Source of the DNA: an uncultured delta proteobacterium
GTDB lineage: Bacteria; Myxococcota_A; Polyangia; Polyangiales; Polyangiaceae
NCBI GenBank assembly: GCA_963850305.1
Contig: CAWKKR010000011.1
Span: 224,001-288,000 of the forward strand
Length of the DNA stretch: 64,000 bases
Direction: 5' to 3'
Of this stretch, positions 1-64,000 are shown one piece after another (the first letter of the stretch is position 1; every line of letters starts with the position of its first letter). Position numbers and translations under genes: made by a program. The notes under the pieces were generated by a model. It saw only the letters and a program-made list of their open reading frames with translations. It had not been told where the DNA came from and did no database searches.

Positions 1-1
1 G

Positions 2-358
2 CGCCTCGACGAGGGAGACTTTCGCGACCTGGGCGTTCCCGTCCGCTTCGCGTTCCTTTACCCGAGCCAGATCCACGATTGCGTCTTCGCGACGTACCCG
101 AACACCGCGGGCGCGACCGAGTCCGTGCTCGCGAGCGAGACCTGGGCCGCGCTCGTCCGCGCCCATCCGTCGCTCGCCGTCATCGAGGCGGACCTCGAAG
201 GGCTCCTCGTGTGTCCGTCCGGGGGCGCCGTGAAGGCCTATCGCGCGTCGATCGACGTATGCCATCGCATGATCGGTGCGGCTCGGGGGCGTCGTCCGGG
301 TGACGTCGAATGGGTCGAGCGAGAGTTCGCGAAGCTCTCCGAGGGCCGCCATGGTTGA
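2..358 (+). CDS. DUF5947-like hydrogenase-cluster accessory protein (5' end outside window)
   Basis: Frame open from position 2: RLDEGDFRDLGVPVRFAF...YPNTAGATES...DLEGLLV...IDVCHRMIG, matching the PVxxAF / YPSPAGATES / IDxC motifs of this family; hyp genes follow. Confidence 0.7.
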   Translation, partial: RLDEGDFRDLGVPVRFAFLYPSQIHDCVFATYPNTAGATESVLASETWAALVRAHPSLAVIEADLEGLLVCPSGGAVKAYRASIDVCHRMIGAARGRRPGDVEWVEREFAKLSEGRHG

Positions 359-980
359 CTTTCGCGCGGTCGCGGCGACCGCCATGCCCTTCTCGGCGAG
401 TCCGCGAATCGAGCTCACGATCGAGGCGGCCTCTGCCGAAACGGTCCGGAGTCTGCTCCTGAAGTGCGTCGTCCGGATCGAAGCAGGGCGGCGGCTTCAC
501 GACGAGCGTGAGCGCTCTCGTCTCGAGGAGGTCTTCGGGCGCGCGGACGTCTGGGCACGCTCGCCGAAGAGCCTGGTGTGGACGAACACGACGGCCGTCG
601 TCGGGGGCTTCGACCGCGTGACCACGTTCCCGCTCGAGCTCCCGTGCAGCTTCGATTTCTCGGCTGCCGCCGCGCGGTACCTGCACGGACTCGAGTCGGG
701 AGAAGTGCCTGTCGTCGTGTTCTTCAGCGGGACCGCGTTCGTCGAGGGTCCTTCGGGACTCACGGCGGTTCAAATTCCGCGGGATCGCGAGGCGGCCTTC
801 GGAGTTCCGGTAGCGCTGTTCCGCAAGGCGATGGACGAGCACTTCGCGGGCGCGGCCCTCGTGTCCGTGCGCGGCGACGTCTTCGAGCGCCTGAACGATT
901 ACCGGCGCACCCAGGGGCTGCGAAATGCCGATGACGCGATCGAGCGACTCCTCGTCATCGCCGCCCGAGGTGCGGCGTGA
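351..980 (+). CDS. DUF6084-like hydrogenase-cluster accessory protein
   Basis: ATG at 351 overlaps the upstream gene. Motifs RIEAGRR..ERERSRLEEVFG..W, LPCSFDF..AAARYLHGL..GEVP..FFSGT, AMDEHF. Confidence 0.75.
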   Translation: MVDFRAVAATAMPFSASPRIELTIEAASAETVRSLLLKCVVRIEAGRRLHDERERSRLEEVFGRADVWARSPKSLVWTNTTAVVGGFDRVTTFPLELPCSFDFSAAAARYLHGLESGEVPVVVFFSGTAFVEGPSGLTAVQIPRDREAAFGVPVALFRKAMDEHFAGAALVSVRGDVFERLNDYRRTQGLRNADDAIERLLVIAARGAA

Positions 981-2143
981 GCTTCGGGGCGGCAGAAGCG
1001 ATCGCGCGGGCCCTGCTGTTCGAGGGGTACGTCCTCTATCCGTATCGCGCCTCGAGCCTGAAGAACCGGCAGCGTTGGTCGATGGGCACGCTGTACCCGA
1101 AGCAGTTCTGCACCACCGCGAACGAGAATGACCACAGCTCCATGCAGACGGAGTGCCTGGTCGCCGGAGTGAACCCTCGGGTGCGAGTGTCCGTTCGCTA
1201 CCTGCAGTCGCTGTCCCGGCAAGCGACCGACAGCGCCGCCTCGCACGAAGCCGTCGAACGGCGCGTCGAACCGGAGGAACTCTCGCTCGTCGAGCTGGCT
1301 TCGCAGCCGCGCGAACTCAGGGCGGAGGTTCCCGAGGACGTCGTGGGCGACACTGGCGCTCCGCTCCTCCAGAAGGCCCTGGCCATACGGGTGGTCGTCG
1401 CCAGCGAACGCCTGGACGAAGCGTTGTTCAAGCTCTCGGTCACGGTGGAAAACGAGACCGAAAGCACGGATATCCTGCAAGCTCGGACCGCGGCGCAGCT
1501 CGAGTCCCTGCTCTCCGCGCACACGCTGCTCGCGTGCCGGGACGGTGAGTTCATCTCCCTCCTGGAACCACCGGACGAGTTCGCGTCCCACGTCGAGGGT
1601 TGCCGGAACGTTCGCGTATGGCCGGTCCTCGTGGGCGCACAGAAGCGCGGCGACACGCTGCTCTCGTCGCCCATCATTCTGTACGATTGCCCGAGCATCG
1701 CCGCCGAGAGCCCCGGAGATCTCTTCGACGCGACGGAGATCGACGAGATCCTGTCACTCCGCATTCTGACCCTGACGCCCGACGAACGCCGCGAGGCCGT
1801 CGCCACGAACGCCCGGGCCCGTGAGCTCGTGGAACGGACGGAATCGCTCGGGGAGGATGAGCTTCTCGCCCTGCACGGCATCTGGCGACGCGGGTCCACG
1901 CCAGCGCCTCGCCCGTTCGAGACGGGCGATCACGTCGTGCTGCGCCCGGCTCGCGGAGGGGACGTGCTCGATCTCGCCCTGGCCGGCGAGGCCGCGACGA
2001 TCACGGGCATCGAGGAGGATCTCGAAGGCCGCACGCACTACCTGGTCACGGTCGACGCGGACCCGGGCAAAGATCTGGGCGAGCTGGGACAACACGGACA
2101 TCGATTCTTCTTCGCTGGAGAAGAGCTGGAGAGGGTCGGTTGA
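977..2143 (+). CDS. Conserved hypothetical protein of [NiFe]-hydrogenase clusters
   Basis: ALLFEGYVLYPYRASSLKNRQRW, SPIILYD.P.IAAESPGDLFDATEIDEILSLRILTLT and HRFFF..EELE motifs; GTGA overlap with the previous gene. Confidence 0.7.
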   Translation: MSFGAAEAIARALLFEGYVLYPYRASSLKNRQRWSMGTLYPKQFCTTANENDHSSMQTECLVAGVNPRVRVSVRYLQSLSRQATDSAASHEAVERRVEPEELSLVELASQPRELRAEVPEDVVGDTGAPLLQKALAIRVVVASERLDEALFKLSVTVENETESTDILQARTAAQLESLLSAHTLLACRDGEFISLLEPPDEFASHVEGCRNVRVWPVLVGAQKRGDTLLSSPIILYDCPSIAAESPGDLFDATEIDEILSLRILTLTPDERREAVATNARARELVERTESLGEDELLALHGIWRRGSTPAPRPFETGDHVVLRPARGGDVLDLALAGEAATITGIEEDLEGRTHYLVTVDADPGKDLGELGQHGHRFFFAGEELERVG

Positions 2144-2667
2144 CGGGCCCGCGCATCCTGGTCGCCGGCATCGGCAATGTCTTCCTCGGGGACGATGGCT
2201 TCGGCGTGGCCGTCGCGGAGCGCCTCGCCCGTCGTTCGTTACCGGACGGCGTGGTCGTCATGGACGCCGGGATCCGCGGCCTCGATCTGACGTACGCGCT
2301 CATGAGCGGATACGACGTGGCCATCCTCGTGGACACCACACGCCGAGGGCAGCCCCCCGGAACGCTGTACGTCATCGAGCCCGACGCTTCCGGGGACGTC
2401 GAACCGACGCCGCTGGACGCACACGGAATGGACCCGGGCCACGTGCTCGCGTTTCTGCGCGCATCAGGAGCCGAGCTCCGGCGGCTCCGGGTCGTCGGCT
2501 GTGAGCCGGAGACGTTCGGCTCGGACGACGACCCTTGTCTCGGTCTGAGTGCGACCGTGACGGCGGCACTCGAACCCGCGATCGAGCTCGTCGAGTCAAT
2601 CGTCCGCGACGAGCTTTCCCAATGCGCGCGCGAAGCCACCGGAGCCGAGGAGCGCGCCGATGCATGA
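2140..2667 (+). CDS. Hydrogenase maturation endopeptidase (HyaD/HupD family)
   Basis: ILVAGIGNVFLGDDGFG, DAGIRG, LVD, DAHGMDP, VVGCEP motifs. Confidence 0.92.
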   Translation: MTGPRILVAGIGNVFLGDDGFGVAVAERLARRSLPDGVVVMDAGIRGLDLTYALMSGYDVAILVDTTRRGQPPGTLYVIEPDASGDVEPTPLDAHGMDPGHVLAFLRASGAELRRLRVVGCEPETFGSDDDPCLGLSATVTAALEPAIELVESIVRDELSQCAREATGAEERADA

Positions 2668-2989
2668 ACTCGGCGTGGCGCTGAACATCGTGGACATCGT
2701 CGTGGAACGTTCGCGCGGCGCTCGTGTGAGACGAGTCACCCTCGAGGTCGGCGCGCTCACCGCTGTGTTGCCGGACGCGCTCAGGTTCTGCTTCAATCTC
2801 GCGACCGAGGGAACCCCGCTCAGCGGCGCGACTCTCGAGATCCACGAACTGCCGGGCCGCGCGAGGTGCAGAGCGTGCACGACCGAGTTCGAGCTCGCAC
2901 GCCCGTTTGGTCACTGCACTTGCGGCGGGACGGATTTGGACTGGCTGTCGGGAGAAGAACTCTGCGTTTCCGAGATGGAGGTGGAATGA
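2660..2989 (+). CDS. hypA: Hydrogenase nickel metallochaperone HypA
   Basis: MHE N-terminus, CRAC and CTC Zn ligands, GEEL...MEVE C-terminus. Confidence 0.95.
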   Translation: MHELGVALNIVDIVVERSRGARVRRVTLEVGALTAVLPDALRFCFNLATEGTPLSGATLEIHELPGRARCRACTTEFELARPFGHCTCGGTDLDWLSGEELCVSEMEVE

Positions 2990-3834
2990 TGTGCGGCATC
3001 TGCGGTTGCAATGAGGCCGACCTCGACGGTCGTCAGGACGGCGCGAGCGCGCACGCCCACGCGGCGACGCATGACCATCCACATCTTCACGAGCATCACG
3101 CGCCTCACTCCCACCCCCACACGCACGCCCCTGCGGACGAGACCCACGCCGCTCGCCGGGTTCGCCTGGAGGAAGATCTTCTCCGGAAGAACGCCCTGCT
3201 CGCCGAACGAAACCGCGGGTGGTTCTCCGGTCGCCGCGCGTTCGCCGTCAACTTCGTCAGCTCGCCGGGTTCCGGGAAGACCACGCTCCTCGAACAAACC
3301 GTCCGAAGGGCGGCGTTCGGCGCCAGCATTCGCGTGATCCAGGGCGACCAGGCCACCGATCGCGACGCGGAGCGAGTGCGGCGAGCGGGCGCACGCGCCG
3401 TCCAGATCAACACCGGTACCGGATGTCACCTCGACGCGGCGATGGTGTCCCGCGGGGCGCTCGAGCTCGATCCGGATCCGAATTCGCTCGTCGCGATCGA
3501 GAACGTCGGCAACCTCGTGTGCCCCGCGCTCTTCGATCTCGGGGAGCACGCGCGCATCGCCTTGATCTCGGTCACGGAGGGCGCCGACAAGCCACTCAAA
3601 TACCCTTACCTGTTTCGCGGAAGCCAGCTGATCGTAGTCAACAAAACGGACCTCCTGCCTTACGTCGACTTCGACATCGGCGAGTGCACGGCGGCCCTCC
3701 GTCAGGTGAACCCCGATGCGTCGCTGGTCACCATGTCAGCCAAGACGGGGGAAGGTCTCGACGGCTTCTTCGGCTGGATCATACGGCGGGCCGCGCTCGC
3801 GTCCATCGAGCTCGCGCGGGGAGCCGAGCCGTGA
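2986..3834 (+). CDS. hypB: Hydrogenase nickel GTPase HypB with His-rich N-terminus
   Basis: MCGICGC, His-rich stretch, SSPGSGKTT, GCHLDA, ENVGNLVCP, KPLKYP, NKTD. True start is ATG 2986 or 2989, not 2866. Confidence 0.95.
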   Translation: MMCGICGCNEADLDGRQDGASAHAHAATHDHPHLHEHHAPHSHPHTHAPADETHAARRVRLEEDLLRKNALLAERNRGWFSGRRAFAVNFVSSPGSGKTTLLEQTVRRAAFGASIRVIQGDQATDRDAERVRRAGARAVQINTGTGCHLDAAMVSRGALELDPDPNSLVAIENVGNLVCPALFDLGEHARIALISVTEGADKPLKYPYLFRGSQLIVVNKTDLLPYVDFDIGECTAALRQVNPDASLVTMSAKTGEGLDGFFGWIIRRAALASIELARGAEP

Positions 3835-5195
3835 CCGGTCCACAGAAGTCGCCCGTGCATCACGTCGAGACGGCCGACGACACCAATCTCGTGGACATTG
3901 CCGGCGCCGAGGCGTTTCTCACGAGCCTATCGTCCGCGCTGTTTCCCGCGGGGACGCCGGGCCAAGATCTTCTCACGTGGGCCGACGCGGTCGGACCGGC
4001 GACGGCCGGACCTTCGGGCGCGCGCATGGAGGATCGACTCAAGTCGGCCGAGAAGCGATTCACGACGCTGGTCGAGCAGATCCCGGCGGTCACGTTCATG
4101 GCCGTCCTGGGGGAAGGAGAGAACGAGGTCTACGTCAGCCCGCACATCGAACAGATGCTCGGCTACTCGCAGGAAGAGTGGTTGTCCGATCCGTTTCTCT
4201 GGTACACGCGCCTTCACCCGGACGATCGGCTGCTCTGGAACGAGGAGTTCACGCGCGGGTGCCACCACGGCGGCCCCTTCCGCGCGGAGTGTCGGTTCGT
4301 CGCTCGCGACGGCCGCATCGTGTGGGTCCACGGCGAGGCGCGCCTCGTCAAGGACGAGCGAGGACGGCCGCAGTTTCTCCAGGGCGTCGCCTTCGACATC
4401 ACCGAGAGCAAGCGGGCGCAGGAGATCATGCTGAAGGATGCCGTGAAGAGCGCCAAGATCGAGGAAGAGCTCGAGATCGCGCGGCGCGTCCAGACATTAC
4501 TCTTGCCGCAGAACCCCGTCCTCGACGGTCTCGAGATCGCCGCGGCGATGTTTCCCGCGGACGACGTCGGCGGAGACTACTACGACGTCCGCCCGACCCT
4601 CGATGGCGGCTGGATCACCATCGGCGACGTCTCGGGCCACGGGCTCGACGCCGGACTCATCATGCTCATGGTGCAGAGCGCGATCTCCGCCATCACCACG
4701 TCGCGCGGCAGCGTTTCCCCGAGTGAACTCGTCACCCTCGTGAACGAAGTCCTGTACGAGAACATCTCGCGTCGACTCGCGCGGAGCGACTACGTCACGT
4801 TCTCGGCGCTGCGCTACACGCGCCACGGCAAGGTCGTCTTTGCCGGCGCACATCAGGACATCCTCATTCGCCGCGCCGACACTAATCGCGTCGAACGCGT
4901 GCGCACCGCGGGACCCTGGGTCGGCATCCGCCGTCATATCCGCTCCATAGTGGACGACGCCTCCTTCAACCTCCATCACGGGGACGTTATGGTCCTCTTC
5001 ACCGACGGCGTCCTCGAAGCCGCGAATCGAGACGGCCAGCTCTTCGACGTCGACCGACTGTGTGCTGCGGTCGAAGAAGCCGGCGACATCAGACCCGCCG
5101 AACTCCGCGACCAGGTCGTCGACAAGGTCCAGCGCTGGACGCACCAGCAAGAAGACGACATCACGCTGATCGTCGCGAGGTACTCGAATCGGTGA
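3831..5195 (+). CDS. PAS(PAC) + SpoIIE/PP2C protein phosphatase
   Basis: GTG at 3831 overlaps the hypB stop. PAS_3 (YVSPHIEQMLGY..LHPDDR..GRIVWV..DITE); PP2C motifs VGGDYYD, IGDVSGHG, FTDGV, EDDITL. Confidence 0.9.
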   Translation: MTGPQKSPVHHVETADDTNLVDIAGAEAFLTSLSSALFPAGTPGQDLLTWADAVGPATAGPSGARMEDRLKSAEKRFTTLVEQIPAVTFMAVLGEGENEVYVSPHIEQMLGYSQEEWLSDPFLWYTRLHPDDRLLWNEEFTRGCHHGGPFRAECRFVARDGRIVWVHGEARLVKDERGRPQFLQGVAFDITESKRAQEIMLKDAVKSAKIEEELEIARRVQTLLLPQNPVLDGLEIAAAMFPADDVGGDYYDVRPTLDGGWITIGDVSGHGLDAGLIMLMVQSAISAITTSRGSVSPSELVTLVNEVLYENISRRLARSDYVTFSALRYTRHGKVVFAGAHQDILIRRADTNRVERVRTAGPWVGIRRHIRSIVDDASFNLHHGDVMVLFTDGVLEAANRDGQLFDVDRLCAAVEEAGDIRPAELRDQVVDKVQRWTHQQEDDITLIVARYSNR

Positions 5196-5637
5196 TCTTC
5201 GACGAGTGACGCGCTGATCTCGACCGGTGATGCACTGACCTCGACGGGGGTGGAATCCTCGAAACGCGGGGGCGGGCTCTTCGACAGCCGTCGCGCTGGG
5301 CTTCGGCGCCTTTGCCGTCCTTGAGCTCGACCCATGCAGAGACCGGAGAAACGATGGTGCATCGGGGCACCCGGCCGCACTGCGGTGCTGGTGCGCCTTC
5401 GTGACGGCGCTCCGGACGGACCCGCGCGTCTTCCACTGGCCTCTTCGGCGAGGGATCCGGCGCGATCCGCAGCAGGAAGTCCGCGATGGCAGCGCTGCGG
5501 GCCGTGATGCCGCGCGCCCTTGCCGCCTCCTGATATTCCTGACGGCTCTGTGCGCTCTTCGCGTATTCCTCACCTTCCGTAACTGGGCGACTTGCAGCAA
5601 TGGTTCGCCGACCCGCATACTCCCCGATCGGTTCTAC

Positions 5638-6406
5638 ATGCAGTCTCGGGCGGCGTCGAAAGCGCGTGGGGTGAGGCTCGCCCTCCCGTGGTGCTTCTTG
5701 TTTGGGGGCACGCTCATCGGCCGGGTTGCCCGGGCAACAGAGGATGAGCCGGCACAGACGGAGTGGTACGGCGCGCCCATCCTCCTCGGCGGTGGCGTGG
5801 CGGGCGCGGCGTTAGTTTAGGAGTTCCGCACCAACGAGCAGCGTCGTCCCCGAGGGATCAAAGAGGTGCGGAACTACGCGAGCGGAGCGAGCCCGCCGAA
5901 GGCGGCGGGGGAGCGGTCGCGAAGCGAGCCGCGGGGGCAAGGCCCCCGTTCCTAAGGCCGAGGCCATTCTTGCACTCGAAGGACACTCGGTTCCGGCCTA
6001 TGCCGTCCTGCCGACGCTGGCGCTCTATCTGGGAACCGGTCTGGTCGTTCACGGAATGCATCACGAACCCGGACGCGCCGTGGCGAGCGTCGGTATCGAT
6101 CTGATAACACCAGTGATCGGTGTTTCGATTGCATCGATGGCAATTCTGTTTGCGAGCGACTGTGACAACGGCTTGCCTCACGCAGACGAGTCGCAGCCCA
6201 GATGCTCGGTCGTGGTACCCCTGACCATCCTGGAGCTCGGCTTCATCGCTGGCCCTGTCTTCGACGGCGCGCTCGTCGCGCAGCGCCGCGTGAGACCCGC
6301 GGAACCCAGGGCGACCGACAGCGGTTTGCGGTGGACGCCGTGGTTCCTTCCCACCTACGAGCAGCGTCGCCAGGGCGCCGTCCTGGGCATATCGGGGGCG
6401 TTCTGA
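5638..6406 (+). pseudogene. Secreted/membrane protein (myxobacterial WYG..VHG..H type) interrupted by a 139-bp insertion
   Basis: The N-part (signal peptide, EWYGAPILL) stops at TAG 5818-5820; the C-part in another frame runs to 6406. Deleting 5817-5955 gives a continuous 209-aa ORF. Confidence 0.65.
5817..5955. mobile_element. MITE/REP-like palindromic insertion
   Basis: Bounded by TTAGGA/TCCTAA inverted ends. Internal 11-bp IR AGTTCCGCACC/GGTGCGGAACT; contains the GNA-triloop repeat core (5907-5938) and a GGGGGC-AAG-GCCCCC hairpin. Confidence 0.6.
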
Positions 6407-6464
6407 GCGTGACCACGACAGCACCCGTTCGACCTCGAGCTCGACGGCGTTTCACTTCGATGTC

Positions 6465-7046
6465 TCACACGGCAAGGACGGACTCGAGCTTCGCCTTCAG
6501 ATCCTGGTCTCGGTGAAACCCGCGTTCGGTGATCCGCGCGAGGTGCGCTCGCACGACGTCGAGATCCAGGTCGGGAACGAACTGGATCAACCGCTGCGCG
6601 TCCAATCGATCCTGCAAGCGTGTTTCGCTCATGCTGAGGATCTTCATGGCAAGGAGCTCCTCGGCACTCGCAACGGGGACCCTCCCCGCACCCTGCATGT
6701 CGACGATGGACGCCGCGGCGATGATCTCGCTCTCGATGCCCGAACTCGCAAACAGGAGGTCGATCTTCACACCGTGCGGCGAGAGCAACCGAATCGTCGC
6801 GAGACGGTGCCGCGTCTCGTGCTCGACGCTTGCGACCGGCGCGTATCCTGCGGCGCGAAGCTCGTACACCAAGGCTTCAGCGTCCGCGTCGTCGATCACG
6901 CCGACGGCGAGATCGATATCCCGAGTGAAGCGGATCTCGGCGCGGACCGAGACCGCCAGACCGCCGACCAGTGCAAACGCTCTCCGCCTGTCCGTCAACT
7001 CCTTGCAGATCGCGCGAACCGCGAACTCTGGCACTGGCTCAGTCAT
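6465..7046 (-). CDS. Nucleotidyltransferase toxin, MenT1 (Rv0078A)-like, AbiEii/DUF1814 superfamily
   Basis: ALVGGLAVSVRAEIRFTRDID, SVEH...RLA, DLLFASSGIE, LLAMK, QDRLD and RGFHRDQDL mirror MenT1 along its length. Confidence 0.85.
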   Translation of the reverse strand: MTEPVPEFAVRAICKELTDRRRAFALVGGLAVSVRAEIRFTRDIDLAVGVIDDADAEALVYELRAAGYAPVASVEHETRHRLATIRLLSPHGVKIDLLFASSGIESEIIAAASIVDMQGAGRVPVASAEELLAMKILSMSETRLQDRLDAQRLIQFVPDLDLDVVRAHLARITERGFHRDQDLKAKLESVLAV

Positions 7047-7230
7047 CGTGCGTGAGCCAGGCCATCAAGAGCCGATCGATGACCGACTCGCTCGCGTCGG
7101 GGAATTGTCGGCGCAAGTTCCCGCGCTTCAGGCGGATCCCGGTCGACATCATTTCGAGCGCTTGCGCGAGCTTCTCCCCGGGGCTGAGCCGTCGGGCGAG
7201 CTCGCGATCGTTGGCTTCCAGCGCGTCCAC
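7039..7230 (-). CDS. Small helical antitoxin, MenA1 (Rv0078B)-like
   Basis: 63 aa, EKLAQALEM..G..LKR.NLRR..P.A...I...L.AW; overlaps the toxin start by 8 nt. Confidence 0.75.
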   Translation of the reverse strand: MDALEANDRELARRLSPGEKLAQALEMMSTGIRLKRGNLRRQFPDASESVIDRLLMAWLTHDD

Positions 7231-7236
7231 GCGGTC

Positions 7237-7245
7237 ATCGTACCA
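7237..7245 (-). promoter_or_regulatory. Extended -10 (TGGTACGAT) for a probably leaderless TA transcript
   Basis: TG-n-TACGAT lies 6 nt upstream of the GTG at 7230, with no Shine-Dalgarno. Confidence 0.45.
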
Positions 7246-7255
7246 TAGCGCCGCC

Positions 7256-8242
7256 CTACCGAGCCGGCACGGTCGGCAAGTAGTCGTCGATCGGAGGCGC
7301 GTGCTCCACGATGCCGAGGTCGACGAGCTCCGTCGCGAGCGTCTCCCAGCGTTCGCGAGTCATCGAGCCGAGGCCGCGCGCGCCGTCGGGGCCCTCGATG
7401 AGGGGCTTTTCCGCGGCGGCCGCGGCGGCGAAGGTCTGGGCGTCCATCGTGGGGTTGAGCTTCTGCATGACGGCGTTCGTGCTGGCGGGGTTCGTGAGGT
7501 AGGTCGCCCATCCCTCTCGCGCGGAGTCGACGAAGGCTCTCACCGTGCCGGCGTGGCCGGTGAAGAAGGAGCGTTTCGACGATGACGACGCCGAGGTACG
7601 GGTCGAAGCCCTCGTCCGCGATGAGGAAGACCTGCGGGTCGCTGCCCTTCTTCCTCGCGGCGAGCGGCTCGCTGGTGACGAAGCACTGCTGGGCGAAGTC
7701 CTTGTCGGCCAGGAAGCGCGCGACGCCGCCGTCGTAGGGGACGACCTTCAGCTTTCGAAGCCGTACTTCTTCTTGAGGACGACGGCGTACGGGAGGCCGG
7801 GCTCGATCGCGAGCGTGCCGACCGTGAGCGCCTCGCCGAGCGTCCGGCGCCGCGGGAGGCGTGGGCCATGATGCCCTGCGGCGAGGTCTGGAACGTCGCG
7901 AAGACGGGCACGACGTCGGCGCCGCGCGCGCGCGCGATGAGGACTTCGTCGGCGCCGGCGACGCCGAAGTCGACCTTGCCGGACGCGACCATCTGCACGA
8001 CGGGCACGCCCGCGCCGCCGCCCTGGATCTCGACGTCGAGCCCCTGCTTCCGGAACGCGCCGGCCTCGCGCGCGGCGTAGAAGCCGCCGAACTCGGGCTC
8101 GGGCACCCAGTCGAGCGCGAGGACGCATCCCGCTCCCTGGGCTGCCGGGTTTCGGGGGCTCCTCTTCGAGCAGCCGGGGAGCGTGAGGGCGAGCGAGGCA
8201 GACGGCGAGGAGAATCGCGGAGACGAGCTTCGTTGGTTTCAT
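7256..8242 (-). CDS. ABC transporter substrate-binding protein, NMT1/THI5-like (several indels)
   Basis: MKPTKLVSAILL signal; PEPEFGGFYAA..G.F...GLDVEI.GG, QTSPQGIM, QQCFVTSEP spread across frames. Confidence 0.75.
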
Positions 8243-9018
8243 CGCGCGTCGCTTGCGGAGGGGTGCCAGCGCCGGAGCAGGAGGTGCCCCGCGAGGTTGA
8301 CGGCGCCGAAGAGCAAGAGGCCGAGGAGGGACGCAGAAGAGCACGGCCGCGAAGAGCAGGTCCGTGTCGAGCTGGCGGTACGCCGCGAGGACGGTGATGC
8401 CCGAGGCCCGCGGCGAGCCCGAGAAGCCGGCGACGAACTCCCCGACGATGGTGCCGATGACCGCGAGGCCCGAGGCGACGCGCAGGCCGGTAGATGCATC
8501 TGGGAGCGACGCCGGTAGCTCGAGCTTCAGCAGCATGGCGAGACGCGGCGCGCGCCGTAGAGGCGGAAGAGGTCTCGCAGCGCGGGATCGACGGAGCGGA
8601 GGCCGGCGAGCGTGCTCGCGATGACCGGGAAGACGGAGACGATGAGCGCCGAGACGGCCACCGCGCGCAGGCCCGGGCCGAACCAGAGCACGAGGAGCGG
8701 CGCGATGGCGACGATGGGCACGGTCTGGAGGAAGACGGTGTACGGGTAGAGCGCGCGCTCGAGCGTCCGCGAGGAGGCGAGCAGCGACGCCGACGAGCAC
8801 GCCGAGCACGGCGCTGAGCACGAAGCCGGAGAGCGCGGCGCTGCCGGTGACCCAGGCCGCGCGCGACGAGCGCGCCGGCGTCGACGCGCGGCCGGCGACG
8901 GCGCTCGGGGGCGGCAGGAGGTAGGCGCGGCATGGCGAAGGCCCGGACGAGGGACTCCCAGACCGGCGAGCAGGAGCGGCGAGGGCGATCGAGCGGCGGA
9001 ACGACGGGAGCGGGCCAC
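8239..9018 (-). CDS. NitT/TauT-family ABC permease (several indels)
   Basis: LYPYTVFLQTVPIVAIAPLL..WFGPG, KLELPASLP, GLAVIGTIVGEF across frames. Start approximate. Confidence 0.75.
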
Positions 9019-9019
9019 G

Positions 9020-9814
9020 TCAGGCGCCTCCCCGCTCGAGGCGCCTCGGAGAGGACGCGCGTCTCGCGGGCGAAGGCCGGCTCGGTGCGCAGCGCGTCGT
9101 GCGCTCGCGCGGCAGGTCGATGCGGCGCTCGGCGACGACCCGCGCCGGGCGCGCGGAGAAGACGACCGCGCGCTCGGCGAGGTACGCCGCCTCGTCGATG
9201 GAGTGGGTGACGAAGAGCACGGTCAAACCGAGTCGCGAGCCAGAGCTCGCGGAGCTGGTCGTCGAGGCGCTGCGCGGGTGAGCTCGTCGAGCGCGGCGAA
9301 GGGCTCGTCGAGCAGGAGCAGGCGCGGGCGCGTGACGAGGGCCCGCGCGAGCGAGACGCGCATCCGCATGCCGCCGGAGAGCTCGCCGGGGCATCCGGGG
9401 TGCGCGTCGGCGAGGCCCACCTCGGCGAGCAGCGGCGCGCGCGTCGCGCCGCGCTCACCGGTCGCCACGCCCGCGAGCTCGAGCGGGAGCGCGACGTTGG
9501 CGAGCACGGTGCGCCACGGGAGCAGGTGCGCGTCCTGGAAGACGAACGCCACGCGTCCGCCCGCGGGCCGCCTTCGAGCGTCATCGTGCCGGCGTCGGCG
9601 CGAGTCGAGGCCCGGCGACGAGCCGGAGGAGCGTCGACTTGCCGCAACCCGACGGCCCGAGCAGCGCGACGAACGCACCCGCCGCAACTTCGAGATCGAG
9701 TCCATCGAGCACGATGCCACCGGCGAACGCCTTGACGAGACCCGACGCGCGGACGTGTACGCCTCTCCGACTCGCAGAGACTCTCGACGGATCGACATGG
9801 CTTGCGGCGCTCAT
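9020..9814 (-). CDS. NitT/TauT-family ABC ATPase (several indels)
   Basis: [51 protein letters not shown]. Confidence 0.85.
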
Positions 9815-11046
9815 GTGATCCCTCGGCTGCCGGTCGGCTCCAAACCGAGCGCGAGCGCAGCGGACACGAGGGTGATGCCCGCGAGGCATCGGAAGCCGAG
9901 CGCGTAACCCCCGACGTCGAGCAAGCGCCCGAGCACTTCTCCGGAGAGGATGCCGGCGACGTAGCCCACGGCGTCGATCAGCGCTGCCGCCGTCGCGGCC
10001 GCGCTCACCCCGCCGGCCTCGACGGCGAGCACGCCGGCCAGCAAGCTGTACGGCCCGTACACCAAAAGCCCGACCGCGGCGATGAGCGGGACGCAGCGGC
10101 CCGGCGCCGTGCGGCCGACTTCGGGGAGAAGGGCGATGACGACCGCGAGGAGCGCGAGAACGACGGCGATGGAGAAGCGCCGCGCGCCCGGCGGGGTGCG
10201 GTCGTAGGCGACGCCGGTCACGAGGATGCTCACGGCGCCAGCGAGATCGAAGCCCGTCGATTGGAGCGCCGCCCTCGAGAGCGAGTGCGCTCCCATGGTC
10301 TCTATCGAAGCCAGAAAGTCCACGCTCCAGGTATTGAATGATTCCCGGACGAGAGTGAGCGAGAAGCTCAGCGCGCAGATCACAAGGAACGAGGGACGCG
10401 AGAGCAGCGAGCGGACGGAAGGCGTGCGGACACCGGCTGCTTCGACGTCGCGCGCGGTCCGAGGCCCCGCTCGCACCGACAGCGCCACGCCGATGGCGAT
10501 CGGGACGACGACGAGTGACGGCACGAACAGGATCGCCCGGAATCCACCGCCCTGATCGAGCACCGCGCGAGCGAGGAGCGTGGCGAAGACTCCCCCGAGC
10601 ACGTAACTCAGACTGAGAAAGGCGACGACCGAGCCCTGACTCTTGCCGTACCAGGTCGGGACGAGCTTCATCATCGACGGCCAGCCGCCCGCGCCGGCGT
10701 AGCGGTTCGCCGCGTAGGCGAACGTTAGCAAGAACAGAGTTGGGGATAGCGCGCCGAGTACGCCGAACCCCGCGACCACGAGAAGCGCCGCGACGAACCC
10801 CGCCCGCCCGCCGACCCGATCGACGACCGGTCCGAGCGTGAACTTGCCGAGCGCGTACGCGGCGGTCCCGACGCTCGCAACGCGGCCCACCTGGGCCCTG
10901 CTCGCGCCGAACGTCTGCTCGAGGAGCGGTACGGCGACGGAGAGGTTCTTCCGGCAAAGATAGATGCCGACGTAGCCGACCGCGAGCGCCGCGATCGTGG
11001 TCCTCGCGTCCCGCGGCGTCTCCTCGACGATCGAGTCCGCTCTCAT
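9811..11046 (-). CDS. MFS transporter (OPA/GlpT-UhpC-like)
   Basis: [29 protein letters not shown], about 12 TM segments. True start ATG 11046; the 822-aa ORF call is a read-through artefact. Confidence 0.85.
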
Positions 11047-12279
11047 GCCACCCAGAACCAGAGCGCGAAGCGGGCGATGAAAAAGCCCTGGATCGTCGCG
11101 AAGGCAGCGATCGTGCAGGCCGTGAGCAGGGGTCGACGGCGGAGCACGACCGCCAGCGCCGCAAAGAGCGGAAAGATCACGACCAGGAACCGCGGCATGG
11201 ACTGGAGCGGTTGAAGGCGCGACGGAGTCATCAGCGGCAGAACGACGCCTGCGACGGCAAGCATTCCGTAGCTCGGGCGCAGGCGGAGAACCGCGACGAC
11301 CGCGAGCGCGATACCGCCGAGCGCGGCAAGAAGGTTGTAAGCGTGCGCCTCGAGGAACCCACCGGGATAGTCGGGAAGCCTCGGGAACCCGCCAGGGAGT
11401 GGTTCGAGATACGGCGGGTGCCCGGGCAAGAGCACGCGCACGCCGTCGATGAGGCCAACCCATGGCGGTTCGATGCGTCGCTCCCAGAACCGCTGAGCGC
11501 GGCTGAATGCCCACGGATCGCCGACGGCGTTCTTCAGGATGTGGAGCACGATCGGGAGAGCGAGCAGGGGCAAGAGAGCGCCCACGATGGCCACTGGCGG
11601 CGTCTTGAAGGCCGCCACGCGGCCTTCTCTCGACCACAGACCTTGCCATGTCGTCGACTCGGGTTCCGCATGCCTCGCGACGCCGGACATCCACGCTTCG
11701 ACGAGGAGCGCCGGGACGAGCGCGAACCCGGTCCATCGGGTGAGTGTCGCGACGAGCGCCGCGAGGCCGGCCGAGATCCACCAACCGCGCCGGGCGGCGG
11801 CGAACGAGCCCACGGTGAACATCAGGAAGATCGATTCCGTGTAGGCCGCGTGGAAGTAGAAGGCCGTCGGAAACGTCACGAGCAGCACGGCGGCCATCGC
11901 CGAGTCTTCGGAGCCGAGATCCTCGCGGAGCAGCCGGACGAGGATCGAAGAGCGTCACGGCGAGCGCCACCCACGAGATGGCGCACGCGGTGACGAGGAG
12001 ATCTCCCCCGAACACGGGCGAGAAGAAGCGAATCGTCCACGGATACACGGGCAGGAACGCGGTCGAGGCATCGTCCGCGAAGTAGCCGAGATGGGCGATC
12101 CTGAGGAACCATTGACCGTCCCAGTGTTGCCAGGGGTCGAACAGCAGGCGCCCGAGGCCCGAGTGGACCGCCGGGAAGTACGCAGGGACGGGGAGCGCGT
12201 GAAACTCGAACATCGTGAGGATCGCGTAGCCGCCGACGAACGCCGGCAAGAGCCATGCGAGCGCATAAATGCCGCTCAC
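11043..12279 (-). CDS. PIG-V-like (Mannosyl_trans2) membrane glycosyltransferase; 1-nt indel near 11945
   Basis: [44 protein letters not shown]. Confidence 0.8.
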
Positions 12280-12321
12280 GGTCGCGAGGAGCTTCGGGGG
12301 CGGCGCTTCTTGGCGGCTCGC

Positions 12322-14589
12322 TCAAGGCGACGCCTCGAAGACGAAGCCGCTCGCGTCGAACCGGATGCGGATCGTCACGCCGGCGTCCACGCCTCGGCCG
12401 AGGAGCCGCTCCGCGAGTGGATCCTGGACCTCCTTCAAGATGGCGCGCCTCAGCGGTCGGGCGCCGAGCGCGGGATGATAGCCGAGCTCGACGAGACGAT
12501 CGCGGGCCGAGTCGTCGAGCTCTATCTTCACGCCGCGCGGGGCGAGCAAGGACCGTACGCGGTCGAGCTGAATGTCGACGATCTTCGAGAGGTCCTCTCG
12601 GGCGAGCGGACGGAAGACGATCACGTCATCGATGCGGTTGAGAAACTCCGGTCTGAAGAACTTGCCGAGTTGATCGAGGAGCACGTCTCGAAGGGCTTCA
12701 CGCCCCTCGGCGGTATCGAAGAGTCTTCCGTCGGCGTCGAGGATGCGCTCGGAGCCGATGTTGCTGGTCAGGATGACGACGGTGTTCGTGAAGTCCGCCT
12801 GTCGACCGCGTCCGTCCGTCAGACGACCGTCGTCCAGGACCTGGAGAAGGAGATTGAAGACGTCCTGGTGCGCCTTCTCCACCTCGTCGAAGAGGAGGAC
12901 CGAGTACGGGCGTCGCCGCACGGCTTCGGTCAAGAAGCCGCCTTGCTCGCTGTCTGCGTATCCCGGCGGGGAGCCGAGCAACCGCTGCGCCATGTGACGC
13001 TCCATGAACTCGCTCATGTCGAGGCGGGTCAGCGCCGCCTCGTCGTCGAACAGGAACTCGGCGAGGGCCTTCGCGAGCTCGGTCTTGCCGACGCCGCTCG
13101 GGCCGAGGAACAGAAACGAGCCGATGGGCCGCTTCGGGTCGCGCAGCCCGACGCGGCCGCGACGGACGGCGCGTGCGAGCGCGCGAACGCCTTCCGACTG
13201 TCCCACGACGCGACGCTCGAGTCGCTCCTCCATCCTGAGCAGCTTGTCCGCCTCGCCCTCGAGCATCTTCGCGACGGGGATCCCCGTCCATCGACCGAGC
13301 ACGGCGGCGACCTGGTCCTCGCCGAGCTCCAGCATCGTCGTTGCTTCGCCGGCCGCGGGCGTGCTTCCGTGGACACCGTCGGTCTCGACGCGCAGCGCTG
13401 CGGCCGATTCGTCGAGCAGATCGACGGCACCGTCCGGCAAGAGCCGCTCCGGCAAATACCGCTTCGCGAGGGTCGCGGCGGACACGATGGCGCCGTCCGC
13501 AATGTGCACGCGGTGGTGCGCCTCGAGACGCCGGGCAACGCCGCGCAGGATCTCGATGGCCAGCTCGAGGGACGGTTCGGCCACCTCGAGGACGGAGAAT
13601 GACCGCGCGAGAGCAGGATCGCGCTCGTTGAGGCGACGGAGTCCCTCCGGGCTCGTCGTGGCGAGCAAGCGGAGGTCGCCGCGCGCAAGAGCCGGGCGCA
13701 GCGCGTCGCCGACCACGTTCCCCGACGCCCCCTGTCCGAAGAGTTGTTCGATGCCGAAGATGCAGAGGATGGGTTCGTCCTCGCCCCCGGTGGCTTCGAG
13801 GAGCTTGCGGACACGCGCGTCGATCTCCGACCTCGGGCGAGAGAACGCTGCGAGCGAACCCGCGTCCACCTCGAGCAAGCGAGCGCGCGCGAGACTCGTC
13901 GGGACGTGTCCGGCTGCGAGTCTCTTCGCGAGCCCGCGAACGATGGCGCGCTTGCCGATGCCAGGCTCTCCCACGAGGAGCGGGTGGAATTTGTCGCGAC
14001 GCGAGAGGATCGTGACGAGACGCCGGACCTCGGCGTCTCGACCGATCACGGGATCGTCGCTTCCGTCCCGGGCGGCCTGCACGAGGTCACGGATCTCGAA
14101 ACCAGACGCATCGAGGAAACTGGATGGCCCTTTGGGCGCGGCGCGAGCCGCCGCGAGATGCGGCCTCAGTCCGCCCGGCTCGACGCCGAAGGTGGACAAG
14201 ATCTCGCCCGCGGCTCCTCGAATCTCCTGGGAGAGCGCGTTGAGAAGATGATCGACTCGAACCTCGCCGGCGCGCTCGCGGTCCGCGTCGCGATCCGCGC
14301 GGCCGAGCAGGTCCAGGAATCGCGTGGACAGATACGCGGGTCCGGCGGCGCGCGGGGTTCCGGCGAGCGCGCGCTCGACCGCGGTACCCATGTCCGCGAT
14401 GCTGGCTCCGGCGCGACGCAGCGCTTCCGCAACCCCAGGGTATCGCTCGAGCCCGCGAGCCAGGAGGTGGAGCGGCGACACCTCGGCGTGACCCCGTTCG
14501 TCGGCGAGCGACTGCGCTGCGACGACCCAGCCCCGCGCATCCGGCGCGTAGCGATCGAGCGACAAGGTCGCGGACTTTTCCTTGCCCAT
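12322..14589 (-). CDS. Hsp100/ClpB-like AAA+ protein with degenerate NBD1 and no middle coiled-coil
   Basis: Clp_N repeats and DPVIGRD; intact NBD2 (GPSGVGKT, PPGY, FDEVEKAH, RPEFLNRID, GARPL). Start assigned to ATG 14589. Confidence 0.85.
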   Translation of the reverse strand: MGKEKSATLSLDRYAPDARGWVVAAQSLADERGHAEVSPLHLLARGLERYPGVAEALRRAGASIADMGTAVERALAGTPRAAGPAYLSTRFLDLLGRADRDADRERAGEVRVDHLLNALSQEIRGAAGEILSTFGVEPGGLRPHLAAARAAPKGPSSFLDASGFEIRDLVQAARDGSDDPVIGRDAEVRRLVTILSRRDKFHPLLVGEPGIGKRAIVRGLAKRLAAGHVPTSLARARLLEVDAGSLAAFSRPRSEIDARVRKLLEATGGEDEPILCIFGIEQLFGQGASGNVVGDALRPALARGDLRLLATTSPEGLRRLNERDPALARSFSVLEVAEPSLELAIEILRGVARRLEAHHRVHIADGAIVSAATLAKRYLPERLLPDGAVDLLDESAAALRVETDGVHGSTPAAGEATTMLELGEDQVAAVLGRWTGIPVAKMLEGEADKLLRMEERLERRVVGQSEGVRALARAVRRGRVGLRDPKRPIGSFLFLGPSGVGKTELAKALAEFLFDDEAALTRLDMSEFMERHMAQRLLGSPPGYADSEQGGFLTEAVRRRPYSVLLFDEVEKAHQDVFNLLLQVLDDGRLTDGRGRQADFTNTVVILTSNIGSERILDADGRLFDTAEGREALRDVLLDQLGKFFRPEFLNRIDDVIVFRPLAREDLSKIVDIQLDRVRSLLAPRGVKIELDDSARDRLVELGYHPALGARPLRRAILKEVQDPLAERLLGRGVDAGVTIRIRFDASGFVFEASP

Positions 14590-14740
14590 CTTCGTGTAGC
14601 CGAGCGTAGTGCGCTTTGTGCTCCCGTGGAACCTGGAGGTCGTCACCCCATCCAGGTAGTGCGAGGCCGCGCGAGTCCGGGTGTATGAGTCGCACCAACA
14701 AAAACAACCCAAAGCATCGTGTCCGGGTAGCATCGGCCGG

Positions 14741-15700
14741 ATGCTCTCGGAGCTGCCCACGTGGTTTCTCACCGGAGTCGCCGTCTCGCTCGGACTGATT
14801 CTCGGGAGCTTCCTCAACGTCGTCATTCACCGCCTGCCGCGCGGCGAGAGCGTCGCGTATCCGGCGTCGCGTTGTCCCGCGTGCGGCGCGCCCATCCGCG
14901 CCTATGACAACATTCCGGTTCTCTCGTGGCTGCTCCTCCTCGGCAGGGCTCGCTGTTGCAAGGCAAAGATCTCGCCGCGCTATCCGTTGATAGAGTTCCT
15001 GGGAGGCATGTGCGCCTGGGCGGTGATGAGAAAGGTCCTCGAAGATTCACCGCCGAATGTGTCCATGGGAGCAGCCGTTGCTCTCTTCGCATCGTATCTC
15101 GCGCTCTGCCTGGGCCTGCTCGCCGGCATCTTCATCGATCTCGAGTTCATGCTCCTGCCGGACGAGATCACCGTCGGCGGAACGGCGCTCGGATTCGCGA
15201 CATCGTTCTTTCGACATTTGCCGTGGAAGGAGTCGCTCATCGGGGCAGCCGTCGGCTTCCTCGTCGCGTGGCTGCCGTTCGACGTGCTCTACCGTCGTGT
15301 TCGGGGCCATCCAGGCATGGGGCTCGGCGACGCGAAGCTGCTGATGCTGGCAGGCGCGTGGTTCGGGTGGGTCGGCGCGCTCTTTGCCCTTCTCGCTGGC
15401 GCCGTGCAAGGGACCATCGTGGCGCTCGCCGTGCTGCTGGCCAAGGGACGCATCGACGAACCGGCGGCCGTGCGCGAGGAGCGCGAGCGGCTCCGTCAGC
15501 ACCTGTCGACCCTGGAGCCAGAGGAGCGGCAGCGCCTCGAAGAGGAGCTCGCGAAGGATCCGCTGGGTACCGAGCCCGATCCGGGCATCGGCAAGGCTCG
15601 GCTTCCGTTCGGCCCGTTTCTCGCCATCGCGACGATCGAGTACCTATTCTTCGGCGACGCGCTCGTGAACGCGTATCTCTGGATGTTATGGAGTCGGTGA
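14741..15700 (+). CDS. pilD: Prepilin peptidase / N-methyltransferase
   Basis: GSFLNVVIHRLP, SRCPAC, NIPVLSWL..LGR.RCC, SPRYPLIE, IDL...LLPD, GMGLGDAKL, PFGPFL. Confidence 0.92.
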   Translation: MLSELPTWFLTGVAVSLGLILGSFLNVVIHRLPRGESVAYPASRCPACGAPIRAYDNIPVLSWLLLLGRARCCKAKISPRYPLIEFLGGMCAWAVMRKVLEDSPPNVSMGAAVALFASYLALCLGLLAGIFIDLEFMLLPDEITVGGTALGFATSFFRHLPWKESLIGAAVGFLVAWLPFDVLYRRVRGHPGMGLGDAKLLMLAGAWFGWVGALFALLAGAVQGTIVALAVLLAKGRIDEPAAVREERERLRQHLSTLEPEERQRLEEELAKDPLGTEPDPGIGKARLPFGPFLAIATIEYLFFGDALVNAYLWMLWSR

Positions 15701-16119
15701 AGGCATTCGGCCGCGCCGGTGCGGTGCTCCTGGTCGTCGTCGGGTGCGGGTCGACGCTCCGGTTGGTCCCGACGGGGCCGCACTCGGAAAAGGACGTTCC
15801 GCCCGTCGTCGTCGGTTCTCCACCACCGCCAGCGAGAGTCGAGACGATCGGCGCGGACCCGGGACGTGCGTGCGCGTGGCTGGACGGTCGATGGGAGTGG
15901 GTCGACCAGACATGGCAGTGGGTGCCGGGCGGATGGGTGGTCCCGCCCGCCGATTGCTACTTTGCGCCGCCCGAGGCGCGCTGGGTTCCGGCCGCCGGCG
16001 TGGGACTGCTGTTCTATCTCCCGGGGCGATGGTATCCGAAGATCGGAAACGCCGCGTGCGAGGCAGCCAAAGCGTGCGAACCCGCGGCGCCCTCCGCACC
16101 GAAGACTCCGAAAACATGA
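15697..16119 (+). CDS. Lipoprotein with WxxGxW (YXWGXW-type) repeats
   Basis: VVVGC lipobox, PPPPARVE, WLDGRWEW..WQWVPGGW. Confidence 0.65.
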   Translation: MKAFGRAGAVLLVVVGCGSTLRLVPTGPHSEKDVPPVVVGSPPPPARVETIGADPGRACAWLDGRWEWVDQTWQWVPGGWVVPPADCYFAPPEARWVPAAGVGLLFYLPGRWYPKIGNAACEAAKACEPAAPSAPKTPKT

Positions 16120-17507
16120 CGAACCACATCTATCGCGAGTACGACATCCGCGGCGTCGCGGATCGAGATTTGACCACTCCGACGGTCAAGAACATCGGAC
16201 TTGGCCTCGGCATCCTGCTTCGCCCGAACGAGAAGGCGAGCGGGCCCTTCCGCGTCGCGGTCGGACGCGATTGCCGCCTCTCCGGCCCCCGGATCATCGG
16301 CGACCTGATCGCGGGGCTCCGGGAAGCCGGCGCGAACGTCGTCGACATCGGCGTCGGCCCCACGCCTTATCTGTACTTTGCCGCCCACCACCTCGGCACG
16401 GACGGCAGCGTGATGGTCACGGGAAGCCACAACCCCGCCGACGAGAACGGGCTCAAGATCATGCGCGGAAAGGCTTCCTTCTTCGGGGAAGACATTCAGC
16501 GCCTGCGCAAGCTGGTCGAGAGCAAAACCTTCGGTCCCGCGTCGGAGGGAACCTTCGAACGGGTGGACTTGCAAGACGCGTACGTCGCGGCGCTGACGGA
16601 TTCCGTCGAGATGCGCGATCCGTCCATCAAGGTCGTGATCGACGCGGGCAACGGCGCCGCGGGTCCACTCGCCGTGCGTGCGCTGACGCGCGTGGGACTG
16701 TCCCCGGTAGCTCTCTTTTGCGACATGGACGGCACGTTTCCGAACCACCACCCCGACCCGACAGTGCCGAAGAATCTGTCGACGTTGATCGCGCGGGTGA
16801 AGGAGATCGGCGCGCTGATCGGGATCGCGTTCGATGGCGACGGCGATCGCCTCGGCGTGGTCGATGCCGACGGGGAGCCGGTGTGGGGCGACAAGCTGCT
16901 CGCTCTGTTCGCTCGCGACGTACTGAAGCAGCATCCCGGCGCGACGGTCATCGGTGAGGTGAAGTGCTCGCAGACGCTCTTCGACGATGTGGCACGATGC
17001 GGCGGTCGTCCGCTGATGTGGAAGACGGGGCACTCGAACATCAAGACCAAGATGAAACAGGAGCACGCTCTCCTCGCCGGCGAGATGAGCGGGCACTTCT
17101 TCTTCGCCGATCGTTACTTCGGCTACGACGACGGGATCTACGCCGCGCTCCGCGTGCTCGAGATCGTTTCGCGCGAACGAAAGCCGGTGACCGAACTGCT
17201 CTCGGACTTGCCGAAGACGTGCTCGACGCCGGAAATCCGGGTGGAGTGTTCCGACGATACGAAGATGTCCGTCGTGAAAGCGGTGCGCGACCACTTCCAC
17301 TCCCACTACGAGACGAGCGAGATCGACGGCGTTCGGATCCGGTACCCGGATGGCGCGTGGGCGCTCGTCCGGGCATCGAATACCGGACCCATCATCGTCC
17401 TGCGGTTCGAAGCTCCCACCGAGCAACGGCTCACGGAGGTGCGGGGCCAGGTGGAACGCGTGCTATCGGAGGTCCACGGAGATCTCGGGGGCGGCGCTGG
17501 GCACTGA
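16116..17507 (+). CDS. Phosphomannomutase/phosphoglucomutase (AlgC type)
   Basis: REYDIRG, TGSHNP, FDGDGDR, GEMSGH, VRASNT. Confidence 0.95.
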   Translation: MTNHIYREYDIRGVADRDLTTPTVKNIGLGLGILLRPNEKASGPFRVAVGRDCRLSGPRIIGDLIAGLREAGANVVDIGVGPTPYLYFAAHHLGTDGSVMVTGSHNPADENGLKIMRGKASFFGEDIQRLRKLVESKTFGPASEGTFERVDLQDAYVAALTDSVEMRDPSIKVVIDAGNGAAGPLAVRALTRVGLSPVALFCDMDGTFPNHHPDPTVPKNLSTLIARVKEIGALIGIAFDGDGDRLGVVDADGEPVWGDKLLALFARDVLKQHPGATVIGEVKCSQTLFDDVARCGGRPLMWKTGHSNIKTKMKQEHALLAGEMSGHFFFADRYFGYDDGIYAALRVLEIVSRERKPVTELLSDLPKTCSTPEIRVECSDDTKMSVVKAVRDHFHSHYETSEIDGVRIRYPDGAWALVRASNTGPIIVLRFEAPTEQRLTEVRGQVERVLSEVHGDLGGGAGH

Positions 17508-18402
17508 GGCCAAACATCCGAGCGTCGCGGCCGAGCCGGAGGCCGCGGACTGGACGGTGTCGAAGGTGCTCACCTGGGCCACCGACGACTTTCGTCGACG
17601 CGGCCTCGACTCGCCGCGACTCGATGCGGAACTGCTGCTCGCGCGCGTCCTCGAGGTCGATCGCCTGCGGCTCATCCTGGACGCGCATCGAGCGCTGGAG
17701 TCGCGCGACCTTTCGCGATACCGAGAGCTCATCCAGCGGAGGCGCAGGGCCGAACCCGTCGCGTATATCCTCGGCGAGCGGGAATTTCACGGACTCCCGA
17801 TGCGGGTCGATCGCCGGGTGCTCGTACCACGCCCGGACACCGAGACGCTCGTCGAGGTCGCACTGGAACGGACGCGGGCGCGGCACCTTCACGGCGAGGC
17901 CGTCGACCTGTGTACGGGGTCCGGCTGTGTTGCGATCGCGGTCGCACGACGCCGCCCGACGTGGAAAATGACGGGCGCCGATGTGTCGCCCGAGGCGATC
18001 GCAGTCGCGCGCGAAAACGCGGAGCGCCTCGGCGCCGTCTGGGGCGTGAACTTCGTCGTGTCGGACCTCGACGTCGCGCTCGACGAAAGCGCACGGTTCG
18101 ATCTCGTGACTGCGAATCCGCCATACATCCCGAGCGCCGACATCGCTGGACTCCCCGCCGATGTGAAGGACCATGAACCGCGACTCGCACTCGACGGCGG
18201 ACCCGACGGGCTCACCATCGTCCGGCGCGTCGTGGAGGCCGCACGGAGACGCTTGCGCAAGGGCGGGACCCTCGCACTCGAGGTGGGCCACGATCAAGCC
18301 GAACGGGTTGCCGCACTGGTCGCATCGGCCGGATTTTCCGACCTGGCCCGCCGTCGCGACTACGGGGGGAACGAGCGGGTCGTGAGCGGACGACGAGACT
18401 GA
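17497..18402 (+). CDS. prmC: Release factor glutamine methyltransferase (start uncertain)
   Basis: RLDAELLL, EPVAYILG..EF, LVPRPDTE, DLCTGSGC, NPPY, EP.LALDGG.DGL. Confidence 0.93.
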   Translation: MGTEAKHPSVAAEPEAADWTVSKVLTWATDDFRRRGLDSPRLDAELLLARVLEVDRLRLILDAHRALESRDLSRYRELIQRRRRAEPVAYILGEREFHGLPMRVDRRVLVPRPDTETLVEVALERTRARHLHGEAVDLCTGSGCVAIAVARRRPTWKMTGADVSPEAIAVARENAERLGAVWGVNFVVSDLDVALDESARFDLVTANPPYIPSADIAGLPADVKDHEPRLALDGGPDGLTIVRRVVEAARRRLRKGGTLALEVGHDQAERVAALVASAGFSDLARRRDYGGNERVVSGRRD

Positions 18403-18508
18403 CGGCGCCGTTCTCCACGCACCCCGCCGGGGCGGCTCGGACGGGGCACGGTCCGTGAGAGGCCGCCTTCTGTGGCATGATTGACGACGGCCGTGTTACG
18501 AAGCTGGA

Positions 18509-19198
18509 GTGAACGACCTGCTGCCGACGCTCGCCCTTGGGTTCGTCCTCGGGATACGACACGCGACGGACGCGGACCACGTTGTGGCCGTGACGACCGT
18601 GGTGAGTCGCGAACGCACCCAGAGAGCCGCGATTGCCATCGGGGCCGTGTGGGGGATGGGTCATACGGCGACAATCCTGGCGGTCGGCAGCGCGATCGTC
18701 ATCTTCGGCCTCGTGGTTCCGCCGCGCGTCGGGCTGTCGCTCGAGATGTGCGTCGCGGTGATGCTGATGATACTCGGAGCGACGAATCTGTTCGGCGCTC
18801 GTCGACGTGCCGAGACGCACGACCACGGCCCTCCCGGGCACCATGAAGGGTCGCATCATGGGCTTCGAGGCATGGCTCGGCCGTTCGTCGTGGGGCTGGT
18901 TCACGGTCTCGCTGGCTCGGCCGCCGTCGCGTTGCTCGTGCTCGCCACCATCCGTTCACCCGGATGGGCTGCGCTCTACCTGGGGATCTTCGGCCTCGGG
19001 ACGATCCTCGGCATGATGATTCTGACCAGCCTCATGGCCACTCCGATCCTCATCGCGTCGAAGCGCTTCACGTCGGTGGACCGCGTCCTGTCGCGCGTGA
19101 CGGGCCTCATCAGCATGGCCTTCGGGCTCTTCCTCGCTTACCGGATCGGGATCATGGACGGCCTTCTGTTCGGCACGCCAATGTGGATCCCCAGCTGA
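18509..19198 (+). CDS. Nickel/cobalt permease (NiCoT/UreH-like)
   Basis: GIRHATDADH, WGMGH, His-rich loop, GLVHGLAGSA. Confidence 0.85.
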   Translation: MNDLLPTLALGFVLGIRHATDADHVVAVTTVVSRERTQRAAIAIGAVWGMGHTATILAVGSAIVIFGLVVPPRVGLSLEMCVAVMLMILGATNLFGARRRAETHDHGPPGHHEGSHHGLRGMARPFVVGLVHGLAGSAAVALLVLATIRSPGWAALYLGIFGLGTILGMMILTSLMATPILIASKRFTSVDRVLSRVTGLISMAFGLFLAYRIGIMDGLLFGTPMWIPS

Positions 19199-19225
19199 CG
19201 GCTCTGGGCCCCCGACGAACTGACG

Positions 19226-21166
19226 TCAGCGTGGCCCGCAGTCGGCGCAGTCCGTGCCTTTGGCGCAGACGGCGGTGCTCGAGCCCTGGCCACCGTCTTC
19301 GCAGATGCCGTTGTTGAGGTGCCCGGTGCACGTGTCCTTGCACGTGCCGTACCCGCTACAATCCGTGCCCTCCCAGGAGCACGCGCCGTCGCAATCGCAG
19401 AAGCCGTCCGATACGTCGGGGTTGGTGTAGCTGCAGTACGAGCTGATGGTGACTCCGTCGCAACGCGGACCGAACGCACCGATGCCGCAGTCGTTCTTCT
19501 CCCAATCGCACCAGCCGCCGCAATCGCACGTGCCGTCGTTGTCGAGACCACAGGGATTGCCCGGCGCGCAGCACGCGCTGATGGCCGTTCCATTGCACTT
19601 GTTCGCGGTCACCACGCAATCCTGGGGACCCTTGTCCCAGGCGCAATCGGAGCATTGACAGGAGCCGTCCGCTATCTCGCCCCAGTATTCGCCGCCGGTG
19701 GACGTGCAATCGTAACCGGTGGAGCCGTCGCACGGGATCTGACCGCGGCCGCCGAGACGCGGACCGCAGTCATCGCAATCCGTGCCGAACGCGCAGTCGT
19801 CCGTGTCGGCATTCGAGCCGCCGTCGTCGCAGGAACCGTCGTCGTGAGACGGGCAGTCATCCGAGCACAAGCCGAGACGAGGGCCGCAATCCGTACAATC
19901 CGTGCCGAAACCACACGACGAACCAGTGGAGCCCGTTCCGCTGTCCTCGCAGCTGCCGTTCTTGGCGGTGCTGCACGAGTCGTCGCACAGAGAGAAGCCT
20001 CCGAGCTGCGGGCCGCAGTCCGTGCAGTCCGAACCGAGCGCGCAGTCCCCCGCGCCGCCCGAAGTGACATTCCCGTCGTTGCACGTCCCGCTCTTGGCGT
20101 CGTAGCACGTGTCCGTGCAGAGCCCGGCGCCATCGGTCGTGCACGTGGCACGACCCGAGGCGTCCTTCACGCAATAGGAAGTCCCTGACTGCGTGGCGGG
20201 ACAGTCGGCATTGGTCGTGCAGAGCGGGCGACAGATTCTCGGTCCGGCGCTGGAGTTCGGCGCGCACACGTTGCCCGAGCAGCAATCGGAGTCGACGTCG
20301 CAGGTCTCATCCGTGACGCGGCACTTGGCGCTGCACGAGCTTGCATCCGGCGCACACGCGCCCCGCCCGTTCGTGAGCAGCACACAGCACCCTGACGCGC
20401 AGTCACGATTCGTTTCGCAGAACGCGGTGCACGTCGCGCTCGTGGCGCCCGAGAACGTCACGCACGAGCCCGATCCAGACGTTCCGGAACAACAATCCGA
20501 ATTCAGAGTGCACGTGTTTCCGGCCTTCTTGCAGCTGGGTGCCGTGCAAGAGCCGGTGGTCGACACGCCGACTTCCGTCGGATCCACGCAACCGAAGTTG
20601 GGTCCGCCAACCGGGTCGAGCATCAGCCCGCAGGTGCCGCTTCCGGGCCGGCAGCATCCCTTCAGCGTGTCGCCGTTGCCGTTCGCGTCGTCGCAGTTCG
20701 AGTTGAGCTTGCCGAACTGATTCGGCTCCACGCACGAGATCACGCCGAGCGCGACCGTCTCCAGACCGCAAGCGGTCTTGCCCGCACCCGCGCAGCAGGC
20801 TGCAAGCGTGACGGCGCCGACGGCACGGTCGTGACACGTGGTGGTGCCGCACTTGATCCCCGGCAAACTCGCGTCCGGTTGTCCGCCGTCCGTGCCGCCC
20901 GCGTTGCCGGTGCCGCCATTGCCACCCCCGCCGCCATCGACGACCGTGCCTCCGTTTCCGGAAGAGCCGCCCGCTCCCGCCGTGCCGCCGCGGCCGCCTG
21001 CCGAAGAGCCTCCGCCGCCACCCGCCGCGGACCCGTCCACGCCCGAATCCGGGCCTCCGGCGCCGTACGACAGAAACTTCCGGTTCGGAATCGAAGTGCA
21101 CGCGACGCCGACACCGAAGAAGGTGCCGAGCACGAGACAGATCACGATGGGGGCGCGCTTACTCAT
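19226..21166 (-). CDS. Cys/Gly-rich repeat lipoprotein
   Basis: GVAC lipobox, Gly linker, four C-x-D-x-C...G.C.D.G...C..G[ST]DC.DCGP units and three DG.C.C..C.W...DC units. Confidence 0.8.
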   Translation of the reverse strand: MSKRAPIVICLVLGTFFGVGVACTSIPNRKFLSYGAGGPDSGVDGSAAGGGGGSSAGGRGGTAGAGGSSGNGGTVVDGGGGGNGGTGNAGGTDGGQPDASLPGIKCGTTTCHDRAVGAVTLAACCAGAGKTACGLETVALGVISCVEPNQFGKLNSNCDDANGNGDTLKGCCRPGSGTCGLMLDPVGGPNFGCVDPTEVGVSTTGSCTAPSCKKAGNTCTLNSDCCSGTSGSGSCVTFSGATSATCTAFCETNRDCASGCCVLLTNGRGACAPDASSCSAKCRVTDETCDVDSDCCSGNVCAPNSSAGPRICRPLCTTNADCPATQSGTSYCVKDASGRATCTTDGAGLCTDTCYDAKSGTCNDGNVTSGGAGDCALGSDCTDCGPQLGGFSLCDDSCSTAKNGSCEDSGTGSTGSSCGFGTDCTDCGPRLGLCSDDCPSHDDGSCDDGGSNADTDDCAFGTDCDDCGPRLGGRGQIPCDGSTGYDCTSTGGEYWGEIADGSCQCSDCAWDKGPQDCVVTANKCNGTAISACCAPGNPCGLDNDGTCDCGGWCDWEKNDCGIGAFGPRCDGVTISSYCSYTNPDVSDGFCDCDGACSWEGTDCSGYGTCKDTCTGHLNNGICEDGGQGSSTAVCAKGTDCADCGPR

Positions 21167-21189
21167 GAATCACTCCGTCAAAAGGAATC

Positions 21190-22290
21190 TCAGAATTTAC
21201 CGCTCAGGCCGGCGGAACCCACACCAACCCAGGGCACGACCGTCGTGTTCGTCGCGGAGGACGAGTGCTTCGGCGTGGCGAACAGGAGCGCGATGCCGGT
21301 TGCGACGCCGGCACCACCGAGGACGAAGCTGACGATGGAAACCGTGCGGTCGGTCCGCGCGGAGCTGTCGAACGAGTTCACTCTCGACGCATCGGACGGC
21401 TGGCACCAGTTGCTCTGACCGTCAGGGCCGCCAAAGTTGCAGAGCGCGTTCCCGTCGTGCACCTTGCTGGTCTCCTCGAGCGCGAACACCGTGCCCAGGC
21501 CGATCCCGACCGCGCCCACTCCGAACGCAACCCACGTCAGCGGCGAGGGCCCGTTGCTCGAATCCGCTCCCGCCCCTGCCGGCTGCACTCCCGGTGCATA
21601 CCCCACGGGGTAGGGCTGCGGCGTCGCCGCAGGAGCCGCGGGCGAGGTCGTTGCGGGCGGGTTCGCGGACGGGTGCAGCGTCAGCACGACCGTCTCGGTG
21701 CGCCCCTCACCGACAGTGATGGTGCTCACGGCGCTATCCATCCCCTCGGCGACGGCCTCGAATCGGTGATCGCCGGGATCGACTGGATGCGGCACGCCGA
21801 CCAGCGCGGCCGGCACCTGAACGCCGTCCATCGTCACCGTGACCGGCTTCGGACCCGCGCCCTGCACGACGACGCTGACGTAGGGCAAGCGTGGCTCGAG
21901 TGCCGCGAGCTCCTTCTGGGCATCCACCTTGGCCTGCTTCATCGGGTCCGTCGCGGTCGCTGGCAGGTCCTCGTTCGTGATCTTGATGTAGGTCTCGTGC
22001 GCCTTCACGAGCGCGTGGAGCTGAACGTACGACCTCGCGAGGTAAAGAAGCTGCACGTTCGAGTGAACGAGCGACTCGGCACGAGTGAACATATCCACCG
22101 CGTCGGACCAGCGGTGCTCCTGGTACGCCTTGCCGCCCGCGTTCGCCGCGGCGCGCGCTCCCGAAAGCTGGTCGTCGGTCTGCGCCTGCGCGGGGCACGC
22201 GAGAAGCGCCCAGCCCAGCGCGGCAGCACAGGCCCTGCCCGAGAAAGTAAGCGAGCGTCGTCGCATTCCCATGACCTCGGACGATAACAC
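21190..22290 (-). CDS. Secreted TPR + PEGA-like domain protein (myxobacterial type)
   Basis: Signal peptide, TPR helices, VTMDG..VP...PVDPGDH, C-terminal PWVG...GL.GKF; lies downstream of the kinase. Confidence 0.8.
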   Translation of the reverse strand: MLSSEVMGMRRRSLTFSGRACAAALGWALLACPAQAQTDDQLSGARAAANAGGKAYQEHRWSDAVDMFTRAESLVHSNVQLLYLARSYVQLHALVKAHETYIKITNEDLPATATDPMKQAKVDAQKELAALEPRLPYVSVVVQGAGPKPVTVTMDGVQVPAALVGVPHPVDPGDHRFEAVAEGMDSAVSTITVGEGRTETVVLTLHPSANPPATTSPAAPAATPQPYPVGYAPGVQPAGAGADSSNGPSPLTWVAFGVGAVGIGLGTVFALEETSKVHDGNALCNFGGPDGQSNWCQPSDASRVNSFDSSARTDRTVSIVSFVLGGAGVATGIALLFATPKHSSSATNTTVVPWVGVGSAGLSGKF

Positions 22291-22389
22291 GCATCCCCGT
22301 ATTCAAACCCAGCGAACACACCGTACAGACCGCAGCCTTCATGTGGCGGCGCGCCCTGCACAGTGATGACGCAACCCGCTTGCTCCGCC

Positions 22390-22499
22390 CTTGCACGGCG
22401 GCGCCGAGCGCAGCGAGTGGGGTTCGGGCCCCCAAGGGGGGAAGCAGTCGCGAAGCGAGCTGCGGAGGGGTGGGTTACCCCCCTGAACCCAATCCCACG
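22390..22499. repeat. REP-like palindromic repeat, copy B
   Basis: GGGGGAAGCAGTCGCGAAGCGAGCTGCGG core at 22436-22470; flanks TTGCACGG..CCGAGCGCAGCGAG and AATCCCACG are shared with copies C and E. Confidence 0.7.
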
Positions 22500-22507
22500 A
22501 CGCCTCG

Positions 22508-24037
<1,530 letters not shown>

Positions 24038-24182
24038 GGGTTCCGGGCTGTCCTCTGGTGCGATGGTACCTCAGTCCCCGTCGGCCTTCAGAGATTCCGT
24101 CCTGAACGGACGACGAGCGCTTCGTACCATTCCCGTCAGGCGCCCGGGCCTGCGGAGTTGCGAGCTCGGGGCGCCGGGCCCG

Positions 24183-24833
24183 TTACCCCGGACCGCCGTA
24201 GAACGCGATGCGTCCGCCAAGAAGCACGGCGCTGGCCGTCGTGGAGTCGCTGAACTGGTACATGAACTGGAGCAGCGGGCCCGCGCAGAATTTCTTGCTG
24301 ATGCGGAGCGGCTCGTACACGGCACCGAACGTGACGATCGACATGGCGCCGCCCGACCCGACCTCTTGGGTCCCCTTCATCATCTGCCGGCCGCCCGCGC
24401 CGAACTCCCCGAACAAGCCCACGTTCTGCCAGATGCCGCCCTGGTAAAAGAGCGGGAAAGCCTCGACGTGAAGGATGAAGGCGCTGCCGTTCGACGTGTA
24501 GCCGTGGCCCGAGACGGAAACGCCGCTCACGCCGACGCCGAACACGAACCAGTCGCGGAGCGCGGCCCCGAGCCAGAACCCGCCGCCGAGGCCGCCGCCG
24601 AGGCCCGTATCGGTCTCGTACTTTCCGACGCCGATCTTGGAGACGTCGTTCGGGTAAGCGCTGACACTGCCCGTCCCGGCGCCCAGGAACCCGCCCATCG
24701 CGAAGTCCGAGCGCCGCTGCTGCGGCCCGGGGTCGTAATTGCTGGATGCATCCGCGGAGCTCTCGAGCGCCAGGGCAGGCGTTGCCAGGAACGCCGCGAC
24801 GGCGAACGCCGGCAGGCACAGACGTCGCGACAT
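24183..24833 (-). CDS. Secreted protein, probable small outer-membrane beta-barrel
   Basis: Signal peptide, alternating Gly/aromatic beta-strand pattern, aromatic residues near the C-terminus. Confidence 0.55.
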   Translation of the reverse strand: MSRRLCLPAFAVAAFLATPALALESSADASSNYDPGPQQRRSDFAMGGFLGAGTGSVSAYPNDVSKIGVGKYETDTGLGGGLGGGFWLGAALRDWFVFGVGVSGVSVSGHGYTSNGSAFILHVEAFPLFYQGGIWQNVGLFGEFGAGGRQMMKGTQEVGSGGAMSIVTFGAVYEPLRISKKFCAGPLLQFMYQFSDSTTASAVLLGGRIAFYGGPG

Positions 24834-24956
24834 GATGCCCGAGACCTAGGCTACCTCGGGCGAATTGAAAAGAGCGAGCCTTCGCGGCGCCGAGCGCGCG
24901 GCCAATCCGCGCAGGAAATTGGGCCTCGCGAGGAAGCTCGTGCCACGCCGAGACTC

Positions 24957-26285
24957 ATGCCGTCGGCCGCGCGCGCCCGCTCAGTCACCGCGAGCGTGGT
25001 GCTCGCCGCGGTCGCCGTCGGCTGTGGACACCACGCGCCGGGGCCGTCCCTCGCGAAGACCGACGACGAAGACATCGGCATTCCCGTCGTCCCCGTGCCG
25101 AAGGAAGGGGGCCCGCGACTCGGCGCGATCGCCGCGGAGACGCCGATCTTCGACCGCCCGTCGCACCGCGGCACGCGCATCGGCACTCTACGGGCGGGCG
25201 AGACCGTCACCCGCGCCGCCGAGCCGTTCTCGACGCGAGGGTGCGCGGGCGGCTGGTACCCCATTCGCCCCGAGGGCTTCGTGTGCGCCTCGGGAACCGC
25301 CACGACGGACCTCACGCACCCGACGCTGGTCGCGATGGGCCTCGCGCCCGCACGCGACGCGACCCTGCCGTACACGTACGCACGCGCCGCCACCGACACG
25401 ACAATCTACTCGCCCGACCCCACGCACTCGGACGGCGTCATCCCCGTGGACACCCTCCGCGCGAAGAGCGGCTTCGCCGTCGTCGGCTCGTGGACGGCCG
25501 CCGACCCGTCCGGGAAGAAGCTCTCGCTCGCCATGACGACCGACGGCCGCTTCGTCGCGGCGAGCGACCTCGAAGCGGCGAAGCCGAGCGACTTCCACGG
25601 CGTCACGCTCGACGACGACCACCGCTTGCCGCTCGCGTTCGTCGTCAAGCGCGGTGTCCACCGCTGGTCCTTCCACGACGGCGAACCGGAGAAGGGCGGC
25701 CTCCTCGACTATCACGCTCGCATCGATCTCACCGGTCATTCACGGAAGGTCTCCGGCGTGGAGTTCTGGGCCGCCGCGAACGAACAATGGGTCCGGCTCC
25801 GCGACGTCACTCTCATTCGCCCGAGGTCCGAGTTCCCAGCGTTCGTGAAGGACGACCAGAAGTGGATCGACGTCAGCGTGGTGACGGGCGAGCTCGTCGC
25901 GTACGAAGGACGAAAGCCGATCTTCGCGACGCTCGCCAGCGTCGGCCGCGACGGGCTCGGCGCGCCCGGCGGCACCGCGGCCACGATCCGCGGCGAGCTC
26001 CAGATCACGGGCAAACAACTGACCGCCATCGGCCGGGACCCGGGCTCCTTCGTCGAAGGCATCACGATCCAGGATGCGCCGTGGGCGCTCGAGCTCTCGT
26101 CCGGGCAGCTCATCGTCGGCGCGTACTGGCACGACCGTTTCGGCATCGAGCACGGGCCGGGCAATCTCGAGCTTGCTCCCGCGGACGCCGCGAAGCTCTT
26201 CCGCTGGGCGGCTCCCGAGCTCCCCGCGGACTGGCACGGCATCACGAAGAAGATCCCCGACCCGACCCTCGTGGATATCCGCTAG
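24957..26285 (+). CDS. L,D-transpeptidase (YkuD)-family lipoprotein lacking catalytic His/Cys
   Basis: AVGC lipobox, WIDVSV..GELVAYEG.KPIFATL.SVG, GAYWHDRFG; expected SHGC reads GPGN. Confidence 0.8.
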   Translation: MPSAARARSVTASVVLAAVAVGCGHHAPGPSLAKTDDEDIGIPVVPVPKEGGPRLGAIAAETPIFDRPSHRGTRIGTLRAGETVTRAAEPFSTRGCAGGWYPIRPEGFVCASGTATTDLTHPTLVAMGLAPARDATLPYTYARAATDTTIYSPDPTHSDGVIPVDTLRAKSGFAVVGSWTAADPSGKKLSLAMTTDGRFVAASDLEAAKPSDFHGVTLDDDHRLPLAFVVKRGVHRWSFHDGEPEKGGLLDYHARIDLTGHSRKVSGVEFWAAANEQWVRLRDVTLIRPRSEFPAFVKDDQKWIDVSVVTGELVAYEGRKPIFATLASVGRDGLGAPGGTAATIRGELQITGKQLTAIGRDPGSFVEGITIQDAPWALELSSGQLIVGAYWHDRFGIEHGPGNLELAPADAAKLFRWAAPELPADWHGITKKIPDPTLVDIR

Positions 26286-26345
26286 CGAGCGAAGTCGTCA
26301 TGCGGCGGCCCGCACCGCGATGAACGAAACCGATTGCTCCAGCCG

Positions 26346-26508
26346 TTGCACGGAGCCGAGCCGAAGGCGAGTACCGGGGGAGCAGTCGCGCAGCGAGCTG
26401 CGGGGGCGGGCACGCCCCCAGGACGAAACCCCACGCCGGCAGAGCCGTTTCTGGATAGCGAGTACCGGGGGAGCAGTCGCGCAGCGAGCCGCGGCGGCAA
26501 GGCGCCCT
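26346..26508. repeat. REP-like palindromic repeat, tandem copies C and D
   Basis: GAGTACCGGGGGAGCAGTCGCGCAGCGAGC(T/C)GCGG at 26369 and 26460. Confidence 0.75.
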
Positions 26509-26553
26509 TTCCTGGTAGCGCGCCCCGGCCTGACCGGCGATGCTCGCGACATC

Positions 26554-27447
26554 GTGGCATCGGCCTTTCCGCGCATCGACCGCGCCGTGCACCTGCGCAA
26601 GGACACGGGACGTCTCATGGCCGCCCTCGACGCGCAGGGTACCCTCCTCATTCCCATTCATCGCGACAAGAACTTCCTCGCGCCCGGCGTCGAGCCTCGC
26701 GCGTTCATACCGTCGGCGTCGGAGGCTGCGGCGCTCGTCGACGTGGCGAGCGAGATCGTGTGGCTCGGCCGAGCTGGCGACGCGGACTGCTTCGCGCTCG
26801 ACGTCTCGGGACTCGACCACCCGCTCACCCACCCTGCCCTCGCCGGCCGGTGCGAGCTCTTCGATCTCCGCATGATGGGCGGACTGCTCCCGCTGGCAGA
26901 AGCGGAAGCGCTCGCCTACGCGCGCGGCATCCTGAACTGGCACGGGCGTCATCGCTTCTGCGGCTCCTGCGGGCAGCCGACGAAGCCGAAGGAAGGCGGC
27001 CACGTCCGCCACTGCGCGGCCGAGGACCTGAAGCATTTCCCGCGAACGGACCCGGCCGTCATGGTGCTCGTCGCGCGCGGCGACCGCTGTGTCCTCGCGC
27101 GACAACCCGGGTGGCCGCCGGGGATGTACGCGGTCGTCGCGGGCTTCGTCGAGCCGGGCGAGACCGTCGAGGACGCCGCGCGCCGCGAAGTGAAGGAAGA
27201 GCTCGGCCTCCGCGTGGAGGACGTCCGTTACTTCCGCTCCCAGCCGTGGCCGTTTCCGGGCTCGCTGATGATCGGGTTCACGGCCGAGGCCGAGGACGAC
27301 GTGCTCACCGTCGACCACGAAGAGCTCGAGGACGCGCGCTGGTTCTCGCGCGACGAGCTCCGGAACCCGCAAGGCTTCTTCTACCCGCCCGCGTACTCCC
27401 TCGCGCACTACCTGATCCGGGAGTTCATCGACGCTGCGGGGACGTGA
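26554..27447 (+). CDS. nudC: NAD(+) diphosphatase (start uncertain)
   Basis: HRFCGSCG, FPRTDPAV, Nudix box GFVEPGETVEDAARREVKEELG, SQPWPFPGS. Confidence 0.92.
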   Translation: MASAFPRIDRAVHLRKDTGRLMAALDAQGTLLIPIHRDKNFLAPGVEPRAFIPSASEAAALVDVASEIVWLGRAGDADCFALDVSGLDHPLTHPALAGRCELFDLRMMGGLLPLAEAEALAYARGILNWHGRHRFCGSCGQPTKPKEGGHVRHCAAEDLKHFPRTDPAVMVLVARGDRCVLARQPGWPPGMYAVVAGFVEPGETVEDAARREVKEELGLRVEDVRYFRSQPWPFPGSLMIGFTAEAEDDVLTVDHEELEDARWFSRDELRNPQGFFYPPAYSLAHYLIREFIDAAGT

Positions 27448-27489
27448 AGCGAGACGATCGGAGCTCTCTCACGCGCTGACCGGCGCCGA

Positions 27490-27588
27490 TTCACGGCCCC
27501 GAGCGCAGCGAATACCAGGGGAGCAGCCGCGCAGCGAGCTGCGGGGGCGGGCACGCCAGGCACGCCCCCCACCAACCAATCCCACGCC
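27490..27588. repeat. REP-like palindromic repeat, copy E
   Basis: GGGGAGCAGCCGCGCAGCGAGCTGCGGGGGCGGGCACGCC at 27518, with flanks as in B and C. Confidence 0.7.
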
Positions 27589-27701
27589 GCTACTCGTCGT
27601 TTCGAAACACCCTGGTAAGACTTTTGACTACGCGGGGGCGCGTACGAGGCGCGCAGGCTCGCCCATTGTAGGGGGGCGTCCCGAAGTCTAATCTCCGCGC
27701 C

Positions 27702-29585
27702 GTGGGACTGGAGCTGGCGCCGGGTTCTGTCATCGCTGGGCGGTACCAGCTGGAGCGCCAGCTCGGTCAGGGGGGCATGGGGGTCGTCTGGTCCGCGATG
27801 CACACCGTGACGCGCAAGAGGGTGGCGCTGAAGCTCATCAAGGGCTCGGTCCATCTCCGGCCGGAGCTTCGAGCCCGCTTCCTGCGCGAGGCTCGCGCCG
27901 CAACCGCCGTGGAGCACCCGAACGTCCTCGAAGTGCACGACGTGTTCGAGCTCGACGATGCGACGCCGGTGATGGTCATGGATCTGCTCAAGGGGGAGAC
28001 CCTCGCCCAGCGTATCCATCGCGAGGGCAAGCTGTCCCTCGCGGATACCGCGACCGTCTTCGTGCAGGTCGTCTCGGGGGTCGGCAAGGCGCACGCGGTC
28101 GACGTCGTGCATCGAGACCTGAAGCCGGACAACGTCTTCCTCGTGCAGACGGGGAACGGACCGTCGTCGGTGCGGATTCTCGACTTCGGCATCGCCAAGC
28201 TCGTCGGCGCCGACGACCCGGCCACCGAGAGCGGCGTGATCACGGGCACAGGAACGATGCTGGGCACGCCCTGCTACATGTCGCCCGAGCAGAGCTTCGG
28301 AGAGAAGTCGATCGATTGCCGCACCGACATCTGGTCGCTCGGCGCCATGCTGTACGAGTGCTTGACGGGGTGCCGGCCCGTGGAGGGCGACAGCGTCGGT
28401 CAGGTGGTGAAGCGGCTGCTGAGCGACGGCATCACGCCGATCGAATCGATTCTCCCCGAGCTTCCGACCGACGTGGTGCAGGTCATCGGCCGGATGCTGA
28501 ATCGCGAGCGCGAGCGGCGCCCGCAAGACCTTCGCGAGGTCGTCCGCGTTCTGGCTCCCTACGCGAGTGTCGGCGCGCCGGAGTTCGGGCCACCCGGGTC
28601 CGAACGCATCGCGCAGGGCACGCTCCCGGCCGCGTACGCGCACGAACAGCAAGCGGAACCGGCGCCGGCGCCCGCCCCCTATCGCTCCTCGCTCGGACAT
28701 ACCTCGAGCGTCGACTCGTCGCGACCGCCCGGACCCGCGTCGTTCATGGCCAGGGTGACGGCCGTCTGCGCGGTCGCCGCGATAGCCGCCTCTGCCGCAG
28801 CCTTCCGGTGGCTCAACACCTCCGAGACGCCGCCCTTGTCACGGTCGGTCGAATCGACGCCGCTGCTGGCCACGCAGGTTCCAGCGATTGAGGCCCCGGC
28901 GGCGACGAAGTCTCCCATCGCCGCGCACACGTCCAGCGATTGGCCCGCGGGGCGCGGCTCCGTGCCCCGCTCGTGCGCCGAAGTTCGCAAGCTCACGCAC
29001 GAGGTGGAGGACGGCACGTACAAACTCGACGTGGACGGCGCGGGGCCCCAGGCTCCTTTCTCCGTCTACTGCGAGGGCATGAGCGACCCATCACGGGAAC
29101 CGGCGGAGTACATTTCCCTCGCCCGTGGGGCGGCCAGCGGCGACCGGGACGCGAACTCCACGACCTTCGTCTGGTCGGGTGGAGCCTGCCATTGTCCCGA
29201 ACTGACGAGGCGCTTCACCAAGGTGAGGATGGACCCCGTGACGATGACGGTGGACATCTCCGACGGACGGTTTGCCAGGTACACGCGGGCACGCGCGTGC
29301 GAGCACGCCGACCAGAACCACTGCGGCGCGGCTCAGGACCTGTCCTGGGGCACGGCGGGGAGCTGCCGCGCCGACAGGGACACGAGCGGTCGAGGGAACA
29401 TCGACCTGCGCGACACGCCGTTCTCGGTCGCGCCCGACGTCGAGTTCGAGGCGACGGGCCACGGCGCCGCCGGACACGCGTCGTTTTCTTCGGAGCGCAA
29501 GGTCGTGACCCTCGTGGGAGGGGGCCGGTGCGGTTCCCTGGTGCCCGGCACCGCTCCGGCGCTCCACCTGTCCCGAGACCGTTGA
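27702..29585 (+). CDS. Transmembrane Ser/Thr kinase with extracytoplasmic GON-like domain
   Basis: Intact kinase motifs (GQGGMG, HRDLKPDN, DFG, YMSPEQ), TM helix, then PRSC.EV..DG.Y..VYCEGM..PAEY..FTKVRMD..D.RFA..TAGSC..IDL.DT..GG.CG. Confidence 0.85.
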   Translation: MGLELAPGSVIAGRYQLERQLGQGGMGVVWSAMHTVTRKRVALKLIKGSVHLRPELRARFLREARAATAVEHPNVLEVHDVFELDDATPVMVMDLLKGETLAQRIHREGKLSLADTATVFVQVVSGVGKAHAVDVVHRDLKPDNVFLVQTGNGPSSVRILDFGIAKLVGADDPATESGVITGTGTMLGTPCYMSPEQSFGEKSIDCRTDIWSLGAMLYECLTGCRPVEGDSVGQVVKRLLSDGITPIESILPELPTDVVQVIGRMLNRERERRPQDLREVVRVLAPYASVGAPEFGPPGSERIAQGTLPAAYAHEQQAEPAPAPAPYRSSLGHTSSVDSSRPPGPASFMARVTAVCAVAAIAASAAAFRWLNTSETPPLSRSVESTPLLATQVPAIEAPAATKSPIAAHTSSDWPAGRGSVPRSCAEVRKLTHEVEDGTYKLDVDGAGPQAPFSVYCEGMSDPSREPAEYISLARGAASGDRDANSTTFVWSGGACHCPELTRRFTKVRMDPVTMTVDISDGRFARYTRARACEHADQNHCGAAQDLSWGTAGSCRADRDTSGRGNIDLRDTPFSVAPDVEFEATGHGAAGHASFSSERKVVTLVGGGRCGSLVPGTAPALHLSRDR

Positions 29586-29592
29586 GTCGCCC

Positions 29593-30640
29593 ATGCCGCT
29601 GCCCACGACCGTCCACTTTCGACCCCGCGCGCCCCGTGAGGTCCTCGTTGCGCTCTCGGTGGCCTGCGCCGGGCCTCTCGCCGGGTGCAGCCCCGACCCT
29701 CTGGATTATGCCGCCGATGCCTCGTCGCTCGCGCCACAACGTGCCGCGGTCGACGAGCCCTTGCAACCGCTGCAGCCGGGCCCCGCCGTCGATCCCGCTC
29801 GCGCCCGGATCGGCGAAGCGCTCTTCTCCGATCCGTCGCTGTCGGGAGACGGCACGGTGGCCTGCGTGACGTGCCACCCCCTCGACCGAGCCGGTGCCGA
29901 TGGTCTGACGCACTCGCGCGGAGTCGCCGGCCACGAGACCGCGCTGAACACGCCCACGATCTTCAACTTACCATTCTTGTTCAGATACAACTGGAGCGGG
30001 GCGTACACGACCCTCGAAGAGGAGTTCGACGCGCCGGTGACGAAGACCTTCGTCACGACGTGGCCGGAGATCGAGCGCAAGGTTCGCGAGAAACCGGAGC
30101 TGACCCTCGAGTTCGCGGCGGCATACTCCCCTGGCGGCGTCTCGATCGCGAACATCAAGGACGCGCTGGCGAGCTACCTCGAGACACTGATCACCCCCGG
30201 ATTCTCGCTTCGACGCGTTCCTGCTCGGCGACCCCGATGCCCTGTCCGTCGCCGAACGGCGCGGCTACGCGCTGTTCAAGGACCTCGGCTGTTCGAGCTG
30301 CCACCAGGGGACCGCCGTGGGCGGCGGATCCTTCCAGAGGTTCGGCGTCATGCAGGACTACTTCGAGGGGCGCACCGGTCCGGAGCCGCTGGGCGCGTCC
30401 CTCGGCCGCTTCAACACGACCGGCCTCGCCTCGGATCGCTACGTGTTCCGGGTCGCGAGCCTCCGGAACGTTGCCGAGACGGCGCCGTACTTCCACGACG
30501 GCTCCGCCGCGACGCTCGAGGACGCGGTGTCGACGATGGGTCGCGTCCAGCTCGGCGAGGAGCTGTCCAACGACCAGGTCGGGCTGCTCGTCGACTTCCT
30601 GGACTCTCTCACCGGCACCTTCCACGGGAGCCCGCTTTGA
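29593..30640 (+). CDS. Di-haem cytochrome c peroxidase (CcP/MauG)-like lipoprotein; 1-nt indel near 30198
   Basis: LAGC lipobox, LF.DP.LSGDGTVACVTCH, NTPTIFN, second haem CSSCHQG, FRV.SLRNVA.TAPYFHDGS, M..VQLG. Confidence 0.85.
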
Positions 30641-31488
30641 TGCGCGTGGGAATGGTCGTCGCGCTGGTCCTGGCACTCGGCGGCGTGTCGGCGCTCGAGC
30701 GCAACGTCCACGGCCGCCTCGAGCACGAGCACGCGACGCTCCGCGTCCTCGACACGCTCGCCGCAACCGACGCGGACCTGGCGACGAGCATCCTCGAGCT
30801 CCGTGCGGGAACGCTCGCCTACTTCGATCCGATTGTCCGCGACGTCAAACTGCTGCGCCAGGTGTCTGCGCTCCCCAGTCCGGCGGGCGAGGCGGACTCC
30901 GGGCAATGGCAACGGCAAGCCCTCGCTCGCCTCGCGGCGGATCTTCGAACCCAGGAAGACTGGGTGGAGACGCTGAAGACCGATCACTCGCTCCTCCGGA
31001 ACTCGTCCCTGCACTTTCCGATGGCCGCCGCGACACTCGAGCGAAACAGCGCCGCGAGCCCTGCCCGGCTCGACGCGCTCCGCACGGCTCTCGCGCGCTA
31101 CTCGATCGGACCGAGCAAGAGCCTTTCCGAGCAAGCGGCGCACGAGGTGGACGCCCTCGAAGCCTCCCCCGCCCCCGCCGATGCCGTCGGAGCCGAAGCG
31201 CGCCGGTCACTCATCGGCCACGCGCGGAGCATCGTCGAGCGACGTGAGCGCGTCGACGATCTGGTCCGCAAGATCCTGCGATCCCCCACCCGCGCCGGCA
31301 TCGCGGAGCTGGTCCAGTTCCACCGTCGCGTCGAGAGCCGCGCCCTGGTCGTGCTCATCGCCGCCCGCACCGTGCTGCTGGTCCTCGGCCTCCTCACGGC
31401 GATCGCGCTCGGCGAACTGCTGATGCGATGGCGCCCCCGGGCAAGCGTGCCCCCGGTGCGCGCCTCGGCGCGACCGGCGGACGGCTGA
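30640..31488 (+). CDS. Stand-alone DAHL-type sensor-domain membrane protein (two TMs, no output domain)
   Basis: D.DL...ILELRAG.L.YFDPIV, VETLKT.HSLLRNS..HFP and HARSIV...VD.L..IL..P fit the DAHL pattern; TGATG coupling to the CcP gene. Confidence 0.7.
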   Translation: MRVGMVVALVLALGGVSALERNVHGRLEHEHATLRVLDTLAATDADLATSILELRAGTLAYFDPIVRDVKLLRQVSALPSPAGEADSGQWQRQALARLAADLRTQEDWVETLKTDHSLLRNSSLHFPMAAATLERNSAASPARLDALRTALARYSIGPSKSLSEQAAHEVDALEASPAPADAVGAEARRSLIGHARSIVERRERVDDLVRKILRSPTRAGIAELVQFHRRVESRALVVLIAARTVLLVLGLLTAIALGELLMRWRPRASVPPVRASARPADG

Positions 31489-31556
31489 GCCAGGCTCCAA
31501 GGCCTGCTTCTACAACACCCTGGGCGCCGTGCGGCGCCTCGGATAGAGTCTGCCTC

Positions 31557-32318
31557 GTGGTTCGAGACGGGACATCTCGCGCCCGGCGGGGGCGCGTCAT
31601 TGTGCTCGTGCTGCTCGCGGCAGGTTGCGGCAGCACCAGCGGCGCGAGCCTCTTCTCGGCGCAGAACACCGGCGGGACCCTCGGTGCGAGCGCGGGAGGC
31701 AGCGTCGGCACCGGTGGGACGACGTCGCTCGGCACGGGCGGGCAGACCGCCGCAGCCAGCGGCGGCACGAACGGCGGCGGAACCAGCGGCAACGGTGGGG
31801 CGATCGGCGGCGGCGCGAACGGCGCTGGCGGCGGCGCGAACGGCGCTGGCGGCATGGGCAGCGGAGGGGTCGCGGGCAGCAGTGGGTCGGGCGGGACGGG
31901 CGGCAGCATGTCGGGCGACGCCGGCGAGGGAACGGGGGGCACCGCAGACGATGCCGTCGCGTGCGACGGAGTGACGTGCTCGGTCAGCTCGCAAGAAGAG
32001 TGCTGCTTCGACGGCACCTCCCCGCACTGCTTCTCCGGCGATCTCGGCGGCAAGTGCTCTTGCAGCGGACTCTTCTGCTCGACCACCGTCGTCGACTGCG
32101 ACGGACCCGAAGATTGCCCGAGCGGACAACTATGTTGCGGCAACATGGGTCTCACCGACTCCGTCTTCACCCGCCTCTCCTGCGCGAAGAACTGCTCGAG
32201 CGGCATCACGAACACGGAGACCGAGATCTGCCACCCGGACGGCCCCCCCTGCACGAACGGCAACACGTGCAGCCCCGACGCCGCGCTGCCCACCGGGTAC
32301 ACGGACTGCGGATATTAG
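31557..32318 (+). CDS. Gly/Cys-rich lipoprotein
   Basis: LAAGC lipobox, Gly linker, CDGPEDCPSGQLCC module. Confidence 0.75.
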   Translation: MVRDGTSRARRGRVIVLVLLAAGCGSTSGASLFSAQNTGGTLGASAGGSVGTGGTTSLGTGGQTAAASGGTNGGGTSGNGGAIGGGANGAGGGANGAGGMGSGGVAGSSGSGGTGGSMSGDAGEGTGGTADDAVACDGVTCSVSSQEECCFDGTSPHCFSGDLGGKCSCSGLFCSTTVVDCDGPEDCPSGQLCCGNMGLTDSVFTRLSCAKNCSSGITNTETEICHPDGPPCTNGNTCSPDAALPTGYTDCGY

Positions 32319-32348
32319 TTCCGCATCGACGCGCGCGTCGATGCGGAA

Positions 32349-33215
32349 CTACTTACTTCGCAGCGCTTCCAGGATCTCGACCGTCGCGTGGGAGCGATTC
32401 AGCGTGTAGAAGTGAATGCCGGGCGCGCCGCGGGCGACGAGGTCGCGGCACTGCGCGATGGCGTGGGCAATGCCCACGGCCCGGACGGCTTCGGGGTCGG
32501 TTTTGACGGCTTCGAGCTCGTCGAGCAGCGCGGCGGGGATCTTCGCGCCGCAGAGGCTCGTGATGCGGCGGATCTGTGAGAGGTTCGTGATGGGCCAGAT
32601 GCCGGCAATGATGCGCTGGCGTATCCCGGCCGCCCGCGCGCGCTCGACGAACGAGAAGTAATTCGCGTTGTCGAAGAAGAGCTGCGTCACGAGGAAGTCG
32701 ACGCCCGCGTCCACCTTGGTCTTCAGGTGCCGAAGATCGGTCTCGGCGTCGGGAGCCTCCGGGTGTTTCTCGGGATAACACGCGCCCGCGAGGCACAGGT
32801 CGTGGCGCGAGCGGATGAACGCGACGAGCTCCGATGCGGCACCGAAACCGCCGGGCGTCTTCACGAACCTCGTCTCACCCTTCGGGGGATCGCCGCGGAG
32901 CGGGAGCACGTTCTCGATGCCGGATTCGCGGAACTGCTCGAGCACGTCGGTGATGTCGGTCTGGGTCGCGCCGACGCACGTCAGGTGCGCCATCGCGTCG
33001 ATGCCGGTCTCACGCGTGATGCGCCCGACGAGCTCGACCGTGAGCCGCCGCGTACTGCCCCCCGCGCCCCAGGTGACCGAGACGTACGTCGGTTCGTACG
33101 GGCGCAGATCGCGAACGGTCTGGAAGAGCTGCTCGACGCCGGCTTCGTCCCTCGGCGGAAAGAACTCGAACGAATAAGCGGGGTTCTCTTGCTCTAGCTT
33201 GTCGATGATCTTCAC
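32349..33215 (-). CDS. metF: 5,10-methylenetetrahydrofolate reductase
   Basis: SFEFFPP, SVTWGAGGS, AHLTC, LRGDPP, YPEKHP, TQLFFD, HFYTLN. Confidence 0.96.
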   Translation of the reverse strand: MKIIDKLEQENPAYSFEFFPPRDEAGVEQLFQTVRDLRPYEPTYVSVTWGAGGSTRRLTVELVGRITRETGIDAMAHLTCVGATQTDITDVLEQFRESGIENVLPLRGDPPKGETRFVKTPGGFGAASELVAFIRSRHDLCLAGACYPEKHPEAPDAETDLRHLKTKVDAGVDFLVTQLFFDNANYFSFVERARAAGIRQRIIAGIWPITNLSQIRRITSLCGAKIPAALLDELEAVKTDPEAVRAVGIAHAIAQCRDLVARGAPGIHFYTLNRSHATVEILEALRSK

Positions 33216-33276
33216 GGGCGGGGGTGCGGGAGCCTACCCTGAAATGTCCGCCCGATGCTAAGGACTGGCGCGAGAG

Positions 33277-34735
33277 ATGCGCATCCACGTCGTGGCGGTT
33301 TCGGGCACGGGCATGGGCTCCCTCGCCGGCCTGTTGCGTGAGCTCGGGCATGAAGTGACGGGGAGCGACGTCGCATTCGATGCGCCCATGGGGCCCTTGC
33401 TCGAAGAGTGGGGAGTGGTTTGTTGGCGCGGATTTCGATCCGGCGCACCTCGACCCGCGGCCGGACCTCGTCGTCATCGGGAACGTGTGCCGGAAGGACA
33501 ATCCGGAAGCGCGCGCGGCCATCGATGGAGGACTGCCGTACACGCACATCGCGGGCGCGCTCGCGGAGTTCGTGCTCGGGGGCACGCGGCCGCTCGTCGT
33601 CGCGGGCACGCACGGCAAGACGACCACGACGTCGCTCTGCGCCTGGCTCCTCGAAGCCGCGGGGCGCGAGCCGGGTTTCCTCGTCGGCGGCGTGCCGGTG
33701 AACTTCACGCGTAGCTTTCGCGCGCCGCGGAAGAAGCGGTTGCCCGTCGCGGGCGGCGTGTCAGTGGACGCACGCGCGCCGTTCGTCATCGAGGGGGACG
33801 AGTACGACACCTCCTTCTTCGAAAAGACGGCGAAGTTTCTCCACTACCGCGCGGAGGTCGCGATCATCACGTCGATAGAGCACGACCACGTGGACATCTA
33901 TCCGACGATGGACGCTTACCGCGACGCGTTCCGGAAATTCGTCGCGACCGTGCCGGAGAGCGGGCTCGTCGTCGCGAACGCCGCCGACCCGGTCGTCGTG
34001 GAGGTCGTCCGGGAAGCCGCGCGCGCGGACGTCGCGTGGTATGCGCTCGAGGGCGAGCCGCTCCACGGGGTGGCGCCACGCTGGCTCGGCGCGCCCGCGG
34101 GCACGGACGCGCGCGGCACGGCGTTCGACCTGTACGCGGGCGGCGTCGCGTGCGGACGCCACGTCGTGCCGCTCGGCGGCAGGCACAACGTCGCGAACGC
34201 CGTCGCCGCCATCGGCGCCGTGGTCGAAGGATACGGGCCGCGCCTGCACGAGGTCGCGCGGCCGCTCGCGCAGTTCCGCGGCGTGAAGCGGCGCCAGGAG
34301 GTCATCGGCGAGCCGCGCGGCATCGTCGTCATCGACGACTTCGCGCATCACCCGACGGCCGTGCGAGAGACCCTCGCCGCTCTCCGCGCGCGCTTTCCGA
34401 CAGGGCGGCTCTTCGCGGCGTTCGAGCCGCGGAGCGCCACCGCGTGCCGCGCCATGCACCAGGCCGATTACGCCCTGAGCTTCGACGCCGCCGACGAGGT
34501 GCTGCTCGCACCGCTCGGACGCACCGGGCTCGCGGACGGAGAGCGGCTCGACCTCGAGCGCCTCGCCGCGGACCTGCGCGCGAAGGGCAAGCGCTCCGCG
34601 AGGTTCGACGGCACGGCGTCCATCGTCGCGGAGTTGGTCGAGCGGGCACGCCGGGGGGACGTCATCGCGCTCCTGTCGAACGGCGCTTTCGGGGGTATCC
34701 ACGGAAAGCTCCTCGCGGCACTCGACCCACGCTGA
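33277..34735 (+). CDS. mpl: Murein peptide ligase (Mpl); 1-nt indel near 33434
   Basis: GTGMGSLA..L..LG..VTGSD, GTHGKTTT, EGDEYDT.FF.K..KF.HY, DDFAHHPTA, FEPRS, SNG.FGG. Confidence 0.9.
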
Positions 34736-34790
34736 GCCCGAAATGCGCAGACGCGCCGACGCGCCGCTCGTGGAACAAAGGGCGCTCCTT
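34731..34790 (+). repeat. Left direct repeat of 1.9-kb islet
   Basis: 54/60 identical to 36631-36690; includes the mpl stop codon. Confidence 0.85.
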
Positions 34791-34848
34791 CGAGGAGCGT
34801 CGAACGCTCCGTGGCCTGGGTCTTCCGGTCGCGCTAAGCTCCTGCCCC

Positions 34849-35187
34849 ATGCAGGCCCTCGAAGCCATGCTGCCTCCTCTGAAGGAAGACGCTGACGGAG
34901 TGCTTCGCGTCGCGGGCACTCGCATCTCGTTGGACTCCATCGTGGCGGCCTTCGACATGGGCGCGACGGCCGAAGAGATCGTCGACCGATACCCGTCAGT
35001 CGGTCTCGCAAGCGTCTACGAGATCATCGGCTACGTATTGCGCCACCGGGGGGCAGTCGACGGGTACCTGGCCGATCGCGAGCGTCAGGTCGCGGAGGTC
35101 AGGACCCACCTCGAGACGCGCTTCCCCCCCGACGGGATCCGCGCTCGCCTGATCGCTCGCCAGGGCGGTCCCAGCGCTGCACGATGA
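34849..35187 (+). CDS. DUF433-family antitoxin
   Basis: GVLRVAGTRISLDSIV..F..GATAEEI...YPS..LA.VY..I.Y.L. Confidence 0.85.
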   Translation: MQALEAMLPPLKEDADGVLRVAGTRISLDSIVAAFDMGATAEEIVDRYPSVGLASVYEIIGYVLRHRGAVDGYLADRERQVAEVRTHLETRFPPDGIRARLIARQGGPSAAR

Positions 35188-35309
35188 TCCGCCTCGCCGC
35201 GGACGAAGATCTCGACAACGACATCCTGCGAGCCCTGCGCCGACGCCTGCCCACCCCGCTCGCCGAGCGGGCACGTCTGAGCACGAATCGAGCGCTGCAT
35301 CGGCCTTAG
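35184..35309 (+). pseudogene. Truncated DUF5615/PIN-like toxin
   Basis: ATGA-coupled; MIRLAADEDLDNDILRALRRRLP matches the family N-terminus, then similarity is lost and TAG follows after 41 aa. Confidence 0.65.
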
Positions 35310-35328
35310 CTTAAGCTAGGCAGCAGCC

Positions 35329-36444
35329 TCATTCGTCAAATGAACCGCCCTCCTCTCGGGTCCGCTTCACGTCTGCGAACGCTTCCCGAAACAGACCGCC
35401 AAGGTCCGCGATCTCCGCGACCGAGTCGAGCGGCACGAGCGACCATAGGCCACTCGTACCCAAATGGCGTCCCGGCGCCAGTTCGGTTGCTTTCTCAGGC
35501 GGTAGGTGCACCCACACGATCGGGTGCTTCCGATCGAGCTGGAGCCTCGCGAACGCCCACGTGCGTTTCTCGGCAATGTGGATCTTGAAGTATGCGACCG
35601 AGGGTTCGTATGCCGCCGGACGGTCCGGTCCGAGCAACCTCTTGATCGTCGCGAAGGCGTTCAGCTCGTCGGTCGACGCTTCGACTTTCCCACCCCCTGC
35701 AGCGTCGGGTTTCGACTCGCGACCAACCGGCGTCGGAGTCGTCAAGGCGGCTGTCAGCATCCGCTGCCGCGCCCACTCGTTGATCGCGCTCGCCACGATG
35801 CTCTTCCAGCTCTCGATGACCGCTTGCGTGAGATTTCTTGTCTCGATGTTGGCGATCGCGAGCTTGGTAAACTCGGTCGACGGCTCAAGGAGGCGCGTCA
35901 GCTCCCCGAGGAGCAAATTCTTCTCGCGTTGCCGCTGTGCGTAGGCGCGAACTAGCTCAGGGTTGAGCTTTGCCTTCAGCAGGATGGTGATTACGTCAAA
36001 AGGTGCCGGGTCCTCGGAGAAGACGTCCCACTTGGCGAAAGGCTCCTTGTCCATGACGTTCGGGTTGACGACGTCAGTGAAGAAGCGCCACTGGGCGCCG
36101 TTAGTCAGGATGCCTAACTTCACATTCGGATCCTTGGCGAAGTAGTCAGCGAGCTGTTCATCGAAGCCCCCGAGCTTCCTTCCTACCTCCTTGGCCTCAA
36201 CGAAAAAGGCGAACGTCCCGTTGTGCAGGAATGCCCAGTCGATTGGCTTCGAGGAGCGCTCCTTCCCGAAATCCACCTTGTATTCGGGAATGCATTCCCG
36301 CGGATCGGTGAGGTCGTAGCCGAGCATCGTGAAAAAGGGACCAATGAGGCTTTGCTTGGTGGCCTGCTCGTTGCCCTTGACGTGCTCGGCAAGCTCCTTC
36401 ACACGCTTGATGTACCCCGCGATCTGATCTGACAAGTCCGACAT
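35329..36444 (-). CDS. HsdR N-terminal-like (PD-(D/E)xK) nuclease-domain protein
   Basis: NEQATKQSLI.PF..LGYD..DP.E..PEY, IDWA, VEAK, QL..YF, GILTNG..WRFF.D...N.MD..PF; visibly more A/T-rich than neighbours; no helicase domain. Confidence 0.8.
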   Translation of the reverse strand: MSDLSDQIAGYIKRVKELAEHVKGNEQATKQSLIGPFFTMLGYDLTDPRECIPEYKVDFGKERSSKPIDWAFLHNGTFAFFVEAKEVGRKLGGFDEQLADYFAKDPNVKLGILTNGAQWRFFTDVVNPNVMDKEPFAKWDVFSEDPAPFDVITILLKAKLNPELVRAYAQRQREKNLLLGELTRLLEPSTEFTKLAIANIETRNLTQAVIESWKSIVASAINEWARQRMLTAALTTPTPVGRESKPDAAGGGKVEASTDELNAFATIKRLLGPDRPAAYEPSVAYFKIHIAEKRTWAFARLQLDRKHPIVWVHLPPEKATELAPGRHLGTSGLWSLVPLDSVAEIADLGGLFREAFADVKRTREEGGSFDE

Positions 36445-36630
36445 CCGAGCTACGGTAACATGTCGCTTGGGGCAGCGGACTGCTCGTTTCACCGCAGGAT
36501 TTCCGTCCGTCGTGGAGACCAAGCGGGCGAGACGAAAGGGCGGTCGACGCGCCGCGCGTACGCTTCTGCGCTCACCCTGCGTCGGGACGAACGAGAAGCG
36601 CGCCACGGTCATGACCGGCCCCAGCTATGC

Positions 36631-36690
36631 GCTGAGCCCGAAATGCGCGGACGCCCCGACGCGCCGCTCGTGTGATAAAAGGCGCTCCTT
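36631..36690 (+). repeat. Right direct repeat of 1.9-kb islet (overlaps probable ychJ promoter)
   Basis: 54/60 identical to 34731-34790; carries TGTGATAAAA and is followed by the GGAGG RBS. Confidence 0.85.
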
Positions 36691-36705
36691 CTCGGAGGAT
36701 TACTC

Positions 36706-37197
36706 GTGGCCTGTATCTGCGGACTCGGTGAATCGACGGAAACCTGCTGTCTCCCCATCATCAAAGGGGAGCGCCCCGCGGCGACGGCCGAGGCCGTCAT
36801 GCGCGCCCGCTTCACGGCGTACGCACTCGGCGAGATCGATTACATCCTGGATTCCCTGCACCCCGAGCACCGGGGGGACGTCGACCGCGCCGCAACGGAG
36901 ACGTGGTCGAAGAACGCCACGTGGAAGAACCTCGAGATCCTCTCGACGGAAGCCGGCGGCGAGAGCGACGCGGAGGGCAAGGTCGAGTTCAAGGCGCACT
37001 TCGAGATCAACCGAGCACCCCACCTTCACCACGAGCACGCCAGGTTCGCGCGACACGACGGTCGCTGGTACTACGTGGACGGCGACGTCGAAGGCGCGAA
37101 ACCCATCGTCCGCGAAGGGCCGCGGATCGGCCGCAACGACCCGTGTCACTGCGGGAGCGGCAAGAAGTACAAGAAGTGCTGCGGCAAGGCGGCGTGA
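36706..37197 (+). CDS. YchJ family SEC-C motif protein
   Basis: CICG....[16 protein letters not shown]...F......[24 protein letters not shown]. Confidence 0.92.
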
Positions 37198-37263
37198 GGG
37201 GGTGAGCGGCCGCTCACGCGAGGTGAACCGCCGCCCGCGTGCAACGTCGAGTCCCGCGGCGCT

Positions 37264-38113
37264 TCACGGCTCCGCGCGAGCGCACCGGGGGCTGTCGAGG
37301 ACGACCGTGACGCCGTGGTTCGTCGGGACGAGCTGATTCCAGAGCTGCGTCGTGGCGGCCGTGCCGGTGAAGACGTCGACGTGCTCGCCCTTGACGCGGA
37401 GGCCGCGATCTTGCGCGATGAAGCAACCGTCGTGGAACGCGGAGCGGGCGCGATCGACGGGTAGACCGTCGAACTCCGGGAATGTAAATGGGCGTGCCCA
37501 TGGGCACGAGGGAGTCATCCACGGCCACGGTGAGGAGCGGCGTGATGGGCAAGCCAAGTGCGCCGCGCCCCCAAGGGAACTTCGTGGCGTCGAGGGCCTC
37601 GAAGCAGATCTTCTCGCCGGTCTTCGGACACACCTCGGCGCAATCGCAGCCACGCTTGGCGAAGCTGATGGTCTGGCCCGTCGTCAGAATGCCGCTGCCC
37701 TGCACGCACACGGCCTCGTAGAAGCCGCGAGGAACGTCGGTGATGCTGCCGCACCTGACGTCGTGCAGCGTGACCGGGTTCCCGTCGAAGTCGGACTCCA
37801 GGGGGAAGTCGTAATAGGTGTTGCGGAACGTGCCGAGGACCCTGCCGACGACCGGTTCGTGCGGATTCGGCGCGGTGGACGAGAGAACCGGCTCTTCTTC
37901 CTGTTCGCTGCCGAGCACGCGTGTCTCGAACCGCGCGGGGTCGGGGGGCGCGGACTGCTCGACCGCACGCTTCTCGTTGGGTCGAGGCGTCTCCACGGTG
38001 TCGTCGTCCGCCGTGTTCCCTTGCTCGAACCACGTCGAGCCAGCGGTGGCGCATGCTGACAAAGTCGCAGCGGCCAACCCCAAGATCGCCCCCTGCGTCC
38101 GCCCGAGCTTCAT
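37264..38113 (-). CDS. 3D-domain lipoprotein (MltA-like Asp triad); 1-nt indel near 37478
   Basis: LSAC lipobox, FRNTYY, TVAVD...PMGT.IYIP, then AQDRG..VKGEHVDVFTG in the shifted frame. Confidence 0.75.
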
Positions 38114-38529
38114 CGCGCGCGGTCCCTCAGCGAGAGCCTGGGAATGGACGGGTCGCAGAGGTCGCCCGCGTCGCGCGTGATGTGCGGCTTGAGTTGTTCG
38201 GTGTGGCGCACCCAGTGCTCGCGCACGCGAGGGGGCACCTGGAACTCGTCGAGGGTGTCCTTCAGGATCTGGAGACGCCGGTTGAACTGCCCGCCCATGA
38301 TGGGGTGAGCGGCATGCACTTCGCGGAGCGGGCGTCCCGTGTACTCGACGTCGGCGCCGAGGTGACGCGCCGCGAACTCGTACTCCTTCGCCTTCACGCG
38401 CTCGCGGCTCGCATTCCGGAAGAAGAAGCCGATCATGGCATCGTCGAAGATGCGATCGACGAACCGGTCCACGATGCGCCGGAGCGCGGGCTCACCGCCG
38501 AGCTCGTCGAAGAAGGTCGGAGCGTTCAT
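38110..38529 (-). CDS. Group I truncated haemoglobin
   Basis: F..LGGE..L..IVD.F...I..D..I..FF, LG...YTGR.L..VH. Confidence 0.85.
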   Translation of the reverse strand: MNAPTFFDELGGEPALRRIVDRFVDRIFDDAMIGFFFRNASRERVKAKEYEFAARHLGADVEYTGRPLREVHAAHPIMGGQFNRRLQILKDTLDEFQVPPRVREHWVRHTEQLKPHITRDAGDLCDPSIPRLSLRDRAR

Positions 38530-38584
38530 CCACTCCCGAAGCTAGCAGAAACGTCGCCGAGAGCGACGCCCCAGAGCTTCCGGA

Positions 38585-39661
38585 CTACGTCCGCGGGGCG
38601 TTCCCGTGCGACGCGACGCCGAGCTCGTTCAGGAAGCGGCCGATGCTGCGGAAGCGGTCCGACCTGCCGAACTGCACGAGGTGCCCGCCGTGCATCGTCT
38701 CCAGCCGGCATCCGAAATGCTGCGCCAGCTTGCGCGCGTTCTCGATGGGTGTGATGCGGTCGGCTTCCGCGCCGATGACGAGGACGGTACTCGACGGAAT
38801 CGCGAGCTTCCGGTGGAGCGGGCTGGTCATCTTGTGCACCGCCTCGAGCGCCTTGTGCTGCGCCACGTCTTCTTCCGGCGTGTCGCCGAGATGGCCGTTG
38901 AGACGCGCCGCGTCCGCGATGGACGCGAGCGGGATGATCGGGATCGCGAACGAGAGCTTCGATTCGACCGTCGCGGCGAGGGCCGTCGTGAATCCGCCGA
39001 GGCTCATGCCCATGACGCCGATCTTCTCGTGCCCGCGCGCCGAGGCCCAGCCGACGAAGTCCTGGAAATCTGCCATCGCCTGGCGAAACCCCTCGTTCGT
39101 GATGCGAGGCTCGGCTCCGGGAAAGGGCGGGAGCTCGCCAAAACGGCGGCGCATCCGCGGCCCATGGAAGGGCAGCACGAAGAGCGCGACGTCCATGCCG
39201 AGGCGTTCCAGGAACGGCAAGGGCCAGATGCGCTGCTCCATCCGGTGCACGCCGCCGAGGTAGCCGTGGATGAGAACCGCCATGGGCCGAGGCTCGGCAT
39301 GGAGGACGAGGCGCGCGGTGGCCGTTCGATTTTCCTCCGAGCGATCGTATTGCTCCTGAACTTCCGGCAGGAAGGTCCGGTAGTCACTCGCCCAGCTGAC
39401 GTCCACGATGCGCGCGCCGTCGGGCCGGATCAGCTGCACTTCTTCCTTCGGAACGATGAACCTGGGCTCCCGGAAGAAATGCTCATAGGCACCGAGCCGC
39501 TGATAGCGGTCCTTCAGCCGGTGCATGAGGGCGATACGCACCTCATGGCGGAGCGTCTTGGCGTGGCGCTGGCCCCCCGTGCGCGCGAGCGCCGTGCGAC
39601 GCACGGCCAGGTCGACCGCAGCCGCGGCCGCGCCGCAGAGGCGCTGAGTAGCTCGCTGCAT
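38585..39661 (-). CDS. Alpha/beta hydrolase
   Basis: LIHGY, LPFHG.R, GMSLGG nucleophile elbow, DRITP, GGH. Confidence 0.85.
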   Translation of the reverse strand: MQRATQRLCGAAAAAVDLAVRRTALARTGGQRHAKTLRHEVRIALMHRLKDRYQRLGAYEHFFREPRFIVPKEEVQLIRPDGARIVDVSWASDYRTFLPEVQEQYDRSEENRTATARLVLHAEPRPMAVLIHGYLGGVHRMEQRIWPLPFLERLGMDVALFVLPFHGPRMRRRFGELPPFPGAEPRITNEGFRQAMADFQDFVGWASARGHEKIGVMGMSLGGFTTALAATVESKLSFAIPIIPLASIADAARLNGHLGDTPEEDVAQHKALEAVHKMTSPLHRKLAIPSSTVLVIGAEADRITPIENARKLAQHFGCRLETMHGGHLVQFGRSDRFRSIGRFLNELGVASHGNAPRT

Positions 39662-39770
39662 CGTTCGGCTGGAGCCTAGTGCAGAACCGGCGTTCGGCCA
39701 GGGGAAAAAGTGTGAACGACCGCTGGTTACGGTGACATCGACGCACATGGGTCGCTCTCTCCGCCGCGTC

Positions 39771-41357
39771 TCACGGACGCTCGTCACGCCTCTCGAGCAC
39801 CCAGGCTCGCCCCTCGGCCTCGCTGGCGACGGTGAAATGCGGCGCATCCACGACGGCGTCGAGCGCGAAGTAGCGCGGCAGCTCCGGATCGTCCGCGAGC
39901 TTGCGGAGAACGGCGGGATGGATGACCGCGAAGCGCGCGCCGTAGAGCGCCGCGAGCTGGGCGAGCCCGCGCGGATAGTGTGTAACGGCGATCGCCGCAT
40001 CGCGACCGAAGAGGAGCTCATGGTCGTTCAAGCCGAGCAGATCGATGGTCGTTCGATCGCCGAAGTACCGGATCGCGCCGGCATCGTCCGAGAGAACTAC
40101 GGCATTCACGGGCGTGTGCGCTGCGAGCCATTTTCCGAGGCGCACCTGGAGGTCGTCGATGTTGCGACAGTTCCACGAATAGCGCGCCGCGAAGACCGCG
40201 TGATCGGCCGGGTACGCGAGGCAGCAGCCGAGCCCACAGACGAGCGCCGCAGTGCGACCCGCGACCCGGAAGAACGCGGCCGACAGCATCCGGGATCGGC
40301 TGCCGGCCTGCAGGACGACGTCTTCGACCGCGACGATGCCGGATGCGAGCGGCAAGAATGCGAGCGGTAGCGCCGGCACGAGGTAGCGCAGGAAATAGAA
40401 GAACCGCGCCGCGTCGGCGGGCACGTGACGGGTCGCGGCGACGCCGGCAACGAAGACCCAGGGCGCGAGCACCGCCGGAAGACTCCGCGGACCGCGCGAG
40501 CGCACCACCACGGCGGCGCCCGCCACCACGAGCAGCGTCGCGAGCCCGAGCGCACGCGTGGGCGCGTCGAACCAGAGGGCAATCACCGCGCGACCGAAAT
40601 TGCCGAGCGCGTCGCGAGCGTCGTGCTTCGCATAGAAGGTGTTCGGCAAAGGGTGCCGCGTGACGAAAAAGCAATATGCGCCCCACAGCCCGAGCGCCAC
40701 GACCGCGGGCACGGTCGCTCGAACCATCGCTCGGCTGCGTTCGCGAGAAATGGGCACTGCGGCGGCCGCCAGTGGTAGGAGCACGGCGGCTTCGGGACGC
40801 GCCAGACACGCGAGCGCAAGCCACCATCCCGACGCGCGAAAGTGACCGCGTAGCCACTCGGCAGCGGTCGCGAGCAGCAGAGCGCCGGCGAGGCTCGTCT
40901 CCATTCCGGAGACTTGCGAGAACGCGACGAACGGGTGCGCCGCCAGGAGCAGTCCTGCGACGAGACTCGGCCAGTACCGCGAGGACAGGAACAGCGACGT
41001 CTCGAAGAGCAGCCCGCTCGCGCACGCGGCAAGTGCGACGCCGAACGCCTTGACGACGAGCACGACGGGCAGTGCCGTGACGCGCGCCACGAGGTGAGCG
41101 ACCGCCACGCACGCCATCCAGAGCGGGCTCGTGAACCCTGCCTCGAGCGTGCCGGCGTTGTAGAACGGGGCCCCGTGCTCGGCGAGCGCGCGCCCGTAGA
41201 CCATGTGGATCCAGGCGTCGTCGAGCGGGAAACCGGAATGCGCCGCGGCGGTCCCGCACGCTCTTCCGCCGCAATAGGCCGCCGCGAGCGCGACGTGGAC
41301 CGCGGCGAGCAGACCCCAGGCTAAAGCTCGGTCCCGGGGGCGCCGGTGGTCTTCCAT
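39771..41357 (-). CDS. Polytopic membrane protein, GT-C-like glycosyltransferase
   Basis: PLDDAWIH..Y.R.LA, GFTSPLW, SGMET, RPE, PNTFYAK, DAGAI.YF..IDL.GL. Confidence 0.7.
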   Translation of the reverse strand: MEDHRRPRDRALAWGLLAAVHVALAAAYCGGRACGTAAAHSGFPLDDAWIHMVYGRALAEHGAPFYNAGTLEAGFTSPLWMACVAVAHLVARVTALPVVLVVKAFGVALAACASGLLFETSLFLSSRYWPSLVAGLLLAAHPFVAFSQVSGMETSLAGALLLATAAEWLRGHFRASGWWLALACLARPEAAVLLPLAAAAVPISRERSRAMVRATVPAVVALGLWGAYCFFVTRHPLPNTFYAKHDARDALGNFGRAVIALWFDAPTRALGLATLLVVAGAAVVVRSRGPRSLPAVLAPWVFVAGVAATRHVPADAARFFYFLRYLVPALPLAFLPLASGIVAVEDVVLQAGSRSRMLSAAFFRVAGRTAALVCGLGCCLAYPADHAVFAARYSWNCRNIDDLQVRLGKWLAAHTPVNAVVLSDDAGAIRYFGDRTTIDLLGLNDHELLFGRDAAIAVTHYPRGLAQLAALYGARFAVIHPAVLRKLADDPELPRYFALDAVVDAPHFTVASEAEGRAWVLERRDERP

Positions 41358-41550
41358 GGGCTGAATCTCGGGCGTCGCCGCGATGCCGGAGATTGGCGAG
41401 AAATGCGCACGGCCCGCGCATCTGCGCAAGCGCAGGCCGCCGGCGCTGCACCCTGGCCCGTCGTCCGATTCGGCCGCAGCGGACTCAAGGCACTCGCTCG
41501 CGCTCCCGGCGCGCGGTATCGGTGATCCGGGTGGAAGAGGAAGCCACACA

Positions 41551-42985
41551 GTGAAGAAGCCAACGAGCCTCCGGGCGATCCTGGCGACCGTGACCGTCCT
41601 CGTGACGGCGCTGGCGGTACTGAGTGCCGGGGCCCTCGTCGGAATGACGACCATCTTGCGCGAGACCACGGCGCGGAGCGGGACGTCAGTGGAAGCCGTG
41701 CGGCTCGCCGAGGAAATCCAGACGGATCTCTTGCTCCACGAGCGCGCGAAGGACCCGCTCCTCAAGCGGCAGATCGAGAGCGAGATGCGGCGCAAGGTCC
41801 TGGAGGCGCGACGATTCGTCACGGGCGAACGAGAAGCACGCAAGCTGGCCGAAGCCGAGTCGAAGGTCGACTCTTACGTGACTCTTGGCGGGGCAGACGT
41901 GAGTCCCGCCGGACACGAGGCTCGGCAGGGCGCTGCCTACGATGCGCTCGAAGAGCTGGTGATCATCAACGTGGAGCAGTCGAAGGCGGCCGAGCGGGAC
42001 GCCGCCCGCTGGAACACCGTCGGCAACGCCGTCGGCGGCGTTTGCGGGGCGCTCGTGGTGCTCGTCGCGACTGCCCTGGTTGCGTGGTTGAGCGGGCGCG
42101 CCTTCAAGCCAATCATCGGGCTCGCGTCGGCGATGGATCGGTTCGGACGCGGAGACCGCGACGTGCGCGCGGCCGAGGATGGCCCGAGCGAGATCCGCGA
42201 GATGTGTCGTCGCTTCAATCAAATGGCGTCAGTGATCGCTGTCCAGCGATCCGCGCAAATCGCCTTCCTGGGGGGCGTCGCTCACGACCTTCGGAACCCG
42301 CTGTCGGTCCTGCGGATGTCGGTCCCGTTGCTCGCGTCGGGAGACCGGCCTCCGCCTGCGGAGAGGCTGACTCGCACCGTCGAGAAGATCGACCGGCAAA
42401 TCACGCGCATGGAGCGCATGCTCGGGGACTTCCTCGACGTCGCCAAGAATCGAAGCCGGTGAGCTCGAGCTCCGGCTCGACGTACACGATGCAAGAGCGC
42501 TCGTCCTCGACGTCGCGAGGCTGTTCGATGGCGTCGCGCCGGAGCATCGGCTCGAGGTTCGAGTGCCCGACGACTTCACTCCAGTGTGCTGCGATCAACT
42601 TCGCATCGAGCAGGTGCTGACCAACCTGATCAGCAATGCCCTCAAGTACTCGCCAGGCGGGAGCAAGGTCGAGGTCGTGTTGAAGCCGCGAGAGGACGAG
42701 CTCGAGCTAAGCGTCGTCGACCACGGGGTCGGCATCGCGGAGAACGACCGAGCAAGGATGTTCGAACCGTTCCGCCGAATCGGATTGTCCGCGGGAACGG
42801 TGCCCGGCGTGGGGCTCGGGCTCTTCGTCGTTCGCAAGATCATCGACGCTCATCGGGGTCGCATCGAGGTGGAGAGCGTGGTCGGTTCGGGGTCCGAGTT
42901 TCGCGTCTTCCTACCGGCATCGCACGAAAGCATCGTACGGTGCGGCTCGTGCACGGGAGTCTCGACGGCGTCGAACGGATCGTGA
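41551..42985 (+). CDS. Sensor histidine kinase (2 TM, HAMP, HisKA, HATPase); 1-nt indel near 42448
   Basis: HDLRNPL, EQVLTNLISNALKYS, DHGVGI, FEPF, GVGLGL. Confidence 0.9.
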
Positions 42986-43064
42986 CCGGTCGAAACGGCA
43001 CGCTCCGCTCGCCGTTCGGCGCGCCCATGCGACCGACCCCGCGGCGCCGGGACGAGGTGAGCCC

Positions 43065-44300
43065 GTGACCGGCGTGGAACTCGTCGCCGTTTTCGTGTCG
43101 CTCGCCGCCGTGCTCGCCTACGTCAATGCGCGAGCTCTCCGGCTCCCTTCGGCGATCGGACTGATGGCGCTCGCGCTCTTCGTGTCGTTCGCCGTCGTCG
43201 GGCTCGGCAAGTACGGGATCATCGACGCATCGCGGGTGCAGGGGCTCGTGGCGCGCGCCGATTTCTCCGACGCCCTGATGCACGGCGCGCTCGGCCTGCT
43301 CCTCTTCGCAGGCGCTCTCCACGTGGACATCGTCGACCTCGTGGCGCAGAGAAGCTCGATCGCGACGCTCGCGCTCGGCAGCACGCTCCTCTCGACGGCG
43401 ATCGTCGGCGCTGCGACGTTCGTACTCTTGCGCTCCCTTGGCCACGACATCGATCTCGCGGATGCGTTTCTGTTCGGCGCCCTCATCTCGCCCACCGATC
43501 CGATCGCCGTTCTCGGGATTCTCAGGTCGGCGAAGGCCCCGACCGAGCTGGCCGTGCAGATCAGCGGCGAGTCCCTGTTCAACGACGGCATCGGCGTCGT
43601 GCTCTTCATGACGATCAGCGAAGCGTCGCGCAGCGGCCACGTCACGGGCACGGGAATGGCGCTGCTGTTCGCTCGCGAGACGCTCGGCGGCGCGGCGTTC
43701 GGACTCGCCCTCGGTTACCTGGGCTTTCGACTCCTGCGGAGCATCGACGATTACTCGGTGGAGGTATTGATCACACTCGCCGTCGCCCTCGGCGGTTATG
43801 CCCTCGGCGAGCGACTTCACGTGTCGGCGCCGATCGCCGCGGTCGTCGCCGGGCTCATCGTCGGCAACCAAGGCCGGAGACTCGCGATGTCGAAGCTGAC
43901 GCGGGAGCACGTGGACGTGTTCTGGAAACTCGTCGACGAGATCTTGAACGCCATCTTGTTCCTCGCGCTCGGGCTCGAAGCGACCCGCCTGACGGTCGGC
44001 CCGGGGATGCTGCTGGCGGCGGGGCTCGTCGTGCTCATCGTGCTCGGTGCGCGCTTGATCTCGGTGGCGATACCGGTGTCGCTGCTCCGGATGCGCAGCA
44101 AGTTCCCTCCGCACGCCGTGAAGATCTTGACCTGGGGGGGCCTCAGAGGAGGCATCTCCGTGGCCCTGGCCCTGTCTCTCCGGAACGGTCTCTTCGGCGA
44201 TCGAATCGTGCTCCTCACCTACGCCGTCGTGGCTTGTTCGATCCTCGTCCAGGGTCTTTCCCTGGGCCGCGTCGTGCGCCACCTCGGGAGCGGCGCGTGA
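43065..44300 (+). CDS. Na+/H+ antiporter, CPA1 (NhaP-like)
   Basis: LLFAGAL, FGALISPTDPIAV, GESLFNDG, WGGLRG. Confidence 0.92.
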   Translation: MTGVELVAVFVSLAAVLAYVNARALRLPSAIGLMALALFVSFAVVGLGKYGIIDASRVQGLVARADFSDALMHGALGLLLFAGALHVDIVDLVAQRSSIATLALGSTLLSTAIVGAATFVLLRSLGHDIDLADAFLFGALISPTDPIAVLGILRSAKAPTELAVQISGESLFNDGIGVVLFMTISEASRSGHVTGTGMALLFARETLGGAAFGLALGYLGFRLLRSIDDYSVEVLITLAVALGGYALGERLHVSAPIAAVVAGLIVGNQGRRLAMSKLTREHVDVFWKLVDEILNAILFLALGLEATRLTVGPGMLLAAGLVVLIVLGARLISVAIPVSLLRMRSKFPPHAVKILTWGGLRGGISVALALSLRNGLFGDRIVLLTYAVVACSILVQGLSLGRVVRHLGSGA

Positions 44301-44316
44301 GGCTCACGCATTGCCG

Positions 44317-45153
44317 TCAGACGGGCTCGCCGACGGCACCAGGCGATTCCTCGGCGGAAACCGACGCTTTCACCGGACCATGGGTGAGATACAGCGCAAG
44401 CCCCGTGAACACGAAGCCGCCCACGACGTTGCCGAGCGTGACGGGGATCTGATTCCAGAGCCACCAGTCGGATAGCGAGACCTTCGCGCCCAGCATCATG
44501 CCGGTCGGGATGACGAACATGTTGACGATGGAGTGTTCGAAGCCTTGCGCGAAGAAGATGAAGATCGGAAGCCAGCAGCCGACGATTTTTCCGGCGGTCG
44601 AGGTGGATGCCATGCCCATCACGACGCCCAGACACACCATCCAGTTGCACAGGATGGCTTTCACGAACGCCGTGGCCCAGCCCGCGGCTCCGAAATGGGC
44701 GTACCCGAGCGTCTTCGCCTCGGCGATGGCGACAATCTTCTCTCCCACGCCCGTGGCCGCAACGTGACCGAAGTCCGTGAGCGCGACGTAGAGCAGCGCT
44801 CCGTAAAAGACGCTCCCGAGCAGGTTGCCGAACAGCACCCAGAAGAGATTGGCGATCATCTTCCCTGGCGCGAGCTTGCCTTCCATCGCCGCGAGCGGAA
44901 GGAGCGAGAAGCTGCCCGTCGCGAGCTCGAGGCCCAGAACGATGATCATCGCGAACCCGACCGGGAAGACCAGAGCGCCGACGAGCGGCATCTTGGTCTG
45001 CACGATCGCGCCGATGGCGAGGCTCGTCGCGTAGCCGAGCAACGCGCCGGAGAGAAAGCCGCGAATGACCAGGTCCTTGGTCGGTAGCGCGCCCTTCGTC
45101 GCGCCCGTGTTCACCATGTTCTTCACGACCTCGATCGGATTGACGTAGTCCAT
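44317..45153 (-). CDS. Formate/nitrite transporter (FNT) channel
   Basis: FPVG, GLELATG, GNLLG, AILCNWMVCL, GFEHSIVNM, VTLGNVVGG; start ATG 45153. Confidence 0.92.
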   Translation of the reverse strand: MDYVNPIEVVKNMVNTGATKGALPTKDLVIRGFLSGALLGYATSLAIGAIVQTKMPLVGALVFPVGFAMIIVLGLELATGSFSLLPLAAMEGKLAPGKMIANLFWVLFGNLLGSVFYGALLYVALTDFGHVAATGVGEKIVAIAEAKTLGYAHFGAAGWATAFVKAILCNWMVCLGVVMGMASTSTAGKIVGCWLPIFIFFAQGFEHSIVNMFVIPTGMMLGAKVSLSDWWLWNQIPVTLGNVVGGFVFTGLALYLTHGPVKASVSAEESPGAVGEPV

Positions 45154-45171
45154 GGGCTTTGACCTTCGCTC

Positions 45172-45187
45172 AGCAACCCTCGTGCCA
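45172..45187 (-). promoter_or_regulatory. Sigma54 (-24/-12) promoter of the FNT gene
   Basis: Minus strand reads TGGCACG-AGGG-TTGCT, a match to the TGGCACG-N4-TTGCW consensus, about 20 nt upstream of the ATG. Confidence 0.8.
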
Positions 45188-45293
45188 CGGCCTTCGATCC
45201 GCGCTTCGCAGGCTCGGCTCCCCCCAAAGCGTGCTCCGGTCATGGCCCCGAGACGGAACCGACATCTTCGATGCTTCGGCTGCAATCTTGCCC

Positions 45294-45337
45294 GACAAAT
45301 CTGTCGTGACCCTGGACGCCGCACGGACAAATTTGTC
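45294..45337. promoter_or_regulatory. Two palindromic candidate enhancer (UAS) sites
   Basis: GACAAATCTGTC (45294-45305) and GACAAATTTGTC (45326-45337), 32 bp apart, about 110-150 bp upstream of the sigma54 box. Confidence 0.6.
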
Positions 45338-45370
45338 GCGACCCCGTGACGTCGTGTACGTCTCGGGCGA

Positions 45371-47107
45371 ATGTTCGGGATGTTCCCGGTGCTCGGCGCG
45401 CTCGGGCTCCTCTACTGGCTCACGGCCGCGACGACCGTGCTCGGCGCCGACAACGGCGAGTTCTGCACGCTGTTCGCGACGGGCGGCGTCGCGCACCCGA
45501 GCGGCTATCCGCTCTACGTCCTCTTGCTGCGGGCGTTCGCGTGGCTCCCGGCTCCGACGCCGGCGCACGGCGCCGCGATCGTCACCGCGGGCATCGGGCT
45601 CGGCGCCGCGGTGCTCCTGTTTCACGCCTGTCGCGCGTGGGGCTCCGGCGCGAGCGCCGCCGCACTCGCCGCGGTCGTCTACGCGCTTTCGCCCGTCGCG
45701 TGGGATCTGTCGACTCAAGCCGAGGTCTTCGCGCTGAATGCCGCAATCGCCGCCGCCATCCTCTGGCTCGCTGCGCCGGAAGGCCCCGCACGCGGTGTCG
45801 CGCGCGTCGCGTGGCTCGGCGCGCTCGCGGGCCTCGGGTTGTCGGACCACCACACGATCGTGCTGCTCGCGCCCGTGGGCCTTTACGGCGCAGCACTCGG
45901 AGCCCGCGAATCGACGGAGCCACTCCGGGCCTGGCTTCTGGGTGCTGGTGCGCTTTTGTTGGGGCTCTTGCCCTATGGGACGCTTCCCCTGTTCGCGCGC
46001 GGCGACCCTCTGACCCATTTCGTCTGGGGGGACGTCACCACGCTGCGCGGCATCGTCGCGCACTTCCGCCGCGCGGACTACGGCACGACGACGCTCGCGC
46101 TCGGTAACGCGCCTCTGCGCCCGCTCGCGCAGCTCATGGCGCTCGCAAGGCGGCTCTTCGTCGACCTGCGCGTCGTGCCGCCGCTCATCGGCGTCGCGGT
46201 TCTCGTTGCGAAGTGCGCCGGGCGTGGCGTCGCGAATCGCACCGAGCGCGTCGCGTTCGTGAGCCTCGCCGCGGCGTTTCTGCTCGCGGGGCCGCTGTTC
46301 GTCCTCTTCATGAACGTGCCCGCCACGCCGGAGGGCGCCGCCATCGTGCGGAGGTTTCATCTGCTCCCCGCGCTGCTCCTCTGCGTGCCCTTCGCCGTCG
46401 GAGCCGAGGCGCTGCTCGGCCGCGCGAGCGCGCTCCTTCGAGGCGCGGCGATTGCCGGCGTGATCTGTCTCGATGTGTGGCTCGGCTTGCCGGGAATCGC
46501 GAACGAGCGCCGGCCCATGCTCGAGAACTACGTCCTCGACACACTCGCGACCGTGCCGGAGAACGCGGTCGTGTTCGGCAGCGGCGACGAGCGCGTCTTC
46601 GGCTTCCTCTACGCGAAGCTCGGGCTCGGAGTCCGCCGCGACGTGACGTTCGTCAGTCCCATCTTGCTCCACTACGGCTGGTATCACCGCCGCGTCGAAG
46701 CCGAGCTCGGCATGACGCTCCCCGGACCGAAGCACGGCTCTATCAGCACGGTCGACCTCGCGGCGACCGTCCTGAGCCACGGCCGTCCGCTGTTCCTCGC
46801 GGACGCGGGCACCGGCGCGATCCTCCGCGCCTTTGCGACGTTCCCCGTCGGCACGGTGATCGTCGTACTGCCGCCGGGAGCAAGCCCGCCGCCACCGGAT
46901 GCCCTCGAACGAACGAACGTCGCGCTCTACGCGCGTTACCGCATCGATCCGAGCGTGCGCAACGCGCGCCAAGCGTGGACCGCCGGCCCGCGCCAGGCGT
47001 ACGCGCGCCCCTGGTACACCCTCGCCGCCGCGTTCGGAGCGCGCGGGGACGCCGCGGGAGCCGCGCGCAACGCCGACCGCGCCGCGGCCATCGACGTCCC
47101 GCGGTGA
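45371..47107 (+). CDS. DUF2723 / TMEM260-like membrane glycosyltransferase
   Basis: DNGEF...GGVAHPSGYPLY, W..ST.AEVFALN, DHHT, WGD, R.DYGT, RRDV. Confidence 0.8.
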   Translation: MFGMFPVLGALGLLYWLTAATTVLGADNGEFCTLFATGGVAHPSGYPLYVLLLRAFAWLPAPTPAHGAAIVTAGIGLGAAVLLFHACRAWGSGASAAALAAVVYALSPVAWDLSTQAEVFALNAAIAAAILWLAAPEGPARGVARVAWLGALAGLGLSDHHTIVLLAPVGLYGAALGARESTEPLRAWLLGAGALLLGLLPYGTLPLFARGDPLTHFVWGDVTTLRGIVAHFRRADYGTTTLALGNAPLRPLAQLMALARRLFVDLRVVPPLIGVAVLVAKCAGRGVANRTERVAFVSLAAAFLLAGPLFVLFMNVPATPEGAAIVRRFHLLPALLLCVPFAVGAEALLGRASALLRGAAIAGVICLDVWLGLPGIANERRPMLENYVLDTLATVPENAVVFGSGDERVFGFLYAKLGLGVRRDVTFVSPILLHYGWYHRRVEAELGMTLPGPKHGSISTVDLAATVLSHGRPLFLADAGTGAILRAFATFPVGTVIVVLPPGASPPPPDALERTNVALYARYRIDPSVRNARQAWTAGPRQAYARPWYTLAAAFGARGDAAGAARNADRAAAIDVPR

Positions 47108-47728
47108 GTCGGGAGAGCGGTAGTCAGCCGATCTTGATCTGACGCGTAGTCGCGGAACGCTCGCTCGACGAGCTTCAAAAAAGCGCGCCCGCCGGCCTCC
47201 GAAAGTAACGATTTCCGTGTCGCGCAAGCGATATGCCTTTGCGAGCTTCTCGCACGCATCCGCGCGGAAGCTTGAGCTCACCGTTCTTGAGCTGCTCGTG
47301 CTCCTCCGGCGTAATCTCCGCGATCACGGTCGGGCTGGGCGTGTCCCTCGTTGGTGCGAAGGCGAACGGCTCGATACTTCCAGTCGCCACGGTATTGGCG
47401 TTGTAGAGCGGACAGGCCGTCGCTCCGTCGAGTCTCTTCTCCGCCGACCGCGACAGATCGGTCGCGGCGCGGGCACCTGGAACAGCGTTGCGGGTTCGAC
47501 GCAGAGTGCGTTTCCGTATTCCAGATGACCTGGCTCACCCACTGCGCCGAGGTCCTTGAGTTTGGCCATCGGGCGCGCAGCGTTTCGCGTGTGACGCCGA
47601 TGCCGGGGGCCGTTGACTGCGGTGGGACAGGAGCTGCGCGGCTGGTATCGGTGCCCCACGCTTCGGACATGCGTTCGCGGCGGTCAAACTCCGCCGAGCC
47701 GGCCTTTTTCCCCGCGCGCGCTACGATG

Positions 47729-48016
47729 AGCTCCCTTTGGCTCGACTCGAGCCGTCCGGAGCTTGGCCAAGCTCCCGCCGGCTTGGTTCGAGCCTCTTGC
47801 GAGCTCAAATAAGCTCCCTTTGGCTCGACTCGAGCCATCCGGGGCTCGGCCAAGCTCCCGCCGGCTTGGTTCGAGCCTCTTGCGAGCTCAAATAAGCTCG
47901 CCTTGGCTCGACTCGAGCCATCCGGAGCTAAAATAAGCAAATTCCGGCTCGACCCGAGCGATCGGGAGGCAGCCGTGAGCTCGCTTTGGCTCGACTCGAG
48001 CCATCCGGAGCTAAAA
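47729..48016. repeat. Tandem array of 41/42-bp units (83-bp higher-order period) with 15-bp palindromic core
   Basis: GGCTCGACTCGAGCC at 47739, 47822, 47905, 47988; variants at 47780, 47863, 47946. Confidence 0.85.
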
Positions 48017-48032
48017 CGAAGGCAGCACCGGC

Positions 48033-49004
48033 TCACAGTGAGCCATCAGGCGCAAATCCGAGCTTCTCGGGGGGGGACGCGCCGGGCCCGGGGCGCTTTT
48101 GCAGCCGCAGGTGGTGCCAGAGGAGCATCTCGAGCGTGCCGACCTCTCGGAGGAAGATCTGGTCGTGCCCGCCGGGCAGAGTGTCGAAGTCATGCGGGAC
48201 ATGGAGCTCGGCCAGACGCTTGCTCAGGGCCTGGTGCACCGGGTACGTCGGATCCCAGTACGAAGATTCGACGTGGACGGCGCGGGGACCGAGGCGGTCG
48301 ATGATCGCACGCAGCGCGGCCGCGTAGCGCTGCGCCGTGAAGTCGCCGATCGCGGCCTGGACCGTGCCCACGGCACCGAAGAGCTCGGGCTTGCGGAGAA
48401 AGACTTCCATCGCGACGAAGCCACCGAGGGAACAGCCGTCGAGAGCCGTGCCGACCACGTCGGTGGTCGCGGGGGCGTTCGCGCGGACGGCGGGGAGCAA
48501 CGTGGTCGCGATCCAGGCGGCGTAGTGGTCGAGCGCGACGGACGGGTAGGGAAACTCGTAGACGTTGGGCGTCACCGGGCAGACGAGGACGAATCCGCGG
48601 TACGGGTTCCGGGCGAGCAGCGCGTCGATGGCCTGCGCGCGTGCATCGGACAGGTAACGGCGCGCGCCGGTCACGGGCGGGTGGCGCAGATGCGTGTCGG
48701 CAGCGACGAGGCCGTAACGATCGGCCCACGCATGCACGCCGAGCTCTTCATTGTCGGTCTCGCCGAGTCCGTGGAGGAGCACGAGCACGGGGAATCTCTC
48801 GTCCGGACCGTGGACTCTGGGCGAGAGAACGAGCGCCCGCCGAGCGAGCTTCCGCTCCCCGTCGAGATGCAAATCCTGGACGACGAGGTCGTCGGAGTGG
48901 GCGCGGAGCGCCGCGGCTCGTCCAGGGCCTGCGACGGCGAGCGCCGCGCAGGACCCCAAAAACCTGCGACGACCGAAAGCGATGCTGCGACGTCGGCGGA
49001 TCAC
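48033..49004 (-). CDS. Tat-exported esterase-family alpha/beta hydrolase
   Basis: GRRRFLG Tat motif, PVLVLLHG, GCSLGG, PGGH. Confidence 0.8.
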   Translation of the reverse strand: MIRRRRSIAFGRRRFLGSCAALAVAGPGRAAALRAHSDDLVVQDLHLDGERKLARRALVLSPRVHGPDERFPVLVLLHGLGETDNEELGVHAWADRYGLVAADTHLRHPPVTGARRYLSDARAQAIDALLARNPYRGFVLVCPVTPNVYEFPYPSVALDHYAAWIATTLLPAVRANAPATTDVVGTALDGCSLGGFVAMEVFLRKPELFGAVGTVQAAIGDFTAQRYAAALRAIIDRLGPRAVHVESSYWDPTYPVHQALSKRLAELHVPHDFDTLPGGHDQIFLREVGTLEMLLWHHLRLQKRPGPGASPPEKLGFAPDGSL

Positions 49005-49104
49005 GCTGAAATCCCTGTGCTATTCAACGGTCCATGACGCGCGAGGCCCCCGCACGCCACGGATTACTTGTGCCCGGTCCGACACTGCTACAAAACCAGA
49101 AACC

Positions 49105-49896
49105 ATGAGAATTCTTTTCTCTTCTTTGTTGTTCCTGGTGGCCACGTCCTGCTCCGCGAAGAGCGAGGACACGAAACTGAACGATATTCCGGGTTTCTGC
49201 AGCGAGTGGGCCATGGACGCCTGCAACGGGACGGTCACGTCGCTCTGCGGGTCGACGACGGCGTCGTGTCTCTCCGCGCAGCAAACCTTCTGCGAGTCCA
49301 TCGTGCCGACGGCAAAGTACACGCCGGCGGGCGCGCCGCAGTGCCTGAAGGCCGTGACCGCCGCGTACAAGGACGGGACGCTCACCGCTGACGAGCGCGA
49401 CACGGTGCTGCGGCTCGGCAACGATTGCGCGGCCATTCTCTCGGGGCCGGGCGAGACCGACTCACCCTGCGGCGTGACCAGCGACTGCGATACGACGGCA
49501 GGCCTCTCGTGCGTGACGAAGGGACTCGACACGACGGGGAGCTGCCGAATCCCGGTGATGGTCGGCCCCGGCCTCTCTTGCTCGGAGCCGGACCAGACCT
49601 GCAGCGCGGGCTTCTACTGCGACGGGCAGCATTGCGTGGGCGGAAACCCCGCGGGAGACGCCTGCTCGGCGGCGGTTCCGTGCGGCGCGGGCTCGCATTG
49701 CGTCGCGGGTGGGGCCGACGGGGGCGTCACGGGCTCGGTGTGCGTGACGAGCGTCACGACCGGAAGCTGCGACAGCGACGTCGACTGTGCGGCGCGGCTC
49801 TGCTCGGTGCCCGCGGGCGCCACCACGGGCCGGTGCGTGTCCAACGCGCCGCCGCTCGCCGCGACGGATCAACTCTGCGCCAACCTGGGTAGCTGA
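49105..49896 (+). CDS. Cys-rich lipoprotein
   Basis: ATSC lipobox, FC.EWA..AC, repeated C-x5-C modules. Confidence 0.75.
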   Translation: MRILFSSLLFLVATSCSAKSEDTKLNDIPGFCSEWAMDACNGTVTSLCGSTTASCLSAQQTFCESIVPTAKYTPAGAPQCLKAVTAAYKDGTLTADERDTVLRLGNDCAAILSGPGETDSPCGVTSDCDTTAGLSCVTKGLDTTGSCRIPVMVGPGLSCSEPDQTCSAGFYCDGQHCVGGNPAGDACSAAVPCGAGSHCVAGGADGGVTGSVCVTSVTTGSCDSDVDCAARLCSVPAGATTGRCVSNAPPLAATDQLCANLGS

Positions 49897-49903
49897 GCGA
49901 ACG

Positions 49904-50656
49904 ATGCGACGGTTCGAGAGGACTCTGTTCGTGGTCGCGCTCTCGACCGTCGCGATCGGTTGCGACGACAAGGCGGCTCCGACTCCCGCGGCGCCCGCGG
50001 CGACGGCGACGGAAGCGCCGGCGGTCGCTGCTCCGCCTCCGCAGCCGAAGGGCCCTCCGGAGTTCAGCGTATCCGCCGGGGGCGCGAAGATTGGCTGGAC
50101 GTACTTCGGGGGCGCGGACACGGAGAAGAAGCTTGGCGCGGAGATCGCGGAGGACAAGGAGTTCGTGGCCGGGAAGAACGTCGCGGTGAACGTGGACCGG
50201 CAAGCAAAGCTCGGCATGGTCGCGACGATGCTGCACGCGCTCGAAGACGGCGGCGCGACGTCCATGACGATCACGACGGACTCGCGTCCCGAGTATCCGA
50301 AGACCGTGACGTTCGTGACGCGAGCGGCGGGCAGATCGGCTCCCGAATGCAGCGTGGTCGCGGAGGTGCTCGCCGAGCGCAAGAACGCGGTCTGGAGCCT
50401 GAGGGGTGGGACCGCAATCAAGAGCTCGAAGGGCCTCGCGGGGCCGGACATGGTCGTGACCGCGGATCACCTGCAGAGCGCGGCGAAGCGCTGCAAAGAG
50501 TCGAGCTTCGTCTTCGTCTCGGCCGAAGAGGGGGTCGAATGGGGCCTCGTGTACGACCTCGCCGCCGCAAGCCAGGTGCTGGAAAAAGCGAAGCTCGACA
50601 AGGTCGTTCTGCTGTACCCGGCGCCGATTGCCGGACGGCCGGTGAAGGTGGAGTGA
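49904..50656 (+). CDS. Lipoprotein with ExbD/TolR-like periplasmic domain(s)
   Basis: AIGC lipobox; VNVDRQAKLG.V..ML.AL..GG and VSAEEGVEWG.VYDL resemble the ExbD core twice. Confidence 0.5.
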   Translation: MRRFERTLFVVALSTVAIGCDDKAAPTPAAPAATATEAPAVAAPPPQPKGPPEFSVSAGGAKIGWTYFGGADTEKKLGAEIAEDKEFVAGKNVAVNVDRQAKLGMVATMLHALEDGGATSMTITTDSRPEYPKTVTFVTRAAGRSAPECSVVAEVLAERKNAVWSLRGGTAIKSSKGLAGPDMVVTADHLQSAAKRCKESSFVFVSAEEGVEWGLVYDLAAASQVLEKAKLDKVVLLYPAPIAGRPVKVE

Positions 50657-50716
50657 CTCGCCCCGCTTGACCCAGCGAGGGACCCGCAGCACGTTCCGGC
50701 CCCGGAAAGGTCGGTC

Positions 50717-51805
50717 GTGGCTTCCCGCAAGAGTTCAAAGTCCAAGAGCAAGCGCAAGCGCGCCGCTTCGCACGCCGAGGAACCGGAGAAGGAAACCGAG
50801 GACGGCGAGGGCGAGAGCAATGGCGACGGCGACACGGGCGCCGCGAACGACGACGACCTCGTCGCCGAGGTGGCCGCGGACGGCGAACCCGAAGGCGTCG
50901 ACGACTCCGCGCTCGAGAAGATTTCGCGCAAGGATCGCTCTGCCGGCGCCATCACGCGCGTGGACCCGCTGCAGCTCTACATGAGCGAGGTCCAGAAGCA
51001 CGCGCTCCTCACGCCGGAGGAGGAGCACAGCCTCGCGGTCGCGTACGCCAAGGCGGGGGACGTCAAGGCCGCCGCCCGGCTCGTCACGGCGAACCTGCGG
51101 CTGGTGGTGAAGCTCGCGTACGAATATCGCCGCGCGTACAAGAACATCATGGACCTGATCCAGGAGGGGAACATCGGGCTCATGCAGGCGGTGAAGCGCT
51201 ACGACCCCTACCGCGGCGTGAAGCTCTCGAGCTACGCGGCGTGGTGGATCCGGGCGTACATGCTCCGGTTCATCCTGAACAACTGGCGCCTCGTGAAGAT
51301 CGGGACGACGCAGGCGCAACGGCGGCTGTTCTTCAACCTGAACAAGGAGAAGGCGCGACTGACGGCGATGGGCATAGAGCCCACGCACGCGACGATCGCG
51401 ACGAACCTCCGCGTGGAAGAGAAAGAAGTCGTCGAGATGGATCGGCGGCTCTCGCGCGGTGACGCGTCGCTCGACGCACCCATGGGCGACGCCGACGGGC
51501 GCCAGACGACGCGGATGGAGCTCCTCCCTTCCTCGAACGAAGGCCCGGACACCGCGGCGGAGAGCGCGGAGCTGTCCGAGCTCGTCCGCGCGCAACTGGA
51601 CGAGTTCCGGAAGACGCTCGCGGGCAAGGAGCTCGACATCTTCGACAAGCGGCTCGTGGCGGAAGAGCCGCTCACCTTGCAGGAGCTCGGGGACCAGTTC
51701 GGCGTCTCGCGCGAGCGCGTGCGGCAGCTGGAGGCGCGGCTCACGGGCAGGCTTCGCACCTTTCTCCAGGGCACGCTCGGCGACGCCGTCGAGGTCGGGA
51801 ACTGA
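50717..51805 (+). CDS. rpoH: RNA polymerase sigma factor, sigma-32/RpoH family
   Basis: [26 protein letters not shown], RpoH box [19 protein letters not shown]; acidic N-terminal extension. Confidence 0.85.
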
Positions 51806-51855
51806 CCACGCCCGACGAACCGCGGTCTATCTCGGCCGCCGGGACCGGGACGCTC

Positions 51856-52680
51856 TTGGTCGTCGCGACGCCCATCGGCAACCTCGGAGACGTCACGCGA
51901 CGGGCGGTGGAGATCCTCGGCACGGCGGACCTGATCGCGGCCGAGGACACGCGCCGAGCGCGGGCGCTCCTGTCACACCTGGGCATCACCGGGAAAAGCC
52001 TGGTGGCGCTCGACGCGAACGCGACGGCGCGCGCGATCGAGGCGGTCGTGGCGCGACTTCGCGACGGCGCGCGCGTCGCGTTCGTCACCGACGCGGGCAC
52101 GCCGAGCGTGAGCGATCCGGGAACGCGCCTGGTGCGAGCCGCCGCGGACGCCGGCGCGAACGTCCTCGCCATCCCCGGTCCGAGCGCCGTCACGGCAGCC
52201 GTCGCCGTGTCGGGCTTCGTCGAGGGGCCATTTCTGTTCCTCGGCTTTCTCGCGCGGCACGGCGAGAAGAGGAAGCGCGCCATCCGGAGGATCTTGCGCT
52301 CGCCGGAGCCCGTCGTGCTGTTCGAAGCACCGACGCGGGTCCGCGAAACGCTCGCGGACCTCGCGAGCGTGATGCCAGAGCGCGCCGCGTGCATCGCGCG
52401 CGAGCTGACGAAGCTGCACGAAGAAGCACTGCGGGGCACGCTCGCAGCTCTCGCGGCCGAGCCGCTGACCGAGCGCGGCGAGTTCACGATCGTCGTGGAC
52501 GGCGCGGGCGACGTCGTGGACGACGAAGGTATCGACGTGGACGCGCTCGTGTCGGAGCGTCTGGAAGCGGGCGATCCCCCGCGCACCGTCGCGGACGACG
52601 TCGCGACGATCACGGGGCGGCCGCGGCGCGAAATCTACGCGCGCGTGCTCGAGCTCCGCCGCCGTCGTGACGAGGGCTGA
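51856..52680 (+). CDS. rsmI: 16S rRNA C1402 2'-O-methyltransferase (start may be a few codons upstream)
   Basis: [39 protein letters not shown]. Confidence 0.95.
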
Positions 52681-53174
52681 GCGTCTCGCGACGCGGAAGA
52701 CGGCGCGCGGCCCGCCAGACGCAGCCGCTCCTTGCGGCGCTTCGCCGCGGCCGCGTGTCGGCGCCTGTCCTCGGCCGTCTTCGGAACGAGGGCTGGAACC
52801 GAGCGCGGCGCGCCATCCGCGTCGGTCGCCACGAACGTCAGGTACGCCTTCGTCGTGTAGCGACGCTCGCCAGTACGCGGGTCCTCCGTCTCCACGCGAC
52901 ACCCGACCTCCATGCTCGTGCGCCCCGCGTAGTTCACCTGCGCCTGGAGCACCACGACGTCCCCAACGTGAATGGGGACGAGGAAATCAAGTCGGTCGAT
53001 CGACGCGGTGACGGCGCTGCCGGAGCAATGTCGCATCGCGGCCACGGCTCCGCAGACGTCGATCCACTGCACCAGCACGCCGCCGAAGAGAACGCCCCCG
53101 ACGCCGTTCGTGTGTGTGGGCATGACGATCTGGGTCATCTCGACCCGGGAGGCAGCGGGAGTACGCGAGGGCAT
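52635..53174 (-). CDS. Acyl-CoA thioesterase (YciA/hotdog fold)
   Basis: VMP.HTN..G.LFGG...WID, VTASID...[22 protein letters not shown]; start ATG 53174. Confidence 0.9.
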
Positions 53175-53291
53175 GGAGCGCGGATTGTAGCGTGAACCAA
53201 GGCCGAGCGATGCCTTGCACTCGCGCCCGATCATCATCGAGCCTCTGAAAGGCGCCGCGTGATACGCTCTGCCGAACGGGAGGATGAGGCG

Positions 53292-53975
53292 ATGACCAAG
53301 CGGTTTCGTGGGGCTGTCTTCGGTGCGGAGGCTTCTTGCGCCATACTGGCGCTCGTGGCGGTTGCGTGCGGCGGTGAGAACAACGGCAGCGGAAGCGCGT
53401 CGTGTCCGGCCGTCACCGCGTGTGGCGGCGACCTGGTGGGCGTCTGGAACATCCAATCCATGTGCGCGAGGATCCCTCTCACAGCGCTGGACGCTGACGG
53501 GGGTGCCGGCACCGGCTTGCCCGCGGCCTGCAACGACGCCCTCCAGGGTGCCCTGGACCAGGACGCCGTCACACCGACCGGCGCCACGATCGAGTTCACG
53601 AGCGACGGCCAGTACACCGAGAGCGGTACGATCGCGATATCGTTCCCCGTCGACTACTCGGCGGAGTGCCTGGCGGCGCTCGGCGGTCCCCCGGCGTCGA
53701 GCTCCACTTGCGACCAGATCGCGGCGAGCTTCGGCGCGAGCCAACCAGGCGCGAGCGGCACGTGTACGCTCGCGTCCGGCGGATGTCGGTGCTCCGCCAG
53801 CATGCCCAGTGCCTTCGACGCCACGGGCCCCTACCAGACCGAAGGAACGACCCTGACTTTCGATGGTACGCCACCCGGTGGCCCCTACTGCGTCCAAGGC
53901 AACACCGCGACGATCACGGCAGACGAGGACGGCACGACCGGAAGCCTGAGCTTGACTCGAGCCTCCACCAATTGA
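53292..53975 (+). CDS. Lipoprotein (CGGD..G.W / YCV.G type)
   Basis: AVAC lipobox, [17 protein letters not shown]. Confidence 0.7.
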
Positions 53976-54043
53976 CGGCTCTCCTGCCGCTCGGGCGACC
54001 AGGCTTCAACTGCGAAGACTGCCTGTGCTAAGAGCGGGGCCCC

Positions 54044-55674
54044 GTGTTCGACGCGCTCAAAAAGGGGTTCCGCGAAGCTCAGAACCGGCTCTCCGGGCTG
54101 ACCGACCTGGACGAGAAGAATATCCAGCCGGCGCTCCGCGAGGTCCGGCTCTCGCTGCTGGAGGCGGACGTCGAGCTCGGCGTCGTGAAGCGCTTCCTCG
54201 CCCGGGTCGAGGAGAAGGCCGTCGGGCGCACCGTGCAGACCACCGTGAAGCACGCGGGCGAGAAGGTGCGCGTGGCCGCGGGCGACCAGTTCGTGAAGAT
54301 CTGCCACGACGAGCTCGTCGGCATGATGAACCACGAGGGCGACGCCATCCGCTTCGCGGAGAAGCGCGAGCGCACGGGGATCATGATGGTCGGGCTCCAG
54401 GGCTCGGGCAAGACGACGACGTGCGCGAAGCTCGCTCGACTCCTGTCGAAAGAAGGCAAGAAGCCGCTGCTCGTCGCCGCCGACATGCAGCGCCCCGCGG
54501 CGGTCGAGCAGCTCAAGATCCTCGGCGAGCAGATCGACGTGCCGGTGTTCAACGTCGCGGGCGCGTCGCCGCTCGACATCTGCCGGGCCGCGGACGAAGA
54601 AGCGAAGCGGCTCGGCCGCGACGTCATCGTGTACGACACGGCGGGCCGCCTCGCGATCGACGAGCCTCTGATGCAGGAGCTCGGCGACATCAAGGGCATC
54701 GCCGAGCCCGAGAATATCTTCCTCGTCGATCGACGCGATGATCGGCCAGGACGCCGTGAAGACGGCCGCGTCGTTCAACGAACGGCTCGGCATCACCGGC
54801 GTCGTGCTCACGAAGCTCGACGGCGACGCGCGCGGCGGCGCGGCGCTCAGCGTGAAGGAAGTGACGGGCGCGCCGATACTGTTCTCCGGCGTGGGCGAAG
54901 GGACGGACAAGCTCGAGGAGTTCCGCGCGGAGGGGATGGCGGGACGCATCCTCGGCATGGGCGACGTCGTCGGCCTGATGAAGGACTTCGAGGGCGTCGT
55001 CGATCAGAAGAAGGCGGAAGCCGACGCGAAGCGGATGATGTCGGGCGAATTCTCGCTCGACGACTTCCTGCAGCAGGTTCCGCACGATCAAGCAGATGGG
55101 CTCGCTGAAGGATCTCGTGGAGCGCATCCCGGGCCTCGGCGGCATGATGCCCCCCGGCGTCGACCTGGACGACAAGGAGCTCGTCCGGATCGAGGCGATG
55201 ATCCAGTCGATGACGTTCGAGGAGAAGAACGACCCGAACGCGCTCGTGCGAGAGCCGGGCCGCGTGAAGCGCATCGCGCGCGGCTCGGGCACGCCGGAAC
55301 AGGCCGTCTCCGAGCTCGTCCAGAAGTTCCTCTTCATGAAGCAGATGATGGGCGGGCTGGGCGGGGACATGGGCATGCTCGGGAAGATCCCGGGCATGAA
55401 GAACCTGGCGATGGCCCGCAACGTCCGGCGCGCCATGAAGAACGGGAAGATGCCCCCTGGATTCCCTGGCGCGGGAGCACCCGGAATGCCGGGGTTTCCG
55501 GGGGGGGGAATGCCCGGAATGGGGATGCCGGGCTTCCCGGGCATGCCCGGCTTCGGCGGGGACGGCGGCGCGGTCGCTCCGCGCATGCGGCAGCTCTCGC
55601 AAGCCGAGAAAAATGCGCGAAAAAACCAGCGCAAGCGCGAGCGTGACTCGCGTAAAAAGAACCGAGGAAAATGA
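54044..55674 (+). CDS. ffh: Signal recognition particle protein Ffh; 1-nt indels near 54728 and 55079
   Basis: LLEADV, GLQGSGKTT, DTAGR, TKLDGDARGG, RILGMGD, SMT..E, RIARGSG spread over three frames. Confidence 0.95.
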
Positions 55675-56270
55675 CGAACCGCCCCCCTCGCTCGGCAGTC
55701 CTGGTCTCGGCGCTCGCGCTAGCGTCGCTGCTCGGTTGTGCGCCTGCGACGACGAAACCTTCGGAGGCGGCCGCGGCCCTCGCACCGTTCGCGCACGACG
55801 CGGTGACGGCGGCGCACGCGATACGCATCGATTTCGGGAGCAAGATCGAGCTCGTCGGCTACGACGTGACGCCGGAGGGCACGGCCGGGCCCGGCGCGTC
55901 GGCACACCTGACGCTCTACTGGCGCCGGACGGGGAACCTCGATCCGGGCTGGCAGCTCTTCACGCATCTCGAGAACGATCGGAACCAGAACATCGCCAAT
56001 CTGGATCGCATGGGCGAATTTCGCGGCGCCCTCGCCGACAAGCCCGAGGGCGTCGAACTCCTCGAGCTCGGCAAGATCTACACGGACGAGCAAACCTTCC
56101 CGATGCCGAAGGCGGAGGATCTGACGCCCCAGGTGTCGGTCGTCGTCGGCGTGTGGAATAACGACATGCGCTTGCCGGTTGTCAGCGGGCCGACGAACGG
56201 GGAAGCCGCCGGGCTCGTCACCCATTTCGTCACGGGAGTGCCCGCGCGACGCGCCCGGGCCGGCAGCTAA
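55671..56270 (+). CDS. Lipoprotein with Ig-like beta domain
   Basis: LLGC lipobox; KIELVGYD..TLYW..GWQLFTH..KIY.DEQ.F..VGVW..RLPVV.GP, paralogous to the next gene's N-domain. Confidence 0.65.
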   Translation: MTNRPPRSAVLVSALALASLLGCAPATTKPSEAAAALAPFAHDAVTAAHAIRIDFGSKIELVGYDVTPEGTAGPGASAHLTLYWRRTGNLDPGWQLFTHLENDRNQNIANLDRMGEFRGALADKPEGVELLELGKIYTDEQTFPMPKAEDLTPQVSVVVGVWNNDMRLPVVSGPTNGEAAGLVTHFVTGVPARRARAGS

Positions 56271-56295
56271 GCTCTTTCATTCTTCGGAGGAAATC

Positions 56296-57759
56296 ATGCG
56301 ACGAGGGATTCTTGGTTTCTGGTTGGTCCTGTGCCCCGCCGTGCTCGCGGGCGCGTGCGTCGGCGGCTCGAAGGAAGAGGCGCCGGTGGATGAAACCCAG
56401 GCGCTGAAGCAGTTCGTCCTGGACAAGGAGCCGGCGGACATCACCAAGGTCGGCATCAACTACGACAACAAGATCACGCTCGTCGGCGCGCGCCTGGAAC
56501 CGAGCACGCCGGTCCACCCCGGCGATCACGTCAAGCTCACGATGTACTGGCGCGTCGACAAAGAGCTCGGCGACCCGGGATGGAAGCTCTTCACGCACGT
56601 CATGGACGGCGCGGGCGAGCGCATCCTGAACATCGACAACGTCGGCCCGCTGCGACGGTACGTCGGAAGCGAGCAGGCCCTCGGCCCGAGCGCCTGGAAG
56701 AAGGGCAAGGTCTACGTCGACGAACAGGACTTCGTCGTGCCCCGCAAGGTAAAGACCGCCACCATCACGGCCACGGTCGGCATCTGGAAAGCCGATGACC
56801 GCTTGCCCATCGTCGCGGGCCCGCACGAAAGAGACAACCGGGGCATCGCGGCCACGATCCAGGTCACGGGCATCGGCGCGGCCTCCGCGACCCCCGCGGC
56901 GGCGCGCGTCCCCGAGCTTCGCGTGGACAAGCTCGAGCACGGCGTGAAGATCAATATCGACGGCAAGCTCGACGACGAAGCGTGGAGAACCGCGCCGTCG
57001 ACGGGCCCGTTCGTGGATGTCAGAACGGGACGCCCGAACCCTCCCGGAGCGCCGCTCGGCGGAACGGCGAAGGTGCTCTGGGACGACACGTCGCTCTACG
57101 TCGGCATCCAGGTGAGGGACGGAGACGTCATCGGCGGCTTCAAGAAAGACGAGAAGGACCCGCACCTCTGGACCAAGGACACCGTCGAGATCATGGTCGA
57201 CCCCGACGGCGACGGGGACAACAAGGACTACTACGAGATCCAGATCAACCCGCAGAACCTCGTGTTCGATTCCGAGTTCGACTCGTACAACACGCCGAGG
57301 ACGGAGCCCGACGGCCCGTACGGCCACCAGGAATGGTCGGCGAAATTGAAGAGCGCCGTCACCATCCAGGGCACCATCGACAAGAGCGACGACCACGACG
57401 ACGGCTACATCGTGGAGGCCGCCATTCCGTGGAAGTCGTTCTCGAAGGCGAAGAAGACCCCGCCCGACGTCGGCGACTCGTGGCGGATGAACCTCTACGC
57501 GATGAAGAACAATGGCGGCGTCGCGTGGTCGCCCATCCTCGGACAAGGGAACTTCCACCGCGCGTCCCGGTTCGGTCGCATCACGTGGGCCATCAAGGGC
57601 TGGACGCCCCCTGTGCCCAAGGCAGCACCGTCAGCGAGCGCGGCCCCCACGGCGAGCGCGGCGCCCCCGGCAAGCGCGGCCCCCGCGGCGAGCAGCGAAA
57701 AGCACCATCTGCCGACGATGAAACCGCCGACCATCGTCAAGGCTCCTGCGCCGCACTGA
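56296..57759 (+). CDS. Lipoprotein: Ig-like domain + CBM9/DOMON-like sugar-binding domain
   Basis: AGAC lipobox; IDGKLDD.AW, WDD..LY, D.VEI.VDPDGD...YYE.QINP, VE.AIPW, WRMN. Confidence 0.8.
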   Translation: MRRGILGFWLVLCPAVLAGACVGGSKEEAPVDETQALKQFVLDKEPADITKVGINYDNKITLVGARLEPSTPVHPGDHVKLTMYWRVDKELGDPGWKLFTHVMDGAGERILNIDNVGPLRRYVGSEQALGPSAWKKGKVYVDEQDFVVPRKVKTATITATVGIWKADDRLPIVAGPHERDNRGIAATIQVTGIGAASATPAAARVPELRVDKLEHGVKINIDGKLDDEAWRTAPSTGPFVDVRTGRPNPPGAPLGGTAKVLWDDTSLYVGIQVRDGDVIGGFKKDEKDPHLWTKDTVEIMVDPDGDGDNKDYYEIQINPQNLVFDSEFDSYNTPRTEPDGPYGHQEWSAKLKSAVTIQGTIDKSDDHDDGYIVEAAIPWKSFSKAKKTPPDVGDSWRMNLYAMKNNGGVAWSPILGQGNFHRASRFGRITWAIKGWTPPVPKAAPSASAAPTASAAPPASAAPAASSEKHHLPTMKPPTIVKAPAPH

Positions 57760-57925
57760 ATCGGGCGCGGCTTCAGACCGTGACGTCGCGACGTCATGCG
57801 CTCCGGCGCGCTGCAGCGCGGCCACCGCGCCTGCGCGCCGTGGGGACGGCCAGAGATTTTCACGGGACGCCGGGAAGGGCAGAACTCGGGTAGTCTCGGG
57901 CGTGATGCGGGGTCTCCAGCGCGGC

Positions 57926-58339
57926 TCAGAGCCCGTAGCGGCTGCGCACGACGGCTTCGGCGTCGGCGCAGCGGCGCGCGAGCTCGGCGGAGCGATGCAG
58001 CTTCGCCTCGGTCTCGGCAAGGAGGGCGGCGGCGCGGGGCGCAGGCGCGCGGGCGTCCGCGGTCGCTCGGCGCACGGCGCCGAGCTCGTCCTCGATCTCG
58101 ACCAGGAGCGTGTAGGCGTCGGTGCACGTCTTCTTCAAGGCGCAGAGATCGCTCCCGGAGCACTCGAGGCCCTTCAGGGCCTCGAGGAAGGGGCGCTTGC
58201 CGTCGTGCGGCGCCCAGCGAAGCGCCTCCGTGGCGTGTGTCACTCGTCCGGCTTCGCCCCGGCGCGCTTCAGCCCGTTCCCCGTGACAAGCGACGCTCGA
58301 CAAAACCGCAGCGACAAACAAAATCCCGGCTGGTCTCAT
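57926..58339 (-). CDS. Hypothetical lipoprotein
   Basis: SVAC lipobox, helical with spaced Cys; fills the gap between confident genes. Confidence 0.55.
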   Translation of the reverse strand: MRPAGILFVAAVLSSVACHGERAEARRGEAGRVTHATEALRWAPHDGKRPFLEALKGLECSGSDLCALKKTCTDAYTLLVEIEDELGAVRRATADARAPAPRAAALLAETEAKLHRSAELARRCADAEAVVRSRYGL

Positions 58340-58426
58340 TTTTCTCGAGAGCGGTGCGACGGGATGGGCTCCGGTGCCCCTCCCTTCGCAACGAGTTGCC
58401 GGCTTGCCGCTCGTGAAGACCGGTCT

Positions 58427-58963
58427 TCAGTCGGCCTGCTTGGGCACAGGGCCGAGCTGGATCCGCTCACCCACGTAGGAGCCGATCAACGTGAAGAGGA
58501 CCCCGAGCGCGGACATGAGGACGTACATGAATGCGGGCATCGCCTTCACGGTCTGGCTCTGGAACAGAAGAAACGCCGTCGGCATCGCGACCAGGAACGT
58601 TGCCACGACGGGCTCGATGAACGTGCGACCGGGCGAGATCAGGCCGACCAGCATGCCCGCGAGGAACCAGACCGGAATCGAGACGAGCATCCCGGCGGAG
58701 CCTTCGAAGTCGAACACCGGAAGCACCATCGGAAGGCCCATGATGATCGCCGCGGTGAGCACGCCCACGATCACGACGGAAATGCCGAACCAGGTCGGAC
58801 TGAAACCCTCTTGCTGGTATCGGCGCTCGAGCTCCTCCTGCCGCGACAGGACGCGCTTCAGGTCCTCGATTTTCGCGCCGCAGGACACGCAGCGGTTGTT
58901 CTGGAGTGGCAACCCGTTCTTGAAGCCACAAGACGGGCAGACGACTTGCTTCGGCTGGACCAT
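58427..58963 (-). CDS. Zinc-ribbon membrane protein
   Basis: CPSCG...CVSCG followed by four TM helices. Confidence 0.75.
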   Translation of the reverse strand: MVQPKQVVCPSCGFKNGLPLQNNRCVSCGAKIEDLKRVLSRQEELERRYQQEGFSPTWFGISVVIVGVLTAAIIMGLPMVLPVFDFEGSAGMLVSIPVWFLAGMLVGLISPGRTFIEPVVATFLVAMPTAFLLFQSQTVKAMPAFMYVLMSALGVLFTLIGSYVGERIQLGPVPKQAD

Positions 58964-59068
58964 GGGTACGGTGCGAGCCTACCAAGCTTTCCGCCGATAC
59001 CCCAATCCCTCGCCCGGGCCCGCCTTTATCCCGGGAACCCGGGGGGGCCGGCTAGTGTCTGAATCGAC

Positions 59069-59737
59069 GTGCCCCGGCCAGCGTCTCTCTCGCCCACGGA
59101 CCCGGACCCCACGGGAAACATCGATCCCGAGCTGGATGCGCTGCCCACGCCGCGACGTCCCTGGCGCCGCGCGACCCTCGTCCTGATGGGGCTGACCGCG
59201 GTCGCCGCCACGATGGTCGGAGCGGGACTCCTGCCGCTCGCGCGTTACGCAATCGAAGCGGGGCCTCCCCGGGACGTCGGAGACCTCACGCATGTTCAGC
59301 TCGGCCGGAGCTCGGCGAACCGCTGGGTTCACGCGGTCGGGCCGCTCGCCGCCCGCGGAGTCGAGTACCAGCGCCCGCTCGATTCGGACCGCTACCGGCT
59401 GGTGCAATCCGCTGACAACCCGCGGGTGTGGGTCGAGCTGCGCATCCCGAAGGACATCGAGCCGGAATACTACGTGGCGCCCAATTCCTTCGTCGGGAGA
59501 CTCGTCCCCCTCGAGAATGCCGGGCTTCGTTACGGCGCGGTCGCCGACGCCGCGGAGACGATCCTCGGACATGCGCTGCCGTCCGGAACCTGGGTCCTCA
59601 TCGACGGCGAGTCGCCCGCGACGACGCGCTGGTCGGTGGCGTTCGTGGCGCTCTTCGCCGCGTTCGCGGCGTTCAACATCTGGGGAATCGGCCGGCTCCT
59701 GCTCCCGGTGAACGAGGGTAAGCTGCCGGCGCGATGA
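59069..59737 (+). CDS. Hypothetical membrane protein (two TMs)
   Basis: DPEL.ALP.PRRP N-terminus, two hydrophobic segments, ATGA coupling to thiO. Confidence 0.65.
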   Translation: MPRPASLSPTDPDPTGNIDPELDALPTPRRPWRRATLVLMGLTAVAATMVGAGLLPLARYAIEAGPPRDVGDLTHVQLGRSSANRWVHAVGPLAARGVEYQRPLDSDRYRLVQSADNPRVWVELRIPKDIEPEYYVAPNSFVGRLVPLENAGLRYGAVADAAETILGHALPSGTWVLIDGESPATTRWSVAFVALFAAFAAFNIWGIGRLLLPVNEGKLPAR

Positions 59738-60882
59738 CTGCCGCGTCGGTCCCGAAGACACGCGTGGTGCACGCAGACGTCGTCGTGATCGGCGGCGGCG
59801 TGATGGGTTCCGCGTGCGCGTGGAAGCTCGCGCAGGCGGGTCGTCGCGTGGTCGTGCTCGAAAAGAGCGTCCCGGGAGCGGAAGCCTCGAGCGCGGCCGC
59901 CGGCATCCTCGGCGCGCTCGCGGAGGCGCACGGTCCTGGCGCCATGTCGGATCTCTTGCTCGCCTCTCGGCGTCGCTACGACGACTGGGCGCGGGAGCTC
60001 CGGCAGATTACCGGAATGGACGTCGAGTTCGTCGCCTCCGGTGTGCTGCGCGTCGGGCTGGATGCGCCCGCTGCGGCTCGCGCCGCAAATGACGTCGCGT
60101 GGATGGAGGGCACGGGCCGAACCGTGGAGCGCCTCGGCGCGGACGCGGTCCGGAGACTCGAGCCAGCGCTCGCGCCGACGGCGGGAGGCGTGCGATTTCC
60201 GGACGACGCGCGAGTGGACCCGAAGGCTCTGTTTCGCGCCGTTCACGTCGCGGCGCTCCGCGCTGGCGCACGGTTCGAAACCGGAGCGTACGTGCGACGC
60301 ATTCTGGTGGAGGAAGAGACCGCGCGCGGCGTCGCGGTCGAGGGCGGCACCGAGTACCTGGCGCCAACGGTCGTGGTCGCGGCGGGTAGCTGGTCCACGA
60401 TCGTCACGGGGACTCCCGTCGCGGAACACGCGGTGGTACCCGCGCGCGGACAGATCGTGGAGCTCGACATGCCGGCGCCGCCGTTCACGCACGTGGTCAT
60501 GGGACCGAGGTGCTACCTCGTCCCGCGGAACGACGGGCGGGTGCTCGTGGGCTCGACGCTGGAGTTCGTCGGCTACCGCCGCGAAGTCACCGCGCGCGCC
60601 GTTCGCGATCTGCTCGACGCGGCGATCGAGCTCGCGCCGTCGCTCGGCGAGGCGGCGCTCCGGGCGAGCTGGTCCAACTTTCGTCCGTACACCGAGGACG
60701 AGCTTCCGCTCGTCGGCTCGTGCCGGGTTCGCGGCTTGCTGCTCGCGACGGGTCACTACAGAAACGGCATCTTGCTCGCGCCGATCACCGCCGAGATAAT
60801 CCGGGCCCTCGCCCTCGGCGACGAGCCCCCCGTCGACGTGACGCCGTTCGAAGCCTCGCGGCTTCCGGGGTCCGTGAGCTAG
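59734..60882 (+). CDS. thiO: Glycine oxidase
   Basis: GGGVMG, ASSAAAGIL, AAGSWS, RGQ, YLVPR.DG...VGST, GHYRNGILLAP.TA. Confidence 0.88.
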   Translation: MTAASVPKTRVVHADVVVIGGGVMGSACAWKLAQAGRRVVVLEKSVPGAEASSAAAGILGALAEAHGPGAMSDLLLASRRRYDDWARELRQITGMDVEFVASGVLRVGLDAPAAARAANDVAWMEGTGRTVERLGADAVRRLEPALAPTAGGVRFPDDARVDPKALFRAVHVAALRAGARFETGAYVRRILVEEETARGVAVEGGTEYLAPTVVVAAGSWSTIVTGTPVAEHAVVPARGQIVELDMPAPPFTHVVMGPRCYLVPRNDGRVLVGSTLEFVGYRREVTARAVRDLLDAAIELAPSLGEAALRASWSNFRPYTEDELPLVGSCRVRGLLLATGHYRNGILLAPITAEIIRALALGDEPPVDVTPFEASRLPGSVS

Positions 60883-60931
60883 ACTCGCGATTGTCGATTC
60901 CGCACGCCGGGGTTCCGGAATAAAGAGCGCC

Positions 60932-61972
60932 ATGGCCATCACCTATCGAGCCGCCGGAGTGGACATCGACAAAGGCGATGCGCTCGTCGAAAGGATCAAG
61001 CCGATCGCGCGCGGCACGTACACGGACGCCGTGGTGGACGGCGTCGGCGGGTTCGCGGCTCTGACGGCGCTCCCCACCGACATCGACGATCCATTGCTCG
61101 TGAGCGGCACGGATGGGGTCGGCACGAAGCTCAAGGTGGCGTTCGCGACGGGGCGTCACGATACGATCGGTCAGGATCTCGTCGCCATGTGCGTGAACGA
61201 CGTCGTCACCACGGGCGCGCGCCCGCTCTTTTTTCTCGACTACTTCGCGTGCGGCAAGCTCGATGTGGACGTCGCGGAGCGCGTCGTTGCCGGCATCGCC
61301 CGGGGCTGCAAGCTCGCCGGCTGCGCGCTCCAGGGCGGCGAAACCGCGGAGCTCCCCGGGATGTACCCGGAGGGAGAGTACGATCTCGCCGGCTTCGCGG
61401 TTGGTGTGGTCAGCCGCCGACGTCTTCTCGGCAAGCAGCGGGTCTTGCCGGGAGACGCGCTCCTCGCCATCGCATCGAGCGGCCTGCACTCCAACGGGTA
61501 TTCGCTCGCGCGACGCGTGCTCGAAAAGGAGATGGGGTTGCCCCTGCAAGCACGCGTGCCGGAGCTCGGGCGGACCGTGGCCGACGAACTGCTCGTCCCG
61601 ACCAGGATCTACGCGAAAGCGGTCGGCGAGCTTTCCGCCGCCGTCGGCGAGCGGCTGCACGCGCTCTGTCACGTGACGGGCGGCGGCATCGTCGGAAATC
61701 TGCCCCGCGTGCTCCCCGAGGGCACGGTCGCGCGTGTCCGCCTGTCGCACGCGCGTCCCGCCATCTTCGGGCTCATCGCGAAGGGCGGGCCCGTGGACGA
61801 AACGGAGATGCTACGCACCTTCAACCTCGGAATCGGCATGGTCGCAGTGGTGGGCTCTGACGCGGTCGACGGCGCGCTCGGTGCGCTCCGCGCCGCGGGC
61901 GAGACCGCGTGGCGTCTCGGCGAAATCGGAGCCACGGCGGAACCGGAGCCGAGCGTGGAAGTCGTGGATTAG
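60932..61972 (+). CDS. purM: Phosphoribosylformylglycinamidine cyclo-ligase
   Basis: YRAAGVDI, TDGVGTKL, DLVAMCVND, GGETAE, SSGLHSNGYS, TFNLGIG. Confidence 0.97.
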   Translation: MAITYRAAGVDIDKGDALVERIKPIARGTYTDAVVDGVGGFAALTALPTDIDDPLLVSGTDGVGTKLKVAFATGRHDTIGQDLVAMCVNDVVTTGARPLFFLDYFACGKLDVDVAERVVAGIARGCKLAGCALQGGETAELPGMYPEGEYDLAGFAVGVVSRRRLLGKQRVLPGDALLAIASSGLHSNGYSLARRVLEKEMGLPLQARVPELGRTVADELLVPTRIYAKAVGELSAAVGERLHALCHVTGGGIVGNLPRVLPEGTVARVRLSHARPAIFGLIAKGGPVDETEMLRTFNLGIGMVAVVGSDAVDGALGALRAAGETAWRLGEIGATAEPEPSVEVVD

Positions 61973-61975
61973 CGC

Positions 61976-62608
61976 ATGGGCACGCTCTCGCTAGGCGTCC
62001 TCGTTTCCGGTTCGGGTACGAACCTCCAGGCGGTCCTCGACGCGGTACGCGACGGCAGGCTCGACGCGACCGTTCGCGTGGTCGTATCGAACAAGCCCGA
62101 AGCACCCGCGCTGTCCAGGGCCGCCGCTGCGGGCGTTCCGACGCGCACGATCTCGCATCGCGATTACGCGACGCGGGAAGCCTTCGACGGCGCGCTCGCC
62201 GCCACCCTACGCGAAGCGTCCGTCGGGTGGGTCGTGCTCGCCGGCTTCATGCGAGTGCTCACGCCCGTGATGCTCTCCGCGTTCCCCGACCGGATCGTCA
62301 ACATCCATCCTGCACTGTTACCCGCGTTCCCGGGGGTCGACGCGCAACGCCAGGCGCTCGAGTACGGAGTGAAGGTGAGCGGGTGCACGGTCCACCTCGT
62401 CGACGAAGGAACGGACACGGGACCGATCGTGTTGCAGCGTACGGTCCCGGTCCTCGACGCCGACGACGCTCACTCGCTCGGGGCGCGGATCCTCGCGGAA
62501 GAGCACATCGCGCTCGTGGAGGCGCTCTCGGCGATCGCCGGCGGTCGTCTCGAAATCCTTGCCGGCGAAGGCAACGCGCGGCGCCGCGCGCGGATCCTGC
62601 CGCCATGA
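61976..62608 (+). CDS. purN: Phosphoribosylglycinamide formyltransferase
   Basis: SGSGTNLQA, LAGFMR, NIHP.LLPAFPG, GCTVH.VD...DTGPI, EH. Confidence 0.97.
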   Translation: MGTLSLGVLVSGSGTNLQAVLDAVRDGRLDATVRVVVSNKPEAPALSRAAAAGVPTRTISHRDYATREAFDGALAATLREASVGWVVLAGFMRVLTPVMLSAFPDRIVNIHPALLPAFPGVDAQRQALEYGVKVSGCTVHLVDEGTDTGPIVLQRTVPVLDADDAHSLGARILAEEHIALVEALSAIAGGRLEILAGEGNARRRARILPP

Positions 62609-64000
62609 CGTCACGTCATTACGATGCCATCGTGCTCGGTCGATCGATCGGATCGCTCGCGGCGGCGGCGCTGCTCGCTCGCCGGGATTTTCGCGTGCTC
62701 CTGCTCGGCAACGGCGAGCGCCCGGCCTCGTATCGCTTCGAGGGCAGAACGCTACGTCGGCGCTCTTTCACATTTCTCGCCGCGAACTCGCCCGTCTGGC
62801 GGCGCCTGTTGCACGAACTCGCGCAGACTCAGACGTTCCGCAGACGGATGCGCTCGCTCGACCCGATGTTTTACGTCGCAGGCGACGGCTTCGGCATCGA
62901 AGTCCCGCCGAACCTCGAGCTCTTCGCGAGAGAGGTCGAATCGCGAATTTCCCGAAGTACGGCAGGTGGTCGACGAGATGTACAACCAGTTCGCCAACGT
63001 GAACGCCGCCGCCGACGCCGCACTCGACCGCGACGTCGTGTGGCCGCCCGGAACCTTCTGGGAGCGGTTCGAGACGAGTCGGGTCGCCTCGGGATTGTCC
63101 GTCGGTTCGAGCGACGCGGAGGGATGGGTCGCCAAGTTTCCCGTCGGCCACCCGTACCGGGACGTCACCCTTCTCCCTGCTCTGTTCGCGAGCGATCTCG
63201 CGCAAGGCGCGGGCCCGCTCTCCGCGTTCGCTCTTGCCCGCCTGCACGGGTCCTGGACGCGCGGCGTGCACGCACTCGCCGGCGGAGCCGACGAGATGGA
63301 AGCGTTCCTGGTCGAACGCATCCTGGCGCACGGCGGAGAGTGCCGGCTCGATCAGCGCGTCACGTCGGTCGTCACACGGGGCCGGGTGGTCGCGGGCGTG
63401 ATGGAAGACGGCCAGGAATCCGCGACCAGCGCGGACGCACTGGTCACGGATTCCGAAGGAGAGACGCTGGCGGCTCTCTCCCACGGCGAGGGCATCTCGA
63501 AGAGCGCGGTGCGTGACTGGCCACGGGTCACGGCGACGGCGGGTCGCTTCATCGTGAGCTTGATCGTGCGGGCGCACGCGCTGCCCGAACCTCTGGCCGA
63601 AGAGTCGTTTCTCTTGCCGCGACAATCGGGACGCGCCGATCCTCGGCGCCTGGTCGTGCATCTCGAGCGCTCTCCGACGCGCGACCCGGAACACCCAGAT
63701 GAAGCGCTGCTCGTCGCGGAAGCGATCGTTCCGAAGCGAGGCGCGCTCACGTTGCTCGAAGCACGTGAAAGCGTGATGACGACGCTTTACGAGCATCTCC
63801 CGTTTCTCGAGGAGCACCTCGTCGTGGTCGACTCTCCTCACGATGGTTTACCGCTGTACGATCATTCGTCCGGGACCCGGCGCGAGATCGATCGCATCCA
63901 CGTCGTTGAATCGACTCCGTCGCCCGAACCGATGCAATGGCTCTGGTCCGTCGAACCTTCGGGCTATCTGGGCCTCGCCGGAGAGCCGGTCCGCGGCCCG
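62605..64000 (+). CDS. Phytoene-dehydrogenase-like FAD oxidoreductase; runs off window, indel near 62940
   Basis: YDAIVLG.SIGSL.AAALLARR.FRVLLL Rossmann start; continues in a shifted frame with GG...LVERI.AHGG. Confidence 0.65.

Follow-up and report, generated by a model that had tools for sequence, protein, structure and literature searches.

Three adjacent genes in the 64,000-nucleotide stretch of DNA analysed here (the window) raise the question of whether a receptor Ser/Thr kinase with a GON ectodomain, a di-haem protein and a DAHL protein that lacks an output domain belong together, and of how a signal might pass from one to the next. In what follows we compare the genome of the window (G000) with those of two relatives, G018 from a different genus and G483 from a different family, which carry the matching gene order between unrelated flanking genes.

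Gene layout and the interrupted di-haem frame

The three genes are co-directional on the plus strand in the order kinase-GON, di-haem, output-less DAHL. A 7-nt gap separates the kinase stop (29585) from the ATG of the di-haem gene at 29593, and the di-haem and DAHL genes overlap in a TGATG at 30638-30642, as a preliminary description of this locus had correctly placed them. A Pfam run matched Pkinase, GON, CCP_MauG and DAHL, in agreement with the domain identities proposed there (GON kinase, CcP-like, DAHL), and no domain beyond DAHL appeared in the last protein, which bears out the claim that it has no cytoplasmic output. The description was also right about the place and family of the di-haem gene but overlooked a frameshift, and this gene is not one open frame. 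The features are as follows.

27702..29585, plus strand: Hanks-type Ser/Thr kinase, single-pass, with C-terminal GON ectodomain; 627 aa, GTG start; the homologue in G018 begins at the matching position
27744..28526, plus strand: kinase domain, aa 15-275 (PF00069, 157.5 bits; trees, AU test)
28743..28964, plus strand: predicted TM helix, aa 348-366, and 56-aa Pro/Ala/Ser/Thr-rich tether (hydropathy)
28965..29570, plus strand: GON ectodomain, aa 422-623, 8 Cys (PF08685, 68.9 bits; model pLDDT 93.8)
29593..30640, plus strand: di-haem cytochrome c peroxidase-like protein, predicted lipoprotein (CCP_MauG, Pfam); haem motifs at 29863-29877 and 30290-30304
30194..30203, plus strand: one-base frameshift site in the di-haem gene (C run and adjacent TT); gene intact in G018 and G483
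30640..31488, plus strand: output-less DAHL protein, 282 aa, with TM1 aa 1-19, DAHL aa 28-225, TM2 aa 237-255 and a short basic tail (PF19443, 109 bits; hydropathy)

No sigma-70 promoter or terminator consensus was found in 27300-32500. An upstream NUDIX gene and a downstream gene for a Cys-rich lipoprotein were rejected as further members, both being absent beside the trio in G018 and G483, and a 602-aa start for the kinase (record P0007) was discarded as it would cut the Gly-rich loop.

In the present assembly, one extra base within 30194-30203 breaks the di-haem reading frame. The N-terminal half of the protein (202 aa, haem motif 1) reads on into the DAHL frame and creates an apparent 631-aa ORF, a ‘CcP-DAHL fusion’ that we reject as an artefact of the frameshift, while the C-terminal half (146 aa, haem motif 2) occupies a separate frame and stops at the TGA of the TGATG overlap. 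The gene is unbroken in both genomic relatives, where it encodes 339 (G018) and 349 aa (G483). Two further conserved genes in the window are also split, as are 3 of 92 kinase domains genome-wide, and the di-haem frameshift is probably an assembly error. One DNA run, with 7% of words, gave three 151-nt contigs that match at ≥99% inside the di-haem and DAHL genes, off the frameshift site. We think it unlikely that the extra base is real, in which case the local copy would be a pseudogene and the family would be untouched.

Conservation of the unit and of its parts

Members of the output-less DAHL subfamily turned up in three of 593 Polyangiales-type genomes searched (G000, G018 and G483), each time beside di-haem and GON genes, with scores of 297, 284 and 318 bits compared to at most 131 bits in the remainder. 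The whole trio lies on a single contig only in G000 and G018; in G483 the kinase part is off-contig and was deduced from a kinase gene that is cut short where another contig ends. The close GON clade is confined to the same three loci among 543 genomes. When 48 DAHL loci were compared, a di-haem gene was located upstream in 47, and 42 had a long closed tail, which in all four that were scanned was a histidine kinase. A short tail followed by a stop occurred in 3 of the 48, all three with GON upstream, which was seen in none of the other 45 within the stored flanks.

Three more metagenomic pairs of DAHL and kinase-GON were linked by identical contig size (38851, 15718 and 267459), and for P0019, P0024 and P0026 (three of the six clusters of output-less DAHL proteins whose contigs reach 9 kb or more) no size-matched kinase-GON contig was present among the 49 listed. 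Over six linked, related pairs the identities of GON and DAHL co-vary (rho 0.79; 5 of 720 permutations as high), and this co-divergence points to co-inheritance, not to contact. The possibility, raised at the outset, that the trio might not be conserved was addressed by this neighbourhood survey, with 3 of 3 genomic loci and three contig links: the three-gene unit is conserved and more than a set of chance neighbours.

A class-level sample of 141 genomes yielded no new output-less DAHL protein; its three matches all had long tails, and the one scanned was a DAHL-cyclase. The family of G483 contributed 1 of 15 genomes in the output-less search. One locus came from the genome-contig locus scan, none from the metagenome-contig scans (0/202; two short matches of 355) or the viral contigs (0/42), and there was no match in plasmids. 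The unit is rare and patchy, and our knowledge of it comes only from assembled genomes and metagenomes.

The DAHL domain of the window’s protein scores 109 bits against a cut-off of 38 and lies between two predicted TM helices. Its model is all-helical (pLDDT 93.4), with McpS as the best structural match (Z 15.2, rmsd 2.8, 195 aligned), and contains one unbroken helix, H217-264, running from the periplasmic bundle into TM2. The stop comes approximately 20-27 aa past TM2, and the tails of 26 clade members, 5-34 aa long, are short and unconserved, four of them without any Ser/Thr. In FastTree and LG+G4 quick trees, 24 output-less DAHL proteins group in a single diverged clade without a fused member (SH-aLRT 98), the members being 25-59% identical to the window’s protein. 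Since the output-less proteins form a single clade without fused members, the truncation is old, which disposes of the concern that a full DAHL-histidine kinase had recently been truncated here.

The kinase carries the catalytic motifs VALK (41-44), HRDLKPDN (137), DFG (161) and SPE (194, in GTPCYMSPE). With these motifs, a predicted single TM helix and an ectodomain, the product of 27702..29585 is a Hanks-type receptor kinase, of predicted activity. The GON domain matches positions 1-197 of the 199 of the Pfam model, far above the cut-off of 22.6 bits, and is the most conserved part of the protein across lineages (55% compared to 42% for the kinase domain, and approximately 22-24% for the TM and juxtamembrane regions). 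The tether is conserved in length (48-79 aa, with a median of 59, in 42 of the 46 homologues assessed by hydropathy) but not in sequence, with approximately 20% identity across lineages. The GON ectodomains, delimited by score ahead of tree building, form one clade (SH-aLRT 99). The kinase domains behind that clade fall in four lineages, three of which are tied to an output-less DAHL protein, and their monophyly was rejected (p-AU 7e-50) in an AU test for which 18 comparison kinases were chosen after inspecting a first tree. A Pfam kinase domain is present in 40 of 44 close GON proteins and in none of five distant ones.

As for the fold, the GON N-terminal 50 aa resemble a fibrinogen/COLFI subdomain, the best solved match of the model is a collagen C-propeptide (Z 4.1, rmsd 5.4, 111 aligned), with no GON entry among the matches listed, and in the ESM Atlas the closest clusters consist of animal GON/COLFI proteins (0.94). 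The Pfam match is full-length to the domain described from animal ADAMTS9/GON-1 (PMC3338439); according to that source it belongs there to a protease, whereas in the trio it forms the outer part of a bacterial receptor kinase, and no function is transferable. Literature on the GON domain and bacteria gave matches on ADAMTS only.

The di-haem protein and known systems

The di-haem proteins of the trio form one clade (support 100), and an LAGC at aa 29-32 predicts, by motif only, a lipoprotein. In common with classical di-haem peroxidases (1iqc, 6qkn) they have two c-haem motifs (CxxCH), the bridging Trp, the Met ligand of the C-terminal haem and the Asn/Thr/Pro of the Ca site, whereas the distal His and the catalytic Gln and Glu are missing. 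In all three trio proteins Gln is replaced by Glu and Glu by Thr, with a 2-aa deletion (the alignment is gapped and the Thr assignment approximate), and the distal His of the N-terminal haem is replaced by Val or Ala. The distal His is a weak criterion, being missing in 9qdt too and found in 0 of 40 di-haem partners of fused DAHL proteins. Loss of the catalytic residues is not trio-specific either, as both are kept by only 12 of 40 di-haem proteins preceding fused DAHL receptors. Gln108 and Glu118 of the Neisseria enzyme are described as the catalytic pair at the peroxidatic haem in a study that also reports classical enzymes with changes at those two residues to be inactive and gives the distal Glu a role in MauG (PMC10094543). 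The earlier label ‘CcP-like’ is upheld, but the missing peroxidase Gln and Glu had gone unremarked.

Two systems known for their periplasmic helical bundles or their di-haem genes resemble parts of the trio. In TorT-TorS, a periplasmic co-sensor associates with a sensor domain made of a double helical bundle. Our DAHL model matches the sensor domain of TorS at Z 12.2 (rmsd 3.5, 206 aligned) and its complex with TorT at Z 11.5, both in the range usual for helical bundles; unlike the trio, this system pairs a histidine kinase, TorS, with a partner, TorT, that is no cytochrome, and there is no Ser/Thr kinase. In C. jejuni docA-docB/Tlp10, as in relatives whose DAHL protein is a histidine kinase or a cyclase, the di-haem gene is directly upstream of the DAHL gene and overlaps it (PMC3156733, PMC9796306, for the C. 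jejuni loci). By gene order the trio contains the same di-haem and DAHL pair, but without the fused output of the docA-docB type (chemoreceptor, HisKA/HATPase or cyclase): its DAHL protein stops past TM2, and upstream there is a gene for a kinase-GON protein. A review credits the C. jejuni CcP loci with no contribution to peroxide resistance (PMC3156733).

A parallel in design is GlnH-GlnX-PknG of Corynebacterium and Mycobacterium, in which, as described, one operon encodes an extracytoplasmic lipoprotein sensor, a membrane protein that has four-helix bundles in the periplasm but no output, and a Hanks-type kinase (PMC9769921, PMC6069109); the 2022 paper states that contacts between them are yet to be demonstrated (PMC9769921). 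Except for the kinase fold the two systems have no families in common. The sensor is a di-haem protein in the trio and an amino-acid binding protein in the GlnH system, the anchor has two TM helices and a stacked DAHL domain instead of the four-TM tandem module reported for GlnX, and the kinase crosses the membrane once and bears a GON ectodomain, whereas PknG is described as soluble with a TPR domain. The trio would work like GlnH-GlnX-PknG and is not a member of it, and because its kinase is single-pass with GON rather than of the soluble TPR type, coupling is likely periplasmic.

A candidate three-part receptor and its alternatives

From the encoded proteins, we lean towards a single three-part receptor in which a haem co-sensor on the DAHL anchor would recruit the tethered GON domain and switch the kinase. 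The di-haem protein would bind the DAHL domain, since the pairing of their genes is near-universal; because the pair outlived the loss of the output domain, we argue that it is a periplasmic sensing unit. The open N-terminal haem may read H2O2, O2, NO or periplasmic redox poise rather than turn over peroxide. The signal would cross in the periplasm, via capture or release of GON domains, because a Pro/Ala tether of 50-80 aa cannot transmit a helical piston and neither the kinase TM helix nor the DAHL tail is conserved. PknB-type kinases undergo trans-autophosphorylation on pairing of their kinase domains, and two kinase domains brought together here could do the same. A complex prediction for the G018 di-haem, DAHL and GON chains, with GON as the partner, returned 0.00 and 0.00 at a mark of 0.32, using three chains, unlike the calibration of the tool, and weighs neither for nor against the receptor. 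With the trio conserved, we favour the preliminary idea that a haem sensor has been rewired to Ser/Thr phosphorylation over the other readings, and the periplasmic complex and the haem or redox signal within it are still proposals.

The genes may instead be co-regulated while their products are physically independent, a reading that we judge improbable but worth weighing: the kinase would sense a ligand of its own (glycan, Ca2+ or protein) via GON, and the di-haem protein with its DAHL anchor would be a membrane-tethered redox or ligand-binding unit in a shared response, possibly a kinase target. Distant bacterial GON domains in proteins without a kinase, often in tandem, show GON able to act alone, its fibrinogen/COLFI-like subdomain points the same way, and for Tlp10 of C. 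jejuni the DAHL domain has been reported to detect small ligands on its own (PMC9796306). However, GON is retained while kinase domain, TM helix and tether vary by lineage, which fits a role within the unit, a sensor fold with neither output nor partner would have no evident use, and tails so short and in part devoid of Ser/Thr are a poor fit to a conserved substrate.

The continuous helix into TM2, like that of sensor kinases, could suggest a GlnX-like transmembrane relay, in which helical movement of DAHL reaches the kinase, or another signalling protein in trans, through membrane or cytoplasmic contact and GON only stabilises; GlnX itself is proposed to act through its cytoplasmic parts (PMC9769921). 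We regard such a relay as quite unlikely, given the divergent TM and juxtamembrane regions of the kinase and the short, unconserved DAHL tail. Furthermore, no second DAHL protein was found in G000 or G018 that could offer another receptor as partner.

An oxidative modification of GON or DAHL by the di-haem protein, in the manner of the maturases MauG and MbnH, is very improbable, even though this protein belongs to the CCP_MauG superfamily, weakly matches the MauG and MbnH models and would find conserved Cys and aromatic residues in GON. Those matches reach 55-73 bits against cut-offs of 360-590 (run on half-proteins), and solved classical peroxidases score 150-232 bits compared to approximately 46 for MauG structures. 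The second haem of the maturases has a non-Met ligand, whereas the trio proteins keep Met and have lost the distal Glu; judged by scores below cut-off and the retained Met, the trio protein is outside the maturases.

Finally, we give next to no credence to a decaying relic in which a DAHL histidine kinase was recently truncated beside an accidental upstream kinase, a reading to which the prevalence of fused DAHL receptors among relatives, the local frameshift and the patchy occurrence lend some colour but which is largely refuted for the family by the single output-less clade, the order repeated between different flanking genes in two further lineages, the three contig links and the co-divergence.

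Beyond the three-part receptor itself, we entertain, more tentatively and somewhat short of expecting it, an undescribed class of multi-subunit receptors, in which the di-haem/DAHL module was cut from a histidine kinase once, long ago, GON is a docking head gated by haem state, and kinase domains were swapped at least three times behind it. Among the titles that a literature search returned, none dealt with this three-gene system, and a list of DAHL architectures in the supplement of the founding DAHL paper could bear on its novelty. If true, GON could link a haem sensor to any Hanks kinase as a portable adaptor, which would be its first biochemical role outside animal ADAMTS proteases. With the unit come a bacterial GON domain that is small, well modelled and furnished with candidate partners, and what looks like the transfer of one input module from histidine to Ser/Thr phosphorylation. 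It also amounts to a natural experiment on the di-haem and DAHL pair, which is widespread but unexplained. The stimuli of bacterial kinases have been called an outstanding question (PMC6069109). In the Polyangia, with about a hundred Ser/Thr kinases (98 kinase frames in the window’s genome), the unit offers a case in which one kinase comes with a candidate for its sensor.

The trio in the window and in other genomes

The preliminary description had reported three co-directional genes with a 7-nt gap and a TGATG overlap, and all of its coordinates match the sequence:

27702-29585, + strand: gene 1, 627 aa, in which Pfam places a kinase domain (aa 15-275) and a complete GON domain (aa 422-623)
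29593-30640, + strand: gene 2, a member of CCP_MauG carrying two CxxCH motifs
30640-31488, + strand: gene 3, 282 aa, with a TM-DAHL-TM layout and a short tail (Pfam, hydropathy)

The kinase of gene 1 has all its catalytic motifs and a single TM predicted by hydropathy (aa 348-366), and gene 3 ends in a short tail after its second TM, in agreement with the earlier view that the DAHL protein has no cytoplasmic output. A profile search of the whole genome (G000; 6.26 Mb, 11 contigs) gave one DAHL match, one GON match and no more. Close homologues bear the source name Polyangiaceae, which makes Polyangia (Myxococcota) the most likely lineage.

DAHL matches occur in 63 of the 383 genomes of the family. 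A profile of the output-less form, built with the sequences of G000 and of a relative from another genus (G018), scored 297 and 284 bits in these two genomes and at most 131 bits in the rest of the 383; in an order-level sample of 210 further genomes it reached 318 bits in a relative from another family (G483), whose sequence had been left out of the building. In G018 the kinase-GON protein has 665 aa, the di-haem gene is unbroken and the DAHL protein has 280 aa; corA and an unrelated convergent gene lie on either side of the trio. In G483, the GON, di-haem and 297-aa DAHL genes are joined by two GTGA overlaps on a contig that begins inside the GON gene, and a kinase running off the end of another contig, 68% identical to that of a close relative, is probably the missing half of the kinase-GON protein. 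A fused DAHL receptor is encoded separately in G483, so the trio was added there and is not a replacement. Conversely, close GON domains are confined to these three loci among the 383 family genomes and 160 of the 210 order-level genomes. The proposed neighbourhood survey thus finds the trio beyond the window, in G018 and, with the kinase half inferred, in G483; it is a real conserved unit, rare in Polyangia.

Some 70 nt 3' of the DAHL gene of the window (about 31557-32318, + strand) lies a Gly-rich, Cys-rich predicted lipoprotein with no Pfam or NCBIfam match, absent beside the trio in G018 and G483. The gene downstream of the G483 trio (L125:3164-4163) runs into the contig end; its product is a predicted lipoprotein that has two CxxCH motifs and matches no Pfam family.

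The best 17 DAHL hits among 1.84 billion metagenomic representatives are all 274-321 aa long, and choosing the TM-DAHL-TM-short-tail layout by hydropathy gave 21 metagenomic output-less proteins, or 24 together with the three genomic ones. A GON search scoring 8000 candidates, one representative per cluster, listed 49 matches, 44 at 257 bits or more and five weaker. A Pfam kinase domain is present in 40 of the 44 and in none of the five; the four kinase-less proteins among the 44 (377-434 aa) are probably fragments. Two pairs of output-less DAHL and kinase-GON proteins have source contigs of identical exact size (P0021-P0169, 38851; P0080-P0181, 15718), and for P0168-P0183 both are exactly 267459, with the same four sources. 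These three matches show DAHL and kinase-GON on one contig, adjacency of the genes not being implied. No size-matched GON protein was among the 49 listed for three DAHL clusters on contigs of at least 9 kb (P0019, P0024, P0026), which may be misses or true exceptions, as the search was limited to 8000 candidates and cluster representatives.

Loss of the DAHL output and history of the kinases

A di-haem gene lies upstream of the DAHL gene in 47 of the 48 loci examined. Closed tails of 235-446 aa were found in 42 loci, three ran off the contig, and in three a stop follows 5-13 aa after the profile; GON is upstream in all of the last three and absent within the stored flanks of the other 45 (most 1.5 kb, ten 5-16 kb). 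All four long-tail forms scanned are histidine kinases and a class-level relative (L142) has a DAHL-adenylate/guanylate cyclase. Loci L142-L144 (G702, G670, G708), from another family of the class, combine a di-haem gene with a long-tail DAHL. No di-haem or DAHL gene was present in the flanks of 28 distant GON loci. A wider Polyangia GON set has no kinase (L059-L081, L132-L134, P0210-P0213); some of them have at least two tandem GON domains (G218, G168, G193; P0210 with four Pfam stretches) or Stig1-like repeats (P0211).

The 24 output-less DAHL proteins lie on one side of a branch (support 98) with no fused member, both in a FastTree tree of 165 rows and in an IQ-TREE tree of 73; a frameshift-like fragment, P0023, also falls inside that side in the FastTree tree. 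Given this single clade and an identity of 25-59% to the window protein, the output was lost once, long ago, which runs against the recent truncation that the preliminary description had considered. Their tails (5-34 aa) are basic and not conserved in sequence. A second small DAHL cluster (P0044, P0106, P0129, P0153; 246-303 aa, support 99) lies outside the main clade and may represent fragments or an independent output loss.

The di-haem proteins of the three trios group in a clade of their own (support 100 versus 40 others), as do the GON domains of kinases (support 99, 22 rows versus 31, the group being defined by score and 24 near-copies omitted). The 41 GON-linked kinase domains fall into four lineages among 87 other kinases of the host, three of them linked to output-less DAHL, and a single group for 12 of these domains was rejected (p-AU 7e-50) in a comparison with 18 neighbouring kinases chosen from the first tree. 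Identities of GON and DAHL are correlated across six linked pairs (rho 0.79; 5/720 permutations), those of kinase and DAHL more weakly (rho 0.52, p 0.13, 10 comparisons). Mean identity among ten representatives is 55% for GON, 42% for the kinase domain and 19-24% for juxtamembrane, TM and tether, the tether having 48-79 aa with 58% Pro/Ala/Ser/Thr in 42 of the 46 rows measured. From these sequence comparisons, the simplest history would be that GON co-travels with the di-haem and DAHL genes and that kinase domains are exchanged; one GON clade fused to kinases four independent times would give the same trees.

The di-haem protein

The preliminary description placed gene 2 correctly and overlooked a one-base frameshift: an extra base within 30194-30203 divides it into parts of 202 aa and 146 aa, which are 61% and 77% identical to the G018 di-haem protein. 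The extra base is a probable assembly error, since gene 2 is intact in G018 and G483, its halves contain no stop and two other conserved genes of the window are also split:

33277-34735, + strand: Mur-ligase gene, frameshift near 33435, with Pfam Mur_ligase 1-45 in one frame and 52-91 plus the remainder in another
37214-38113, - strand: lipoprotein-like gene encoding a 3D domain, broken into two frames near 37470

We take the Mur-ligase gene to be mpl-like. Genome-wide, 3 of 92 kinase domains of G000 are broken across frames. No read covered the frameshift site; a true pseudogene in this strain is the less likely reading. A stand-alone HSDR_N-domain protein (35329-36612, - strand; 31 bits) has a restriction-endonuclease-like N-terminus, and no adjoining methylase gene was seen.

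Residue roles were assigned from the Neisseria enzyme (PMC10094543). Compared with solved peroxidases, the trio proteins retain the two haem motifs, the bridging Trp, the Met ligand and the Ca-site Asn/Thr/Pro. Their catalytic Gln has become Glu, a shortened loop has cost them the catalytic Glu, and at the distal His position all three have Val or Ala. According to the same text, single variants of the catalytic Gln or Glu are inactive (PMC10094543). Both residues are kept in only 12 of 40 di-haem partners of fused DAHL receptors, so the move away from catalysis belongs to the di-haem and DAHL pairing at large. In C. jejuni, a review places docA directly upstream of docB/tlp10 and reports no contribution of the CcP loci to peroxide resistance (PMC3156733). 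The trio protein is a putative haem sensor. An HSRG motif (aa 107-110, window 29911-29922) is common to all three; its His, four residues ahead of the usual distal-His column, may stand in as a ligand or have a regulatory role.

Possible coupling and relation to known systems

The DAHL model is a high-confidence all-helical double bundle (pLDDT 93.4), closest in a fold search to McpS (Z 15.2), with TorS among ties near Z 12. Given the unconserved DAHL tail and kinase TM and the flexible-type tether, a piston through the membrane is unlikely. The conserved part of the kinase is GON, predicted in the same compartment as the di-haem and DAHL domains, and PknB-type kinases are activated by dimerisation. 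In an economical model, to which we give slightly better than an even chance, the di-haem lipoprotein would dock on the DAHL domain and its haem state would cause GON to be captured or released, altering kinase dimerisation and autophosphorylation. Genome and tree data give good support to a functional link among the three genes; that the parts are co-regulated yet independent is conceivable, if rather unlikely.

A membrane relay of GlnX type is more doubtful. A maturase role of the di-haem protein seems very improbable, and a relic is even harder to credit.

The trio resembles GlnH-GlnX-PknG in its working parts, as that system likewise combines a lipoprotein sensor, an output-less helical-bundle membrane protein and a Ser/Thr kinase in a single operon (PMC9769921, PMC6069109). 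It has neither the partner families nor the kinase topology of that system and is therefore not a member. The trio descends from the di-haem and DAHL receptor pair and differs from it in lacking the fused output that defines the pair. A literature search without most subscription papers found GON in ADAMTS papers only and nothing on the DAHL domain as a sensor; within the literature searched, the three-gene unit is apparently undescribed.

Elsewhere in the window (19226-24037, - strand), three co-directional genes encode a single-pass Ser/Thr kinase (22508-24037) with KVETP repeats in its outer tail and INFGY at the end of that tail, an exported protein of 366 aa that matches no Pfam family and a 646-aa exported protein rich in Cys/Asp/Gly. 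This looks like a kinase cassette of the kind typical of Polyangia, with a short peptide at the terminus.
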